Below are positions 1 through 64,000 of a stretch of DNA of 64,000 bases, in pieces. Numbering within the stretch: position 1 is the first letter of the stretch; the number at the start of each line of letters is the position of its first letter. Position numbers and translations under genes: made by a program. Source of the stretch: Planctomycetota bacterium (GTDB taxonomy: Bacteria; Planctomycetota; UBA1135; UBA2386); contig CANMWZ010000003.1 in the NCBI GenBank assembly GCA_947501605.1, positions 192,001 through 256,000 on the forward strand, in the 5' to 3' direction. The notes beneath the pieces are model-generated. The model saw only the letters and a program-made list of their open reading frames with translations, did not search any database and was not told where the DNA came from.

Positions 1-5
1 GCCTG

Positions 6-926
6 TTGTTCTACAACTCGCTACTGCCTTCGGTCGCGAGCCACGAGCGCGCCGGCTTGATCAGCGGCATCGGCGTGGGCGTGGGTTACTGCGGCACGAT
101 CTTGGTGCTGTTGTTGCTCCTGCCGGTCAAGACGCCCAGCTCGCAGTTCTTGTTGGCCGCGGGCATGTTCTTGGTCTTCGCATTGCCCTGCATGTGCTTG
201 GTGCGTGACCGCCGCGAGGTCAGGAAGGGCCCCGCGACGGCCGCGGTGCGCGACGCGGTCGCGTCGCTTCTATCGACGTTGAAGGAACTGCCCCAGCACC
301 GCGCGCTGCTCTACTTTCTGCTGGCCAACTTCTGTCTCGTCGACGTACTCAACACGGCGGTGCTGTTCTTCGGCTCCTTCACGCGCAACGTGTTCGCAAC
401 CGCTGCCGAAGACGGTTCGCTGGTGCTGTTCGGCACGATCTACCGCGGCCAAGAGGGTCTTGATTCGTTCTTTGCTCTTGCTGGCCTCTGCCTCAACTCC
501 ATGGCGCTGGTGTTTGGCATCAGCCTCGGCGCCTTGACCGACCGCTGGCCGTTGCGCGTCATGAAGCTCTCCGGCCTGGCACTGCTCTTCGCACTGGTCG
601 GCGGCGCGTGGTTCGGCGGCACCTCGGCACTCGGGTATCTGCTCACGCTCGTAATGCTCGGGTCGCTCGGCCTGTCAGGCATCTGGACCGCCGGCCGCAA
701 AGTCGTCGTGCTACTGGCTCCCAAGGAACGCATCGGCGAGTTCTTTGGTCTCTACGGCATCACCGTCAAGCTGTCGGTCATCGGCAGCACCGTTTACGGG
801 CTCGTCGCCGATGGCCACGGGGCCAAGTCCGCGATGTTGGTTCAGTCGGTGCAGCTCCTCGTCGGACTAGGGCTGTTGGCTCTGGTTCGTCTTCCGCAGA
901 GCGGCGATGCTGCTCGCGCTGCATGA
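6..926 (+). CDS. MFS transporter (UMF1/Atg22-like), 5'-truncated by the window edge
   Basis: Multiple TM helices; FYNSLLP..A...RAGLISGIGVGVGY and LAPKERIGEFFGLYG motifs typical of UMF1-type MFS proteins. Confidence 0.75.
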   Translation: MFYNSLLPSVASHERAGLISGIGVGVGYCGTILVLLLLLPVKTPSSQFLLAAGMFLVFALPCMCLVRDRREVRKGPATAAVRDAVASLLSTLKELPQHRALLYFLLANFCLVDVLNTAVLFFGSFTRNVFATAAEDGSLVLFGTIYRGQEGLDSFFALAGLCLNSMALVFGISLGALTDRWPLRVMKLSGLALLFALVGGAWFGGTSALGYLLTLVMLGSLGLSGIWTAGRKVVVLLAPKERIGEFFGLYGITVKLSVIGSTVYGLVADGHGAKSAMLVQSVQLLVGLGLLALVRLPQSGDAARAA

Positions 927-1942
927 CGATGGTAGCCGCGACCAACAACGACGATGGCGCCGAGGGACGCCCTCCACACTCGCCGTGGTGGCACAACGTC
1001 CTGACCAGGCTGCTCGCGGCAGTGACGTGGACGTTCGGAGCCCTGCCCTCCCCCATCGCCTACTTTCTGGCCGACCTTGGCGCCATCCCCATCGCGGTGC
1101 TGTGGCTCGTCTCGGACCGCCGCGGCAAACGCGTGCGGGGCTACTGGCGTAACGTGCGCATCGTCTACCGCGACGGCGGTCTCGGCACCGCCCGCCCTCG
1201 CTTGCACCTGTGGAAGGTCGCGCGCCATTTGACTTGGCTAGCAGTCGACAGCTGCCGACTGCATCGCATCACCAAAGAGACGCTGCATCGCGTGGTTGAC
1301 CTGCGCGAACTCGAGCCCGTGCTCAAACTGCATGGGCAGCAGAAGGGCATCATCTGGGCCACTGGCCACATCGGCGTATGGGACGTCGGTGGCTATGCGT
1401 GCGCGCTGCTGAATGTGGCCATCACTTCCGTGTTCCGACCGAGCCCGATCCCCGGCGTCGACCGGATCATCTCCAAGCTCCGCACCGGTTCCGGGCAAGT
1501 CGTAGTCGCCAAGCACAACGTGGTTGGCACCCTTCGCCGCGCGCTCCAGCGCCGCGAGACCATCGGCCTGCTGTGCGATAGCGCCGGCCGCCGCGGCGAT
1601 TCGTTCCCGCCATTTCTTGGCACCGGGGCCGCGACAGTTGCGACCCCGGCACTTCTCAGCCTGTCGTCGGGCGCGCCAGTAGTCGTCGTGACCGCGATGC
1701 GGACGGGCAAGTTTCGCTTTGCGTTGCGCGTCTGGGATGTGATCCCAGCGATGAGCTCCGGCGATCGAGCCAAAGACGTGGAGCGCATTCTCCTCCGCAT
1801 CAACCAAGGACTTGGCCGGGCCGTAGCAGCGCACCCTGAGCAGTGGTTCTGGCAAGGCCGACGCTTCAAGCACCGGCCGGTCGGCGAACAACCAGGGCCA
1901 GACGGGCTGCCACCGGTGGCGATCACCTTAACGTCTTCTTAA
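923..1942 (+). CDS. Lipid A / lysophospholipid acyltransferase (LpxL/HtrB family)
   Basis: HX4D motif (TGHIGVWD), C-terminal HPEQWFW..RRFK; ATG at 923 overlaps the upstream stop (ATGA). Confidence 0.85.
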   Translation: MTMVAATNNDDGAEGRPPHSPWWHNVLTRLLAAVTWTFGALPSPIAYFLADLGAIPIAVLWLVSDRRGKRVRGYWRNVRIVYRDGGLGTARPRLHLWKVARHLTWLAVDSCRLHRITKETLHRVVDLRELEPVLKLHGQQKGIIWATGHIGVWDVGGYACALLNVAITSVFRPSPIPGVDRIISKLRTGSGQVVVAKHNVVGTLRRALQRRETIGLLCDSAGRRGDSFPPFLGTGAATVATPALLSLSSGAPVVVVTAMRTGKFRFALRVWDVIPAMSSGDRAKDVERILLRINQGLGRAVAAHPEQWFWQGRRFKHRPVGEQPGPDGLPPVAITLTSS

Positions 1943-2009
1943 TCCCGAGGGCCCGTGGTCTTCACACGGCCAGACGATTCTTCTGCACTCGAATCGCTGA
2001 ACCCTTAAC
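1927..2009 (+). promoter_or_regulatory. Putative Pho-box-like direct repeats upstream of pstS
   Basis: CTTAAC (1927), CTTAAT (1938), CTTCAC (1960) and CTTAAC (2004) all lie in 11-bp register, directly before the pst operon. Confidence 0.5.
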
Positions 2010-2024
2010 CCACGGACTGACTTC

Positions 2025-2918
2025 GTGAAGATCCTCGTCATTGCTGCGGCCGTCGTTGCCACGCTTGCAGCCTGCAGCAAGCCCGATCAGAGCGGCCAAC
2101 AGAGCCAGAACCCCGGCCAGCCTCAGGGTCGAATCCTCATCCAGAACAAGGGCTCGGACACGATGCTCGAGGTCGCACAGGCTTGGGCCGAAACCTATGC
2201 CGACATCGAGACCAACGTCGGTATCGCGGTGGCCGGTGGCGGCTCACAGGTTGGCGTGACGGGCCTGATCGACGGCACGGTCGACATCGCCAACTGCAGC
2301 CGCGCCTTCAAGCCAGAAGAAGTCGAGGCCGCACGCAAGAAGGGCCACGATCCGGTTCAGCACCTTGTCGGCTTTGACGGAATCGCGATCTACGTCCACA
2401 AGGACAACCCGATCGCCGAGATCACCCTCGACCAACTCAAGGCGATCTACGCCGACGGCGGCAACGTCACTAAGTGGAGTCAGCTGGGAGTCAAGCTGCC
2501 CAGCGGTGAGGACGACATGGTTCTCGTCTCGCGCCAGAGCAACAGCGGCACCTACGAGTACTTCCGCGAAGCCGTGCTGGGCAAGACGACCAACTTCCGC
2601 CTCGGCACGCGCGACATGAACGGCAGCAAGGATGTCGTCGACCTCGTCTCCAAGGTGACTTCCGGGATCGGCTACAGCGGCCTTTCCTACGCCACGGACC
2701 AAGTTCGCATGGTGCCCGTCGTCAACAAGGACAAGAAGGCCGTGACGCCATCGATCGACGCGGTCCTCGAAGGCACCTACCCGATCGCGCGACAGCTCTT
2801 CATGTACACGATCGGAGAGCCAAAGGGCGCCGTCGCCAAGTATCTGGACTGGATCAAGAGCGATGCCGGCCAGCGCGTCCTGATGGACCGTGGCTACCCG
2901 CCGCTGCGCAAGATCTGA
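2025..2918 (+). CDS. pstS: Phosphate ABC transporter substrate-binding lipoprotein
   Basis: Lipobox LAAC; KGSDTM, GGGS..G, SRQSNSGTYEYF and YPIARQLFMY motifs; pst operon context. Confidence 0.92.
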   Translation: MKILVIAAAVVATLAACSKPDQSGQQSQNPGQPQGRILIQNKGSDTMLEVAQAWAETYADIETNVGIAVAGGGSQVGVTGLIDGTVDIANCSRAFKPEEVEAARKKGHDPVQHLVGFDGIAIYVHKDNPIAEITLDQLKAIYADGGNVTKWSQLGVKLPSGEDDMVLVSRQSNSGTYEYFREAVLGKTTNFRLGTRDMNGSKDVVDLVSKVTSGIGYSGLSYATDQVRMVPVVNKDKKAVTPSIDAVLEGTYPIARQLFMYTIGEPKGAVAKYLDWIKSDAGQRVLMDRGYPPLRKI

Positions 2919-2989
2919 TCGTCCAACCGAGATTTCTGCTCGCTCGCGCACCGCTTGGTCGGTAGCCCTAGGCGCCACGAGGCATCGAC

Positions 2990-4054
2990 TTGACCAGCCA
3001 CTACGAAGAACGTCTGCAGAAAGACCTGGCCTGGATCCAGGACCTCGTCGCGATCGTCGGCGCCAACATCGAGGAGGCGATTGGCAACTCGGTCAAGTCG
3101 GTGTTGTCCCTCGACCGCGACTTGGCCGCCCAGACCATCATCGGCGACTACACGGTGAACCGGCAGACGCGCGAGCTCGATCGCCTTTGCCATACGTTCG
3201 TCGCCAGGCATCTGCCATCGGCTGGACACCTCCGGTATGTGTCCTCGGTACTCCGGCTCAACATCGCCTTGGAGCGTATCGGCGACTACGCAGCGACCAT
3301 CTCACGGACAGCAGCCCAACTATCGACCGAAGCGCCGCCGATCGTGCAGCGCGACATCGAGACGATGTGCGAGCACGCGCGCCGCATGCTGCACGAAGGG
3401 CTGAAGAGCTTCCAGAACCACGACATCGCGCTGGCCAACGCCACCTTGGCTTCGGCGCGACAGTTTGCCCAGCACTTCGACAAGGTGTTCGCCGACCTCG
3501 TGAAGGAAGGCGAAGAACGAAGCCGTCCGGTCAGCGACCTGTTTTCGTTGATGGCGACGTTCAACCGCCTCGAGCGCGTCATCCACCAGGCGAAGAACAT
3601 CTGCGAAGAGACGATCTTCGTCGGCACCGGCCAACTGAAGGGCGAGAAGCTGTTCAACATCTTGTTTGTTGGCGACAAGAACAACGGCGTCAGCCAGCTC
3701 GCCGAGCACTTCACGCGCAAGGCTTTCCCGCAAAGCGGGACCTACCGGAGTGCCGGTTTTGCGCCGGCGGACGAGATCGATGCTCGCTACGTGCAGTTCG
3801 CCAAGCGCGTCGGCCTCGATCTCGGCATGGTGTGGCCGACCCCTCTATCCACGTTTCTCGACCAACTCGACGAGTTCCACTTCATCGTCGGTCTGCATCC
3901 GGATTCCCGCCAGCGCATCGGCAAGGTGCCGTTCCACACCACGCTCGTCGTCTGGGACATGGGCAGCACCGAGGATCCCGAGGAGACGTATCGTCGGCTG
4001 ACGCCGTTGGTGCGCACCCTCATGGAAAAGCTACGTGGCGAACAGGCGTGCTGA
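2990..4054 (+). CDS. phoU: PhoU with a C-terminal ArsC/LMW-PTP-like domain
   Basis: Two PhoU repeats (LERIGDYA, LERVIHQAKNICE), then ~130 aa beginning NILFVGDKNNGVSQLAE...YRSAG. Confidence 0.85.
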   Translation: MTSHYEERLQKDLAWIQDLVAIVGANIEEAIGNSVKSVLSLDRDLAAQTIIGDYTVNRQTRELDRLCHTFVARHLPSAGHLRYVSSVLRLNIALERIGDYAATISRTAAQLSTEAPPIVQRDIETMCEHARRMLHEGLKSFQNHDIALANATLASARQFAQHFDKVFADLVKEGEERSRPVSDLFSLMATFNRLERVIHQAKNICEETIFVGTGQLKGEKLFNILFVGDKNNGVSQLAEHFTRKAFPQSGTYRSAGFAPADEIDARYVQFAKRVGLDLGMVWPTPLSTFLDQLDEFHFIVGLHPDSRQRIGKVPFHTTLVVWDMGSTEDPEETYRRLTPLVRTLMEKLRGEQAC

Positions 4055-4064
4055 GACCCTGAAG

Positions 4065-5003
4065 ATGACCGCCCCGCCACCGAAGACGCGAATCAGCGCT
4101 GCCCAAGCGTTTGACCGTCGCGATTCCGCGTGGTGGCTGGATCGCGTCGCGATGATGCTCGTCTTCACCGGCGGCATCTCGACGATCCTCTTCATCGGCG
4201 CGATTTTCCTGTTCATCGCCACTCAGGGCCTCGATTTCGCGGCGACGCGACTTGCCTGGAGTGAGTTCTTCGGTTCGATCGCATGGCGACCCAACGGTCA
4301 CCCGCCTCAGTACGGTGCCGTCGCCTTGATCGCCGGGACCGCATCGATCACGGGCATCGCAATGTTCGTGGTCGTCCCGTTCTCGCTTGGCGCTGCGATC
4401 TACATCGGCGAGTTCGCTCGCGGCCGCCGCCGTGAATGGCTGAAGATCCTGATCGAATTGCTGGCTGCGATCCCGTCCGTCGTTTGGGGTGTCATCGGTC
4501 TGCACGTAATCGGCCCGGCCATGACGCAGATCTTCGGTGTGCCTTCTGGTCTCAATCTGCTGAACGCCGGCCTCATCCTCGGTCTCATGGCCGCGCCGAT
4601 CATGACCACGATCGCCGAGGACTCGCTGAAGGCCGTCCCGGATGCCTACCGCGAGGCCGCAGAAGCGCTCGGAGCCAACAAGTGGCAGGTCGTCTGGCGC
4701 GTCGTGCTGCCGCATGCTCGCCCAGGACTGAGCGCTGCGGTGCTGCTCGGTGTCGGCCGCGCGTTCGGCGAGACGATTGCAGTGCTGATGGCCAGTGGCC
4801 ACGCGATCAACCTTCCGACCTCGCTGTTCGACCCGGTCCGCACTCTGACGGCAACCATCGCCGCAGAACTCGGCGAGACCGCCAAGGGCGATGACCACTA
4901 CCAAGCGCTGTTCGTGCTCGGAGTGCTGCTGTTCGGGATCACCTTCGCCATCAACCTGACAGCCGACTCGATCGTCCGCGGCATTCGAAGGAAGAAGGCA
5001 TGA
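4065..5003 (+). CDS. pstC: Phosphate ABC transporter permease
   Basis: IELLAAIPSVVWG, EAA motif (YREAAEALGA), GRAFGET. Confidence 0.93.
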   Translation: MTAPPPKTRISAAQAFDRRDSAWWLDRVAMMLVFTGGISTILFIGAIFLFIATQGLDFAATRLAWSEFFGSIAWRPNGHPPQYGAVALIAGTASITGIAMFVVVPFSLGAAIYIGEFARGRRREWLKILIELLAAIPSVVWGVIGLHVIGPAMTQIFGVPSGLNLLNAGLILGLMAAPIMTTIAEDSLKAVPDAYREAAEALGANKWQVVWRVVLPHARPGLSAAVLLGVGRAFGETIAVLMASGHAINLPTSLFDPVRTLTATIAAELGETAKGDDHYQALFVLGVLLFGITFAINLTADSIVRGIRRKKA

Positions 5004-5887
5004 GCGGGCTCGACAACCGGTTCCTCAGGACGCCGCGCGAGCAGCGCAGCCTGACGCAGCAGAGCCTGTTCCGACTGCTCTTCTTGGTGATGACTTCCCT
5101 GCTGGTGGTGCCGGTGTTCGGCATCCTGCTCGTGCTCATCGTCCGCGGTGGGCCTGGGCTTAGCCTCGACTTCTTCCTCGACAAGCCGCGCAAGGGCATG
5201 ACGGCCGGAGGCATCTTCCCGGCACTCATCGGCACGCTGTGGCTGACCAGTGGGGCGCTGCTGCTGGCGTTCCCGCTCGGAGTGTCGGCGGCGATCTACC
5301 TCAGCGAGTACGCGCGCGACAACTGGCTTACACGCACGATCAACATCGCCATCGTCAACCTCGCCGGCGTACCGAGCATCGTGCATGCGCTCTTCGGTGT
5401 CGGCGCCTTCGTGCTCTTCCTCGACTTCGGCGCTTCGATTCTGGCGGCGTCCTGCACGCTTGCGGTCATGACCTTGCCCGTGGTGATCGTCGCCACCAGG
5501 GAGTCCCTGCAGGCGGTGCCGCATTCGTTCCGCGAGGCATGCTGGAGCATGGGCGCAACTCGCTGGCAGACCATCTGGCGCCTCGTGCTGCCCAACTCGG
5601 GCAGCGGCATCCTGACCGGCGTGATCCTGTGCATCTCTCGGGCCGTCGGCGAGACCGCACCGATCATGTTCACTGGCGCCGTCTACTGGGTCGCGTACAC
5701 GCCGGAGGGCGTGTTCGATCAGACCATGGCGTTGTCGCTACACCTCTACAACGTGTCCACCCAGGTGCCGAACGTCCCGCCGGGACTGCCATTCTCGGTG
5801 GCCTTGACCCTGATCGGTGTCGTGCTGGTCATGAACGCAACGGCAATCGCTTTTCGCATGCGGTTGCGGGGGAGGAAGCGGTGGTGA
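5000..5887 (+). CDS. pstA: Phosphate ABC transporter permease
   Basis: AAIYLSEYA, NLAGVPSIV, SRAVGETAP; ATGA overlap with pstC. Confidence 0.93.
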   Translation: MSGLDNRFLRTPREQRSLTQQSLFRLLFLVMTSLLVVPVFGILLVLIVRGGPGLSLDFFLDKPRKGMTAGGIFPALIGTLWLTSGALLLAFPLGVSAAIYLSEYARDNWLTRTINIAIVNLAGVPSIVHALFGVGAFVLFLDFGASILAASCTLAVMTLPVVIVATRESLQAVPHSFREACWSMGATRWQTIWRLVLPNSGSGILTGVILCISRAVGETAPIMFTGAVYWVAYTPEGVFDQTMALSLHLYNVSTQVPNVPPGLPFSVALTLIGVVLVMNATAIAFRMRLRGRKRW

Positions 5888-6675
5888 CGCCCGCCCCACA
5901 ACCGCCGAGCACCACCGCCGTCGAGCCGATGCTCGATGTGCAAGACCTCACGGTGCGGTACGGCTCCCACGTCGCACTCCAAGGCTGCACGCTGCAGGTG
6001 CAGCAGAACGAGATTTTCGGGATCATTGGGCCAGCCAACGCCGGCAAGACCTCGTTTCTGCGCTCGCTGAACCGCATGCATGACTTCGTGCCGGGGATGA
6101 GGATCACCGGCACCGTTCGTTTTGCTGGACGCGACGTCGAGCAGGTCCGCAACGTCTACGCCCTTCGCCGTCGCATCGGCGTGGTCTTCCCCCTGCCGGT
6201 CGGTCTACCGCTGTCGATTTACGACAACGTCGCGTTGGCACCGCGACTTCGCGGCCTCCGCAACAAGGTGGCCCTCGACGAGATTGTCGAGCGCTGCCTT
6301 CGGCGTGCGGCCTTGTGGGACGAAGTGAAGGACCGCTTGAGGAACCTCGGCTCGCTGCTCAGTGGCGGCCAGCAACAGCGGCTCACGATCGCCCGCGCCC
6401 TGTCGCAGGACCCGGACCTGCTCTTGCTCGATGAGTTCTCCATCGCTGTGGACCCTGTCACGACGATGCGCATCGAAGAGGTGCTGAAGGAACTGCGGCA
6501 GGAGATGACCATCGTGCTCGTCACCAACCTGGTCCAACAGGCTCGTCGCCTGGCCACAAGAACGGCCTTCTTCCTGTCCGGTCGCTGCGTCGAGATTGCG
6601 CCAACCGAAGAGTTGTTCACTGGTGAGGTGAAGGACCAGCGCACCCGCGATTACGTCGAGGGCCGTTATGGCTAG
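5884..6675 (+). CDS. pstB: Phosphate ABC transporter ATPase copy 1 (degenerate Q- and H-loops)
   Basis: Walker A GPANAGKTS, LSGGQQQRL, AALWDEVKDRL, TRDYVEGRYG; GTG start overlaps the pstA stop. Confidence 0.88.
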   Translation: MTPAPQPPSTTAVEPMLDVQDLTVRYGSHVALQGCTLQVQQNEIFGIIGPANAGKTSFLRSLNRMHDFVPGMRITGTVRFAGRDVEQVRNVYALRRRIGVVFPLPVGLPLSIYDNVALAPRLRGLRNKVALDEIVERCLRRAALWDEVKDRLRNLGSLLSGGQQQRLTIARALSQDPDLLLLDEFSIAVDPVTTMRIEEVLKELRQEMTIVLVTNLVQQARRLATRTAFFLSGRCVEIAPTEELFTGEVKDQRTRDYVEGRYG

Positions 6676-7477
6676 TGCGAAACCCCAAACCGCGACGGCA
6701 AACCCTGAGGCGGGGCCCAGGTGGGCAATCGAATCGAAGGGACTCAACCTGTGGTACGGAACGTTTCAGGCGCTCCGCGACGTAGACCTTCAGATCAAGC
6801 ACGGCATCGTCACGTCACTGATCGGCCCTTCGGGTTGCGGCAAATCGACGTTTCTCCGGAGCTGCAATCGCATCAACGAGCGCCTCGGCTATGTATCGAC
6901 CACGGGCACCATCCAAGTGCTCGGACAAGACATCTACGGCCCGGACATCTCGCCGATCCAGGTTCGCCGTCAAGTAGGGATGGTGTTCCAGCGCCCGAAC
7001 CCGCTGCCGCTCTCGATTCGTGAGAACGTGCTGTTCGGCCAACACATCCACCGCGACGACCGCATTCCCCGCGCCGAGGCCGACCAACTCGTCGAACGAG
7101 CGCTGCGGGAGGTGCTGCTCTGGGACCGGGTGAAGGATCGACTGGGGCGCAAAGCGACCAGTCTGTCCCTCGAAGAGCAGCAGAAACTGTGCATCGCCCG
7201 CCTCCTGCCGATGCGGCCCGAGATCCTGCTCATGGACGAACCATGCTCGGCGCTGGATCCAGAGGCCACGCGCGCCGTCGAGGAACTGATCTGGGAACTG
7301 CGCGGCAAGTACTCGATCCTCATCGTCACGCACAACATGGCCCAGGCACGGCGGGCCAGCGACGAGTGCGTGTTCATGCTCCTCGGCCGGGTGATCGAGC
7401 ACGCGCGGACCGAGGATATGTTCGTGACGCCGAAGAAGCCCGAGACCGCGGACTACATCGAAGGCCGCTTCGGCTGA
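6668..7477 (+). CDS. pstB: Phosphate ABC transporter ATPase copy 2 (degenerate signature)
   Basis: GPSGCGKST, MVFQRPNP, LMDEPCSALDP, IVTHNM, DYIEGRFG. Confidence 0.92.
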   Translation: MASAKPQTATANPEAGPRWAIESKGLNLWYGTFQALRDVDLQIKHGIVTSLIGPSGCGKSTFLRSCNRINERLGYVSTTGTIQVLGQDIYGPDISPIQVRRQVGMVFQRPNPLPLSIRENVLFGQHIHRDDRIPRAEADQLVERALREVLLWDRVKDRLGRKATSLSLEEQQKLCIARLLPMRPEILLMDEPCSALDPEATRAVEELIWELRGKYSILIVTHNMAQARRASDECVFMLLGRVIEHARTEDMFVTPKKPETADYIEGRFG

Positions 7478-7506
7478 GTGGGAACGGCGCAACCGCGCCC
7501 CGACGG

Positions 7507-9684
7507 TCACTGCACGAACAGCATCTCGCGGTACTTTGGCAACGGCCAGAACGCGTCGTTGACCATGGTCTCCAGCGCGTCCGCCGTCTCCCGGACCTTC
7601 TGCATGCTCGTGGCCACCTTGTCGCGGTAGACCCTCGCGTGCTCCTGCGGCGTCCCCGGATGACCTTCGGCGTGTTCGAACTGAGCGCCCAAGTCGTCGA
7701 TGCGCGCGATCAGTTGCTCGATCAACGCTGACACCGTGGCGAGACACTTGTGCTGCCCCGACACGTCGATACCGAGGGCCTTCGCTGCGGCAATGCTCTG
7801 GGCCACCGCACCCTGGTGCGCCTGGGCCGCCGGCAACAACATCGTGCGCGCGATGGAGAGACAACTGAGCCCTTCGATCGAGATCGCCTTGCAGTAGGCC
7901 TCGAACTGGATGTTCATTCGCGACTCAGCTTCCTTCGCAGTCAGGACGCCAAACCGCTCGAACATCGCCACATTCTTCTCCGCGCAGAAGTTGCCGATCG
8001 CATCCACCGCGTTCTTGAAGTTCGGCAAGCCGCGCGCCGCCGCCTCCGCGTGCCACTCGGCTGAGTAGCCATTGCCGTTGAACAGCACGCGCTTGTGCTT
8101 CCGCAGCGTCTCGATCACGACCTCATTGATCGCCGCGTCGAGCCCCTTCTGGGCCTTCAGCTTCTCGATCTGGTCGACGAGACCGGCAAGGGCGTCGGCA
8201 ACGATGGTGTTGAGCACCGCGTTGGGCTTGGCCGAGGCCTGCGTGCTGCCGACCGCTCGGAACTCGAACTTGTTGCCGGTGAACGCGAACGGCGATGTCC
8301 GATTGCGATCGGTAGCGTCGCGCGGCAGCGGCGGCAGCGCCGTCACCCCAAGTCGCATCGTGTCCTTGCGCTTCTCCGAGCGCGCCGTCGTGCCGGCGAC
8401 GATGTTGTCGACAACCTCGCTCAGCTGCTCGCCGAGGTAGATCGAGATGATGGCCGGCGGGGCTTCGTTGGCACCCAAGCGATGGTCGTTGCCGGCGTGG
8501 GCAATCGTGCAGCGCAACAGATCGGCGTGCGCGTCAACCGCCCGAATGACGGCGGTGAGCATGACCACGAAGCGCATGTTCTCGTGCGGGGTATGGCCCG
8601 GCTCGAGCAGGTTCTCGCCCGTGTCGGTCGACAGCGACCAGTTGTTGTGCTTGCCCGACCCGTTGATTCCAGCGAACGGCTTCTCGTGCAGCAGGCAATG
8701 GAATCCGTGCTTCTGAGCGACCTGCTTCAGCACCTCCATGCAAATCATGTTGTGGTCGGCTGCGACCGTCGTGCGCTCGAAGATCGGCGCGATCTCGTAC
8801 TGCTGTGGCGCGACTTCGTTGTGGCGCGTCTTGACGGGGACTCCGAGCTTCCACAGTTCGTTTTCGCACTCTTGCATGTAGGCAAGCACGCGAGGCTGGA
8901 TCGAACCAAAATAGTGGTCCTCCAATTCTTGGCCCTTGGGCGGCTTGGTCCCGAACAGCGTACGGCCCGTCGCGATCAGATCGGGGCGACGCAGATAGAA
9001 GTCGCGGTCGATCAGGAAGTACTCCTGTTCACAACCGAGTGTCGGGTAGACGTGCGTCGCCTTTTGATCCCCGAGCAGGCGCAACATTCGCAACGCCTCG
9101 CGGTTGATCGCTTCGAGACTGCGCAGCAGCGGCGTCTTCTCGTCGAGCGCCTCGCCAGTCCACGAGCAGAACGCCGTCGGGATGCACAGAGTGGAGCCGT
9201 TGGTGGTCTCCCGAAGAAAGGCCGGCGAGGTTGGATCCCAGGCCGTGTAGCCGCGCGCCTCGAAGGTCGCCCGCAGGCCACCGCTCGGGAAGGAACTCGC
9301 ATCGGGCTCGCCCTTGATCAGCGCCTTGCCGCTGAACTCCATCATCAACCGTCCATCTTCGAGGCTGGCGAAGGAGTCGTGCTTCTCGGCCGTCGAGCCG
9401 GTCATCGGCTGGAACCAGTGCGTGAAGTGCGTGGCGCCGCGTTCGATGGCCCATTCCTTCATCGCGTTGGCAACCTGATCGGCGAGCCCCGGGCCCAACT
9501 CTTGGCCTTGCGTCAGGCAGAGTTGCAGCGCCTTGAAGGCGGTTTCGGGCAAACGGGCACGCATCTGCTGCGGGCCGAACACGTTGGCGCCGAACAGCTC
9601 GGGCACACGCAGCTCGCCACGCGCGAAGGCAATGGGTTGTTTGTTGGCAATCGTCCGGATCGCAGCATCACGCTCGGCATTCAC
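7507..9684 (-). CDS. glnN: Glutamine synthetase type III
   Basis: 725 aa; THFTHWFQPMTG, GEPDASSFPSGGLRATFEARGYTAWD, DRNRTSPFAFTGNKFEFR, WPLPKYREMLF. Confidence 0.95.
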   Translation of the reverse strand: MNAERDAAIRTIANKQPIAFARGELRVPELFGANVFGPQQMRARLPETAFKALQLCLTQGQELGPGLADQVANAMKEWAIERGATHFTHWFQPMTGSTAEKHDSFASLEDGRLMMEFSGKALIKGEPDASSFPSGGLRATFEARGYTAWDPTSPAFLRETTNGSTLCIPTAFCSWTGEALDEKTPLLRSLEAINREALRMLRLLGDQKATHVYPTLGCEQEYFLIDRDFYLRRPDLIATGRTLFGTKPPKGQELEDHYFGSIQPRVLAYMQECENELWKLGVPVKTRHNEVAPQQYEIAPIFERTTVAADHNMICMEVLKQVAQKHGFHCLLHEKPFAGINGSGKHNNWSLSTDTGENLLEPGHTPHENMRFVVMLTAVIRAVDAHADLLRCTIAHAGNDHRLGANEAPPAIISIYLGEQLSEVVDNIVAGTTARSEKRKDTMRLGVTALPPLPRDATDRNRTSPFAFTGNKFEFRAVGSTQASAKPNAVLNTIVADALAGLVDQIEKLKAQKGLDAAINEVVIETLRKHKRVLFNGNGYSAEWHAEAAARGLPNFKNAVDAIGNFCAEKNVAMFERFGVLTAKEAESRMNIQFEAYCKAISIEGLSCLSIARTMLLPAAQAHQGAVAQSIAAAKALGIDVSGQHKCLATVSALIEQLIARIDDLGAQFEHAEGHPGTPQEHARVYRDKVATSMQKVRETADALETMVNDAFWPLPKYREMLFVQ

Positions 9685-9922
9685 GGTGGGCAGCCTCCCT
9701 GGGAGAGATTCGATCGAAAGTGGTGTCGCCCCCGGCCGCTACCGGGAAACGAAGGGCGGGACACTACGGTCCGAGGACTCGCGGATCCAATCTGCCGTGC
9801 GGCGTGGGTAGTAGGTCTGGCGTTCGTCACACGGTGACTTTTGTGCACCCCTGCGGTGGCAGGGTGCCGATCTACCCCGTTACCATGCGCCCTCGCGGTT
9901 GCAGCGAGGCCCAACGATACCT

Positions 9923-11875
9923 ATGGCCGAGAACCTACTCCTGACGCACGCAGTCCGCGCTGCCATCGTCCTCGCCAGCTCCCTTTTTGTGCCCTGTGGG
10001 CTCCCTGGCCAAGCCCCGCCGAGGGCGACCGCTACGCCGCCAGCACAGGCCCCCACCCGATCCGTTGCCGAAGTAGCACGCAGTCGCATCGGCGCCGCCG
10101 CCGTCAAGATCGACCGCTTGCTCGAGAAGGGGCTGCAACAGCGACAGTTGGCCCCGAGCGCGCTGCTCGACGACGCCGCCTTTGCCCGCCGCGCCTACCT
10201 CGACATCGCCGGCCGCAACCCGAGCCTACCGGAGATCGAAGCCGTTCTGCTGGACGCCCGTGCTGACAAACGCGCCCGGCTCGTGGACCACCTGCTGGAC
10301 TCGCCCGGCTATGTCAGCAACGAATCGAACTTCTGGTTCGATCTGTTGCGCGTGAAGTCAAGGCAGCGGCAACTCAGCGGCGAGCCGTTCGCGCATTGGA
10401 TTCGCGACAGCATCCGGACCGGGGTCCCGTACGACCAGTTCGTGGCGGCAATGGTGACCGCTACCGGTGCCGCGCACGAAGACGGCAACGGTGCCACTGG
10501 TTTCCTGCTGCGCGACATGAACATGCCGCACGATGCGATGGCGAACACTCTGCGGCTGTTCACCGGAACGCGGCTCGAGTGCGCGCAGTGCCACAACCAC
10601 CCGTTCGAGTCGTGGAAGCAGCGCGACTTCTTCGCCATGGCTGCCTTCTACGGTGGGTTGCAGTACCGCATGGAGGTCGATCGCGACACCCAACTCGCGC
10701 TGCGCAAAGAACTGCAGAACGGCGACGACCGACAAAAGCAGCAGGCGCGGCGCGCCTTGCAGACCATGACTGCCGGACTGCGCGGCAGCGGCAGCGGCCA
10801 AGAGCGTCTACCGCAAGACTACGCCTACGACGACGCAGCACCGCGAACGCCGATCGCCGCCACAACGATCTTTGGCCCCAAGGTCGAGGTGCGCCAACCA
10901 AAGACGGCGGCGTCCGCGGGCCGCACAAAGCAGGCGCGAGCGGGCACAAAGCAGGCCGACGCCGGCTCGCGACGGGTCTTTGCCGATTGGCTGACGAGCC
11001 CGAACAACGAGCGATTCTCGAGAGTCCTGGTCAACCGAACGTGGCAGCGCCTCTTTGGCCGCGGCCTCACCGACCCGGTCGACGACTACAAAGAGGACTC
11101 GAAGGCAGTCCACCCCGAACTCGAGCGCTACCTCGAGCAGCTGCTCGTGGAACTCGACTTCGACGTGCGTCAATTCCAGCGCGTCCTGCTGTCGACTCGG
11201 CTCTACCAACAGCAGTGCCTCGCTGAGGACCCACCCGTGGATGCGGCCTACGCGTTCCAAGCGCCCTTGCCGCAGCGGTTGCGCGCCGAGCAGGTCTGGG
11301 ACTCACTGGTCACGCTGGTCAACTTCGAGATCGATGCCACACTGCGCGATCCTTCAGAACGTGCCCGCGCTGTCTACGAGCGCCAAGCCAAGATGACGAG
11401 CGGTGACCCGGAAGCGATCCTCGCCGCCATCCAGCGCCGACCCGATCCGGAGGCCACCATCCGCGAACGGCTCACCCAGCTCGCCGCCGCCCGCGGCGGC
11501 AATCGAGCCAACGGTTCTCTGCTGCGCGCCAGCGATCTGGAACAACCGGCACCGCAGAGCCACCTGCTGCGACAGTTTGGTCAGTCGGACCGCGAGACGA
11601 TCGATGGCGCTACCCGCGCCGTCACCGTTCCGCAGGCCATGACCTTGATGAATGGACTGCTGGTCGCCGACGGCGCGGACGCCGCCAAGGCCATCGCAGC
11701 CCCAGAGGAGGCTCCAGCCAAGATCCGTCGTGCGTACTACGCTGTGCTGGCGCGCGATCCCAGCCCCAGAGAGGCCGCTCGATGGACTGCAGAACTCGCC
11801 GCGCGCCCCCGCGAAGCGTTGGCCGATCTGCTGTGGGTGCTGTGCAACAGCAACGAGTTTCGGAGCCGCCCATGA
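9923..11875 (+). CDS. DUF1549/DUF1553 (PSD1-type) planctomycete protein
   Basis: FARRAYLDIAGR, CAQCHNHPF, NRTWQRLFGRGL..PVDD, LRAEQVWDS, PQAMTLMN, DLLWVLCNSNEF. Confidence 0.9.
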   Translation: MAENLLLTHAVRAAIVLASSLFVPCGLPGQAPPRATATPPAQAPTRSVAEVARSRIGAAAVKIDRLLEKGLQQRQLAPSALLDDAAFARRAYLDIAGRNPSLPEIEAVLLDARADKRARLVDHLLDSPGYVSNESNFWFDLLRVKSRQRQLSGEPFAHWIRDSIRTGVPYDQFVAAMVTATGAAHEDGNGATGFLLRDMNMPHDAMANTLRLFTGTRLECAQCHNHPFESWKQRDFFAMAAFYGGLQYRMEVDRDTQLALRKELQNGDDRQKQQARRALQTMTAGLRGSGSGQERLPQDYAYDDAAPRTPIAATTIFGPKVEVRQPKTAASAGRTKQARAGTKQADAGSRRVFADWLTSPNNERFSRVLVNRTWQRLFGRGLTDPVDDYKEDSKAVHPELERYLEQLLVELDFDVRQFQRVLLSTRLYQQQCLAEDPPVDAAYAFQAPLPQRLRAEQVWDSLVTLVNFEIDATLRDPSERARAVYERQAKMTSGDPEAILAAIQRRPDPEATIRERLTQLAAARGGNRANGSLLRASDLEQPAPQSHLLRQFGQSDRETIDGATRAVTVPQAMTLMNGLLVADGADAAKAIAAPEEAPAKIRRAYYAVLARDPSPREAARWTAELAARPREALADLLWVLCNSNEFRSRP

Positions 11876-13182
11876 ACGCGCGCCGACTCCGTCAACTGGC
11901 CATCGCCGCCACTGCCGCCACGCGCCGCGACTTCGTCACCGGGATCGCCCGCTCGCTGCTGGGTCTCTCGATTGGCGGTCTGGCTCTCGGTGGCACGCGA
12001 CCACGGCTTGCGCAGCCGGTGTCGCTGCCAAACCGCAAGGCCAGGCAAGTCATCTACCTATTCTTGCGCGGCGGCATGTCGCACATCGACACGCTCGATC
12101 CCAAGCCCGGCAGCAAAACGCAGGGCCCAGTGGAAGCTCTGCGTACGCGCGCTGATGGTGTCTTGCTGGGCCAGTACTTTCCGAAGCTCGCGCAACAGGC
12201 CGACAAAGTCTGCATCGTCAGCTCGATGTCCAGCAAGCAAGGAGCCCACCCGCAGGCTCAATACCTGATGCGCACCAGCTACGAGAAGCGCGGTACCATC
12301 CAGCACCCGAGCCTCGGCGCGTGGGTCAACCGCATGGCCGGCCGTCAGAACCCGGAGCTGCCGGGCCACGTGATCCTCGGCGGCGGTGGCGACATGCCGA
12401 CAGCCGGCTTCTTCCCGCCAAGCCTCGCAGCATTGCCGATTGGTGACGCCAGCACAGGGCTGCAGAACGCCGCACTGCCTCGCTCCATCCAGGCGGCGAG
12501 GTTCGACCAGCGCCTGCGATTGCTCGCCGAGATGAACCGCGAGTTCCATAGCGCTCATCGCGAGCGCGATGCGTTTGCCCACGACGAGGCCTACGCAGCG
12601 GCGGTGCGGCTGATGCGCAGCGAAGACCTCGTGGCCTTCGACCTCGACCGCGAGCCCGAGGCCACGCGCGAGGTCTACGGCGACAACCCGTTCGGTGCCG
12701 GATGCCTGCTGGCGCGACGCCTCGTCGAGCATGGCGTTCGTTTCGTCGAGGTCGTCAGTGATGGCTTTGACACGCATGCCGACAACTTTGACCGGCTGTC
12801 GGACTTGACGCCCGCGATCGACCAGGGGCTCGCCGCGCTGCTTGCAGACCTCGATGGCCGCGGTCTGCTCGAGCAAACCCTGGTCGTGCTCGCGACCGAG
12901 TTCGGGCGCACGCCGGACATCGACCAAGACCAGGGCCGCAACCACTATCCGAAGGCCTTCAGTTGCCTACTCGCCGGGGGCGGCATCCGCGGCGGCCAAC
13001 GCTATGGGCGCACCGACGACGAAGGCCGCGAAGTCCTCGAGGCGCCGGTTTCGATCCAGGATTTCAACGCCACCATCGCCTACGCCGCTGGCGTGGCGAC
13101 CGACGAGGTGGTCATTTCGCCGAGCGGTCGACCGTTCCAAGTTGCCGACAAGGGCTACCCGCTGACCGACCTGTTTGCCTGA
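11872..13182 (+). CDS. DUF1501 family protein, putative Tat substrate
   Basis: TRRDF Tat-like motif; VIYLFLRGGMSHIDTLDPKP, CLLARRLVEHGVRFVEV, TEFGRTP, GRNHYP. Confidence 0.9.
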   Translation: MNARRLRQLAIAATAATRRDFVTGIARSLLGLSIGGLALGGTRPRLAQPVSLPNRKARQVIYLFLRGGMSHIDTLDPKPGSKTQGPVEALRTRADGVLLGQYFPKLAQQADKVCIVSSMSSKQGAHPQAQYLMRTSYEKRGTIQHPSLGAWVNRMAGRQNPELPGHVILGGGGDMPTAGFFPPSLAALPIGDASTGLQNAALPRSIQAARFDQRLRLLAEMNREFHSAHRERDAFAHDEAYAAAVRLMRSEDLVAFDLDREPEATREVYGDNPFGAGCLLARRLVEHGVRFVEVVSDGFDTHADNFDRLSDLTPAIDQGLAALLADLDGRGLLEQTLVVLATEFGRTPDIDQDQGRNHYPKAFSCLLAGGGIRGGQRYGRTDDEGREVLEAPVSIQDFNATIAYAAGVATDEVVISPSGRPFQVADKGYPLTDLFA

Positions 13183-13226
13183 AGACAACGACTGCCTGGC
13201 TCCCAACCAATCTCGCCCAACCACTC

Positions 13227-14447
13227 ATGAAACTGCTCCCCCACGCGTTGTTCGCCTTCCTGTTCTCGCTGGCGCCGATCCTCGCGCAGAACGGCGATAC
13301 GCCAGCCAAGCCAGCGGAGAAACCGGTTGAAGAGAAGCCGACACAGGAACCAGAGGTTGCACCCGACGACAGCAGCAAGCCAGCCAAGCCGCAGAAGGAC
13401 GACACCAACCCGAAGGCTGGCAACATCGACTTCGCGACGCAGATCCTGCCGATCCTCGAGAAGAACTGCGTCGAGTGCCACAAGGCGCCCTACACCGATG
13501 CCGACGGCAAGAAGAAGCGACCGAAGGGCGGCGTCATCCTCGACAGCAAAGACGGAATGACGAAGGCCAAGAAAGGCAAGCTGGTGGTCGCCAAGAAGCC
13601 GGACGACAGCCTGATCGTCCACTCCATTTCTCTGCCGGCCGACGACGAGGATCGCATGCCTCCTGCGAAGAAAGGCGATCCGCTCGCGCAGGACGACATC
13701 GACCTGATCAAGACGTGGATCGAGCAAGGCGCGGACTTCGGAACCTGGAAGGGAACTGGGGCCAAGACCGACGACAAGAGCAGCAACGATAAGGCCGAGA
13801 AGGGCAAGGCCGAGAAGGACAAGGACAGCAAGGAGTCGAAGGAGTCGGCGGATACGTCCGGCGAGAAGCCCAAGGACGACGACACAGGCAAGAAGGGCGG
13901 CGAGGATCTGGCTCTTGGCCTTGAAGCTCTGCCGGAGGCGACGCTGGCCACCTTTGCCGATCGCTTCACCGTAGAAGTGGTCGAAGTCGGGAGCCCGCTA
14001 CTGCGCGTCACGTGCTACGGCCGCGAAGCCCGCATCGACGACGCTGCGATCGCAGCGCTCGTGCCACTGTCGGCTCACGTAGCAGAGCTGGTCCTTGCCC
14101 GGACGCCGGTGACGGACGCCGCGATGACCACCATCGCGGCGATGCCGCGACTGTCGCACCTGGATCTTCGCCAGACCGCGATCACCGATGCAGGCTGCAC
14201 CAAGATCGCCAGCCTTGCCCACCTGCGCTCGCTCAATCTGCACGGTACCAAGGTTGGCGACCGCGGCTTGGCGGCGTTGTCCCAGTGCGCTTCGCTGCAG
14301 AGTCTCTACGTCTGGCAGACGCCTGTGAGCGCCGCGGCGGTCGTCGCTCTGCAGCATGCTCTGCCGACCGCGAGGGTAGTGTTCGCTGCGGATCTGCCCA
14401 GTCCGATGACGGAAGAGCAGAACCGCGGCGGCCGCGCCCGCCGCTGA
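13227..14447 (+). CDS. Secreted planctomycete cytochrome c (PSCyt1) domain + leucine-rich repeat protein
   Basis: Signal peptide; IDFATQILPILEKNCVECH...RMPP...WIEQGA; charged linker; LRRs (LSHLDLRQTAITD, LRSLNLHGTKVGD). Confidence 0.85.
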   Translation: MKLLPHALFAFLFSLAPILAQNGDTPAKPAEKPVEEKPTQEPEVAPDDSSKPAKPQKDDTNPKAGNIDFATQILPILEKNCVECHKAPYTDADGKKKRPKGGVILDSKDGMTKAKKGKLVVAKKPDDSLIVHSISLPADDEDRMPPAKKGDPLAQDDIDLIKTWIEQGADFGTWKGTGAKTDDKSSNDKAEKGKAEKDKDSKESKESADTSGEKPKDDDTGKKGGEDLALGLEALPEATLATFADRFTVEVVEVGSPLLRVTCYGREARIDDAAIAALVPLSAHVAELVLARTPVTDAAMTTIAAMPRLSHLDLRQTAITDAGCTKIASLAHLRSLNLHGTKVGDRGLAALSQCASLQSLYVWQTPVSAAAVVALQHALPTARVVFAADLPSPMTEEQNRGGRARR

Positions 14448-14465
14448 AGTCCGCTAGCCACGCAA

Positions 14466-15455
14466 TCAGCGCGTGCGAACTTCGGCAACGATCGGGCAGT
14501 TGACCACGAAGTCCGACGGACCGAAGGCCGAGCCGTCTGGCGCCGTGACGAGACCCGACTCCGCGAGATCCTCGACATCGTCGAAGGCCGTCTGACGACT
14601 GGCGAGAAGGCTCGTGCGCCACGCCGTGAGGTGCACATCCCACAGTGGGCTGTAGCGGCCTTGGTTTGGCGTCCACGCCAACACGTTCAGCGGATCCCCT
14701 TCGCCGAGCAACGCCGAGTTGAGACCCTGACGTTCCGGGTTCTGCAAACCCGTTGGTCCGTTGACAAACGCGGCGAGGCCTGCGCGCGCGGAGTTCGTGC
14801 CATCGCCACCGGCAAACGGTGCGGCGTTCAGGCGTGGAGTCAACGTGGCGCCCTCGAGTGCTGCAGCGACTTCGACAGACGCCTCGGTCGACAGGTAGAT
14901 GACCCTGTTGCCGCGAGCGAAGCCATCCGTCAGCCGTAGCCGCACGGTGCGCAGAGCCAGATCGTAGGACACCACCTTGTCGTGGATGCCGGAGTCGTTG
15001 ATGAGCTGCGGCGCATTCAGCACCGAGCCGTCCGTGAGTTGGACCAACGGGCTGTACTCCGCGTCTGCGACCGAACCGGCGTGGACTTCCAGCGGTGGGA
15101 AACCGGTGACCGGATCGCCGACGACAACGCGCTGCGGCGCGAAGTCGACCGTACCGGGCATCACCAGGACGTTGCCATCGAAACGACCTCGCTGCACCGC
15201 GTCGGTGCCGCGCGCGTTGGCCAGCTTGTTGGCGCGATTGCAGCCAAACCGATCGGCCATGCGGGAGTTCGATGCATCGATCACGAGGAACCAAACGGTC
15301 TGCGTACCAACGCGACCTTGGTGCAGCGGCATCGTTGCCGTGCCGTCCTGGTGTACGCGCACCGAGGAGAAGTAGGGGCGGACTTCATTCGTGCCGCCCT
15401 GGCCTTGCGGCAGTGCACTGAGGAGTACGGAGAAGAGGGTTGCCGACAGAGTCAT
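14466..15455 (-). CDS. Secreted hypothetical protein with two YSPL(W) modules
   Basis: 329-aa ORF with signal peptide and coding-like codon usage; YSPLVQL and YSPLWDVHL motifs. Confidence 0.75.
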   Translation of the reverse strand: MTLSATLFSVLLSALPQGQGGTNEVRPYFSSVRVHQDGTATMPLHQGRVGTQTVWFLVIDASNSRMADRFGCNRANKLANARGTDAVQRGRFDGNVLVMPGTVDFAPQRVVVGDPVTGFPPLEVHAGSVADAEYSPLVQLTDGSVLNAPQLINDSGIHDKVVSYDLALRTVRLRLTDGFARGNRVIYLSTEASVEVAAALEGATLTPRLNAAPFAGGDGTNSARAGLAAFVNGPTGLQNPERQGLNSALLGEGDPLNVLAWTPNQGRYSPLWDVHLTAWRTSLLASRQTAFDDVEDLAESGLVTAPDGSAFGPSDFVVNCPIVAEVRTR

Positions 15456-15954
15456 GATTGGTGCTGTAGGTGCGGGGTGGTTGTTCGTCGAGAATCAGGA
15501 GGTGCCGGATTACGACCCCATGCCACGGCAGTTCCGCGCGTACCCCCCCGAGCACTGGATCTGCCAATCTTGCTCGAGTCACCGCCGTTCTTCACCTGCG
15601 GCTCAACTGCCCCGGTACGGCAACACGTAAGCAACGGCACCAGGCGAAGCATGCACGGGGACATGGCGCATCACCGTCGATCCTGCAGGCCTAGCGACTC
15701 ATGGACCGCACCTGCATCGATCTGCAAACGGATCGCAGCCACTCGACCTGCGCGCTGCTGCAGAGCGTCCGGCTGCGGGTGTTCGTCCGCTTCCACCGCG
15801 AGCGCTCGGGTCGCGAGCCTGAAGGCACGCCGACGGCAAAGTCGCGGGACAGAACTCCCATTGCCTGAGATGCGCCCGTTGCCCGAGATGATGCCTCGAC
15901 TGCGAAGGCATCTGCGCAGCCCACTCTGGCTGACAGAAGGCACGCGGAAGAAAC

Positions 15955-16031
<77 letters not shown>

Positions 16032-16366
16032 ACCTAGGGCCCTTGGCCGTTGCCGACCAGAGGGCGCGGCAGGGTAGCCAAGCCTACCTCACGGGTCAAG
16101 CACGCATCGCCGCCATCCAGCCGAGGATTCCCCCGCCCCGTTGGGATCGACAGAGTGGTTTCGCGCGGCGCCGACGCAGGTGCAACTTCGTGTGCCGCCA
16201 GAGCCGGGGCATCACGCCGATGCAAATCGTGGCAGCCACAGCCACACAACCAACGTCCGCCCGTTCGAAGCACAAGGACCGGCGCCGTCTCAACACGCGA
16301 AACGCCGAGGAAAGCGAGTGCGGAGTCCCACGCAACCGAGCGCTAGGATCCTCCGCCGCCATCGTC

Positions 16367-17740
16367 ATGCGCAACCCGCTTCTCGTCCCCGAGGTCCGTG
16401 AACTGCTGCTCGAAGGCAAGCGGGAGGACCTTGTCTCGGTGCTCAGCGAGATGCACCCGTCGGACGCCGCCGCGACGATGAATGCTCTGGAGCCGGCCGA
16501 GGTGGCGACGCTGATGGCGTTGCTGCCAGTCGAGCTCGAACGCGACGTCTTCGGCTACCTCGACCCCGATGTGCAAGAGGAGTTCGTCGCCGGCGGCGGG
16601 CGCGACTCGGTCAAGAACGTCCTGCTGTCGATGTTCAGCGACGACCGCGCCGAGTTCGTCGACCGCCTCGAAGAGCGCGTGCGGCAGAAGATCTGGCCGC
16701 TGCTGTCCAACGCGGCTCGAGAGGACTTGCTGCACCGCAGCGCCTTTCGCGAAGACCAGGTCGGCTCGTTCCTGAGCACCGACTACGCCGTGCTGAGCCC
16801 GCAGTTGTCCGCCCGCTCTGCCATCGCCGAGCTCCGCCGACAAGCGCCCAGCAAGGAGACGATCTACTACAGCTATGTCGTCGACCGACTCGGCCGACTC
16901 GTTGGGTTCTTGTCGCTACGCGACCTCATCCTCGCCAAGGACGATCAGACGGTCGCCGAGATGATGCGTACGGAAATCGTCTCGACGAGCCCCGAAGCGG
17001 ATCAGGAAGAGGCCGCACGACTGATTCGCGACTACGACCTGATTGCGCTGCCCGTCGTCGATTCCGAACAGCGATTGATCGGCATCGTCACGCACGACGA
17101 CGCTGTCGACATCGTCGAGGAAGAGGCCGAAGAGGACTTCGCCAAGATGGCCGGCATGACCGGCGAGAGTGAAGGCGAGACCTATCTCGACGAGCCGGTG
17201 CTCCGCCAAGTCCGCCGCCGGGCGCCAGTCATCTGCATCCTCGCGATGTTCTGGCTCGTGACGGGATCGGTGATCCGTGGCTTCGAGCACCAACTGCACG
17301 GGGACACGCTGCTGTTGGTGTTGATGCCAATGGTGATGGCCATCGGGGGCATGGTCGGCAGCCAGGCGAGCACGCTGATCGTCCGCGCAGTCTCCTCTGG
17401 TGGCCTCGCCGGCTCGCTTTGGCTCGTGCTCTGGAAAGAACTGCGCGTGAGCCTCCTGCTCGCCGCCATCCTCTCGTGCATCGCGTTCGCAAACGCGTGG
17501 CTGCTGCAGCACTTCACCGGCGCCCAAGAACCCGTGCAGCTGACGTCGCACGTGGCAATCGTCATCGCCATCGCCATGTCAGCCACCGTGTTGCTAGCGG
17601 CGCTACTCGGGGCCACGACGCCCTACTTCGTCAAGGTGCTGCGGATCGACCCTGCGTTGATCAGTACCCCGGCGGTGACAGCGCTGACCGATCTCACGGG
17701 CGCTGCCATCTACCTTCTGGTCGTCACGGTGATGATCTGA
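16367..17740 (+). CDS. mgtE: Magnesium transporter
   Basis: MgtE N-domain, CBS pair (ETIYYSYVVD, DYDLIALPVVD), GGMVGSQAS and IDPALISTPAVTALTD. Confidence 0.93.
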   Translation: MRNPLLVPEVRELLLEGKREDLVSVLSEMHPSDAAATMNALEPAEVATLMALLPVELERDVFGYLDPDVQEEFVAGGGRDSVKNVLLSMFSDDRAEFVDRLEERVRQKIWPLLSNAAREDLLHRSAFREDQVGSFLSTDYAVLSPQLSARSAIAELRRQAPSKETIYYSYVVDRLGRLVGFLSLRDLILAKDDQTVAEMMRTEIVSTSPEADQEEAARLIRDYDLIALPVVDSEQRLIGIVTHDDAVDIVEEEAEEDFAKMAGMTGESEGETYLDEPVLRQVRRRAPVICILAMFWLVTGSVIRGFEHQLHGDTLLLVLMPMVMAIGGMVGSQASTLIVRAVSSGGLAGSLWLVLWKELRVSLLLAAILSCIAFANAWLLQHFTGAQEPVQLTSHVAIVIAIAMSATVLLAALLGATTPYFVKVLRIDPALISTPAVTALTDLTGAAIYLLVVTVMI

Positions 17741-17795
17741 CCTGCCTTCTGGCGATAGTGAACCCCTCCTGGGATCCCCTTCTCGCGAAGTTCGC

Positions 17796-19448
17796 TCAGG
17801 GCTCGATCGACAGCGGCGCGTCCTCATTGGGCTGGTCCTTGCCCGACGCGATCAACTGGCGCAGATGCACGCGGAACTCACCGCGCTCCTCCGGCTCGGC
17901 CTCACGCCAGCGACCTTGCTGACGCCGGCGATCGATGGCCGATCCCTGTAGCACCACGGAAGTCACGTGGCGCGCCTGGGGCGTGAACACATGCACGCGG
18001 CCCTTCTGGCCAACGACGACGATCGTCGCCTTCTCGGTATCCCAAAGGATGGCCTGGTCGTGCACTTCGCTCGCATCCGGATACGCACGTGGCGTCGGTC
18101 GCTGCCCTTCCTCGCTTCGCGCGACGGCATGCTGGGTTCGGCGCGCCGTGCTGCGCACGCGCCCCGACAGCTTCTGAGCCAAGTCCTGCAGCAACGGCAG
18201 TACGAAGGCTTCGTCGTCGACGGAGCCGCCCCTTTCCTTGCCTTGCAGGCGTAGCGATTCGGAATCGAGGTGGTGCTGGAAGCGGGACAAGATGTTGAGC
18301 ACACCTGGATCCGCCAAGTCCATCAGATCGACTTTGCCAACCGAATGCAGGCGCAGGCGGGGCTTGCCTTCGATGGTCTTGCCGCGCAGCAGCTGGAAGC
18401 TGAAGGCGCACTTCTGCTCGGCGCCGAGGACTCGGAAGAGGCCTGCGTCGACTTGGCCGAGGATCTTGTAGACCGCGGACTCGCCGCCAAACTCGGCCAA
18501 CTGCTGCGTGCGCAGCACACGGCCCATCGACACATGCGTGAGCACCATGTCGTTGCCCGCAAGGAGCACGTCGATGCCCGGATCCTTGCGTTCGATCGCC
18601 ATCGTGACGAAGTCGCCCCACACGGGTCGACCCGTCGAGTTGTAGCCCTCGAACACTTGGCGCGCTTCCGCGGGGCGACAGTGCTCCACGGTCGCGCTCT
18701 CGTTGAAGTAGCAGAACACTGCGCCTGGCTGCAGCGCGCGTTCGTGCTCGCGCACTTCGCGTAGACGCTGGAGGATCTGCTCCATGGCCGCAGAAGCTGC
18801 AGCGCGCGCATCGGCGCGATCATCGAGCGGAATGCGCAAGTTGAGTTCGAGCCAGCGCGGCACGCTGAACGGATCGACACCTTCGACGCGGAGCAACGCC
18901 TGCGCCATCTGACTCAGCGCCTTCACCGCGAACAGGGCGCTGTGCTCGTGGCTGTTGCGACCATCACGACCGTAGTCGCGGCCCCGGTCACGCGGGTGCT
19001 CACGACCGCGGTCGCGGCTCTGCTCTCGATCGCCACGCCGCTCGGACCGTCCTTGCGGACCACCTTCTCGCCGCTGCTGCCGATCCCGCGGAACTCGCGC
19101 CGCACCTGCAGCGGCCCCAGTTGGTGGAGTGACACCATCAAGCGGCGCGATCGCGCCGTCTGCAGGCGGGATCGAACCATCGCCGATCGACCCGTCATCG
19201 GCACCGCGACGCTTCCGCCGACGCCGACGCTTGCGCTTGCCTTCGCCCAAACCACCCTGACCGGGAGGGCCGTCGCCCTGGTCCGATTCGCCCCTCTCCG
19301 GGCCGGTATCGCCCGCGGCATCGTGCTCGCGTTCGCCAAGCGCCTCCCCACCGTCGCCAGCAGTTGAGGCAGCGGCCGAGGGGCGCGGTTCGGCCATTGG
19401 CGGGCCGCTATCGTTCGAAGCGGGAACGTCGGTCGGTTCTGGGTCCAT
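17796..19448 (-). CDS. Hypothetical protein with an Arg-rich disordered N-terminus
   Basis: ~550-aa ORF filling the gap between mgtE and cbs; KRKRRRRRKRR and RDRGR repeats, then a globular-looking region; start uncertain. Confidence 0.7.
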   Translation of the reverse strand: MDPEPTDVPASNDSGPPMAEPRPSAAASTAGDGGEALGEREHDAAGDTGPERGESDQGDGPPGQGGLGEGKRKRRRRRKRRGADDGSIGDGSIPPADGAIAPLDGVTPPTGAAAGAARVPRDRQQRREGGPQGRSERRGDREQSRDRGREHPRDRGRDYGRDGRNSHEHSALFAVKALSQMAQALLRVEGVDPFSVPRWLELNLRIPLDDRADARAAASAAMEQILQRLREVREHERALQPGAVFCYFNESATVEHCRPAEARQVFEGYNSTGRPVWGDFVTMAIERKDPGIDVLLAGNDMVLTHVSMGRVLRTQQLAEFGGESAVYKILGQVDAGLFRVLGAEQKCAFSFQLLRGKTIEGKPRLRLHSVGKVDLMDLADPGVLNILSRFQHHLDSESLRLQGKERGGSVDDEAFVLPLLQDLAQKLSGRVRSTARRTQHAVARSEEGQRPTPRAYPDASEVHDQAILWDTEKATIVVVGQKGRVHVFTPQARHVTSVVLQGSAIDRRRQQGRWREAEPEERGEFRVHLRQLIASGKDQPNEDAPLSIEP

Positions 19449-19542
19449 CACGGGGGGACCACCATCCGAGGCGGCGGAGCCGCCAGCAAGAGCCAGCGCG
19501 CATTTCCTTTCGCCGCCCTCGCCTGCTTGAATCGGCTGACCC

Positions 19543-20904
19543 ATGGGCCGCATTCACGATTCGATCCTCACGACCGTCGGTAACACCCCGGTCGTCCGCC
19601 TCGCCCGGCTCGGCCGCGATCTGCCGGTCGAACTGCTCGCCAAGTGCGAGTTCATGAACCCGGGCGGCTCCGTCAAGGACCGGATCGGCATCCGAATGCT
19701 GCTCGACGCCGAGAAGGCTGGCCGCATCAAACCGGGCGACACGCTCATCGAGCCGACGTCCGGCAACACTGGGATCGGCATCGCCCTCGCCGGTGCAGTT
19801 CGAGGCTATCGCGTGATCATCACGATGCCCGAGAAGATGTCCCGCGAGAAGCAGGTCGTGCTCGAAGCCCTCGGTGCCGAGATCATTCGCACGCCAACTG
19901 AGGCAGCCTGGGACGCGCCGGAGAGCCATATTGGCGTCGCGCGACGCCTGAAGCAGGTCATTCCGAACTCCCACATCCTCGATCAATACGGCAACCCGAG
20001 CAACCCGCTCGCCCATTACGAAGGCACCGGTCGCGAGATCGTCGAGCAGTGCGACGGCAAGCTGGATGCCGTCGTCATGACCGCCGGTACCGGTGGCACC
20101 ATCACCGGTGTGGCACGAGCTGTGAAGGAACGCATTCCCGGGTGCCAGATCGTCGGCGTCGACCCCGAGGGCTCGATCCTCGCCGGACCAGCGCAGATCA
20201 AGAGCTACAAGGTCGAAGGCATCGGCTACGACTTCATCCCGGATGTGCTCGACCTCTCGTCGGTGGATCGCTGGGTCAAGAGCAACGACAAGGACAGCTT
20301 CCGCGTCGCCCGCCAGCTCATCCGCCAAGAAGGTCTCTTGGTCGGCGGCAGTTGCGGCGCCGCAGTCTGGGCCGGCATGCAGATCGCCAAGGACTTCAAG
20401 CCTGGCGCTCGGATCCTGTGCATCCTGTCCGACTCGATTCGCAACTACCTGACGAAGTTCGTCGACGATCGCTGGATGCGCGAGAACGGCTTCCTCGAGG
20501 AGGATTGGGCCGTTGGCACCATCGAAGAACTGCTGCGCGCGATGCCTGGTCGCAAGGTCGTCACGATCGATGTCGGCGACGAACTCAAGAATGCGATCGC
20601 ACTCTTCAAGCAACACGGCTTCTCGCAGTTGCCGGTCACGGACCGCGGCGTGCTCGCCGGCATCTTGACGGAGGCGGACGCGCTGCGTGGCCTCGTCGAA
20701 GGCCGAGCATCGGGTAGCACGCGCATCGCCGAAGTCATGGTCCGCAAAGTCAGCACCATCGCGGCGCACGCGCCTTCCGCAGAACTCCCGCGGATCTTCG
20801 AACGCGGCGAAGTGGCGCTCGTCGTCGACCAGAACAGCGCCGTACTCGGGCTGATCACGAAGCTGGACATGATCGAGCACTTGACGCGACGCCCCACGGT
20901 CTGA
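19543..20904 (+). CDS. cbs: Cystathionine beta-synthase (PLP domain + CBS pair)
   Basis: KCEFMNPGGSVKDRI, EPTSGNTG, GTGGTITG, YKVEGIGYDFIP, DSIRNYLTKF, C-terminal GFSQLPV CBS domains. Confidence 0.92.
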   Translation: MGRIHDSILTTVGNTPVVRLARLGRDLPVELLAKCEFMNPGGSVKDRIGIRMLLDAEKAGRIKPGDTLIEPTSGNTGIGIALAGAVRGYRVIITMPEKMSREKQVVLEALGAEIIRTPTEAAWDAPESHIGVARRLKQVIPNSHILDQYGNPSNPLAHYEGTGREIVEQCDGKLDAVVMTAGTGGTITGVARAVKERIPGCQIVGVDPEGSILAGPAQIKSYKVEGIGYDFIPDVLDLSSVDRWVKSNDKDSFRVARQLIRQEGLLVGGSCGAAVWAGMQIAKDFKPGARILCILSDSIRNYLTKFVDDRWMRENGFLEEDWAVGTIEELLRAMPGRKVVTIDVGDELKNAIALFKQHGFSQLPVTDRGVLAGILTEADALRGLVEGRASGSTRIAEVMVRKVSTIAAHAPSAELPRIFERGEVALVVDQNSAVLGLITKLDMIEHLTRRPTV

Positions 20905-21087
20905 GCCGCGCCCGTCCGTGTGCAGGATGACCCGCCCCCCGTCGCGGGGCGTCGCGCCACCGTGGATTTGGCCGTCGAGTTGCCAGTCACTGCGCCGCGG
21001 GCCGCCATGTCATCGGCGGCTCGTGGAGCGCTGCTGTCGCGCGAAAGAAGATCGAAATCGCTTCGTCCCCGCTGCGCCGACGCGACC

Positions 21088-21112
21088 TATACTCCTGTGG
21101 CAAGTCTCGTGC
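21088..21112 (+). promoter_or_regulatory. Putative sigma70 -10 followed by a sigma54 -24/-12-like site upstream of rpoN
   Basis: TATACT (21088-21093) then TGGCAAGTCTCGTGC (21098-21112), which has GG-N10-GC spacing. Confidence 0.4.
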
Positions 21113-21183
21113 CTGAAGGCCACTTTGCTGGCCTTGCACGGTGACCCGCATTCCCAACCTAGCTATCTCCTCCTGTGTCGTCG

Positions 21184-22611
21184 ATGCGCCTTGGTCTGAC
21201 TCAGAGCCTGCGAACCGAGCAGCGGCTCATGCAGTCGCCGCAGATGATCCAGGCGATGCAGATCCTTCAGACTCCACTCCTGGAGCTGAAAGACCAGATC
21301 GAGCAGGAACTGCAGGAAAACGTCTTCCTCGAGCTGAAAGACGACCCGCGGGAGAACCAAGAGCGACCCGAGCCGCTGCCGGCGCTCGAAGAGAAGATGC
21401 AGCGGGAGTTCAGCGACCAGCTGGACCAGTTGGAACTGCGCATGGGCCCGGGACAGCGCGGCCTCTCCGGTAGTTCTGGCGGCAGCTCCCACGACGAGGA
21501 GGACCGTAAACAGAGCGCGTTGAACAACACGGCTGGGCACGACATGTCGTTGCCCGAGCACTTGATGTCGCAGGCGCGAATCCTGGACCTCGACGAAGAC
21601 CTGCTGCACTTGGTCGAGCACGTCATCTACTCGCTCGACGCCGACGCCAAGCTGCAAGACACCGCCGAGCAGGTTGCCCAGCAGATGCTGGTCCCGATCC
21701 CCCTCGCCGAGAAGGCGATCCAGATCGTCCGCAGCCTCGAACCAACCGGCGTCGCCGCACGCGATCTGCGCGACCGCCTGCTGATGCAGCTCGATCGACT
21801 CGAGTATGTGCGCCCACTGACTCGGATACTGGTCGCCAACTACCTCGAGGATGTTGCCCGCAACAAGCTGCCGAAGATCTGCAAGGAAACCGGCGCGACC
21901 ATCGACGAGATCAAGGACAGCATCGAGTACCTGCGCCACGCCTGCGATCCCAACCCGGCGAGCGCATTCGACCAGAACACCAACTCCGGGGTGATCCCCG
22001 ACGTCGTGGTGCTGGAAAACGACGGCAAGTACGAGGTCAAGTCACAGCGCGGCTCCGTCCCCGAGCTGTCACTCTCGCCGCGCTACCGCGAGATGCTGAA
22101 AGAGGCGAAGTCCGACCCGCAGATCTACGAGTATCTGCGGCGCAAAATCGAGGCGGCCAAGTGGTTCATCGAAGCGGTGCACCAGCGCCAGAGCACGATC
22201 GAACGCATCGCCGGCGAGGTCGTACGCCGCCAAGACGGTTTCTTGCGCCACGGCGTCCAGCAACTGAAGCCGATGAAGATGCAGGACATCGCCGACACGG
22301 TCGGAGTTCACATCTCGACGGTGAGCCGTGCGATCTCCGGCAAGTTCATCGAGACGCCACAGGGCATCTTCGACATGAAGCGCTTCTTCAGCGGCGGCAC
22401 GCAAAACGACGACGGCGCGATGGTCAGCCAGCAGGCCGTGAAGGACACGCTGAAGCACATCGTCGAAGGCGAGGACAAGAGCAACCCACTGAGCGACGAC
22501 CAGCTGGTCCTGGAACTCAGCAAGAAGGGTGTGCACATTGCCCGCCGTACCGTGACCAAGTACCGCAAGGCGCTCCACATCGATTCGTCGACGCGCCGAC
22601 GTCAGTTTTGA
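21184..22611 (+). CDS. rpoN: RNA polymerase sigma-54 factor
   Basis: Gln/Leu-rich region I (SPQMIQAMQILQ), HTH GVHISTVSRA, PLSDDQL, RpoN box ARRTVTKYR. Confidence 0.97.
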   Translation: MRLGLTQSLRTEQRLMQSPQMIQAMQILQTPLLELKDQIEQELQENVFLELKDDPRENQERPEPLPALEEKMQREFSDQLDQLELRMGPGQRGLSGSSGGSSHDEEDRKQSALNNTAGHDMSLPEHLMSQARILDLDEDLLHLVEHVIYSLDADAKLQDTAEQVAQQMLVPIPLAEKAIQIVRSLEPTGVAARDLRDRLLMQLDRLEYVRPLTRILVANYLEDVARNKLPKICKETGATIDEIKDSIEYLRHACDPNPASAFDQNTNSGVIPDVVVLENDGKYEVKSQRGSVPELSLSPRYREMLKEAKSDPQIYEYLRRKIEAAKWFIEAVHQRQSTIERIAGEVVRRQDGFLRHGVQQLKPMKMQDIADTVGVHISTVSRAISGKFIETPQGIFDMKRFFSGGTQNDDGAMVSQQAVKDTLKHIVEGEDKSNPLSDDQLVLELSKKGVHIARRTVTKYRKALHIDSSTRRRQF

Positions 22612-22748
22612 ACCCGACCACGCGCGCTCGGGTGCGCCTTCTCGACTGAGGCCTCTTCTGCGGGCCGCTTGGCCGCGATATCGTGCCCCGCCTCAAGAAG
22701 GGCCTGCGCCCGCTGCATCCGCTCCACCAAGACTCAACGTCGAAAGCC

Positions 22749-23309
22749 ATGGCGATCCGCGTCACAGAAGCCAAGAGAGGCATGGTCATCCGCTTCGAGG
22801 GTGATCTCTATCAGGTCACCAAGTACGACCACGTGACGCCAGGCAACTGGCGCGCGATCCACCACCTCAACCTGAAGAACTTGAAGACGGGGCGGCAGAA
22901 GGACGTCCGCATGAACACCAGCGATCAGATCGAACCGGTCTATCTGGACTCGCGCGAATCCCAGTACCTTTTCAAGGACTCGCTTGGCTTCACGTTCATG
23001 GACAACGAGACGTTCGAGCAGTTCGTGCTCAGCGCCGACGTGATCGGTGATGCGATGCAGTACATCACCGACAACAGCACCGTGACGGTGGTCTTCTGCG
23101 AGAGTGAGGCGCTCACCGTGCAGTTGCCACCGACCGTGGCACTCGAGATCATCGAGACCGAGAATGCCGCGCGTGGCGACACCGTCAGCAGTTTGAACAA
23201 GCCCGCCAAGCTGAGCACGGGACTCGAGATCAAGGTCCCGGGCCACATCAAGGTCGGGGAGATCGTCAAGGTGAACACCGAGACCGGTGAGTTCCTCGGC
23301 CGCGCCTGA
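22749..23309 (+). CDS. efp: Elongation factor P
   Basis: HVTPGNWRA loop, QYLFKD, FMDNETFEQ, RGDT, KPAKLSTGLEIKVP, VNTETGEFLGRA. Confidence 0.93.
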   Translation: MAIRVTEAKRGMVIRFEGDLYQVTKYDHVTPGNWRAIHHLNLKNLKTGRQKDVRMNTSDQIEPVYLDSRESQYLFKDSLGFTFMDNETFEQFVLSADVIGDAMQYITDNSTVTVVFCESEALTVQLPPTVALEIIETENAARGDTVSSLNKPAKLSTGLEIKVPGHIKVGEIVKVNTETGEFLGRA

Positions 23310-23346
23310 CGCCCGACGGACCGCCGGCAGCCGCCCCTAAGACCCC

Positions 23347-23583
23347 ATGCAGAACCCGATCCGCTTCCTGTGCGCCATCCTGATCGCGACTGCGGTCGCT
23401 CTACTCATCTACAGCTTGGCTGTCGACGTGAAGGAGTATCGCGCACCTGCAGGCATTGATTTCCTCCTCGCGACACCGACCGAGTGCGCCGCTTGGGGAG
23501 GGGGTCTCCTCGTGTTTGGCCTGTTGTTGCTCGTGATGTTCGGCGGTCGCAGCCAAGGCTTCGATAAGCCCGGAAAGCCGTAG
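23347..23583 (+). CDS. Small two-TM membrane protein
   Basis: 78 aa with two hydrophobic helices, directly after efp on the same strand. Confidence 0.65.
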   Translation: MQNPIRFLCAILIATAVALLIYSLAVDVKEYRAPAGIDFLLATPTECAAWGGGLLVFGLLLLVMFGGRSQGFDKPGKP

Positions 23584-23589
23584 CACCGC

Positions 23590-23623
23590 CCCGAACGTCC
23601 ACGCTGCCCGAACGTCCACGCTG
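23590..23623. repeat. 17-bp tandem repeat, 2 copies
   Basis: CCCGAACGTCCACGCTG at 23590 and 23607. Confidence 0.9.
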
Positions 23624-23642
23624 GTCGGAAGCTGGACCAGCG

Positions 23643-23730
23643 GTGCCTCCTCTGCAGGCTCAGGCCTGCAGTGCCTCCTGTGCAGGCTCACGCCTGCAGT
23701 GCCTCCTGTGCAGGCTCACGCCTGCAGTGC
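23643..23730. repeat. 28-bp tandem repeat, 3 copies, each with an internal hairpin
   Basis: GTGCCTCCTGTGCAGGCTCACGCCTGCA at 23643 (2 mismatches), 23671 and 23699; contains the TGCAGGC-N4-GCCTGCA inverted repeat. Confidence 0.95.
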
Positions 23731-24975
23731 GGCGAGGACTTCGGCGCGCAACAGGGACCGCTCCTGACACAACCGACGCAATTCGTCGTCCTCCGGTCGC
23801 GCAACCAAGGCACCCGAAGGCAACCGCGCGCATTTGAACACGACCTCACCCAACGCGGTCGAACGCGTTTCCTGCCAACGCTCCACCACCGAGCGCTCCA
23901 TTCGGTGTCGGCGCACGCCGAAGGACCCGGACTCCTCGAGCAACCAAGTCGCCATCGACTCGGCCGTGGCAAGATCGCACAGAATCGTCAGTAGATAGCC
24001 CGGGCGGCCCTTCTTCATCTGCACCGCGGTCGCAAACGCATCGAGTGCCTTCCGTCGCATCGCCTCGTCGAGCAAGTAGCCGAGGTGCTCCCCGGTGGCC
24101 GTGTCGAGCTGGCACTGCAGTTCTTCGATCTGCGCGACCGAGCCAGGGTCGCGCAACGCACCAACCGTGAGTCGCAGCAGATTGGGCACTTCGGCATCGT
24201 CGCGGGTGCCGGCGCCGTAGCCGACGCGCTGCGGGACGAAGGCTAGCTTCGGTTCGAACTCGGCGACCAGAGCGCGCAACAGCGCGGCGCCGGTCGGCGT
24301 CGTGCGCTCGCCGACAAGGCCTCCGATCCGCACGGGTACACCGAACAGCAACTCGAGCGTCGCTGGCGCCGGCACTGGCAAGATTCCGTGCGCCGCCCGC
24401 ACCGTCCCGGAACCAACCGCGACCGCCGAACTGTAGAGTCGCTCGATGCCCAGCATGTGCGTGCCCGCGCACGCGCACACGATGTCCACGATCGTGTCCT
24501 CGGCGCCGACTTCGTGAAAGTGCACCTGCTCGATCGTGGTGGCGTGCGCCTTGGCTTCGACCTCGGCAATCGCTTCGAAGGTCGCGATGCAGCTACGTTC
24601 CACTGGCGCTGGCAGCTTGGCTCGCTGCAGGATCGAGAGGATGTCCGCCAGACCGCGATGGGAGTGCGTCGTCAACGCGGCTGTGGTTGGTCGCAGCGGC
24701 ATGGTCGGTAGCGGCTTCAGCATCGGTGCAGTCGCGCGCGGCTGCTTGCCGTCCTCCAAGGCCCGCCCAGGTTCTGTGCCGTAGAGTTCGACCACGAAGC
24801 GCGTGCCAGCGATGCTGGCCCGCAGGACGCGTTCGCTTCGAATCGTCACGCCGGGTAGCTGCAACGAGGCTGCGACCTCGCGGAGTGCCTCGAGCGACAG
24901 GCCCGCATCGAGCAGGGCACCAACCCACATGTCGCCGGAGACCCCCGAGAAACAATCCAGATAGCCGATCCGCAT
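23716..24975 (-). CDS. larC: Nickel pincer cofactor nickel-insertion protein LarC
   Basis: YLDCFSGVSGDM, VHFHEVGA.DTIVD, AHGILPVPAPAT, TTPTGAA, GYGAG, MKKGRPG. Confidence 0.93.
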   Translation of the reverse strand: MRIGYLDCFSGVSGDMWVGALLDAGLSLEALREVAASLQLPGVTIRSERVLRASIAGTRFVVELYGTEPGRALEDGKQPRATAPMLKPLPTMPLRPTTAALTTHSHRGLADILSILQRAKLPAPVERSCIATFEAIAEVEAKAHATTIEQVHFHEVGAEDTIVDIVCACAGTHMLGIERLYSSAVAVGSGTVRAAHGILPVPAPATLELLFGVPVRIGGLVGERTTPTGAALLRALVAEFEPKLAFVPQRVGYGAGTRDDAEVPNLLRLTVGALRDPGSVAQIEELQCQLDTATGEHLGYLLDEAMRRKALDAFATAVQMKKGRPGYLLTILCDLATAESMATWLLEESGSFGVRRHRMERSVVERWQETRSTALGEVVFKCARLPSGALVARPEDDELRRLCQERSLLRAEVLAALQA

Positions 24976-25103
24976 GATTGAGGAACGGACTTTGCTCGGC
25001 ACCGACCCGCAGAACAACAGCCTGCCCCGGTGCCCGGCGCAGAACCGCATGCTCCGCCCCCGTAGCGTCGGTTCCGCTGCAGCAGAGGCAACCCTTGCTG
25101 ACC

Positions 25104-26606
25104 ATGGCCACAGCCTCAATATGCCGCACTGGATTCGCTCGGCGGCTGCGCGAAGTCGCTCGCGCGGCCCTCGACGACGTCGCGATGCTGGCGGTCGGGT
25201 TCCTGTTGAGCGGATCGATGGCCTCGCCGACGCAGAGCCCGGAGCCAGAAACGGCCCTCGAACGGCTGCTTTACGCTGACGCCGAACCCCACCTGTCCGA
25301 CGCGGATCCGATCGTACGCGGCGAGGCGGCGCTGACCCTCGCGAGCGGTCGCGATCCACACGTCTATCCCGCCCTCCTGCGCGTCGCCAAGGACGCCCAC
25401 CCCGACGCTCGACTGCGCGGCATCCTCGCGCTCAGTTTCCTTGGCGCACCGGGCACCGCCCAGTTCCTCGCCAGCGTGCTCAACGACCGCGAAGCGCGAA
25501 CGGAATCCGCTGGCCTCGCAGCCGCCTATGCGCTGGCTCGATTGCCGGCCGACCAGTCCGCCTCGGTGTTGGCGTACCAATTGTCGCGGCTCTCGGAGTC
25601 GAGCTACAAACGGCAGCGAGACGTGCTGCTCGCCTTGCTCGCCGGACTCCTGCAGCGCGATCCAACCGACCAATGCGCACCGTTGCAGCGGCTGCTCAAC
25701 GACGCCTCGCAGAAGGACCCGCGCTCCCGCTCGGCGCTGCTGACGGCGCTCGGTCCGATCGGAACGGCGGCGACACAGCCATGGATCGAGAGCAGCCTCG
25801 CATCGCGAAGCCCGGAACTCCGACTCGCGGCGCTCTCGGCGTTGTCGTTCCCGCCAGGAGCCGAGGATTCGTTCGCCGCAGCAGCAGTGCGCCTCTGCGG
25901 GCACGACCCAGAACCGAGAGTCCGCACTGCCGCGCTGGCCCATCTGACCCGCATGCGGCACCTGCCGGCACTCGATTTGTCCGCAACCGCCCTCCGCAGC
26001 ATCGACGCCGGTGAAGTCGCGCAGGCCGTACGCACTGCCATCCAATTGGGCGGCAACCCGATGCGGCACACCCTCGAACGGCAGTTCGAGTATCTGGAGC
26101 CCCACGCACAGCGGGCGGTGTTGCAGGCGCTTTCGTCCTTGGACAACTCGATCTCGGACGAGTTTGCGGACACCTGCCGGGCGCTGACCTTCGATGCAAC
26201 CCGCCCTGCAGACCTGCGTGCGGCGGCAGCACTGTTGCTCTGCAAGCACGCCGATCAAGCACCCACGGCGGCTCTCGATACGGCCTTTGCTTCCGTGCAC
26301 GATCCGCGCACCTTGACCGACCTGGCACGCGCTCGGAGCGCGAACGGCGGCGCGCACGAACTACTGCGGTTCGTGGTGTTGCCCTGCAAACTCGACGAGG
26401 AGCAGCTTCAGACTGACCGCTTGACGGCACTGTTGCGCGCCGACTCGTCCCACGCCAGTCGCCGGTGCATCGAATGGTTGCGGGAAGAGGATCTCGGCCG
26501 CAGCAGGGCGGTAGTACTCCGGGCGCTGCGCCAGAGCCGGTTGCCGACGCAGACGGAACCGTCGCGCGACTTCGTTCCCGCCGCCCTACGGTTGGTCCTG
26601 CACTGA
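25104..26606 (+). CDS. HEAT-repeat protein, probably exported
   Basis: Repeated D.DP.VR.EAA.AL-type motifs; start uncertain (25104 or 25185). Confidence 0.75.
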   Translation: MATASICRTGFARRLREVARAALDDVAMLAVGFLLSGSMASPTQSPEPETALERLLYADAEPHLSDADPIVRGEAALTLASGRDPHVYPALLRVAKDAHPDARLRGILALSFLGAPGTAQFLASVLNDREARTESAGLAAAYALARLPADQSASVLAYQLSRLSESSYKRQRDVLLALLAGLLQRDPTDQCAPLQRLLNDASQKDPRSRSALLTALGPIGTAATQPWIESSLASRSPELRLAALSALSFPPGAEDSFAAAAVRLCGHDPEPRVRTAALAHLTRMRHLPALDLSATALRSIDAGEVAQAVRTAIQLGGNPMRHTLERQFEYLEPHAQRAVLQALSSLDNSISDEFADTCRALTFDATRPADLRAAAALLLCKHADQAPTAALDTAFASVHDPRTLTDLARARSANGGAHELLRFVVLPCKLDEEQLQTDRLTALLRADSSHASRRCIEWLREEDLGRSRAVVLRALRQSRLPTQTEPSRDFVPAALRLVLH

Positions 26607-26639
26607 GCACCCGCCGAACGAGCCCGCCGCCAATTGCGA

Positions 26640-28076
26640 TCAGCCGAGCAGTCGTCGCGACAGATCCGTCTGCAGCATCCCTCGCGGATCGACTCGATGC
26701 TTCAAGGCGCGGAAGGTGCTCACCGCTTCCGCTCCGTGAATGCGCGGGAACGACGACGCGAGCAGCATGGCGTCTTTGGCGTAGTAGAAGCGCCCGCCGA
26801 CGTCCAGCACGGCCTCACTGAGACGTTGGCACAGCGACCACAGCGCGGCCCGCTTCCGCGGACTGGTGGACACCGCGAAGTCCATGGCCATGGAATAGCC
26901 ATCGACCGAGTGCGTCATGAGGAAGGGATCAGGACGGTGCCGCTTCAGGACCCCGAGATAGGGCACCATCGAAGCCTCGTGGCACCGCTCGACCAGGGTC
27001 CGAAGCACCCGCTCTGCGTGCGCCTTCGGCACGAACGGTTGGAACTGGATGAGGCCGCCGGGCTTTGTCATCCAGTGCCAACGCGGCACGTAGTCGAGCA
27101 AGAAGTGGAAGGCACAGTGGCTCTGCAGGTATGGCGACTTGCGTTGTTCGCTCGGGCCAGCCTTGAACTTCAGGGCATTGACGAGCCCGACCTGGCCGAG
27201 CTTCACCGCACCCCACATGCCGGGCCACAGCCACCCTTTGGGCACCACGCCGAAGAGCGTCGTCGGCACGTCTTGCAAGATGGGATCGAAGTAGCGGACA
27301 CCCTCGGGATCCGCGCCGGGCTGCATCTGGTCCGCTCGATGCAGCACACCGCGGCCAAGCTCGGCCCCCCGTGCGTGCAAATCGATCCAGCTCACCAGGT
27401 AGTCCGCCTCGGTCTGCATCTCTTCGAGGAGCTCCAAGTTCTGCCCCAGGTCCTTGGCAACGATCGCGGAAACGCTGAGGCGCCCCGAGTGCACGCGCTT
27501 CATCTCGAGCTCGAGTTCGAGGAAGCAGCCGAACATGCCAAAGCCCGAGATCGCGGCGAAGAACAGATCCTGATTTTGCTCGCGCGTGCAGCGCGCCGTC
27601 GACCCATCGGGAAGCAACAGAGTGAAGGCGCGGATGCACTCGCCGAACGACCCGACCGCAAAGTTGTTCTTGCCGTGGATGTTCATCGCAGCAGCACCGC
27701 CGATGGACACCTGCATCGTTCCAGGAACGACCTTGGGCCAGAATCCGAACTGGATCGCGTGCCGCCACAGATCGCGGATTGTCACGCCGGGCTCGACGCG
27801 AGCGATCCCGTGGATGGGGTCAAACGACAGGATCCGGTTCATGCGCGACAGGTCGAGCACATGGCCGCCGTTGTTCTGCGCCGCATCCCCATAACTGCAG
27901 CCGGAGCCTCGCAGCGCCAGACTGCCGCCGCTTTTGCGCACCTCCTCGAATGCGAGCGCGACGCCCTCGGCATTCGCTGGACGCACGACACGGGCACGGC
28001 TGCGAACAGCCATCCCCCAGCCCCGCACTTCCTCGTCGTTCCAGCCCAGTGTCATGTTGGTTCCGTCCAGAGCCAC
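26640..28076 (-). CDS. FAD-binding oxidoreductase, DprE1-like (decaprenylphosphoryl-ribose 2'-oxidase family)
   Basis: RGSGCSYGDAAQN, VPGTMQVSIGG...NIHGKN, GGRFYYAKDA, DP...QTDLSRRL. Confidence 0.85.
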   Translation of the reverse strand: MALDGTNMTLGWNDEEVRGWGMAVRSRARVVRPANAEGVALAFEEVRKSGGSLALRGSGCSYGDAAQNNGGHVLDLSRMNRILSFDPIHGIARVEPGVTIRDLWRHAIQFGFWPKVVPGTMQVSIGGAAAMNIHGKNNFAVGSFGECIRAFTLLLPDGSTARCTREQNQDLFFAAISGFGMFGCFLELELEMKRVHSGRLSVSAIVAKDLGQNLELLEEMQTEADYLVSWIDLHARGAELGRGVLHRADQMQPGADPEGVRYFDPILQDVPTTLFGVVPKGWLWPGMWGAVKLGQVGLVNALKFKAGPSEQRKSPYLQSHCAFHFLLDYVPRWHWMTKPGGLIQFQPFVPKAHAERVLRTLVERCHEASMVPYLGVLKRHRPDPFLMTHSVDGYSMAMDFAVSTSPRKRAALWSLCQRLSEAVLDVGGRFYYAKDAMLLASSFPRIHGAEAVSTFRALKHRVDPRGMLQTDLSRRLLG

Positions 28077-28826
28077 TCAGATCGACAAACGACGGAACAC
28101 GACCGAAGGGATGTTGCGGATCACGAACATGATCGCTCGCCATTTCCATGGCACGTAGACGATCGATCGTCTGCCATCGCGCGCACGCAGCACCAGTTCG
28201 GCGGCGCTGTCTGCACTGATCGCGCCCTTCAACTTCAAGTTCGAGGTCATCGGCGTCTCGACAAACCCGGGGCGGACCGTCGTGACTTGCACGCCGTGGC
28301 GCCACAAACGGTTTCGCAGACCCTCGAGGAAGGTATCCATCGCCGCCTTGCTGGCGTTGTAGCCTGGGCGCTGGCAACGACCGCGGTCCTGGGCCACCGA
28401 GCTGATGCCGACGATGCAGCCGTGCTTCTTCGGCAAGAATCGGCGCGCTGCCGCGTTGGCCCACGCCATGCAACCGAGAGCGTTGACTTGCAGCTGCAGT
28501 CGATCCTTGTCGAAGTCGAACTCATCGAGGGCGACTTGCGACATCACCCCGGCGACGTAGTGGAGTTCGTCGACGGCACCGAGTTCCGCTTCGATCCTGG
28601 CAAAGAGGGCCTCGACTTCATCGGCGTTGCAAGCATCGTGCACGAACGGGAACGCAGCCTTGCGTCCCAGGGCGTCGTCGATGCCCGCCGCCATCGCAGT
28701 GAGTTCGTCATGCCGACGCGCCAGCATCGCGACCTTGCGACCCTGAAGACACAGCCGACGAGCAAGGGCCACGCCGATGCCGGAGCTGGCGCCCACCACA
28801 ATGCAAACTCCACCGCGCGTAGTCAT
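28077..28826 (-). CDS. Short-chain dehydrogenase, DprE2-like
   Basis: VGASSGIG, ISSVAQDRGR, YNASK, VRPGFVETPMT, FVIRNIP; abuts the DprE1-like gene. Confidence 0.82.
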   Translation of the reverse strand: MTTRGGVCIVVGASSGIGVALARRLCLQGRKVAMLARRHDELTAMAAGIDDALGRKAAFPFVHDACNADEVEALFARIEAELGAVDELHYVAGVMSQVALDEFDFDKDRLQLQVNALGCMAWANAAARRFLPKKHGCIVGISSVAQDRGRCQRPGYNASKAAMDTFLEGLRNRLWRHGVQVTTVRPGFVETPMTSNLKLKGAISADSAAELVLRARDGRRSIVYVPWKWRAIMFVIRNIPSVVFRRLSI

Positions 28827-28964
28827 CGTCTAGAGCAGACGCGGCGCATCCATAGAAAGCAAACTCGCCGATCGATGCCAGCCGGGTTCCGCTCGCCGCA
28901 CTGCCGCCCGCGGCAGAACACATCCTGGCGGGCTGGCAGTGATGGAGAGGCCTTGCAGCGGCGG

Positions 28965-31900
28965 TTAGCCGAAGCCGACGGCTTCTTCGCCGGCAATCCG
29001 CTGCTTGCGTGCCGGATCGGACTTGGCAACCACGGGGCCGCTGACCTGAAAGCTGTCGATCTCGCTGAGGGCAACCGCGATGCGTGAACTGACGCCTCGC
29101 CGCTGCATCGTGATGCCGTAGAGCGCCTGACATTCGGCCATCGTGCGCTTGTGGTGTGTGACGATGCAGAACTGGGTGTCCTGCGTGAAGTCACGCAGCA
29201 CGCGCAGGAAGCGCTCGACGTTGGTCTCGTCGAGGGCCGCGTCGACTTCGTCGAGGATGCAGAACGGCGAGGGGCGCACCTTGAACAGCGCGAACAGGAT
29301 CGCAACGGCCGTGAGTGAGCGCTCGCCACCGGACAGCAGGTTGATCGACTGCAACTGTTTGCCGGGAGGCTGCGCCACGATCTCGATGCCGGCTTCGAGC
29401 AGGTCCTCGGTCTCGTGCAGGAACATGTCCGCCTTGCCGCCCTGGAAGAGCTTGCGGAAGATGTCTTGGAAGTTCTTGCGGGCTTCCGCGAAGGTCTGCT
29501 CGAAGAGAGTCTTCGACTCGACTTCGAGCTTTCGCAACGTCTCCATCAGCGCGCGGCGCGCGTCCTTCAAGTCCTGCACCTCTTGTTCGAGCGTGCCGAA
29601 CTGACCTTCCTCCTGCGCCAGCTCAGCAACTGCGTCGACGTTGACGGCGCCGAGACGGTCCTTCTGGCTCTGCAGCACTTGGACCTCGCGCCGCGCTTCG
29701 ACCGGATTGAAGTCCGCGGACAGCCAGAGCCGAGCCATGCCGTAGTGGTGCCCGACGTAGCTTGGTGGAAGTGGCGGCCCCTGCAGGCAGTCGACGGCGT
29801 GAAGAGGCGGCGGCGGCCCGATCGCATCGTCCATGTACTCGATGCCGAGCCCACTGACGTCACCAAGGCAGCGCAGCAGCTCGATGCCGACATCTTCACG
29901 AAGACGGTCTTCCAATCGTTGGAAGCGATGTTCTTGCTCGACGGACTGCAGCCGGTGCTCGTTGAGCTGTTCACCGGCGGCGCGGAAACCCTGGTCGCAC
30001 TGCTGCAAGTCCTGTTGCGCTTGCCGATGTGCTTGGCGGGCGGCGTCGTGTTCGCCTTCCGCGGACTCGCGCCGACTCTCATGTTCGACGAGTTGGTCGT
30101 CGAGGGCGGCCACGAGATCCCGATAGCGCTGGGCCTCGGCTCCGGCGCGCGCGGCGTTGTCGATGTTCTGTTGCACCGAGTCCGCAAGGTCTTCGAGACC
30201 AGCATCGATCTCGCGCAGCGCGTCCTCGTGCATCCGGATCGCGCGCACGAGGCCCTCGCGAGTCTCCGTCAGCTTGGCCTGCTGCAGACGCAACTCTTGT
30301 TCGACCCTCGAGGCGGCATTCGCTGCCATCTCAGCCTGCACGATTCGGTCACTCAGGCTCGCTTCGGCCGCAGCGCGGTCTGCCTCGCGGCGGCTCAGCA
30401 AGTGCTGATCCATCAACGCACGACCAAGGAAGGCGAGTGCCCGAGCTGTCACGAGCGACAACTCGGCGGCCTCGACGGCCAACTCCGCCAGCTCGCGATC
30501 GATGTCGGCGGTGCGCGCGGCAACGCGGGTCAACTGACCTTCGGCAGCTTGGGCTTGGCGACGCGCTTCCTGAAGCGAACCGCCCAGCGCGCGCAGTTCG
30601 AGCTTGAGTCGGTCAACACGGGACACGGCGCGCTCCTTGCCATCCGCAAGTGCGAGCAAGCGCCCCTCCACCACCCCGGCCGATGCATGCAGGTCCTGGA
30701 TCTGTGAGCGACGAACGACCAGACCCGTATGGCCCTCGGCCGCTTCGCCACCTTCCAGACGCGGGCCGCACAGCAGCTGGCCCAGGACCGTCACAAAACA
30801 CAGATCCGCACGCCGGCTGTCCGCAACCTGAAGACTCGGAACGAGCACGACGCCACGCAGCAACCACGCCAACATCCGGCGACTCGGCTCGCTCGAACCC
30901 GACGGCCGCACGAGTTCGAGCAACGAACGCGCATCGGCCGGCAACGGCAACATCGAGGCGCCGGTGACTTCGGCAGTGAACTCCTCTTCGACCAGGAGCA
31001 ACACACGGCCAAGTCGCTTGGCTTCCAACTCGGCAACGATCGCCGCAGCGTTCTGTCGCGTATCGACGACGAGTGCCTGGACGTAGGAGCCCAACGCCGC
31101 TTCGAGCGCGGTGCTGTAGTGCAGATCGATCTCCAAGAGATCCACCAGGCGACCGCGCAGTCCTTGCGGCTTCTGCGCCAGGACGTGCTTGGGCCCCTGA
31201 TCGAGGCCCTCGAGCTGTGCTTCCATGGCCGACAGCGCCTGCCGGCGGCCATCGAGTTGCGACCACTCTCGCCGCAACTCGGATTCGTGCTGCGCCAGCT
31301 CTGCAGCGGTCGCATCCGCAGCTTGGAGGTCCAGGAGAGCCCGCGCTTCGCGCTCCTGCAGAATGCGCTCGCGCGTTTGCACGTGCCGCAATTCGGCGCC
31401 GAAGGTGTCCCGTTGCGCACGCAGAGTCTCGGACTCCGTCGAAACCGCGACTTGGCGCTCGCTGAGCTTGCTACCACGCGCGCGCGCCGACGCGATCTTT
31501 GCCTCTTGGTCGACGGCTGAGTTGCGGGCACGTGCCCGCGCGTGCAACAGACCGAGAAGTTCGGAACGGATCGCCTCGCGCTGCTGGGCTTGCGCGCGAA
31601 GTTCGTGTTGGCAGTCGCTCGCGACGCGGCGTTGCTCTTCCAGTTCTCGATGCAGCTCGATGAGAGCCGCTTCGCGCGCGGTGAGGTCATCGCGCGTCGA
31701 CTCGAGTGCTGTCCCTCGCTCCATTCGCTGGCTCGCAAGGTTCTGCCCGCGCAGACGACCGCGATCGGCCTCGGCTTCGAGGTCTCGCTGTCGCTGCCCC
31801 TGAGCCTGCGCTCGTTCGGCCTGCGTGTTGCATTCGTTGCGGCAGCGATGGAGCTCGGACCGGACGGATTCGAGCGCCTCGGCGCAGAGCGCGATGGCGG

Positions 31901-32717
31901 CATCGCCTTGCGCCACGCTTTCGACGCAGCCTTCACGACGCTCGGCCGCGGCATCGACTGCGGCTTCGAGCTCGAACAGCTTCTGGCGCTGCTCGTGCAA
32001 CTGCTCCCGCAACTGCGAACCCTCGATCACCGCGACCGCTGAACGGAGATCGCGCAGCGCCGATTGCAGTTCTTGGAGCCGACGCGCCTTGCCAGCCTGG
32101 ATGCGCAAGCTGCGGATACGGCGGCTGCGTTCCTCCAGCAGATCGGTGACCCGCGCGAGGTTCTGGTCGGTGCGCTCGAGTTTTCGCAGCGCTTCCTTCT
32201 TTTGCAGCTTGAACCTCGAGACGCCGGCGGCCTCCTCGAAGATGGCGCGCCGCGCTTCCGGATTGGCCGACAGCACCGCATCGATGCGCCCCTGCTCCAT
32301 CACCGAGTAGCCACCGGTCCCGAGCCCGGTGTCGAGCAGCACGTCGCGCACGTCCTTGAGGCGCACTTCGGTGCCGTTCAGCAGGTAGCTCGACTCCTTC
32401 TCCAGCGTCAGCCGGCGCGAGATGTCGATCTCGGTGCGACCTTCGAGTTTGCCCTCGGGATCCTCGAACGTGATCGTCACCTCCGCCATGCCCATGGCGT
32501 CCCGACCCTCGGCGCCCTTGAAGATGACGTCCGTCATCTCCGTGCCGCGCAAGCTCTTCGCTCGCTGGTCGCCCAAGACCCACTTGATCGCATCGACGAC
32601 GTTCGACTTGCCGCAGCCGTTGGGGCCGATGATGCCGGTCAATCGCGAGTCGAACTCGAACTCGGTACGGTCGGCGAAGGACTTGAATCCACGCGCGACA
32701 AGACGCTTCAAGCGCAT
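28965..32717 (-). CDS. smc: Chromosome segregation protein SMC
   Basis: GFKSFAD, GPNGCGKSNVVDA, FEEAAG, coiled coils and hinge, LLSGGERSL, LDEVDAALD. Confidence 0.97.
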   Translation of the reverse strand: MRLKRLVARGFKSFADRTEFEFDSRLTGIIGPNGCGKSNVVDAIKWVLGDQRAKSLRGTEMTDVIFKGAEGRDAMGMAEVTITFEDPEGKLEGRTEIDISRRLTLEKESSYLLNGTEVRLKDVRDVLLDTGLGTGGYSVMEQGRIDAVLSANPEARRAIFEEAAGVSRFKLQKKEALRKLERTDQNLARVTDLLEERSRRIRSLRIQAGKARRLQELQSALRDLRSAVAVIEGSQLREQLHEQRQKLFELEAAVDAAAERREGCVESVAQGDAAIALCAEALESVRSELHRCRNECNTQAERAQAQGQRQRDLEAEADRGRLRGQNLASQRMERGTALESTRDDLTAREAALIELHRELEEQRRVASDCQHELRAQAQQREAIRSELLGLLHARARARNSAVDQEAKIASARARGSKLSERQVAVSTESETLRAQRDTFGAELRHVQTRERILQEREARALLDLQAADATAAELAQHESELRREWSQLDGRRQALSAMEAQLEGLDQGPKHVLAQKPQGLRGRLVDLLEIDLHYSTALEAALGSYVQALVVDTRQNAAAIVAELEAKRLGRVLLLVEEEFTAEVTGASMLPLPADARSLLELVRPSGSSEPSRRMLAWLLRGVVLVPSLQVADSRRADLCFVTVLGQLLCGPRLEGGEAAEGHTGLVVRRSQIQDLHASAGVVEGRLLALADGKERAVSRVDRLKLELRALGGSLQEARRQAQAAEGQLTRVAARTADIDRELAELAVEAAELSLVTARALAFLGRALMDQHLLSRREADRAAAEASLSDRIVQAEMAANAASRVEQELRLQQAKLTETREGLVRAIRMHEDALREIDAGLEDLADSVQQNIDNAARAGAEAQRYRDLVAALDDQLVEHESRRESAEGEHDAARQAHRQAQQDLQQCDQGFRAAGEQLNEHRLQSVEQEHRFQRLEDRLREDVGIELLRCLGDVSGLGIEYMDDAIGPPPPLHAVDCLQGPPLPPSYVGHHYGMARLWLSADFNPVEARREVQVLQSQKDRLGAVNVDAVAELAQEEGQFGTLEQEVQDLKDARRALMETLRKLEVESKTLFEQTFAEARKNFQDIFRKLFQGGKADMFLHETEDLLEAGIEIVAQPPGKQLQSINLLSGGERSLTAVAILFALFKVRPSPFCILDEVDAALDETNVERFLRVLRDFTQDTQFCIVTHHKRTMAECQALYGITMQRRGVSSRIAVALSEIDSFQVSGPVVAKSDPARKQRIAGEEAVGFG

Positions 32718-32721
32718 GCGA

Positions 32722-33141
32722 TCACTCCCGCACCAGTCGGTTCATGCCGGAGGATGCCACCGATGGCAAGACCACCGGCCCCTCGTTGACGATGGACAGC
32801 ATGCGGCCTTCCGGCGACAGGATCGCACGGCGCATGCAGCGCTCCTTCTGCATCGCTTCGAACGCGACGGCCGCAGCAGCATGACCGTTGGCGACGAGAA
32901 CGCCTTGCACGGCAGCCGCAAGTTCGATGGTCGACAGCACGGCGACGCCGGCGTCGGCAAGCGAACTTCGACGACACCGCAAGCCCGTCAGCACAGCGGA
33001 CGTGATCTCAAGTGCGCGCCAATCCTCGTCGACACCGACGCTCTGCAAAGCCAAGTGCACCGATCGCGCCAGCTTGGTGGCGCGAAGGAACTCCTGACGA
33101 CCATCACGCTTCTGAACCAGATGTTCCGACCGCCGCTTCAT
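32722..33141 (-). CDS. Stand-alone ATP-cone-like protein
   Basis: N-terminal VQKRDGRQE...KLARSV and C-terminal STIEL...VQGVL..NGH..AA.AF match the ATP-cone pattern; coupled to nrdR and smc. Confidence 0.65.
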   Translation of the reverse strand: MKRRSEHLVQKRDGRQEFLRATKLARSVHLALQSVGVDEDWRALEITSAVLTGLRCRRSSLADAGVAVLSTIELAAAVQGVLVANGHAAAAVAFEAMQKERCMRRAILSPEGRMLSIVNEGPVVLPSVASSGMNRLVRE

Positions 33142-33610
33142 CGCTACCGCCCTCCCGTCGCTTCTCCAGCATCGGCTTCAGCTCCTCGAGAAACTGGCTC
33201 ACGTCCTTGAACTCGCGATAGACCGACGCGAATCGAACGTACGCCACCTGATCGAGTTGCCGCAGCTCCTGCATGATGAGGCTACCAATGACCTTGCTCG
33301 GCACCTCCTTGTCGAAGGCTTCCATGCACTGCCGTTCGATGCGGTCGGCGATGGCCTCGAGAGTCTCGAGGGACACCGGCCGCTTTTCGCACGCGTGGAT
33401 CATTCCACTGAGCACCTTCTGCCGGTCGAACGCGACGCGTTCTCCGTTCTTCTTCACCACTCGCAACGGCGCCGTCTCGACGCGTTCGTAGGTGGTGTAG
33501 CGACGGCCACAATCGGCGCAAACGCGACGGCGACGGATGGCAAAACCATCCGCGCTGGCGCGCGAGTCGATCACGCGGTCGTTGTCGGCCTTGCAGTAGG
33601 GGCAGCGCAT
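33104..33610 (-). CDS. nrdR: Transcriptional repressor NrdR
   Basis: MRCPYC, VIDSR, IRRRRVC..C..RYTTYE, ACEKRPV, DQVAYVRFASVYREFKD. Confidence 0.97.
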   Translation of the reverse strand: MRCPYCKADNDRVIDSRASADGFAIRRRRVCADCGRRYTTYERVETAPLRVVKKNGERVAFDRQKVLSGMIHACEKRPVSLETLEAIADRIERQCMEAFDKEVPSKVIGSLIMQELRQLDQVAYVRFASVYREFKDVSQFLEELKPMLEKRREGGSDEAAVGTSGSEA

Positions 33611-33677
33611 GGACACCTGCCGCCGCCGCCCCAGACCTGGCTGACCCCAGGCTATAGAGCTGGCGACGAACGCGGGA

Positions 33678-33707
33678 ACCTTACCGACACAACGCCTTGT
33701 GTGTCAA
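33678..33707 (-). promoter_or_regulatory. sigma70 promoter of nrdR with an NrdR-box-like palindrome in the spacer
   Basis: Minus strand TTGACA (33707-33702)-N18-TAAGGT (33683-33678); ACACAAcgccTTGTGT at 33687-33702. Confidence 0.65.
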
Positions 33708-33750
33708 AGGCCAGCGCAGGCCTTTCGCGCACGGCCTGGGCCCGAGGCAG

Positions 33751-35067
33751 TTACTTGCCCAGACAAAACCTGCCATAGATGCGGTCGAGCAGGTCCTCGA
33801 CGCCGTGACTCCCATCGATGTCGTCGAACGCACGCAGCGCCTCCTGCAAATCCTGACTGCAGAGCTCTGGAGCAGTCGCAGACGCCGCGCGCAAGAGCGC
33901 GGTCGCAGCGCGCACCAAGGCGTGGCGGACGGGCGCGCCGGCATCACGAGCGCCCGTGCGCGCGTGGCGCAGCAGAAAGGCACGCAGTTCCCCGAGACCC
34001 TGACCCGTGTGCGCACTGGTTGCGAAGCCCGGCACGTGCGGCGGCTGGCGCAGGCGATGGCGCACGGCGGCGAGCAGCGACTCGCTGAGCGGCTCCCCCC
34101 AGCGATCCGATTTGGTGAGCACCAGCGCCAGAATCGGCAGTGACGAAATCGGCGGCGGCGGCAAGTCGTCGGGATCCACAACCAGCAGCGCCGCCGCGGC
34201 CAGACCTCCGAGGTGGTCGCGCAACTGCAGTGCGGCGCGATCGATCGCTGTCGGTTCGTCGAGATCGCCGGGCGCATCCCAGACCGCTGTATGTGCGGAC
34301 AGTTCGAGCCGCACGACATCGCGCGTGGTGCCAGGCTGCGCGTCCACCAGCAATGTGTCGTGCCCGGCGAGCGCATTCCCGAGCGACGACTTACCGGCGT
34401 TGCTGCGACCGAGCAACAACACCTCCCCGCCGGCGAGGGCCATCGGCAATCGCTGCTGCAGGGCGAGGACTTCCTCGAGCGCCAGCGCCAGTGGCGTGCG
34501 CCAGGCTGCATCCGGCACCGCACCGGTGTCCCCCTCCTCGAAGTCGAGCCCGAGTTCCAACAGCGCCAGCGTGTCCTGCACTCTGCTGCGGATGGCAGCA
34601 ACCGCAGCCGAGAGGCCCCCGCGCAGCCAGGACGCACCGGCAGCGACGGCGGCCGCGTCGGCGCCGTGGATGAGCATCAGCACGCCTTCTGCCTGGGCGA
34701 GATCCAGGCGCCCATTCTGGCAGGCACGAGCGGTGAACTCACCCGGACGCGCGGGTCGCAGGCCATTGCCGACCGCCGCCACCATGGCCGCCTCGATCGC
34801 AGCGCAGAGCATCGGGCTCCCAGGCACATGCAATTCGACCACGTCTTCGCCGGTGTAACTCCGCGGACTAGGCATATGCAACGCAAGCGCTGGCACACGA
34901 AAGGCACCGACAAGAAGTTCCCCTTCGACCTGTGCGCGGACGGCCGGCAACGATGGCACGAAGACCGCACTCGCAGCGCGCGTGGATAGTGGCCCCGACA
35001 GGCGCAGCACCGCGCGCTCGCCAGACCCCTTGGGACTCGCCACCGCAAAGATCGTGTCGCCGAGCAC
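33751..35067 (-). CDS. mnmE: tRNA modification GTPase MnmE/TrmE
   Basis: DTIFAVAS, PRSYTGEDVVELH, ARPGEFTARA..NGRLDLAQAE, GRSNAGKSS, PGTTRD, C-terminal FCLGK; GTG start approximate. Confidence 0.93.
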   Translation of the reverse strand: MLGDTIFAVASPKGSGERAVLRLSGPLSTRAASAVFVPSLPAVRAQVEGELLVGAFRVPALALHMPSPRSYTGEDVVELHVPGSPMLCAAIEAAMVAAVGNGLRPARPGEFTARACQNGRLDLAQAEGVLMLIHGADAAAVAAGASWLRGGLSAAVAAIRSRVQDTLALLELGLDFEEGDTGAVPDAAWRTPLALALEEVLALQQRLPMALAGGEVLLLGRSNAGKSSLGNALAGHDTLLVDAQPGTTRDVVRLELSAHTAVWDAPGDLDEPTAIDRAALQLRDHLGGLAAAALLVVDPDDLPPPPISSLPILALVLTKSDRWGEPLSESLLAAVRHRLRQPPHVPGFATSAHTGQGLGELRAFLLRHARTGARDAGAPVRHALVRAATALLRAASATAPELCSQDLQEALRAFDDIDGSHGVEDLLDRIYGRFCLGK

Positions 35068-35105
35068 CACCAGAACGTAGCCGAGGGCGGGCTTTCGCGC
35101 CGCCC

Positions 35106-36332
35106 TCAGGCGTTGGTGCCAGCCAACCTTCCGGTCGCAAACGCAGCCTGGAAGTTGAAGCCTCCAATCGGCCCATCGACATCCAGGATCTCGCCGCAGA
35201 GGAACAGCCCCGCCTGCTTCCGTGACTGCATCGACCTCGGATCGACTTCGTCGAGCGCGACGCCACCGCGCGTCACCTCGGCATGGTCGAAGCCCAGGCT
35301 GCGGCGCACGCGGAGGCGCAGGTTCTTCACCACTAGCAGCAAGCGCTGCCGCGCACTGCGATCGAGATTGGCGAGCGTGGTCTCGCGACAGCCGGCAAGT
35401 TCGCACAGGACTACGCGCAGTCGCTCCGGCAAGTAGTCAGGCAACAGCGCCCCGGAATGCCGACGCCCATGAACGCGGGCGGTTTCGAGCCACGTGTGCT
35501 GCAGCGACTCCTCGCTCTGGAGCGGCGCGAAGTCGAACCGAAGCTCGGCGCCGCCGCGCTCCTCAACATCACCAGCCAAGTCCATCGGCGCCGGCCCAGA
35601 CAGTCCCTTGTGCGTGAACAAGATCGGCCGCGTGCGCCGATTGACGACGCGGCCGCCATCGTCAAGCACGGCGAGTTCCACGCCGTGCAGCACGATGCCT
35701 TGCAGCGACCGCACCCAAGCATCGTCGACCAGTAGAGGTGCCAGCGCTGGGACGCACGCCGTGATCGTGTGGCCAAAGGCGGTGGCGAAGCGATAGCCAT
35801 CGCCCGTCGCGCCCGTCTTCGGGTAGCTGAGGCCTCCCGTGGCTAGCACGAGACTGGCGGCGCGGACTTCACCGCGCGGGGTCGCCACGAGAAAGCGATC
35901 GCCCTCGCGACGAACACCCGTCAGCGGCGAGGAAGTGCGCACTTCCGCGCCAGCTGCGGCGGCATCGCGCAACAGCGCCTCGAGCACGTCGCGCGCCTTC
36001 TGGGAGACTGGAAACAGCTTCTCCAAGTCCTCTTCGCGCAGCGGCACGCCGAGTCGGTGGAAGTGCTCGACGACAGCCGTCGGCGGCAGCATGTGCATTG
36101 CATGCCGAAGAAAGCGCCCGCGTCGCTCGCCGTATTGAAGCTCGAGGTCGCGCCCCGAACGCGTCGTGGTGACGTTGCAACGACCACCGCCGCTGATCAG
36201 GATCTTGAGTCCGGGGCGCTCGTTTTTTTCCAACAGCACCGTGCGACGACCACGAGCCGCAGCCGCCGCCGCAGCGAGCAGGCCAGCTGCACCACCACCA
36301 GCGACGACGACGTCGACATCGGAAGCGGGCAT
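35106..36332 (-). CDS. HI0933/BaiN/YhiN family flavoprotein
   Basis: GGGAAGL, KILISGGGRCNVT, ATGGLSYPKTGATGDGY, AEVTRGGV, GEILDVDGPIGGFNFQAAF. Confidence 0.93.
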   Translation of the reverse strand: MPASDVDVVVAGGGAAGLLAAAAAAARGRRTVLLEKNERPGLKILISGGGRCNVTTTRSGRDLELQYGERRGRFLRHAMHMLPPTAVVEHFHRLGVPLREEDLEKLFPVSQKARDVLEALLRDAAAAGAEVRTSSPLTGVRREGDRFLVATPRGEVRAASLVLATGGLSYPKTGATGDGYRFATAFGHTITACVPALAPLLVDDAWVRSLQGIVLHGVELAVLDDGGRVVNRRTRPILFTHKGLSGPAPMDLAGDVEERGGAELRFDFAPLQSEESLQHTWLETARVHGRRHSGALLPDYLPERLRVVLCELAGCRETTLANLDRSARQRLLLVVKNLRLRVRRSLGFDHAEVTRGGVALDEVDPRSMQSRKQAGLFLCGEILDVDGPIGGFNFQAAFATGRLAGTNA

Positions 36333-36413
36333 GTTTGAAAGCTCCGGGAGAGACGGCCGCAACTTGGGCAGCGGCCGTGGGCTCAACTCCAAGAACCAGT
36401 CGGGCCCGTCTTT

Positions 36414-36435
36414 GGGCCCCAGAGTCTTGGGGCCC
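36414..36435 (-). terminator. GC-rich hairpin downstream of the rplC and small-ORF unit
   Basis: GGGCCCCA-GAGTCT-TGGGGCCC, 8-bp stem; no clear U-tract on the minus strand. Confidence 0.35.
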
Positions 36436-36480
36436 TAAGGCTTGGAGCCCAGCCGGCGCCCTTTCAGGCCGGCGCCGCTC

Positions 36481-36642
36481 TCAGGCCTTCGCCTGAGCGG
36501 CTGTCTCGTCGGGCTCAGTCACCCGAAGGACCACGCGGCTACCGATCGGAACTGCACGGTTCGCCAAATAGCCCTTGCCGAGCTTCTTCTTCTTGAACCG
36601 ACCGCGGGTAGGACCGCCGTTCTTGCGCCTGGAACGTGCCAT
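36481..36642 (-). CDS. 53-aa highly basic small protein (not in the ORF track)
   Basis: MARSRRKNGGPTRGRFKKKKLGKGYLANRAVPIGSRVVLRVTEPDETAAQAKA; ATG lies 41 nt after the rplC stop; all Lys codons are AAG. Confidence 0.65.
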   Translation of the reverse strand: MARSRRKNGGPTRGRFKKKKLGKGYLANRAVPIGSRVVLRVTEPDETAAQAKA

Positions 36643-36683
36643 GGTGTGTGCCTAGTTGTTATCGAAGGGTTGCTGCGCCGCGA

Positions 36684-37415
36684 TCAGCGCTTGATCTTGA
36701 CCTTGATGCTCTTGGAGAGCATCAGGTAGCCGTTGTTGTGCCCAGGAACGGCGCCACGCAGGTAGACGAGGTTGCGGTCGGCGTCGACCTTGATGACCTC
36801 GAGATTCTGAACGGTCACGCGCTCCACGCCGTAGTGGCCGGCCATTTTCTTGCCCTTAGGCACACCCTTGCTGATCGAGTGCATGCGGCCGAGGCCGCCG
36901 GCCGTGCGATGGTTCAGCGAGTTACCGTGGGAAGTCGGCTGGCGATGGAAGTTCCAGCGCTTGATGGTGCCGGCCCAACCACGACCTTTGGTGGTTCCAA
37001 CCACGTCGACGTTGGTCACGCCCTCGAACAAGCTGGCGCTGACGTCGTCACCAGGTTTGACCGTTGGGGCCTCGCCGAGGCGGAACTCGCGCACGAAGTG
37101 CTTGCTACCTTCCAGGCCGGCCTTCTTTGCTTGGCCCAGGGCGGCCTTGCTCGAGGTTCGGGCTGGGCGGTCATCAAAGCCCAACTGGACCGCGTAGTAG
37201 CCGTCGGCAGCGCGCGTGCGCTCCTGACGACCGCTCTTCTTGCCGCGGTTGCCGGTGCTTGTGCGGTGGCCTTCAGGGTGCTCGCCAGCGGCGACCACTT
37301 TGATCTGGAGGACCTTGCAGGGACCGGCCTGCACCACCGTGACGGGGATACAGGTACCGTCTTCGCGGAAAATCTGGGTCATGCCCAGCTTCTTGCCAAG
37401 GATGCCGAGGGTCAT
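36684..37415 (-). CDS. rplC: 50S ribosomal protein L3
   Basis: GILGKKLGMTQIF, PVTVVQAGPC, DGYYAVQLG, VDVVGTTKGRG.AG.IKRWNF, SHGNS, KGKKMAGHYG, VTVQNL, GAVPG. Confidence 0.97.
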   Translation of the reverse strand: MTLGILGKKLGMTQIFREDGTCIPVTVVQAGPCKVLQIKVVAAGEHPEGHRTSTGNRGKKSGRQERTRAADGYYAVQLGFDDRPARTSSKAALGQAKKAGLEGSKHFVREFRLGEAPTVKPGDDVSASLFEGVTNVDVVGTTKGRGWAGTIKRWNFHRQPTSHGNSLNHRTAGGLGRMHSISKGVPKGKKMAGHYGVERVTVQNLEVIKVDADRNLVYLRGAVPGHNNGYLMLSKSIKVKIKR

Positions 37416-37460
37416 CGATCGTGCTCGCGTGCGCGCAGTCTAGGAACGAAAGGGCGGAGC

Positions 37461-37489
37461 TTTATACGGACTGCAGGGGCCGGGCGCAA
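37461..37489 (-). promoter_or_regulatory. Putative sigma70 promoter for rplC
   Basis: Minus strand TTGCGC-N17-TATAAA, 45 nt before the rplC ATG. Confidence 0.4.
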
Positions 37490-37589
37490 CGGTCGTCCTC
37501 CAGGGATCCGGGCATCCGCCCAGAATCTAGTGAGCAAGGAATGCGGTGCGGATGGCCGGAAGGGTGGTTTCGAGGCCACCGGCGACGAC

Positions 37590-38534
37590 TCAGACCAAGT
37601 CGGCGTACTTGTGCTTTCGACTCACAAAGGAGCTGAAACCGACCACCATGAACACCGCCGCCCACGTGCTGGACACGGCAATGTGGGTCCAGAAGTCGCC
37701 AAACTGGAGGTGCTGAGCACCCTCCACCATTGCATCGGTGGCGCCGAGGACCATGCGCTGCGCCTGAATCAACGAGAACGCAGGGTTGCACGCGAACAGC
37801 ATGTCGGCGGTCTGCTGGCCAAGCTTCTGGACCACCATTTCCGGCACCCAGAACACAGGACTCAGGAACATCCAGACCATCGTCACGATGCCCCAGATCT
37901 GCCGGATGTCGCGGACGAAGACGTAGAGATTCGCGAGGAACAACCCGATGCCAAGGATCATTGCGAACTGGATCACGAGGGTGACCGGCAGCATCAGGAG
38001 AAGCCAACCTGGCTTCATGCTCACCACCTCGACGCCACACAGAACACAGACGAGCCACGCCACCATCAGCACGGCGGCGCCGACGAGGTAGGTGGCGATC
38101 GCCACCAGGGTCGTCGGGATCGGCAGCACCTCCGACGGGAAGGCGACCTTCTTGACCAGATTGCCATTCGCGACCACGGTGCCGCAGTGGGCCGAGGTCG
38201 CTTCGTTCAGCGTGCTGAAAGAGAGGACGCCACTGAACAAGTAGAAGGCGAAGTTCGGATCCGGCGGCTGTCCCGCGCGGTGGTTGCCGAACAGCATGCC
38301 GAACACCAAGTAGTAGATGACGAACATCAACAGCGGCTGCAGCACGACCCAGGACGAGCCGAGGGCCGAGCCGCGGAACCGAGCAAGGAACTCGCGGCGC
38401 GCAAAGTTCGCGACCAGGTTTCGGTTCTCCCAAATGACTGACGGATAGCGGAACACCGGCAGGATGTGCCGAAGGGTGCCCCGCGGCGCCGTCTCGGCGT
38501 TGTAGGTTCGAATCAATCCGTCAGTGTCGGCCAT
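37590..38534 (-). CDS. Polysaccharide export ABC-2 permease (Wzm/RfbA/TagG-like)
   Basis: REFLARFRGSALGSSWVVLQPL, LVKKVAFPSEVLP, YVFVRDI, FLSPVFW, NPAF, KYADLV. Confidence 0.9.
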   Translation of the reverse strand: MADTDGLIRTYNAETAPRGTLRHILPVFRYPSVIWENRNLVANFARREFLARFRGSALGSSWVVLQPLLMFVIYYLVFGMLFGNHRAGQPPDPNFAFYLFSGVLSFSTLNEATSAHCGTVVANGNLVKKVAFPSEVLPIPTTLVAIATYLVGAAVLMVAWLVCVLCGVEVVSMKPGWLLLMLPVTLVIQFAMILGIGLFLANLYVFVRDIRQIWGIVTMVWMFLSPVFWVPEMVVQKLGQQTADMLFACNPAFSLIQAQRMVLGATDAMVEGAQHLQFGDFWTHIAVSSTWAAVFMVVGFSSFVSRKHKYADLV

Positions 38535-38611
38535 GGTCGGGAAGGGTATCGGCGCGCCGTCATGACGCCATGAAGAGGAAGGCAGTTGCGCGCGACCAGG
38601 AACCGACGGGA

Positions 38612-39616
38612 CTACTTGGACAAGACCTGCTGCACCACCGCGACCACGCGGTCGTGACAGGTTCCAGTAGTCGCGACGACACCGCGATTGCCCTGCAAGG
38701 TCGTCCCACGCGCGAAATCCAGAGGACGCCCATCGACGTCGGTCACGGTGCCACCGGCTTCTGCGAGCAGCAGTGCGCCAGCCGCGTGATCCCAGACCTT
38801 CTCGCGATAGTCGGCGCGCGTTGGCAGTCGCAGATAGACATCGGCATCGCCGCGGGCAACGGCGGCGTACTTGGCCTGCGAATCGAGTCGCAGAGGAGGC
38901 TCGACCAGTCCGAGTCGTTGCACGATGGCCGAAGCCATGGCCTGATCGGTGTGACCAGACTCCACGGATTCGCATACACGCAACAAGGACTGGCCACGCC
39001 AAACCGCCACGCGCACAGGACGCCGCGGCGACGGCGGCGAGCCCGCGAAGGAAACCTCGAAGGCGCCACTGCCGCGCATCGCGCCGAACAGAAGTCCGGG
39101 TATCGCCTGGGGCGCCAGGTCATAGGCTGGGCAAGCCAGCACCGCAGCGGTCACTTCGCCACCCTCGATCAACGCCAGTGCAATCGCGAACTGGCCACCG
39201 CGCAAGAAGCCCTTCGTCCCGTCGATCGGATCCACGACCCAGTAGCGCTCGGTATCGCCGCGGGCCTGGCCGCGGTCGAGCCAGGCAAGCACTTCTTCGT
39301 GACCGACCCGGCGCGCGAGCGAGGAGCTGACGATCTCGGTCACGCGTGCCCGCAGCGCACTTGCTGCATCCCCGCGCAAGCCGACGGCATCCTCTTCGCC
39401 GACCAGGGAGTCGTTGGGGAACGCCGCTTCCAACGTCGCCGCAACCACCGCCTGAGCCGCGAAGTCGGCGACCGTCACCGGGCTGTTGTCCTGCTTGGTG
39501 ATGGTGCCCGCACCGCGAGCGCCGAGGTCTGCCCGAACGGTCATGGCGGCAATGGCGGCGCGGCGGACAGCCTCGAGAGCCGTGTCGAGTTCGAGCTTCC
39601 GGTCGAGTGCCTGCAT
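38612..39616 (-). CDS. 3'(2'),5'-bisphosphate nucleotidase (HAL2/SAL1-like PAP phosphatase)
   Basis: KQDNSPVTVADFAAQA, VGEED, WVVDPIDGTKGFLRGGQFAIALAL, CESVESGH, LDSQAKY, YLRLP, YREKVWDHAAG. Confidence 0.92.
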   Translation of the reverse strand: MQALDRKLELDTALEAVRRAAIAAMTVRADLGARGAGTITKQDNSPVTVADFAAQAVVAATLEAAFPNDSLVGEEDAVGLRGDAASALRARVTEIVSSSLARRVGHEEVLAWLDRGQARGDTERYWVVDPIDGTKGFLRGGQFAIALALIEGGEVTAAVLACPAYDLAPQAIPGLLFGAMRGSGAFEVSFAGSPPSPRRPVRVAVWRGQSLLRVCESVESGHTDQAMASAIVQRLGLVEPPLRLDSQAKYAAVARGDADVYLRLPTRADYREKVWDHAAGALLLAEAGGTVTDVDGRPLDFARGTTLQGNRGVVATTGTCHDRVVAVVQQVLSK

Positions 39617-39913
39617 TGGAATCCTCATCGGCGCGGCCTTCGCCGCCACCATCGCTGACCATCGACGCGGCCGGCAGCTGCTGTTGATGAAATGTCGGAG
39701 AATCCGACAGACACGATGCGCCCCCGCTGGATCGGCACTGCGATCTGCGGGGCGCAGAAGCTCGGACTCAGCATCGAGCGCGTTGCCGGCCGATGAGGAG
39801 ACTCGTACTGTGGCACGCATCGCCGTGCGGCGAGACCCTCCACCACCACTTCCGGCCCCTTGGGCTCTCTTCCCACTGGGCCTCCTCGGCCGTCCGCGAG
39901 GCCCCACAAGTTC

Positions 39914-41155
39914 ATGCAACCGTCGATTGAAGTCGCAGGAGTCTCCAAGGTCTACCGGCTCTATGGGAACCCATGGGGCCCACTGTTCGAGAAAATGCCT
40001 TGGAGCAAGAAGCCCTGGCACCGCGAAGTGGCAGCGCTCACCGACATCAACTTCACGGTCGAACCGAGCCAGTGCGTTGGCTTGATCGGTAGCAACGGCG
40101 CCGGCAAGTCGACTCTGCTGAAGATCCTCTCGGGCACGACGTTTCCGACCAGCGGTCGCTTGGCGGTGCGCGGGCGCGTTGCCAGCCTTCTCGAACTCGG
40201 CGCCGGCTTCCATCAGAGCTTCTCAGGCCGCGAGAACATCCTGATGAATGCGGCGATGATGGGGTTCTCGCGCAAACAGGCGCAGCGGAAGGTCGACGAG
40301 ATCATCGAGTTCAGTGAGCTCGGCGACTTCATCAACGCGCCGATCCGCACGTATTCCTCCGGAATGGCAGCGCGCCTGGGCTTCAGCGTCGCCATCGCCG
40401 TCGACCCCGACGTGCTGATCATTGACGAGATCCTCGCCGTTGGTGACATGAACTTCCGGCGCAAGTGCGTCGACAAGATCTGGAACTTCAAGCGCGCGGG
40501 CAAGACGTTGTTCTTCTGTTCGCACTCGCTCTACGACGTTCGTCAGCTGTGCGACCAGGCCATCTGGATGAAGGATGGCAAGATGAAGATGATGGGCGAC
40601 TCGATCCTCGTGACCAACGAGTACTCGACCTACGAAAACAACGTCGCCGAGACCAACGAGAAGGCGGCATTCGCCTCGTTGCCGGCCGCGCCCAAGTACG
40701 ACGAGAACGACCACCCGCGCATCCTCGGCGCCGTGCTGCTCGATTCGAAGACGGGCAAGAAGCGCAACAAGTTTCAACCAGGAGAAGCCGCTTCGCTGCG
40801 CGTGCACGTGCGCAACAGCAAGAACCCCGTACCGCTCGCGCTGGCCGTCGGCGCCATCCGCGGCGACAGCACCATGGTGTGGGCACAGTCAACGCAACTC
40901 GACGGCATCACCTTCGACTTCCAAGAAGGCTACGTCACGCTGCATCTCGACAAGTTGCGTTTGCTCTCCGGCGAGTTCACCTTGCCCATCTGGCTACTCG
41001 ATGCGAACGGCATTCACCGCTTCCACGAGCGACCGGCCGAGGAGAACCTCATCGTGCAGAATCGAACCAAGGACCTCGGTCTGTACCTCGAAGAGCACCA
41101 CTGGGACGTGGAGCCGTCGCGCGCACCTGCAGTGAAGGCGTCACCGGCATCCTGA
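39914..41155 (+). CDS. Polysaccharide export ABC ATPase with a C-terminal carbohydrate-binding domain (Wzt-like)
   Basis: GSNGAGKST, LLELGAGF, SGRENI, TYSSGMAARLGF, IDEILAVGD; ~160-aa beta-rich C-terminal extension. Confidence 0.92.
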   Translation: MQPSIEVAGVSKVYRLYGNPWGPLFEKMPWSKKPWHREVAALTDINFTVEPSQCVGLIGSNGAGKSTLLKILSGTTFPTSGRLAVRGRVASLLELGAGFHQSFSGRENILMNAAMMGFSRKQAQRKVDEIIEFSELGDFINAPIRTYSSGMAARLGFSVAIAVDPDVLIIDEILAVGDMNFRRKCVDKIWNFKRAGKTLFFCSHSLYDVRQLCDQAIWMKDGKMKMMGDSILVTNEYSTYENNVAETNEKAAFASLPAAPKYDENDHPRILGAVLLDSKTGKKRNKFQPGEAASLRVHVRNSKNPVPLALAVGAIRGDSTMVWAQSTQLDGITFDFQEGYVTLHLDKLRLLSGEFTLPIWLLDANGIHRFHERPAEENLIVQNRTKDLGLYLEEHHWDVEPSRAPAVKASPAS

Positions 41156-41165
41156 GGCGCGCGCC

Positions 41166-42170
41166 ATGAAGCCTCGGCTCTATCTGCACATCGGGCACTC
41201 CAAGGTGGCGAGCACGACCATTCAAGCGCTCTTGGACGCCAACATCGCCGCCATTCGGGCGAAGGCCGGACTCGTTGCGGATCTGGAGTTCCGCTTTCCG
41301 GCTAATGGCCCGATCAAGGCAAACCCAGTTGGCGCACTGCAGGACATGTGCGACGGCGGTAACGAGGGCAAGGCGTTACTCCATCAGCGACTGACCGAAC
41401 TCCATCGCGTGCTCACCGCTCCGAGGCGCCGGTTCGACCACGCAATCGTCTCGGCCGAGAACCTGTGCAATCCGCCGTTCCACGAACTGTTCGAGCCCGC
41501 CAAAGAGCTGTTCGACGTGCATCTGGTCTATTACATCCGCCGCCAGGACGAATGGCTGCTGTCCGCCTGGAAACAATGGGGAGTCAAGCAGGGCCAGAGC
41601 GTTGACGCGTTCTGCCTCGAGGGCACGACCACCCGCTATCCGGCCTTCACGGTTGCAATCCAGCGCTGGGAACCGCTGGCAACGAACATCCACGTGCGAC
41701 CACTGCATGCGTCCGCCCTCGTCGACGGCAGTGTCACCCACGATTTCGCCAAGGCCATCGGCCTCGACGGCAAGACTCTCGAGCACCCAGGGATCAGCAA
41801 CCCGTCGTTCGACGCAGCCGTGCTCGAAGTGCTGCGCCACAACTCATACCTGTTCCAGCACCGCGACGATGATCGAGTGTTCGACTTCCTCGGCGAGTTC
41901 TTGTCGAAAGAACACAAGCCGATGCGAGCGGTCCTCGAAGGCAAGACTCGCAAGACCTTGTGCAACTACTTCGAGGCCGAGAACCGGGCGCTGCAGCAGA
42001 GGTTCTTCCCGGAGACCGACTTCGACGTGATCTACGGTGTGGACAGCGCCGCCGCTGAGCCACCTCCGCCCACGGACAAGGACATGCTGCTGCGGTTCCT
42101 CGGCCTCCAACTACGCGGCATCATGGACCTCCAAGCGCGCATCGGCCAATTGGAGCAGCGCCAAAAATGA
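41166..42170 (+). CDS. Sulfotransferase-fold protein
   Basis: LYLHIGHSKVASTTIQ (5'-phosphosulfate loop-like), IVSAENL, YIRRQDEWLLSAWKQ (3'-phosphate motif-like); next to the PAPS genes. Confidence 0.7.
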   Translation: MKPRLYLHIGHSKVASTTIQALLDANIAAIRAKAGLVADLEFRFPANGPIKANPVGALQDMCDGGNEGKALLHQRLTELHRVLTAPRRRFDHAIVSAENLCNPPFHELFEPAKELFDVHLVYYIRRQDEWLLSAWKQWGVKQGQSVDAFCLEGTTTRYPAFTVAIQRWEPLATNIHVRPLHASALVDGSVTHDFAKAIGLDGKTLEHPGISNPSFDAAVLEVLRHNSYLFQHRDDDRVFDFLGEFLSKEHKPMRAVLEGKTRKTLCNYFEAENRALQQRFFPETDFDVIYGVDSAAAEPPPPTDKDMLLRFLGLQLRGIMDLQARIGQLEQRQK

Positions 42171-42275
42171 CGCGCAACGAGCGGGCGGCACGAGCGCATT
42201 CGTGCGCAAACCCGTTCCGGTCTCAGGTTCCAACCCACGCCCTACCGATCTCGTCGATGCGCCCCGGAACCGATC

Positions 42276-42914
42276 ATGAGCAAACCGAGCCGCAGTACGA
42301 ACATCTCGCGATCCACCGGACGCGTTAGCCGCATCGATCGCGAACGCCTGCTTGGTCAGCAAGGCTGTGTAGCGTGGCTCACGGGACTGTCGGGCTCCGG
42401 CAAATCGACCTTGGCCCATCACCTCGAAAGCCTGCTGCTCGACCAAGGACACTTGGTCTACGTGTTCGACGGCGACAACCTGCGCCACGGACTCTGCGGC
42501 GATCTCGGATTCAGCGCAGAAGACCGCACCGAGAACATCCGGCGCGCAGGTGAGGTTGCAGCGCTACTGGCGGATACCGGCGCAATCGTGCTGTGCTCGT
42601 TCATCTCGCCGTATCGAGCCGATCGCGAACGAGTTCGCAAGACTGTTGGCGACGGCCGCTTCCTGGAAGTGCATGTCGATGCCTCCGTCGCCGTTTGCGA
42701 ACAACGCGATCCGAAGGGCCTCTACAAGAAGGCCCGGCAGGGCCTCATCCCCGAATTCACCGGGATCGACGCGCCGTACGAGGCACCCATCGATCCAGAA
42801 GTCCGCGTCGATACCGGCACGCTCGGAATCGCCGAGGCCGCGCAGCAGATCCATCACAGACTTAGCGTTCGCGGTTTTCTGTCACCGCCGACCACACCGG
42901 AGACCGCCCCGTGA
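42276..42914 (+). CDS. cysC: Adenylyl-sulfate kinase
   Basis: [61 protein letters not shown]. Confidence 0.96.
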
Positions 42915-43822
42915 CCAAGACCTACACGCTGACCCATCTCCAGCAACTCGAGAACGAGAGCATTCAGATCATCCGAGAGGTCGCCGCCGAGTTTCAAAAC
43001 CCGGTGATGCTCTACTCCATCGGCAAGGACAGCGGCGTGATGCTCCGCCTAGCAGAGAAGGCGTTCTATCCCGCCCCACTCCCGTTCTCGTTGCTGCACG
43101 TCAACACGACCTACAAGTTCCGCGAGATGATTGCCTTCCGCAATCAACTCATGAAGGACATCGGCGCGACGTTGATCGAGAAGATCAACCTCGAAGGGGT
43201 GAAGCAGAACATCAACCCCTTCGACCATGGCACGCAGCGCTACACGCACATCATGAAGACCGAGACGTTGAAGCAAGCGCTGACCGAGGGCGGCTACGAC
43301 GCAGCCTTCGGTGGCGCTCGCCGCGACGAAGAGAAGAGCCGAGCCAAGGAGCGTGTGTTCAGCTTCCGCGACTCGCGGCATCAGTGGGACCCAAAGAACC
43401 AACGCCCAGAGCTCTGGGATCTCTACAACGGCCGCGTGAAGCAAGGTGAGTCGATCCGGGTGTTTCCGCTGTCGAACTGGACCGAACTCGACATCTGGCT
43501 CTACATCCACCTCGAGAAGATCCCAATGGTGCCGCTCTACTTCGCCAAGGAGCGGCCCGTGGTTCGGCGCAACGGCACTTGGATCATGGTCGATGACGAG
43601 CGATTGCCGCTGCAGAAGGGCGAGACACCGGAGATGCGCATGGTCCGCTTCCGGACACTGGGGTGTTACCCGCTGACCGGTGCCGTGGAGTCCAGCGCGA
43701 CCACCGTACCTGAGGTCATCGAAGAAATGCTGCGCAACAAGAACTCGGAACGCCAGGGACGCATGATCGACTTCGACGAAGCTGGCTCGATGGAACAGAA
43801 GAAGCGCGAGGGCTACTTCTAA
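42911..43822 (+). CDS. cysD: Sulfate adenylyltransferase subunit 2
   Basis: [52 protein letters not shown]. Confidence 0.97.
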
Positions 43823-45765
43823 TGATCTGCACCGAACTCGACCGACTCGGAATCGAGTCGTACCTGCAGAACTATCGCGACAAGTCGCTGCTGCGGTTCC
43901 TCACTTGCGGGTCCGTCGACGACGGCAAGTCGACGTTGATCGGCCGCCTCCTGCACGACGCCGACCAAGTCTTCGACGACCACCTCTCGGCGGTCCGGAA
44001 GGACACCGGCAAGTACGGCACCACGGGCGAGGCCATCGACTTCGCGCTGCTGGTCGACGGCTTGCAGGCAGAACGTGAGCAGGGCATCACGATTGATGTC
44101 GCCTACCGCTACTTCAGCACGGACCGACGCAAGTTCATCATCGCGGATACGCCGGGGCACGTGCAGTACACGCGCAACATGGCTACTGGAGCCTCGCACT
44201 GCGACTTGGCGATCATCCTGATCGATGCGCGGAAGGGCGTCCTGGAACAGACTCGCCGACACTCGTTCATCGCCACGCTCCTGGGCATCCAGCACCTCGT
44301 CGTCGCGATCAACAAGATGGACCTCGTTGACTACAGCCGCGAGGTCTTCGACCGCATCAAGGGCGACTTCGGCGCGTTCGCGGCGAAGCTGCAGGTGCGC
44401 GACATCCACTTCATTCCGATGTCGGGCATGCGCGGCGAGAACGTCGTGCACCGGAGCGAGAACATGCCCTGGTTCCAGGGCTCGCCTTTGCTCGCGCACT
44501 TGGAAAACGTGCACATCGCCAGCGACCGCAATTTGGTCGACTTGCGTTTGCCAGTGCAACTTGTGCTACGTCCAAACCTCGATTACCGCGGCTTCTGCGG
44601 CACGATCGCCTCGGGCATCTTGCGCCAGGGCGACCCGATCGTGTCCCTGCCTTCAGGACGCCAGAGCCGGGTCAAGTCGATCGACACGTTTGGCGGCTCG
44701 CTGACAGAAGCGGTCGCCGGCATGGCGGTGTCGATCACGCTCGAGGACGAAATCGACGCCAGCCGCGGCGACATGTTCGCGAGCCCGAACAACGCCCCGA
44801 ACGTCGATCACAACGTCGAAGCAATGATCGTCTGGATGGCTGAAGAGCCAATGCTGCCGGGCAGCCGCTACGTGCTCAAGCAGACCACCAACACCAGCGC
44901 TGTGACGGCGACGGACATCCGCTATCGGATGAACGTGAGCACACTCAGCCGAGAGGATGCAAAAGCCCTGACGCTGAACGAGATCGGCCGCGTGCGCTTG
45001 GAGAGCATGCGACCTCTGCAGTGGGACCCGTACGCGAAGAACCGCAGGACGGGTTCCTTCATCCTCGTCGACCGCTTGACGAACGCTACCGTCGCGGCTG
45101 GCATGATCCTGGATCGCACCACGGCCGAAAGGGCGGGCGATCGCCGGACTCGCTCAGGCGACGCTGGTCTCAATCTGCAGACGCACAAGAGCTCGGTTAC
45201 GCCAGAGCAGCGGACCCAACGCCTCCAGCAGAAGCCGTTGGCGATCTGGTTCACTGGCCTGCCGCGCAGCGGCAAGACCCCGACTGCGTTCGCGCTGGAG
45301 CAGGAGCTCTATCGCCGCGGCTACGCGGCGCACGTGCTGCTGGGAACCAACCTGCGCACCACACTGAGCCGCGACCTCGGCTTCTCGGGCGAAGACCGTT
45401 GGGAGCACCAGCGCCGCGCCGCCGAGGTAGCCCGAGTCAGTTGCGACGCCGGCCTGATCGCAATCGGCGCGCTGATCGCGCCACTCGCGGCCGACCGCTC
45501 GCAGGCGCGTACGATCATCGGCGCCGAGCGGTTTGTGGAAGTGTTCTGCAACGCGTCGTTGGAGATCTGCGAGCAGCGCGATCAGACCGGCCTCTACGCC
45601 GCTGCCCGCCAAGGTCAGTTGCGCAACGTGACCGGCATCGACGCTCCGTACGAGCCGCCGCAGAACCCGGACTTCGTCTTGCCGACGGGCACCAAGTCAC
45701 CGGAGGACTGCGCCAAGATGTTGTGCGACTTCCTCGAGCAACGAGGCTTGCTGAAGAAGATGTGA
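43822..45765 (+). CDS. cysN: Sulfate adenylyltransferase subunit 1 fused to a diverged APS-kinase domain (CysNC/NodQ type)
   Basis: CGSVDDGKSTLIGRLL, EREQGITIDVAYRYF, DTPGH, NKMD; C-terminal WFTGLPRSGKT...TGIDAPYE. Confidence 0.95.
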   Translation: MICTELDRLGIESYLQNYRDKSLLRFLTCGSVDDGKSTLIGRLLHDADQVFDDHLSAVRKDTGKYGTTGEAIDFALLVDGLQAEREQGITIDVAYRYFSTDRRKFIIADTPGHVQYTRNMATGASHCDLAIILIDARKGVLEQTRRHSFIATLLGIQHLVVAINKMDLVDYSREVFDRIKGDFGAFAAKLQVRDIHFIPMSGMRGENVVHRSENMPWFQGSPLLAHLENVHIASDRNLVDLRLPVQLVLRPNLDYRGFCGTIASGILRQGDPIVSLPSGRQSRVKSIDTFGGSLTEAVAGMAVSITLEDEIDASRGDMFASPNNAPNVDHNVEAMIVWMAEEPMLPGSRYVLKQTTNTSAVTATDIRYRMNVSTLSREDAKALTLNEIGRVRLESMRPLQWDPYAKNRRTGSFILVDRLTNATVAAGMILDRTTAERAGDRRTRSGDAGLNLQTHKSSVTPEQRTQRLQQKPLAIWFTGLPRSGKTPTAFALEQELYRRGYAAHVLLGTNLRTTLSRDLGFSGEDRWEHQRRAAEVARVSCDAGLIAIGALIAPLAADRSQARTIIGAERFVEVFCNASLEICEQRDQTGLYAAARQGQLRNVTGIDAPYEPPQNPDFVLPTGTKSPEDCAKMLCDFLEQRGLLKKM

Positions 45766-45855
45766 CCGACAGGCGCTGGGCGGTCCGACCGCCCGGCTCC
45801 AGATGGTTCTGCCGACGTGTCGATGAGGGCGAAGGCGCGTGCGCCATTCTCGCTG

Positions 45856-47625
45856 ATGACCTGGCAAGCCTACATCACGCTCGCAGTCACCATGCTGACG
45901 CTGGTGAGCCTGGCCCGCGACTGGGTGTCCCCGGCGCACACGATCCTCGGTGGCGGTTTTGCGCTGCTGTTGACCGGCGTCATCTCACCAGAAGAGACCT
46001 TTGCCGGCTTTGGCAACCCGGCCCCGATGACCGTCGCCGCACTCTACGTGCTGGCCCGCGCGACGGAGAAGACCGGCGTGATCCAGCCACTGCTGGAGCG
46101 CCTGCTTGGCGATGGCCGCGGCGGTCGTTGGGCGATGACGCGGCTTCTGGTGCCTTCGGCTGCGGTCTCGGCGTTCCTCAACAACACGCCGATCGTCGCA
46201 ATGTTGATCCCTCAGGTACTGCGATGGGCAGATCGCGTACGCGTCTCGGCCTCGCTCTACCTGATGCCACTGTCGTTTGCCGTCGTGCTGGGCGGCGTGA
46301 TCACGACCATGGGCACCTCCACCAATCTCGTCGTGTCCGGCATGCTCAGCAAGAGTACCGGGACACCGCTGTCGTTGTTCGAGATCACACCGATCGGATT
46401 GCCGGTCGCGCTGGTCGGCTTGTTGACGCTGATCCTGACCGCGCCCTTCTTGCTGCCGTCGCGACTCTCGCCGCGCCAAGGTGCTGAGGCGGGTCGCCGC
46501 GAGTTTGCGGTCTGCATGCGCGTCCTCGCCAATGGCCCGCTGTGCAACAAGTCGGTCGAACAGGCCGGCCTGCGGGGTCTCGAGGGTGTTTACCTCGTGA
46601 GCATCGACCGCGACGGCGAGCAGATCGCGCCGGTGGATCCAGAGACCGTGCTGCGCGGCGGCGACCGCCTCAACTTTGCCGGCAGCGCCAGTCACGTCAT
46701 CGATCTGCATGGTCGTCGCGGCCTGGAGTCCGCCGAGAGCGACCACGTCGCGCACTTCGATTCCGCCAGACATCGCTACTTGCAGGCAGTCGTTGGCGCC
46801 AATTCGCCGTTGGTCGGCCGCACGCTGAAGGATGTGGCGTTCCGGGACCACTACCAAGCCGCAGTGGTCGCCATCCACCGGGCCGGCCAAGCTGTTGACC
46901 AGAAGCTCGGCGAAGTGCGACTGCGGCTCGGCGACACCCTGATCCTGCTCACGGATCCTGGCTTCCGGGTGCGCTGGCGCGATCGCCCCGACTTCTTGAT
47001 GGTCACGTCGCTCGAGGGTTCGGCGCCAGCGGTCAGCCGCAAGGCATGGATCGTCGCTGTGGTCATGATCGGCGTCTGCGTCGTCGCCGGAATGGGCCTG
47101 ATGCCGATGCTCCAAGCCTCGCTGGTCGGAGTGCTGATCATCATCGGCTTCGGCGTACTCAGCGCCGCCGAGGCACGGGCTGCGATCGACATGGACACGA
47201 TCGTCGTGATCGCTGGCTCGTTCGCGCTCGGCACCGCCATCGAGACGTCGGGACTGGCTCAGCACCTAGCGGAGTGGATGACCACCATGACCGGCCAAGG
47301 CAACGTGCGCATGACGTTGCTTACTCTGGTCCTCGCGACGGTAGTCATCACCGAGATGATCACGAACAACGCCGCCGCGGCGCTGCTCTTCCCGATCGCC
47401 TTCGCGAGTGCGCAGCAGCTTCATGTCGACCCACGACCGTTTGCCATCGCGATCGCCATCGCGGCGTCGAACTCGTTCCTTACCCCGATCGGCTACCAGA
47501 CCAACGTGATGGTCTACGGCCCCGGTGGCTACCGCTTCGGCGACTACCTACGCGCGGGCTTCCCGCTGACCGTCACGACCGTGACTGCGATCGTTGTCCT
47601 GATCCCTTGGTACTACGGGATCTGA
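45856..47625 (+). CDS. SLC13/CitMHS-type permease with TrkA-C domains (probable sulfate transporter)
   Basis: SAFLNNTPIVA, GTSTNL, TEMITNNAAA, FLTPIGYQTNVMVYGPGGYRFGDY; directly after cysNC. Confidence 0.88.
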   Translation: MTWQAYITLAVTMLTLVSLARDWVSPAHTILGGGFALLLTGVISPEETFAGFGNPAPMTVAALYVLARATEKTGVIQPLLERLLGDGRGGRWAMTRLLVPSAAVSAFLNNTPIVAMLIPQVLRWADRVRVSASLYLMPLSFAVVLGGVITTMGTSTNLVVSGMLSKSTGTPLSLFEITPIGLPVALVGLLTLILTAPFLLPSRLSPRQGAEAGRREFAVCMRVLANGPLCNKSVEQAGLRGLEGVYLVSIDRDGEQIAPVDPETVLRGGDRLNFAGSASHVIDLHGRRGLESAESDHVAHFDSARHRYLQAVVGANSPLVGRTLKDVAFRDHYQAAVVAIHRAGQAVDQKLGEVRLRLGDTLILLTDPGFRVRWRDRPDFLMVTSLEGSAPAVSRKAWIVAVVMIGVCVVAGMGLMPMLQASLVGVLIIIGFGVLSAAEARAAIDMDTIVVIAGSFALGTAIETSGLAQHLAEWMTTMTGQGNVRMTLLTLVLATVVITEMITNNAAAALLFPIAFASAQQLHVDPRPFAIAIAIAASNSFLTPIGYQTNVMVYGPGGYRFGDYLRAGFPLTVTTVTAIVVLIPWYYGI

Positions 47626-47632
47626 CGCGCGG

Positions 47633-49228
47633 TCACCGAACCCCGCAACGGAGCGCCATCAGGACCAACGCCGCGAACAGGCACCACGGCGCCAGGTTGC
47701 GCGAAGCAACAGGAAACGCCGGAACGGTGCGGGCAGGAGTGTCGTCGAAACGCCGCAGATCAGACTCCGCGAGTGGCGAAGCCGCCTGCTCCAACGCAAT
47801 CCCGTGCGAACCTGGTTGGCTGCGTTCGTAGGTTCGAAGCAGCAGCTGAGGGAATGCCGGCAACAGCGCGAGGTTGCTGTCCTGCAGGCGAAACGCGAAA
47901 TGCAGCGCGCTGCCGCTGGGACCTCGCCGAAGGACTGCGAGCGGTGCCCTGGTGCCGTCAGGGAACTGTGCGCTCATCAGCGTTTCCCCCTGCGGCAGCG
48001 CATCGCGCAGCGCGTGCAGAACTTCGAGCTCGGAGAAGTCGAGCCCGCCGAATAACGGATCGCGTCGGTTCCAGTCGATCCCCACTGGCGCGGGCCAGGG
48101 CGTCGAATCCTCGCGCGCGCGGCCAAAGCTCAGCATCGGCCCAGGCTCTGCCGGCAGGCCACCCTTGCCGCCTTCGACGATCAAGAACCCGACCGATTCA
48201 CCAGGGCGAGCTTCGATCCATTGCCCGCCAGTGACGACCGCTAGGGCCGCCCCGGACTTCTTGGCCAATCCCTGATCGTCTTCGTCCGCTTGCACCGCGA
48301 TCCGGGTCTGCGGTAGCGGTGGCAGCTGAAAGCGATAGCCATTATCGGTTGCAAGTGCGTCACCAGCGAGTTCGAGCGTGATGGTGAGTCGGCCACCCGC
48401 GGCGGCACGCACCAGCGGGATCTCCAGCTCCACGAACTGACCAGGCGGCAGCGTGATCGGCTGCTGCACCGACGACTGGATGGCCCCTTCGATGGTGAGT
48501 TGGCCCTGCATGGGCTGCGGCGCGAACGCGATGGCGCGAGCCCGCACGAGCAAGTCCCCGAGTGGCCAACGGTCTTCGATGGTCACCGACTCGAGCGCGG
48601 CGTTATCCCGTACGGCGCCGAACTGGGTCCAGGCACCTGCCATCGGCGCGGAGGCCATCGGCATCTGCGAATCGGACAAGGTCCAGACCTGCGTGTCGGG
48701 CCGCGCTCCGGCCGCGGCAAGCTCGCGCAGTGGTGCCGGCAACAAGCCACTCGGCGTCCCGACATCGGAAAGTGCACGCGCTGCGGCGCCTGACCGACGC
48801 GCAATCGCACCGTCGCGGGCGATGGCTACGTCCACGGCCACATGCAACGGCAGCGCATCACACAGTTCGCGGACCGCAGCGACTTCGCGCTCGAACGGCG
48901 ACGCTTCGCCATCGGCCCCTCGAGCGGCGGTGCTCGCACTCGCGTCGAGGAGCACAAACAACCGCGACGGCCCGATACCCGCCGGCCAGACCGGGTCGGC
49001 GGCAGCAAGCACGGCACAGACCGCCGCCATACTGAGCAGCAGCCAGCGCAGCGCGCGAAACCGGGGCGGCTGACGCCGAAGTGCTTCCTGCGCGAGCCGC
49101 CATTGGGAAGCGTGCGCGGTCCACAAGACACGACGCGGCCGCGGGGGTTGGGCCAACCAGAACAACACGGGCAGCAACGCCAGCAGCCACCACAGTTGGT
49201 GCGCTGCCGTTAGCGTCGGAAGCTCCAT
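47633..49228 (-). CDS. BatA/vWA-domain membrane protein
   Basis: N-terminal double-TM BatA pattern, MIDAS-like LLDASAS, DALATDN, AFP.LL, ESDL and a C-terminal TM. Confidence 0.72.
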   Translation of the reverse strand: MELPTLTAAHQLWWLLALLPVLFWLAQPPRPRRVLWTAHASQWRLAQEALRRQPPRFRALRWLLLSMAAVCAVLAAADPVWPAGIGPSRLFVLLDASASTAARGADGEASPFEREVAAVRELCDALPLHVAVDVAIARDGAIARRSGAAARALSDVGTPSGLLPAPLRELAAAGARPDTQVWTLSDSQMPMASAPMAGAWTQFGAVRDNAALESVTIEDRWPLGDLLVRARAIAFAPQPMQGQLTIEGAIQSSVQQPITLPPGQFVELEIPLVRAAAGGRLTITLELAGDALATDNGYRFQLPPLPQTRIAVQADEDDQGLAKKSGAALAVVTGGQWIEARPGESVGFLIVEGGKGGLPAEPGPMLSFGRAREDSTPWPAPVGIDWNRRDPLFGGLDFSELEVLHALRDALPQGETLMSAQFPDGTRAPLAVLRRGPSGSALHFAFRLQDSNLALLPAFPQLLLRTYERSQPGSHGIALEQAASPLAESDLRRFDDTPARTVPAFPVASRNLAPWCLFAALVLMALRCGVR

Positions 49229-50088
49229 CCGGCCTCCATCCATCGCCCTGCATCGAACGTCTCGGTCGGCAGCGTCAATCGTTGAAGCGGGAAGCCGCAG
49301 GCGGCAAACACTCGCTGCTGCTGTCGCTGCAACACCTGCAACTCATGTGTCATGGCACGAGCCAAAGCCACATCGACTCGCAATGGAACTTCGCGCCCGG
49401 TCTCCGGATCGCACACCAATCGCCAACCATCGGCCTCGACGCGGAAGTCGTCCGGGATCGTCGGCAACCAGCCGGTGACGCGACAGCCGGCACGACGCAG
49501 GCGCAGCAGCGTCCGTTCCGTAGCGGTCGGGTCCACGAAGTCGCTGATCCAGTGCACACGGCTCGGCGCCCGTCGCCGCTGGAGATCTGCGGCAACCGCC
49601 TGGGGGTCCTGCGGCAGAAACGTCAGCGCAGCAAGGTGATCGAGCATCCCGGCCAGAGCTGCCCTGCCCTGAAATGTCGCACCGCGCGTCGTCTGCACCG
49701 CAACGGCATCGAGATGCACGAGCGACAATCCGCCCAACACGGCCGCAAGTCGCTGCGCAGTCGCCCACCTCGGTGGCGTACCGACGCCCATGCTCGGCGA
49801 GCAGTCGAGCAGGACAGTCGCGGCACGAGCCTCCTCTTCCGCCAGCAGCTTCAGGAACAACGTGCCGGTGCGCGCATACGCATTCCAATCGATGCGCCGA
49901 AGATCGTCGCCCTTCACGTAGCTGCGATGGCCAACGAACGTGCCACTCTGCTGCAGGGTCTGGTGACGACTGCGAAGGGTCTGCATGCGCGCACCCTGCA
50001 CGCGGCCGGAATGGCGGAGGACCTGTTCGAGCATTGCGCGAAACGGCGCCGGAAACGGCTCGCGCGAGGACGGCAGCGATCGCTTCAC
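49210..50088 (-). CDS. DUF58 family protein
   Basis: FVGHRSYVKGDDLRRIDWNAYART, LLDCSPSM, ISDF, DPETG. Confidence 0.9.
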   Translation of the reverse strand: MKRSLPSSREPFPAPFRAMLEQVLRHSGRVQGARMQTLRSRHQTLQQSGTFVGHRSYVKGDDLRRIDWNAYARTGTLFLKLLAEEEARAATVLLDCSPSMGVGTPPRWATAQRLAAVLGGLSLVHLDAVAVQTTRGATFQGRAALAGMLDHLAALTFLPQDPQAVAADLQRRRAPSRVHWISDFVDPTATERTLLRLRRAGCRVTGWLPTIPDDFRVEADGWRLVCDPETGREVPLRVDVALARAMTHELQVLQRQQQRVFAACGFPLQRLTLPTETFDAGRWMEAGWSFRR

Positions 50089-51110
50089 TTGCCGTCCTCT
50101 TGCAACAACTTCCAGAACGCGCGCACGATGGTGCGTTCGCGCGCGGGCACACGGCGACTCTGCAGTGCGCGTTCCTGAGCCCGTTGGAACTCCTCGCGAT
50201 CGGGTGGCGGCATCAGGCTGCCGCCCGCGTCTTTGCCGCCCCGGGTGGCGGGTGGCGGATTGGATCCGGCTTCCTCGCCACCGCCAGTCAGGGCGCGTTC
50301 CGCCATCGCCCGGCGCGTCGGGCCGTCGCGGGTGAACTCCGGCACCAAGATTTCTGCATGCGCCGGCAGATCGAGAAAGGGCGCCGGTGACTCGGCCTCC
50401 GGCTCGGGCCCCTGTTGCGGAAGCGGCGGCGACTGTTCTGGTTGGTCCCCCGCGAGGGGCTCGTCGCTGACGGGCGGCGTGGGCGAGTTGCCCTCAGGTG
50501 ACGAACCCGCACCGCCACGGCCCTCCTCTGATTCGCCGCTGCCATCGGGATGCACCGGCGGCGGCGCGCCTCCCAGCCCGTAGATGGGCAAATCGAAGTC
50601 TGGACGCAACCACCAGAGCAGCAACAGCACGACGGCGATCGGAACCGAATAACGGACGCGTCCGAAATGTGGCGCCAACCACTTCACCTCCGTGTGCGGC
50701 GGCAGAGCAGCGACGACGGTAGCGAGATCCGAGCGCAGCCATTGGGCCATGGGACTCGCGGCCGCGCCGCGCGCTTCCACCTCGTCCCAAGCCAGCAAGA
50801 GGTCGCCGATCGGTTGGCCCTTGGCCCGCAATTCGAGCAATGCCCGACGGAGTGCTCGGCGTTCGCGAACCGTGACGGTCGACAGCAGCACCACGACGAT
50901 CAATCCGGCGATACCGCCGACCCAGAGGGCCGCAGTGGGCGCGCCGAGTGCAAGCAGCAGCACGGCGCACAGCAGCGGCACTCCAGTGCTGGTGAACGCA
51001 ACCTGCAGGTGCGACCGCAAGCGAGCCCCTTCGACTCGATGGAGGAATGCGCGTACGGCGGCAGCCTCATGGTGCGGTTCTCCGTCGTCGGCGGCTGCGC
51101 TGGCGGTCAC
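50085..51110 (-). CDS. Hypothetical membrane protein with a Pro/Gly-rich C-terminus
   Basis: About 3 TM segments; ends with a VPARERTIVRAFW-type tail; stop overlaps the DUF58 start; start approximate. Confidence 0.65.
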   Translation of the reverse strand: MTASAAADDGEPHHEAAAVRAFLHRVEGARLRSHLQVAFTSTGVPLLCAVLLLALGAPTAALWVGGIAGLIVVVLLSTVTVRERRALRRALLELRAKGQPIGDLLLAWDEVEARGAAASPMAQWLRSDLATVVAALPPHTEVKWLAPHFGRVRYSVPIAVVLLLLWWLRPDFDLPIYGLGGAPPPVHPDGSGESEEGRGGAGSSPEGNSPTPPVSDEPLAGDQPEQSPPLPQQGPEPEAESPAPFLDLPAHAEILVPEFTRDGPTRRAMAERALTGGGEEAGSNPPPATRGGKDAGGSLMPPPDREEFQRAQERALQSRRVPARERTIVRAFWKLLQEDGK

Positions 51111-51119
51111 ACACCCATC

Positions 51120-51377
51120 ATGCAAGCGGCGCCTCGCGATGCCAACGACCCGAGGGGGAGCGGATCGTCGTCATCGGCTTGGCGCAGCCGCTACGACCGA
51201 GAACTCGCTGTCCCCGAGGTCCCGTTCCTGGAGCGGCAGTTGGAGGAGCAGTTCGCCGCAGTGCATGGCGGCCTGCTGCGAGGTTGGGCTCGAACTCGCA
51301 TCGGCAAGCAGTTGGTCCCCCACGACGATGGCCTTTCGCCGATCAGCGGCTCGTCGCCGCGCAGCACCCCGACCTAG
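51120..51377 (+). CDS. Possible 85-aa hypothetical protein
   Basis: MQAAPRD...RYDRELAVPEVPFLERQLEEQFAAVHGGLLRGWAR... fills part of a ~520-bp gap; no motif recognised. Confidence 0.3.
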   Translation: MQAAPRDANDPRGSGSSSSAWRSRYDRELAVPEVPFLERQLEEQFAAVHGGLLRGWARTRIGKQLVPHDDGLSPISGSSPRSTPT

Positions 51378-51636
51378 CCACCTGTGGAACAACGGCGCCG
51401 TCGCCGAGGGCCCGGGAGCTGGATTCCGCTCAAGGAGCGCGAGCGGAGTCGATTCTGCAGCTGCGATGCAGTTCGTGCGACGCAGAGATCGGACCAGCTA
51501 CCGCGCAAGCAGGCAGGATGCGTGCTGCAGCAGGCGGCTAGGCCCCGCGTCGCCCACCCTTACGACGCGAGTTCCCAGAGGCTTTCGCCCCCCGCGCGCC
51601 ACAACGCAAAGGGGAAACCGATGGCGCCTTGAGCCC

Positions 51637-52944
51637 TCAGCCGCCTTGACCGCCGCCGCCAGTGCCAGGCGTGACCGGCTGAACGGGCTGGGTCTGTCCG
51701 GACTCGGGTGGCGTCGGCGTGGGCTCGGGTTGCCCGCCGGTCGCAGGCGTGCCGGCCTCCGGTTTCGTTCCGGGCTCCACGGGCGACTTTGGCGCATCGG
51801 TCGCCGCCTGCGGTGTTGGAGCGTCCTCTTTTGGAGTGTCCTTCTGCGTCTCCACCGGCTGGGCGGCAGGATCGAAGTACTCCCCGATGTCGCGTTCGAA
51901 ACCCGCGATCCAGGGCGAGGCGACCGTGATCACAAAGCTCGATTCACTGCAGCGAACATGCTGCGTGTTCTTGCCGTCGACGGGACCGCCAACATCGACA
52001 GACACCATCACGTCCTTGCCATCCTTCTCGTAGGTCACCGCGACGCGCACAGATGGTGCTTCGAGGCCCACGCCCGCCAAGTTGGTAGCCGCGAGCGGAC
52101 GCACGAAGTCGTCGGCCTGAAGATAGCCAAAACGCTGCGCTAGGCCTTCCACCTCGATCTGCCGCACCGCACCCTTGCCGGAGGGGGGCGCTTCGACCTG
52201 CCAACTCGCCTGGCCTTTTGGCCGCACAAACACAGCCTTGCCGGTCTGGTTCTGCACTTCGAGGCGGCGGACCATGTCGGCCGGCACCTTGAACATCGTG
52301 CGCTCGATCCACTGACTCGTATCGATCGTGCGATTCCAGAACGGCACTTCATAGAACACGACATCGCGGGCATCTGAGCGACGAACGAACACCCCGCGCA
52401 CCGCTTCGGCCCCCTGCGTGGTCGTGGTCGTGTCCTTGCCCACGAGAAGTTCGGCGATTACCTGACTCTGTGCATTGGTGGTACGGAGGACGAACGCGTG
52501 CGCTTGGTCGAGTCCATACTCGGCGAGCTGTGCGTCGGTGGCTTCTGATTGCACCAGTGTCTCCTTGTCGGCCGGGATCTCGGCCAGGTGCTTCCACACC
52601 TGCAACTCGAGCATCTGGGCGTTGACCGGCACTCCGCTCTGCTCACCCATGCCCTGCCCCAACACAAACCCCAGCTCGGTGCGCTGAAAGTTGATCTGGT
52701 CGTACTGAATCGCGGGCTTCTGGTTCGGGTCGCTCCCGGGCGCTGGCTGCACGTCGGGCTGCGGGTCTTTGGGCTTCCCGAGGGCGAGCGTCGCAACGTT
52801 GTCGGTAGTGAAGCCAGCAAACAACCGCGGCACGTCCGCCACGTCGACGAAGTTCTCGAGGTCACGGCGCAGCGTCATCCACGTCGGCACAGCCAAGACG
52901 ACCGTGGTGATCGCGAGCACCAGATTGGCTTTGGTCAGATTCAT
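51637..52944 (-). CDS. DUF4340-domain protein
   Basis: N-terminal anchor, LAEYGLD, LLVGK, VFVRR, GVGLEAP; follows the GldG-like gene. Confidence 0.75.
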   Translation of the reverse strand: MNLTKANLVLAITTVVLAVPTWMTLRRDLENFVDVADVPRLFAGFTTDNVATLALGKPKDPQPDVQPAPGSDPNQKPAIQYDQINFQRTELGFVLGQGMGEQSGVPVNAQMLELQVWKHLAEIPADKETLVQSEATDAQLAEYGLDQAHAFVLRTTNAQSQVIAELLVGKDTTTTTQGAEAVRGVFVRRSDARDVVFYEVPFWNRTIDTSQWIERTMFKVPADMVRRLEVQNQTGKAVFVRPKGQASWQVEAPPSGKGAVRQIEVEGLAQRFGYLQADDFVRPLAATNLAGVGLEAPSVRVAVTYEKDGKDVMVSVDVGGPVDGKNTQHVRCSESSFVITVASPWIAGFERDIGEYFDPAAQPVETQKDTPKEDAPTPQAATDAPKSPVEPGTKPEAGTPATGGQPEPTPTPPESGQTQPVQPVTPGTGGGGQGG

Positions 52945-52954
52945 GGCGAGCTCC

Positions 52955-55078
52955 TCAGTTCTCTACCGACGATAGGAAGCGCCGCTTCTGCGATCGCCTC
53001 ACGAACAGGACAGCAAACCCCAGAATCAGCACCAAGAGGCAAGGGCTGACGACGTTCATGGTGACGAGGAACGACTGCGTCGTGCGGAGCTTCTTCTCCG
53101 CGGCGAGGCGGTCCTGTGAGCCATCGCCGAGATCGTCGACCAGAGTGATGCGACGGTCTGCCGGCAACCGCGATTGCAGCGCCACCAAGTCACTGTCCTG
53201 ACTCAGCCAATCGAGCAACATGGGGAAGAAGGCGGCCCCGAACAGCGAGTGGGGACCACCGAGTTGGCGATAGGCGCCGCGGGCAAAGTCATCGCGCAGA
53301 AAGTCGCTGTCGGCAAATGCGACGATGCGCCCCGGGGCAGAGGCGACCGCAATCGGAGTTGGCTCGGCGACCACGGAGGTCTTGGCCTCGCCCGCAGTTT
53401 TCTCCGGCGGCTTCGGCGGCCCGACGTCCGGCTCTTGCGCCACCGCGCCGCCCGCATCCGGCTGCGCCTCTGCCTCAGCCTTCTTGCGATCTTGCTCTTC
53501 CTTCTGCTCAGACACCTTCTGGGGTCGATCCTTGCCGCGGAAGAACGAAGGAAACGTGCCGCGCAGATCGAGCATCAATGGCACCTGGCGCCGTGGCTCG
53601 CTCTGAATTCGTTGCTGCAACTTCTGCACAAAGGCCTGATTGGCGGCGAGCTGCGATTGCAGATCGCGACCCAGGAGCGCGTTCAACGACTGCGGTGGCT
53701 CTTCGACGATGGTCAGAGGACTCGACCACAGCAGCGTACGACCGATGACGCCGTCGGGCAGTGTCGGCTCCGCGCCGTTGCTGCGCAGATGCAACACGCA
53801 TGGCCAGTAGAAGCCGGGGGTTCGCTTGAACTGTTTGAACGCCTTGAACACGAACTCGTCGGTATCGATGCCAGGTCGCAACGTTCGCTTGAAGTAAGCC
53901 GCCTGCTCCTCGTCCAGGCGACCGCTCGCACTGGCCAAGCGATCGGAGATCTGGGCCCAGTCGACATCGAGCGCATGGAAGAAGTAGGGATACGGCACCT
54001 GCCGGACGAGCCCCATCTGCACAGGCACGCCGAGGTACTCGAAACCGCCGGTGAGCGGGTTCTGGGCTTGGCTCGCCTGTGGCTGGAGGTCCGCAACGAT
54101 CTGATTGGTCTGCTCAAGGCCGTAGTGCAGCAACTGGTCTTGCCACTTCCACTGACTGTCTTTGGCGTCGAAACCCATCGGCACCTTGAGGCACTGCCGG
54201 TTTGGATTGAGGCCGTAGTCGGCGACGTCGGCGAACAGGACAACCGTCCCGCCTCGCATCAGAAACTGGTCGATGACGTACTTCTGTCGATCACTGACGT
54301 CGGTCGGTCGGAACAGCAACAGCGTTTCGATCTCAGCAGGAATCAGTGCGCCTTCGGCGTCCTTGAGATTCTGGAACTCGTAGCGCTTGCTGACATCCGG
54401 CAACGTACGGACGTACTCCCAGCCAGTCCCCTGTGCCTCCTGACCGCCTGGAGCGGACGGCCACTCCATGAAACCGAGCTTGCGACGCGTCTCGGTGACG
54501 ACCTCCTTGATGGCCGGCGTCACGATGGCCTCGGCCAGAAAGGAGACCGTGGGCGCAACCTGCTCGATGACCTTCTGTCGGCCACCGCCGTAGACGAGGC
54601 GCAAGCCCTGCCAGTGGCGGGAAACGCCGACGGCGGTCGTCGACGAGTTTTGTGCGTCGATCGGCTTGACGCCGATGCGCGTGCACTTGTCGAGGACCGC
54701 TTTGTCGTCGTTCGGGTTGAACCGCTGCACGACGACTTTGCCGTTGCCCAGTTGCACCAGTTCGTCGAGGAAGTTCTCGAGCACCGCGCGCGTGTCGCGC
54801 AGCTGCGCCGGAAGATCTGCGTTCGGGCTGAGATAGGCCTCGATCACGAGACGCTTCTGCAGGCCACCGACCAGGGTGCGCGTCGAGTCCGTCAGCGAGT
54901 AGAGCTGGTCACTGGTCGCGTCGACGCGGGCGCGGTGGCGCGTGGCTAGGTAGACCAACTGACCGAGCACGCAGACCAGGAGGACGACGTGTAGAGTGAG
55001 CCCCAGCGCGGTGCCGCGGCAGTGGCGTCGAGCGCCCGCGAGCAGCGGGAGCGAGTCGTTCATGGCACCCATGGGCAT
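52955..55078 (-). CDS. GldG-like ABC transporter accessory protein
   Basis: RVDATSDQLYSLTDSTR, IDQFLMRGG, RIVAFADSDF, LDWL..D.DL..L; TGATG coupling to the permease. Confidence 0.82.
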   Translation of the reverse strand: MPMGAMNDSLPLLAGARRHCRGTALGLTLHVVLLVCVLGQLVYLATRHRARVDATSDQLYSLTDSTRTLVGGLQKRLVIEAYLSPNADLPAQLRDTRAVLENFLDELVQLGNGKVVVQRFNPNDDKAVLDKCTRIGVKPIDAQNSSTTAVGVSRHWQGLRLVYGGGRQKVIEQVAPTVSFLAEAIVTPAIKEVVTETRRKLGFMEWPSAPGGQEAQGTGWEYVRTLPDVSKRYEFQNLKDAEGALIPAEIETLLLFRPTDVSDRQKYVIDQFLMRGGTVVLFADVADYGLNPNRQCLKVPMGFDAKDSQWKWQDQLLHYGLEQTNQIVADLQPQASQAQNPLTGGFEYLGVPVQMGLVRQVPYPYFFHALDVDWAQISDRLASASGRLDEEQAAYFKRTLRPGIDTDEFVFKAFKQFKRTPGFYWPCVLHLRSNGAEPTLPDGVIGRTLLWSSPLTIVEEPPQSLNALLGRDLQSQLAANQAFVQKLQQRIQSEPRRQVPLMLDLRGTFPSFFRGKDRPQKVSEQKEEQDRKKAEAEAQPDAGGAVAQEPDVGPPKPPEKTAGEAKTSVVAEPTPIAVASAPGRIVAFADSDFLRDDFARGAYRQLGGPHSLFGAAFFPMLLDWLSQDSDLVALQSRLPADRRITLVDDLGDGSQDRLAAEKKLRTTQSFLVTMNVVSPCLLVLILGFAVLFVRRSQKRRFLSSVEN

Positions 55079-55812
55079 CACCCTTTGAGTCGCCGGTTGT
55101 TGAGCACCAGCGCGTTGGCGTGCAGGAAGAACCCGCAGAAGCACAGGTAGTAAACGATGTCGCGCGTGTCGAAGACGCCGCGCGCGATGGACTCGAAGTA
55201 CTTGTAGGGACTGATGCCGCCGAGGAGATCCACGGCCCACGTCGGCAGGAAGCCTGCGATCCACTCTGCCACGACGGGGAAGCCGAATGCATAGAGCAGC
55301 AAGAGCGAGACCAGCGACAGCAACAACGCGACGATCTGGTCGCGTGTCAGGCTCGACCAAAACATACCTACCGCGAGGTAGGCACCGGCGAGCAGCAGCG
55401 ACGCGACATAGGCACCGAGGACCGGGGCCCAGTCGAGACTCCCATAGGTGGCAAGCGTGACTGGCAACCCGATCGTGAACAGCAGGAGCACGGCGAGGAA
55501 TGCCAGTGCGGCGAAGAACTTGCCCGAGATCAGGTGGCCAATGCGCACCGGAAACGTCATGAGCAACTCGATCGTGCCGCTGCGACGCTCTTCGGCCCAC
55601 AGGCGCATCGTCAGCCCCGGCAGGAAGAACAGAAACACCACGGGTAGGAGACCGAAGAACGCCTGCATCGAGGCCTGCTGGCCGTCGACGATCTGGCGCT
55701 GCGTGGCCAAGTAGAGGAGCACGCCGAGAAACAACACGCCGAACACATAGGCGATCGGCGACAAGAAGTAGCTCTTCAGCTCGCGGCGGAAGATGACGGA
55801 AATCTCACGCAC
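55078..55812 (-). CDS. GldF-like ABC-2 permease
   Basis: IFRRELKSYFLSPIAY, TMRLWAEERRSGTIELLMT.P, SSLTRDQIVA, RGVFDTRDIVYY. Confidence 0.88.
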   Translation of the reverse strand: MREISVIFRRELKSYFLSPIAYVFGVLFLGVLLYLATQRQIVDGQQASMQAFFGLLPVVFLFFLPGLTMRLWAEERRSGTIELLMTFPVRIGHLISGKFFAALAFLAVLLLFTIGLPVTLATYGSLDWAPVLGAYVASLLLAGAYLAVGMFWSSLTRDQIVALLLSLVSLLLLYAFGFPVVAEWIAGFLPTWAVDLLGGISPYKYFESIARGVFDTRDIVYYLCFCGFFLHANALVLNNRRLKG

Positions 55813-56791
55813 GGGCCACCTCCCCGGTGCCGGCCGCGGCAGCGTCGTTGTTAGCGGCGGTCGGTGGCATCGTCAGTTTGCGGAACACATCCTCGAGGCT
55901 CGGCCGTTCGCGCAGCAGTTCGAGCAACGACCAGTTGTTCTTCACCACCAACCGCGCGATCGACTCCTCGAGCGGCGCTGTGCCCGTGCCGACTTCGACC
56001 CTGAGGCGCAATGAATCGTCCGCGAGGGTCTCGATCACGACCTTGCGGCCCGGCAACAACTCGTGGAACTGCCGCTGCAAGGCCTCGAGCGGCGCGCGCA
56101 CGTGCACTGTGATGACCGAGGCCGGCATGCTGGCGACAAGGTTGTCACGCGTATCGTCGGCCACGATCTCGCCCTGGTGAATCACGATCACTCGCGAGGC
56201 GGACTTCTCCACCTCTTGCAAGTAGTGCGTGCTCAGGATGACCGTGTGTTCTTGGCCGAGCCGCTCGATCAAGTGGCGCACTTCGATGATCTGGTTCGGG
56301 TCGAGGCCCGAGGTCGGTTCGTCGAGGATCAGCACCTCGGGCTCGTGAACAATGGCCTGGGCGAGACCGACGCGCTGGCGATAGCCCTTGCTCAACTCAA
56401 CGATGTTCTTGCCGGTGACGCGACGCAAGCCGCAGAGCTCGACCGCGCGGTCGATGGCTACGCCCCGCTTCAGGATCGGCACACCACGGATCTCGGCGCA
56501 GAAGCGCAGATAGTCATCTACGCGCATCTCGCCATAGAGCGGTGTGCTCTCCGGCAGATAGCCGATACGCGAACGCACCTTCAGGGAATGCTCCACCACG
56601 TCGAACCCGTCTACGGTTGCGCGTCCGGAGGTAGGCAAGAGGAAGCACGTCAGGATCTTCATCGTCGTCGACTTGCCGGCACCGTTGGGGCCCAGAAAGC
56701 CGATGACTTCGCCGCGCTGCACGCGGAACGAAATGCCCTTGAGGGCATGTGCCATACCGTAATCCTTGCGGAGACGTTCAACCTCGATCAT
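55805..56791 (-). CDS. GldA-like ABC ATP-binding protein
   Basis: GFLGPNGAGKSTT, GYLPE..PLY, LSKGYRQRVGLAQA, LDEPTSGLDPNQI, SLEDVF. Confidence 0.9.
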   Translation of the reverse strand: MIEVERLRKDYGMAHALKGISFRVQRGEVIGFLGPNGAGKSTTMKILTCFLLPTSGRATVDGFDVVEHSLKVRSRIGYLPESTPLYGEMRVDDYLRFCAEIRGVPILKRGVAIDRAVELCGLRRVTGKNIVELSKGYRQRVGLAQAIVHEPEVLILDEPTSGLDPNQIIEVRHLIERLGQEHTVILSTHYLQEVEKSASRVIVIHQGEIVADDTRDNLVASMPASVITVHVRAPLEALQRQFHELLPGRKVVIETLADDSLRLRVEVGTGTAPLEESIARLVVKNNWSLLELLRERPSLEDVFRKLTMPPTAANNDAAAAGTGEVARA

Positions 56792-56901
56792 GGCTGTAGT
56801 GGATTCGTTCGCAGAAGTACCAGGGATGGAGAGGAGGACGAAAAGGCGCCCTGAACGCACACCCCCACTGTGCGAAACCGGGGGCGGCTACGCCGACGCT
56901 T

Positions 56902-58308
56902 TCAGTCGTCGAGGCGGAACGAGTCGAGGAAGGCCTGGTTGCTATCGGTCTTCATCAATCGGTCGATCAAGAGCGGCATCGAGTCGAGTGCATTCATGCG
57001 CGCAAGCACGCGCCGCAAGGTGTAGACCCGTGATGTCGTGTCTTTGCCGAGCAGCAGTTCTTCTTTGCGCGTTCCGGACAACTCGATGTCGATGGCAGGG
57101 AAGATGCGTCGCTCGGCGAGCTGACGGTTCAGGACGAGCTCCATGTTACCGGTGCCCTTGAACTCTTCGAAGATCACCTGGTCCATGCGCGACCCGGTGT
57201 CGACCAGAGTGGTCGCCAGGATCGTCAAGGATCCGCCTTCTTCGCAGTTGCGCGCCGCGCCGAAGAACTTCTTCGGCATCTCCAGCACCTTGCTGCCAAT
57301 ACCACCCGACATCGTGGCGCCGCCGCGGCCGCCAAGGAACGAGTTGTAGGCGCGGGTGAGACGCGTAATCGAATCGAGCAGGATGACCACATCGCGGCCA
57401 GCCTCGACCTGACGCTGAGCCCTCTTCAAGCACATCTCGGCAACTTCGATGTGGTGCTTGGGCCCTTCGTCGAGAGTCGACACCAACACTTCGCGGTTCT
57501 CGCCCTCGACGCTGCGCTTCCAACTGGTGGCCTCTTCAGGCCGCTCGTCGATGAGCAGCACCATCATGGCCACCTCGGGGTAGCGAGCGGCTATTGCGTG
57601 GCAAACCTTCTGCATCAGCACCGTCTTGCCCGAGCGCGGCGGTGCGACAACCAGCCCGCGTTGTCCTTTGCCTACCGGACAAAGCAGGTCGATGATGCGC
57701 AGGCTGATGTCCTCGTCGCCGGGTGCCAACACGAACTGTGGCTGTGGGTCGATGACGGTCAGATCCTTGAAGTTGGGCCGATCGCGTGCGTCCTCAGGGT
57801 CCATGCCGTCGATGCCTTCGACGTTGACCAGGGTCATTCGCTGCGGACCGCGCGTCGGGATGCCTGCTTGGCCATCCACTTCGGTCCCCTCCTGCAATCG
57901 GTACTGACGAATCAGGGACAGCGGCACAAACGTGTCGCCGCCCGGAATCGAATCCGCGAGGTAGTGGTTGCGACGCTGGCGCAGCCAACCGTTGCCTTCC
58001 TTGGTGTACTCCAGCACGCCCACGACCTCTTCGGTTGGCCCCTGTGCCTCAGGCACAAAGTCCATCGGAGCACCGCCGCCGCCGCCGCCGCCGCCGCGGC
58101 TGCTGCTGCCGCCACCGCCGCCACCACCGCCACCACCACCGCCACCACCGCCACCACCGCCGCCGCCCTCACCGCCGCCGGCACCGCCGCCGGCACCGCC
58201 GCGACGGCGCCGCCGCCGCCTTCCGCCGCGCCAACGGCGACGATCGGGGCCACCACCTTGATCCGGAGCGGAACCGCCGCCACCTTCGAAGTCGTTCTCG
58301 ATGCTCAT
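56902..58308 (-). CDS. rho: Transcription termination factor Rho with a Gly/Arg low-complexity N-terminus
   Basis: [78 protein letters not shown]. Confidence 0.97.
58072..58220. repeat. (CCG/CCA)n trinucleotide tract encoding the poly-Gly and poly-Arg of Rho
   Basis: About 20 consecutive Gly codons at 58108-58167, plus a further Gly8 run and an Arg run. Confidence 0.9.
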
Positions 58309-58934
58309 GGAGTGCATCCTGGGTGGGTGCCATGTCGGCACGCACCGTTGCTGGGCGGCAATCTGCCACCCGGCAAGCTGCGCACGATGCGAGGCCCGGC
58401 CTGCTGGCCAACCTCGCCCCGACAGCCAAACGGTCCGGATTTGCCGGCCTCTTGGCTTCAGAGGTCCCGGGGATCCGGGAGCCATCGCTCTACCTTTCCC
58501 CCGGAATCTCGGCTCATCGAGCCTCGACTGCAGGAGGAAATCTAACTGCGAGTCCTTCAGGAACACCCCGAAGGAGCGTCCAACAGGACCATCCCAGATC
58601 CTGCTGGCCTCGCCTCCCGGACTCGGAGATCCCGCCATGCGGGACAACTTCTCGAGCCTCGAGACGGCCTAGGCGACGGACGCCTCAGGCCTGGGCGAGA
58701 TTCGCGGGCGACAAACGCCGCGCGATGGGCAGGGACGGTAGCGAAGACCCTGGGACTACGCAAGCGCTTGGGGCAGATTCCTGTACACCGTTGGAGGACG
58801 ACGTTGCGCTGCCTGCCGGAATAGGCTACGAGCGCTCGCAGATCGTTGCAGCGCACTCAACCTGCTGTGCTCCGAAACCCGATTTGGGGAGTAGCACCCG
58901 CCCCGCGGACGCGACCCCAGCAACTCCACGACCG

Positions 58935-59573
58935 ATGCAGAACCCTAGCGATCCCGATCTCCGCTTCCGACTCGAAGACGATGAGGAAGGCCCTCCCGGC
59001 CAGCAACCCCAGGAGAAAAGCCAACCCGGCTATCTCGAACGGTTGATGCTCGACTCGCGGACGCTGCTGCTCAGCGGGCCCGTGAACGACAAAATGCTCA
59101 AGGACGCGACCGTGCGTTGCTTGGCCATGGAAGCGCGTGACCCCAAGCGGGTCATCAACGTGCTCATCAACTCGCCTGGCGGCTCGGCCGACGCCGGATT
59201 TGCCATCTACGACCTCCTGCGCTTCATCCGGCCGCCCGTCCAGACTGTGGTGAACGGCCTGTGCGCCTCAGCCGGCATCCTCATCCAACTAGCCGCCGAG
59301 AAGAAGCGGCGGTTCACGCTGCCGGAGTCGCGCTTCATGATCCACCAACCGTCGACGATGGGCCGCGGCACCGCCAGCGACCTCGACATCACGGCGCGGG
59401 AGATCCTGAAGATGCGCGACCGCTACAACAAGATCATCGCCGAGACGACCAACCGGAAGCCCGAGGTGGTGCTCGAGGACGCACGCCGCGACTTCTGGCT
59501 CGACGCCGGTGCGGCGCTTGAATACGGCCTCGTCAGCAAGATCATCCAAAAGCGCGACGAATTGCCGGAGTGA
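58935..59573 (+). CDS. clpP: ATP-dependent Clp protease proteolytic subunit
   Basis: INSPGGS, GLCASAG (Ser), FMIHQP (His), GTASD, RDFWL..AALEYGLV. Confidence 0.93.
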   Translation: MQNPSDPDLRFRLEDDEEGPPGQQPQEKSQPGYLERLMLDSRTLLLSGPVNDKMLKDATVRCLAMEARDPKRVINVLINSPGGSADAGFAIYDLLRFIRPPVQTVVNGLCASAGILIQLAAEKKRRFTLPESRFMIHQPSTMGRGTASDLDITAREILKMRDRYNKIIAETTNRKPEVVLEDARRDFWLDAGAALEYGLVSKIIQKRDELPE

Positions 59574-59645
59574 TGGCTGAGGGCGGCGATTGCCGCTGCC
59601 CCCCCTTCCGAACCGGGTCGGCGCGCTCCACGTTGGCGCTTCTGC

Positions 59646-61196
59646 ATGCACCGACTTCGGCTCTTTTGTCACTGCGGGCTGTACGTCGCCGCGGCGCTGT
59701 CGGCACAGGAACGTCCGCCCGCAGTATCGGGCTTGGTTACCGATGATAGCGGGGCGGCCCTGCCGTCCGCGGCAGTGCAGTTCGTACCCGACGCGGCACC
59801 CGACCTGCCGTCGCTGCGCGAACTACTCCCCCTCCGCAGCGCGCTCACCACGACAACCGACGCACGCGGTGTGTTCCGGGTCTTGAGCAGTGGTCCCGGC
59901 CTGCTCTTCGTGACAACTCCTGCGGGACTCGGCGGAGTGGTCCCGCGCGCGTGGCCCCAGCGTGCTGTGCGCATGCGTATGCGACCCATGGCCGAAGTGC
60001 GCCTTGCAGACGTCGAGGACATCGAGCTGTGGCCGGCACGGATCGAGGATGGCAACGACGGGGAGCGGCGCCGACTGCCAGCGATGCGCGGGACCGCGAT
60101 TCGGCTCCCAGAGGGTCGCTACGAGATCTGGTGCAAGACGACGCGCGGATTCCTCTGGCAGAGTCTGTCGTTGCGTTCTGGCGAGCACTTCACGCTGACA
60201 ATGCCCACCACTGCCGTCGAAGTGCGGACCGAGAAGGGGTCGGGACTGCAGCCCTTGGGCTTTGCTGACGTCAGGCTGCTGGCCACAGAACAAAGCACGG
60301 CGCGACTTCTCGGTGCCGCCAGCACAGCATCCCTGCTGGAGACCAATGCACTCGGTGGCCTCGAGGGAGTGCGGCACGGAGCAGCACTGGATCGCACGAT
60401 CCCGACCTATGTCATGGCCGCCCTCGACGTTCACGAGGCACCCCAAGACGCCCATGCCTACGTGGTGGAGGGCACGGCAGCGGGCACGTTCAGGCCCATT
60501 GCAAGTGCGCAACTGCAGGGTGGCAAGGCTCAGTTGCCGCTGCCGGCGGAAGGCGGCAACAACTGGGTCCTCGTCCTAGCAAAGGGGCGGGCAGCACGGG
60601 CGCTTCCGTGCGCCAACGTCACCGCGACGCCGTCGCTCGCGTTCGGTCCGGACAAGACCCTCGCATGCACAGTGCGGCATCCTGACGGGCAGCCGGCCGC
60701 CGCCGTCGCAATCACGTTCGAACCGCTGGAAGCAGGCCCGATCACCGCACTCGTCTACACCGACGAACTAGGCAATGCCCCACTCGGCCCGATCGCCGGG
60801 GCTGGAGTCCTCCGCATCGATCACGGCGGCTACCTGCCGACCTCGATCGCCATCGGCGAAAGCGACGCCGCCCCGGTTTCGATTCGCCTTGATGCAGGCC
60901 ACACCCTCCGCGGCACGGCGACTCTTGCCGATGGCACTCCGCTCGGCGGGGTCGCGGTCAGCCTGCGTGCGCCCGACGGCACAATGCGCAGCAGGGTGCG
61001 CGCGACCTCGACGCACGCCGACGGGACCTTCGCATTTGCGGGACTCGACGACGCGACCCGGCTCGTGGTGTTTGCAACGGCCACGCGCGCAGGCAGGACC
61101 TTCAGCGCTCGCGCGGACAGCTTCGGCGGCAAGGACCTGGTGCTGGTGCTCCGCGACGAAGACCCTGAACTGCAGCCGCCTCTGCGTCGCCCCTGA
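59646..61196 (+). CDS. Secreted protein with carboxypeptidase-regulatory-like (transthyretin-like) repeats
   Basis: Signal peptide; repeated G.V.D..G.P....V and TTDA.G.F motifs. Confidence 0.72.
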   Translation: MHRLRLFCHCGLYVAAALSAQERPPAVSGLVTDDSGAALPSAAVQFVPDAAPDLPSLRELLPLRSALTTTTDARGVFRVLSSGPGLLFVTTPAGLGGVVPRAWPQRAVRMRMRPMAEVRLADVEDIELWPARIEDGNDGERRRLPAMRGTAIRLPEGRYEIWCKTTRGFLWQSLSLRSGEHFTLTMPTTAVEVRTEKGSGLQPLGFADVRLLATEQSTARLLGAASTASLLETNALGGLEGVRHGAALDRTIPTYVMAALDVHEAPQDAHAYVVEGTAAGTFRPIASAQLQGGKAQLPLPAEGGNNWVLVLAKGRAARALPCANVTATPSLAFGPDKTLACTVRHPDGQPAAAVAITFEPLEAGPITALVYTDELGNAPLGPIAGAGVLRIDHGGYLPTSIAIGESDAAPVSIRLDAGHTLRGTATLADGTPLGGVAVSLRAPDGTMRSRVRATSTHADGTFAFAGLDDATRLVVFATATRAGRTFSARADSFGGKDLVLVLRDEDPELQPPLRRP

Positions 61197-61245
61197 AGGA
61201 CTCGTGCCGGAAGAACTCGGGCGCACGCAGCCGAGCCGCACCGAC

Positions 61246-62022
61246 TCAATAGAGCAGCGTTGCCAAACGGCGACGGTAGTCATCGACCAGTTCCTCGTCC
61301 TCACCAAACAGCTGGAAGCAAAGCAGCATGCCCTTGCGGGCGAGCCCGCCCGCGAACGCCTTGTCCACTGCGACAGACTCGAGAATCTGCTCCATCGCAG
61401 ACTCGATCTCGCCCGCCACCAACAGCTCGCGAGCCCGCAGCAGAATCGCCCCAGGCCCTGGAGCAGTAGCGGGGAGAGCGGTCTCCAGGAATGCGAGCGC
61501 ATCCCCCAGTCGCCCGACGCGCTCGAACAGCACATCGTCGTCAGGAAACGTATCGAGCTCGCGACGTGCGCTCGCCGCATCGCCGCGCCGGGCAAACTCC
61601 AGCGCACGCCCGAATCGCGCCACCGGACTCTGCGGATCGACGGCAACCGCCGCCACCGTCGGCTCGGCTACAGCCGCCTTGATCGGGATCGCGTTGCGCT
61701 GAAGGAACCGACGGACCTCGGTGTCGCGCAGGGCGCCGGTGAACGCGTCCACTGGCTTGCCGCCATCCATCAGCACACAAAACGGGATCCCCTGCACCTG
61801 GAACGCCTGGGCGAGGTCCGGCTGCGCCTCGGTATCTACTTTTCCCAACACGAACCCACCACCGTACTCCTCGGCCAACGCCTCCAACAGGGGACCGAGT
61901 TCTTTGCACGGACCACACCACTCAGCCCAGAAGTCCAGCAGCACGGGCGTCGTGCGCGAACGATCGAGGACGTCCGCTTGGAAGTTGGCGGCCGTGACGT
62001 CGAAAACGAAGCGTTCGATCAT
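61246..62022 (-). CDS. Thioredoxin + TPR chaperedoxin (CnoX/YbbN-like)
   Basis: PVLLDFWAEWCGPCK, FQVQGIP, FTGAL, C-terminal YRRRLATLLY. Confidence 0.88.
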   Translation of the reverse strand: MIERFVFDVTAANFQADVLDRSRTTPVLLDFWAEWCGPCKELGPLLEALAEEYGGGFVLGKVDTEAQPDLAQAFQVQGIPFCVLMDGGKPVDAFTGALRDTEVRRFLQRNAIPIKAAVAEPTVAAVAVDPQSPVARFGRALEFARRGDAASARRELDTFPDDDVLFERVGRLGDALAFLETALPATAPGPGAILLRARELLVAGEIESAMEQILESVAVDKAFAGGLARKGMLLCFQLFGEDEELVDDYRRRLATLLY

Positions 62023-62077
62023 GCTGCCTTCTTAGGCGGCCGTCTCGACGCGGTCAAACGCGAGGATCGGCGCGAGC

Positions 62078-62887
62078 TCAGACCACGGTCGAACTGCCGA
62101 TCTGCCGCAGCGTGGAGTCGAGCAACTGCAGCACGGCATAGCCGATGCCGCATTGCAGCGCGAACAACAGCGTCGCGAGCACGGAGCCACCGACGGACAG
62201 CGGATAGCAGAGTCGGTTCAAGATGACCACGAGCACGGCACTACCGCCCATCGCTACCGTCATTGCTGCCGAATCGAGCGGGACGAACGCCGTCTCAACA
62301 GTCGCTCCTACCAACAGGCACGCGGCAAAGCCAAGCGAGGGCCCGAACCCGACGGGATCCGGCGAAGACAATCGCGCCGAAAAATGCGATGCCAGCGACA
62401 CCAGCGCGAACAACATCGCCGCGAGACTGACCCACTGGTAGCCCTCGGACGGAAACAACCAAGGATAGTCTTGCTGTAGCGCCTCCCGGCGCGCCTGCCA
62501 TGCACTGGTAAAGCCACGGCCGTTGGCTGCACTGCTGGCGCGTGGATGCTTGGCCACTGGCCTTGCCACCGCGACGACCTCGCCATCCGGTTGGGCAACG
62601 GCGCGCGCTTCCGCCTCGCCGGCACTCCCCGTTGCCGGCATCTCGCTTTCGATCGACTCCCCGTCAGCGACAGGCTTGGGGTTTTGGAAGCGGCATGAGC
62701 GCCACTGGTTTGAGTTGTAGACCCGACGCTCGCCGCCGACTTCTACGACCAACCGCGTTTTGTAGATCTCCAACACCGGACCGTTGATCACGGTGCCATC
62801 TTCCAATTCGAGAGTCACGGTGCGCTGCTGTGCCGATGCCGTCGCACAACAAACCAAGCTGGTCAGGAGCAGGACGAGCGTGCGCAT
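62078..62887 (-). CDS. Hypothetical membrane protein
   Basis: Signal peptide, small beta domain (TLELEDGTVING), four C-terminal TM helices. Confidence 0.65.
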   Translation of the reverse strand: MRTLVLLLTSLVCCATASAQQRTVTLELEDGTVINGPVLEIYKTRLVVEVGGERRVYNSNQWRSCRFQNPKPVADGESIESEMPATGSAGEAEARAVAQPDGEVVAVARPVAKHPRASSAANGRGFTSAWQARREALQQDYPWLFPSEGYQWVSLAAMLFALVSLASHFSARLSSPDPVGFGPSLGFAACLLVGATVETAFVPLDSAAMTVAMGGSAVLVVILNRLCYPLSVGGSVLATLLFALQCGIGYAVLQLLDSTLRQIGSSTVV

Positions 62888-63021
62888 GGGCTTGCAATCG
62901 GCCGAGCGCTGCCTCGCCTTGAACCGAGGCGTCCACCGGCGGGACCAATCCCAAGCCGACAACGTCACTCGCTTGGCGATCGAACGCCAAACGACCGTGT
63001 CAGCAAGCGTTCGTCACCAAC

Positions 63022-63954
63022 TCAGCGAACCAGTTTCCAAGACAGCCACACCGGCCGCCGGGCGTCATCCGCTTCGGCATTGGCGTCAAGCCACTGGATC
63101 TGGGCGTCCCGCAGCAGGAGGTGACGATCGCGCTGGCCGCCAGCCGCAGTCGCCTGCACGGCAACATGGTGCACCGTAGCCGCAAGCTGCCGGACCTCGA
63201 ACACGTTGGGTGCCGACAGCAGCGCTGCGTCGGCAAGACTCATCGCCCGCTCCAGCTCCTGCGCCGAGAGAAAGAGGGCCGCTTGCAGCAGCTGCAACTC
63301 GAGCGGAGCGTCATCCCACTCGTTCGCCAGGGTCGTGACAATCTCGAGCGACGGCATCGGCGATCCCTCCTGCTGCAGCGACTCCAGCAGGGCGACAGTA
63401 CGAGCTTCAAGACTGCCACTCGCATCGACTTCCAGGCCCTGCCTCGCACTGGCCTTCGATTGCCCCGCACCAAGACGCGACGCGGCTTGCCAGCACAGAA
63501 ACCAGTCCTCGGCAGCGCGGCTCTTCGCTGCCGCCTGCTCGCCGTACGACAGGGCTTGTTGCAGTATCTGTCGCTGCGCGCTCGCGTCGACCGCCGCGGT
63601 CGCCTGGTGTCGGAACCACGCCACTGCCGCCGTGCGCAGCGTGAGTTCGCCACCATCTTCGACGAGCTTCTCGATGTAGGCGATTGCTCGCTCGTAGCGC
63701 TTCCGCGCGAGTTCCAGCCGAGCCAGCGCGAGCAACGCTTCGTGATCTTCCTCACCGAGTTCGAGCAGACCCGCGACCAGGCGGGAGACATCCGCTTCCT
63801 GCCCGCGCGGCGCAGCGAGAGCAAGCGTGACGTCCTCCAACAGCTTCTCGCGAACGGCGGCGGCCTGCTGGGCTTCACTCCAACTCCGATAGACAAACAA
63901 ACCGACGACGGCAACAGCGAGAGCGACGACGAGCGACAGCGAACGGTTGCGCAT
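63022..63954 (-). CDS. Membrane-anchored TPR-like helical protein
   Basis: N-terminal TM, Ala/Leu-rich helical repeats; AGGA RBS before the ATG. Confidence 0.65.
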   Translation of the reverse strand: MRNRSLSLVVALAVAVVGLFVYRSWSEAQQAAAVREKLLEDVTLALAAPRGQEADVSRLVAGLLELGEEDHEALLALARLELARKRYERAIAYIEKLVEDGGELTLRTAAVAWFRHQATAAVDASAQRQILQQALSYGEQAAAKSRAAEDWFLCWQAASRLGAGQSKASARQGLEVDASGSLEARTVALLESLQQEGSPMPSLEIVTTLANEWDDAPLELQLLQAALFLSAQELERAMSLADAALLSAPNVFEVRQLAATVHHVAVQATAAGGQRDRHLLLRDAQIQWLDANAEADDARRPVWLSWKLVR

Positions 63955-64000
63955 GGTCCTGTGAATCCGGTCTCGACTCGGACGGCTCAGACGAGCTTGA

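Follow-up and report, generated by a model that had tools for sequence, protein, structure and literature searches.

Why does a bacterial phosphate-uptake operon encode a PhoU protein that ends in a phosphatase-like domain stripped of its catalytic residues, and could this domain sense phosphate? The question is raised by one gene of the window, i.e., the whole 64,000-nucleotide stretch of Planctomycetota DNA analysed here, for which the earlier note had proposed a PhoU protein fused to a disarmed ArsC/LMW-PTP domain whose P-loop binds phosphate or arsenate and gates the transporter. The way in which PhoU links the activity of Pst to phosphate status has yet to be worked out, which makes such a fusion relevant, and the available part of PMC11208175 calls the mechanism of cytoplasmic phosphate sensing unclear. 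The dead fusion proved to be real and conserved; its reading as a sensor is possible, but not the best fit. The explanation we prefer, to which we give about an even chance, is that the protein is the genome's PhoU carrying a pseudo-enzyme cap, which would serve as a structural docking surface and not as an enzyme or phosphate-binding sensor. The gene and its parts are, in window positions:

2990–4054, forward strand: phoU::pseudo-ArsC fusion gene, TTG start, open reading frame of 354 aa
2990–3634, forward strand: PhoU six-helix bundle, residues 1–215, from the predicted model and residue comparison
3629–3649, forward strand: conserved linker G214-x-x-K217-x-x-K220 (G in 65, K in 56 and K in 52 of 66 diverse members)
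3641–4051, forward strand: catalytically dead ArsC/LMW-PTP-fold domain, residues 218–354, 137 aa, from profile and predicted model
3671–3694, forward strand: degenerate P-loop, residues 228–235, with Gly at the Cys position (Asp in most relatives) and Val at the Arg position
3929–3940, forward strand: class-specific P-F-H-T, residues 314–317, before strand 4, from dead-class conservation
4031–4039, forward strand: class-specific L-R-G, residues 348–350, at the end of the last helix, from dead-class conservation

The two PhoU repeats followed by an extra domain, as described in the earlier note, were readily recovered. Pfam PhoU matched the window protein in two stretches (E 7.8e-21), and TIGR02135 (phoU_full) scored 133.4, just above its cut-off of 130.25. 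Structure prediction, which had been suggested as a check, bore out both halves: AlphaFold2 gave a mean pLDDT of 92.6 for the whole protein and 93.1 for the isolated C-terminal domain, and a Foldseek search with the model returned PhoU structures first and then ArsC. The predicted model contains the six-helix PhoU bundle, with a TM-score of 0.95 to 4q25 over 211 columns, and its whole-protein pTM of 0.78 suggests a defined arrangement of the two domains. With canonical PhoU proteins (TIGR02135; 4q25, 1t72, 2i0m, 1xwm, 1sum) the fusion shares the two three-helix repeats, the residence in a pst operon and the repeat-1 ERIGD motif, which is invariant and intact in the window; it differs from them by the additional 137-aa C-terminal domain, by the gene position between pstS and pstC and by the erosion of the acidic positions and the His of repeat 2. 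It is the sole PhoU detected in this 91%-complete genome, and most homologs are, like the 354-aa window protein, 353–354 aa long.

The fold claimed for the C-terminal domain was likewise confirmed, by profile and model more firmly than by the curated families. The proposed HMMER search with LMWPc did give a match (E 0.0012 for the whole protein and 2.6e-4 for the last 137 aa), but the PF01451 score of 21.6 stayed below the gathering score of 23.2; some homologs carry a precomputed PF01451 match. The NCBIfam ArsC model scored the window protein at 15.9 against a cut-off of 174.3. A profile of 25 C-terminal domains of the family found 26 solved sequences at E ≤ 0.1, all of them arsenate reductases or LMW-PTP-fold proteins, with 1y1l as the best match (E 1.7e-14). 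VIA-align, which is independent of Foldseek, placed the pI258 ArsC 1jf8 on top (Z 19.4, rmsd 1.5 Å over 125 residues); a Z of 14 or more was reached by 17 LMW-fold chains, and mt-SAF26, an LMWPc-fold ribosome assembly factor, was among the matches of both the profile and VIA-align. The domain thus has the fold of the thioredoxin-type ArsC proteins (pI258 1jf8; B. subtilis 1jl3; A. fulgidus 1y1l), together with their ILF, S-x-x-A-E and SAG motifs, the Trp and the Pro that precedes strand 4, but it lacks the equivalents of Cys10, Arg16, Cys82 and Cys89 and the conserved Asp105-Pro. LMW protein tyrosine/arginine phosphatases (PF01451; Wzb, YwlE, PtpA) also share the fold (Z 16–17), and their CX5R is missing from the fusion.

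With solved ArsCs and an intact PhoU-ArsC fusion as alignment references for the register of the P-loop, the window loop reads F-V-G228-D-K-N231-N-G-V234-S235-Q. Gly228 stands for the nucleophilic Cys and Val234 for the Arg, as the earlier note had stated, and Cys is found at this position in none of 125 diverse rows. The window protein has no Cys at all from residue 218 to residue 353 and thus neither of the resolving Cys. Its Asp-Pro lies three residues later than that of ArsC, and at the position of this window Asp the 120 closest homologs have Asp in 19, with a weighted family frequency of 0.12. At the level of residues, the domain is shown to be without the catalytic Cys, the Arg, both resolving Cys and the conserved Asp-Pro. 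An active enzyme was therefore ruled out, the catalytic residues being missing across diverse dead-class rows. The genome encodes two further LMW-fold genes with an intact CX5R, an ArsR-ArsC-like and a Sua5-like fusion (names from translations), so that it needs no catalysis from the pseudo-ArsC domain.

In two independent studies, contigs run across the PhoU/ArsC junction and agree with it at every base, so neither the fusion nor Gly228 is an assembly error; an assembly chimera was ruled out by these contigs and by the homologs. Contigs from an RNA library cover the operon, and an unrelated control stretch is covered about equally.

The architecture is widespread. A scan of species genomes yielded at least 508 confirmed stretches, of which the best 80 were kept, and in all 80 loci the two parts form one frame, as expected from the claim that orthologs conserve the fusion. 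The order pstS-phoU-pstC-pstA-pstB1-pstB2 was found in 61 of the 61 loci holding six genes, so that the co-occurrence with twin pstB, which the earlier note had proposed to survey, holds in every complete locus. Among the other 19, 18 are cut by contig ends and one, L060:6958-8022 (forward strand), is an orphan fusion between priA-like and Ser/Thr kinase-like genes, with no pst genes in its 10.4 kb contig. By record label the best 80 loci belong to Planctomycetota (64), Acidobacteriota (5), Chloroflexota (2) and four other phyla (1 each), with 5 unlabelled, and such bin labels may be wrong. Among 401 genomes of the window's phylum, 361 encode a PhoU and 38 match the C-terminal domain; the best 30 of these 38 loci comprise 25 dead fusions, 1 intact fusion and 4 that are not PhoU fusions. 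This patchy spread suggests that the operon moves as a unit. At 50% identity and E ≤ 0.001 the family falls into 215 clusters, the best 150 of which were examined; after P0272 (1271 aa, repeat-like match) had been dropped, 149 diverse representatives were used for counting.

Across this diversity the P-loop does not look like a site under use. Among the 125 representatives with a residue at the Cys position, Asp is found in 114, Glu in 6, Gly in 2 and Asn, Ala and Ser in 1 each; of 135 rows, 6 still have the Arg, 80 the Asn and 77 the Ser. Weighted over 362 rows, the frequencies are 0.92 for Asp, 0.05 for Glu, 0.66 for Asn, 0.63 for Ser and 0.05 for Arg. The earlier observation that Asn and Ser are kept consequently stands for the window (N231, S235), but not for the family as a whole. 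The 120 closest homologs (65–100% identity) have Asp (110) or Gly (10) at the Cys position, retain Asn in 119 and Ser in 117 and are mixed at other loop positions (A44/E40/G25; R29/K22/A21; P49/A48). Gly marks the lineage of the window, in which Asp or Glu always comes next, and since this lineage tolerates Gly, the Asp is not catalytic. Family-wide, positions 229, 230, 232, 233 and 234 vary freely, and the loop is without indels.

PstS proteins offer a precedent for an acid in a phosphate site, as their Asp accepts a hydrogen bond from protonated phosphate. A degenerate P-loop could, in the same way, still bind phosphate or arsenate through its backbone amides, Asn and Ser and thereby switch PhoU, with the loop Asp perhaps accepting such a hydrogen bond. 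The retained fold and loop length, the remaining amides, the near-fixed Asn and Ser of the close clade and the room left by Gly228 in the window's lineage would all suit this proposal, and the sensing mechanism in the cytoplasm is, in the available part of PMC11208175, still open. However, in ArsC and LMW-PTP proteins the Arg is the residue that coordinates the bound oxyanion and stabilises it, with an Asp as general acid (PMC9807832, available part). Here this phosphate-coordinating Arg is down to 5%, and the general-acid Asp is lost as well. Acidic residues account for 97% of the Cys position by weight, and Asn and Ser are only partly conserved. An acid at the floor of the nest combined with a missing Arg argues against an anion pocket. 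From these residue patterns, the oxyanion-sensing P-loop of the earlier note is weakly supported, and we consider it unlikely. An Asp frequency of 92% is nevertheless high for a mere plug and, together with the lack of indels, indicates that the loop may still do something.

One such role could be pseudo-substrate docking, where a loop of a partner protein enters the old active site and needs a negative charge at the Cys position, as in the PRL-CNNM system. According to the available part of PMC8728433, PRL requires its Cys thiolate or a substituted Asp for high-affinity binding of CNNM, so that a Cys-phosphatase scaffold regulates an ion transporter without catalysis and keeps this role upon Cys-to-Asp exchange. 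The prevalence of Asp or Glu at the Cys position would fit. Yet the residues around the old site vary, unlike those of a conserved docking pocket, the window's lineage carries Gly, and PRLs are separate, eukaryotic proteins of a different fold family, which makes the comparison one of analogy and not of homology. By this analogy, docking in the old site would be a quite unlikely role for the domain.

The residues that do distinguish the dead class lie elsewhere. F/Y315 is found in 66, T/S317 in 63, G350 in 63 and K217 in 56 of 66 dead-class members; none of them is conserved in 66 intact fusions, where the sites 315 and 317 are Gly and variable. Judged from the topology of the model, they come ahead of strands 1 and 4 or close the last helix and would therefore line the edge opposite the P-loop, beside the PhoU attachment. 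Mean-field coevolution over 362 rows (effective 171) and 354 columns was noisy and its top pairs were scattered; pairs such as N192-H316, S186-H297 and E195-K220 are hints only.

Our preferred explanation, the structural cap, would accommodate these patterns as follows. An ancestral ArsC may have lost its chemistry, with an Asp in place of the Cys thiolate, and this Asp would fill the anion nest and cap the following helix, leaving the old site plugged. Selection could then have shifted to the other sheet edge, with the linker lysines, P-F-H-T and L-R-G near the PhoU attachment, and this edge would pack on the PhoU bundle, which in the same class shows erosion of its second acidic repeat. Cap and bundle together might present a reshaped face to a partner, which could be the PhoU dimer, the PstB1/PstB2 pair or PhoR. 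Like other PhoU proteins, the fusion would damp Pst uptake and relay the state of the transporter to a PhoR/PhoB-like pair, a step that builds on knowledge of the PhoU family and on a candidate pair found elsewhere on the same contig, with scores below curated cut-offs and with the PhoR-like kinase at G000:C3:36048-37037. Less easily squared with a cap are the high frequency of Asp in a loop free of indels, the Asn and Ser kept by nearly all of the closest homologs, the occurrence of the asymmetric PstB pair with plain PhoU in 6 operons and the orphan fusion at L060.

The PhoU half indeed changed along with its appendix. E(D)XXXD metal motifs are characteristic of PhoU (PMC5686610, available part). 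By comparison with them the window protein keeps D53, D64 and E95-D99, while Glu60, Asp156, Asp199 and His200 are replaced, the ligands not being mapped to positions in the available part of that paper. The acidic positions of repeat 2 are thus eroded in the window (A156, H199, Q200), and Thr60 takes the place of Glu/Gln, next to a class-specific Arg61. All 66 intact fusions and all 8 plain PhoU proteins carry Asp156 and His200; at these two positions the dead class has Ala in 38 and Gln in 58 of 66, respectively. Position 60 is Glu in 65 of 66 intact fusions, Gln or Glu in plain PhoU and hydrophobic or Thr in the dead class. Gained in the dead class are Arg61 (52/66) and Lys202 (55/66), where the other classes have Val/Ile and Thr/Val.

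Through such exchanges a new site for anions could have arisen, either on the PhoU half or where the two domains meet, with basic residues (the gained Arg61, and Arg58, Arg89, Arg196 and Lys202) in place of the acidic metal ligands, metal-free binding of phosphate and a dead domain that closes over the site or transmits the change. The gain of Arg61 and Lys202 and the loss of Glu60, Asp156 and His200 point in this direction, but Arg58, Arg89 and Arg196 are common to other PhoU proteins, and the basic residues may do no more than form pairs with acidic ones of the cap. We regard this site as improbable.

A further perspective comes from PhoU-ArsC fusions whose ArsC is intact. At least 120 of them (P0311–P0430) match at 53–100% identity, all of the matches listed having both Pfam domains, from sources including Deltaproteobacteria, Myxococcales, Phycisphaerae and Burkholderiales. 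Their domain order (PF01895-PF01895-PF01451) is that of the dead class, but they keep the catalytic residues and the canonical PhoU motifs. Among the 120 listed, the loop is near-invariant (C118, N119, A115, R117, S118), the resolving Cys are present in 117 and 112 and the Asp-Pro in 118 and 117. A site in use evidently stays fixed, while the loop of the dead class varies even among closer sequences. The one operon examined, in genome G074 (fusion at L160:1400-2590, reverse strand), runs arsR-arsC, pstS, pstC, pstA, pstB, phoU-arsC, with a single canonical pstB and phoU last; this order would place arsenate reduction at the exit of an importer that admits arsenate.

Could the dead domain be a mere vestige of such an arsenic-defence fusion, kept only because PhoU needs it for folding or solubility? 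The existence of the intact class, with its ArsR-ArsC gene heading one operon, would provide the ancestor, and the tree is compatible with a single origin. This tree covers 56 PhoU halves, namely 27 dead-class rows (out of 30 drawn at random from the 66), 1 distant member, 20 intact-class and 8 plain ones. The dead class sits on a long branch apart from the 28 other PhoU rows (support 100/99); plain PhoU as one side of the tree has support 79/16, with only 8 plain rows. With the dead-class profile, intact fusions score a median of 49.6 and at best 59.6 bits, and ArsC domains outside PhoU reach up to 66.2; since the intact fusions thus score no better, the evidence leans towards separate origins of dead and intact fusions. 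Against a vestige speaks that the domain persists at 25–45% identity across several phyla with surface motifs of its own and that all of the 80 best loci keep it, which leaves this explanation with little probability. A distant Asp-type fusion of about 30% identity in G234 (L159:7485-8564, reverse strand) has kept the repeat-1 acids and lost those of repeat 2, occurs together with the asymmetric PstB pair and is possibly an intermediate. A stand-alone dead domain was not found among the short diverse representatives, most of which start inside PhoU and are fragment-like.

The fusion is embedded in a complete pst operon, in the order pstS-phoU-pstC-pstA-pstB1-pstB2, whose last four genes overlap:

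2025–2918, forward strand: pstS, lipoprotein-type phosphate-binding protein (TIGR02136, 229.2 against a cut-off of 206.6)
4065–5003, forward strand: pstC permease (TIGR02138, 263 against 196.45)
5000–5887, forward strand: pstA permease, overlapping the pstC stop (TIGR00974, 269.5 against 193.45)
5884–6675, forward strand: pstB1, with altered Walker A, Q-loop Gln replaced by Pro, H-switch His replaced by Asn and LSGGQ intact (65 orthologs)
6668–7477, forward strand: pstB2, with Walker A, Q-loop, Walker B and His intact and the signature LSLE[EQ] in place of LSGGQ (57 orthologs)

These features of the PstB pair are fixed: Pro, Asn and LSGGQ of PstB1 are each found in 65 of 65 orthologs, and PstB2 has Leu and Glu at the two signature Gly positions in 56 of 57, the remaining row being unreadable. 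ABC domains pair head-to-tail, so that Walker A, Q-loop and His of one face the signature of the other. Going by the motifs, the defects of PstB1 and PstB2 would all fall in one composite ATP site, the other being consensus, and the importer would be predicted to have a single working ATP site. Adjacent pstB genes in a pst-phoU locus also occur in Enterococcus faecalis, but its twin PstBs keep all motifs, unlike the window pair (PMC12096839, available part).

In the phylum sample, all 23 genomes with a PstB1 ortholog of at least 70% identity have the dead fusion. Second-tier PstB1 proteins (58–62% identity) show the same asymmetry, in 6 operons (L153–L158) with a plain PhoU downstream, 1 operon with a distant dead fusion and 1 too short to classify. 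Because the pair also occurs with plain PhoU, the asymmetric importer is a wider class, within which the fusion arose or which it joined, and the 6 operons rule out that the asymmetric pair requires the cap. A canonical pst operon or a plain phoU lies beside the asymmetric one at L100:12437-17077 (reverse strand), L153:1190-4708 (forward) and G160:C444:12864-13124 (forward), and some genomes therefore cluster both pst types.

Taken further, fusion and importer could form a self-contained Pst subtype, in which PhoU gave up part of its metal-binding acids for a captured and disarmed ArsC. This domain would read cytoplasmic phosphate, with either the old loop or a new basic interface as the site, and would gate a single-ATP-site importer. 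This broader proposal is doubtful. If true, the dead and intact classes together would trace a path of evolution that begins with the detoxification of arsenate where it leaves the transporter and ends with the sensing of phosphate, and phosphate sensing by PhoU could be approached with a protein that can be purified. Should the role of the cap be purely structural, the finding is of moderate value and consists in a new pseudo-enzyme family and a new Pst subtype of mostly uncultured bacteria. PhoU can now be compared in three natural variants, on its own, fused to a live ArsC and fused to a dead one, and a PstB pair with one dead site bears on the number of ATP that a phosphate importer needs and on whether such a site is regulatory.

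In the open-licence literature, covered at the level of listings and abstracts and without subscription papers, we found no description of the dead fusion or of the degenerate PstB pair and no paper on the intact PhoU-ArsC fusion, which is represented by database proteins only. The architecture as such is already in databases as automatic annotation, e.g., in an ESM Atlas cluster naming PF01895 and PF01451. A recent survey was confined, according to its available part, to PhoU proteins that combine two PhoU domains with no other Pfam domain (PMC13170248), so that fusions with a recognised LMWPc fell outside it.

Regarding the surroundings of the operon, a Pho-box-like pattern based on the E. 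coli consensus gave 28 matches against 51 expected and none upstream of pstS, and a search for sigma-70 promoters found none. A glutamine synthetase type III gene (window 7507–9684, reverse strand) is convergent with the pst operon and ends 30 bases from the pstB2 stop.

Other ArsC-like genes were seen along the way. Downstream of an ArsR-ArsC-like fusion with intact CX5R at L004:1141-1962 (forward strand, G000:C9) lie a GAPDH-like gene and an MFS transporter, a neighbourhood which we take to resemble the gapdh-arsJ arsenate route. At L003:412-1989 (forward strand, G000:C3) a Sua5/TsaC-like domain, named from its translation, is fused to an intact LMW-PTP. In G254 (L030:1396-3267, forward strand) an ArsC-like domain with intact CX5R is fused to PAS and sigma-54 activator-like domains, and the protein is possibly an arsenate-sensing activator of transcription.
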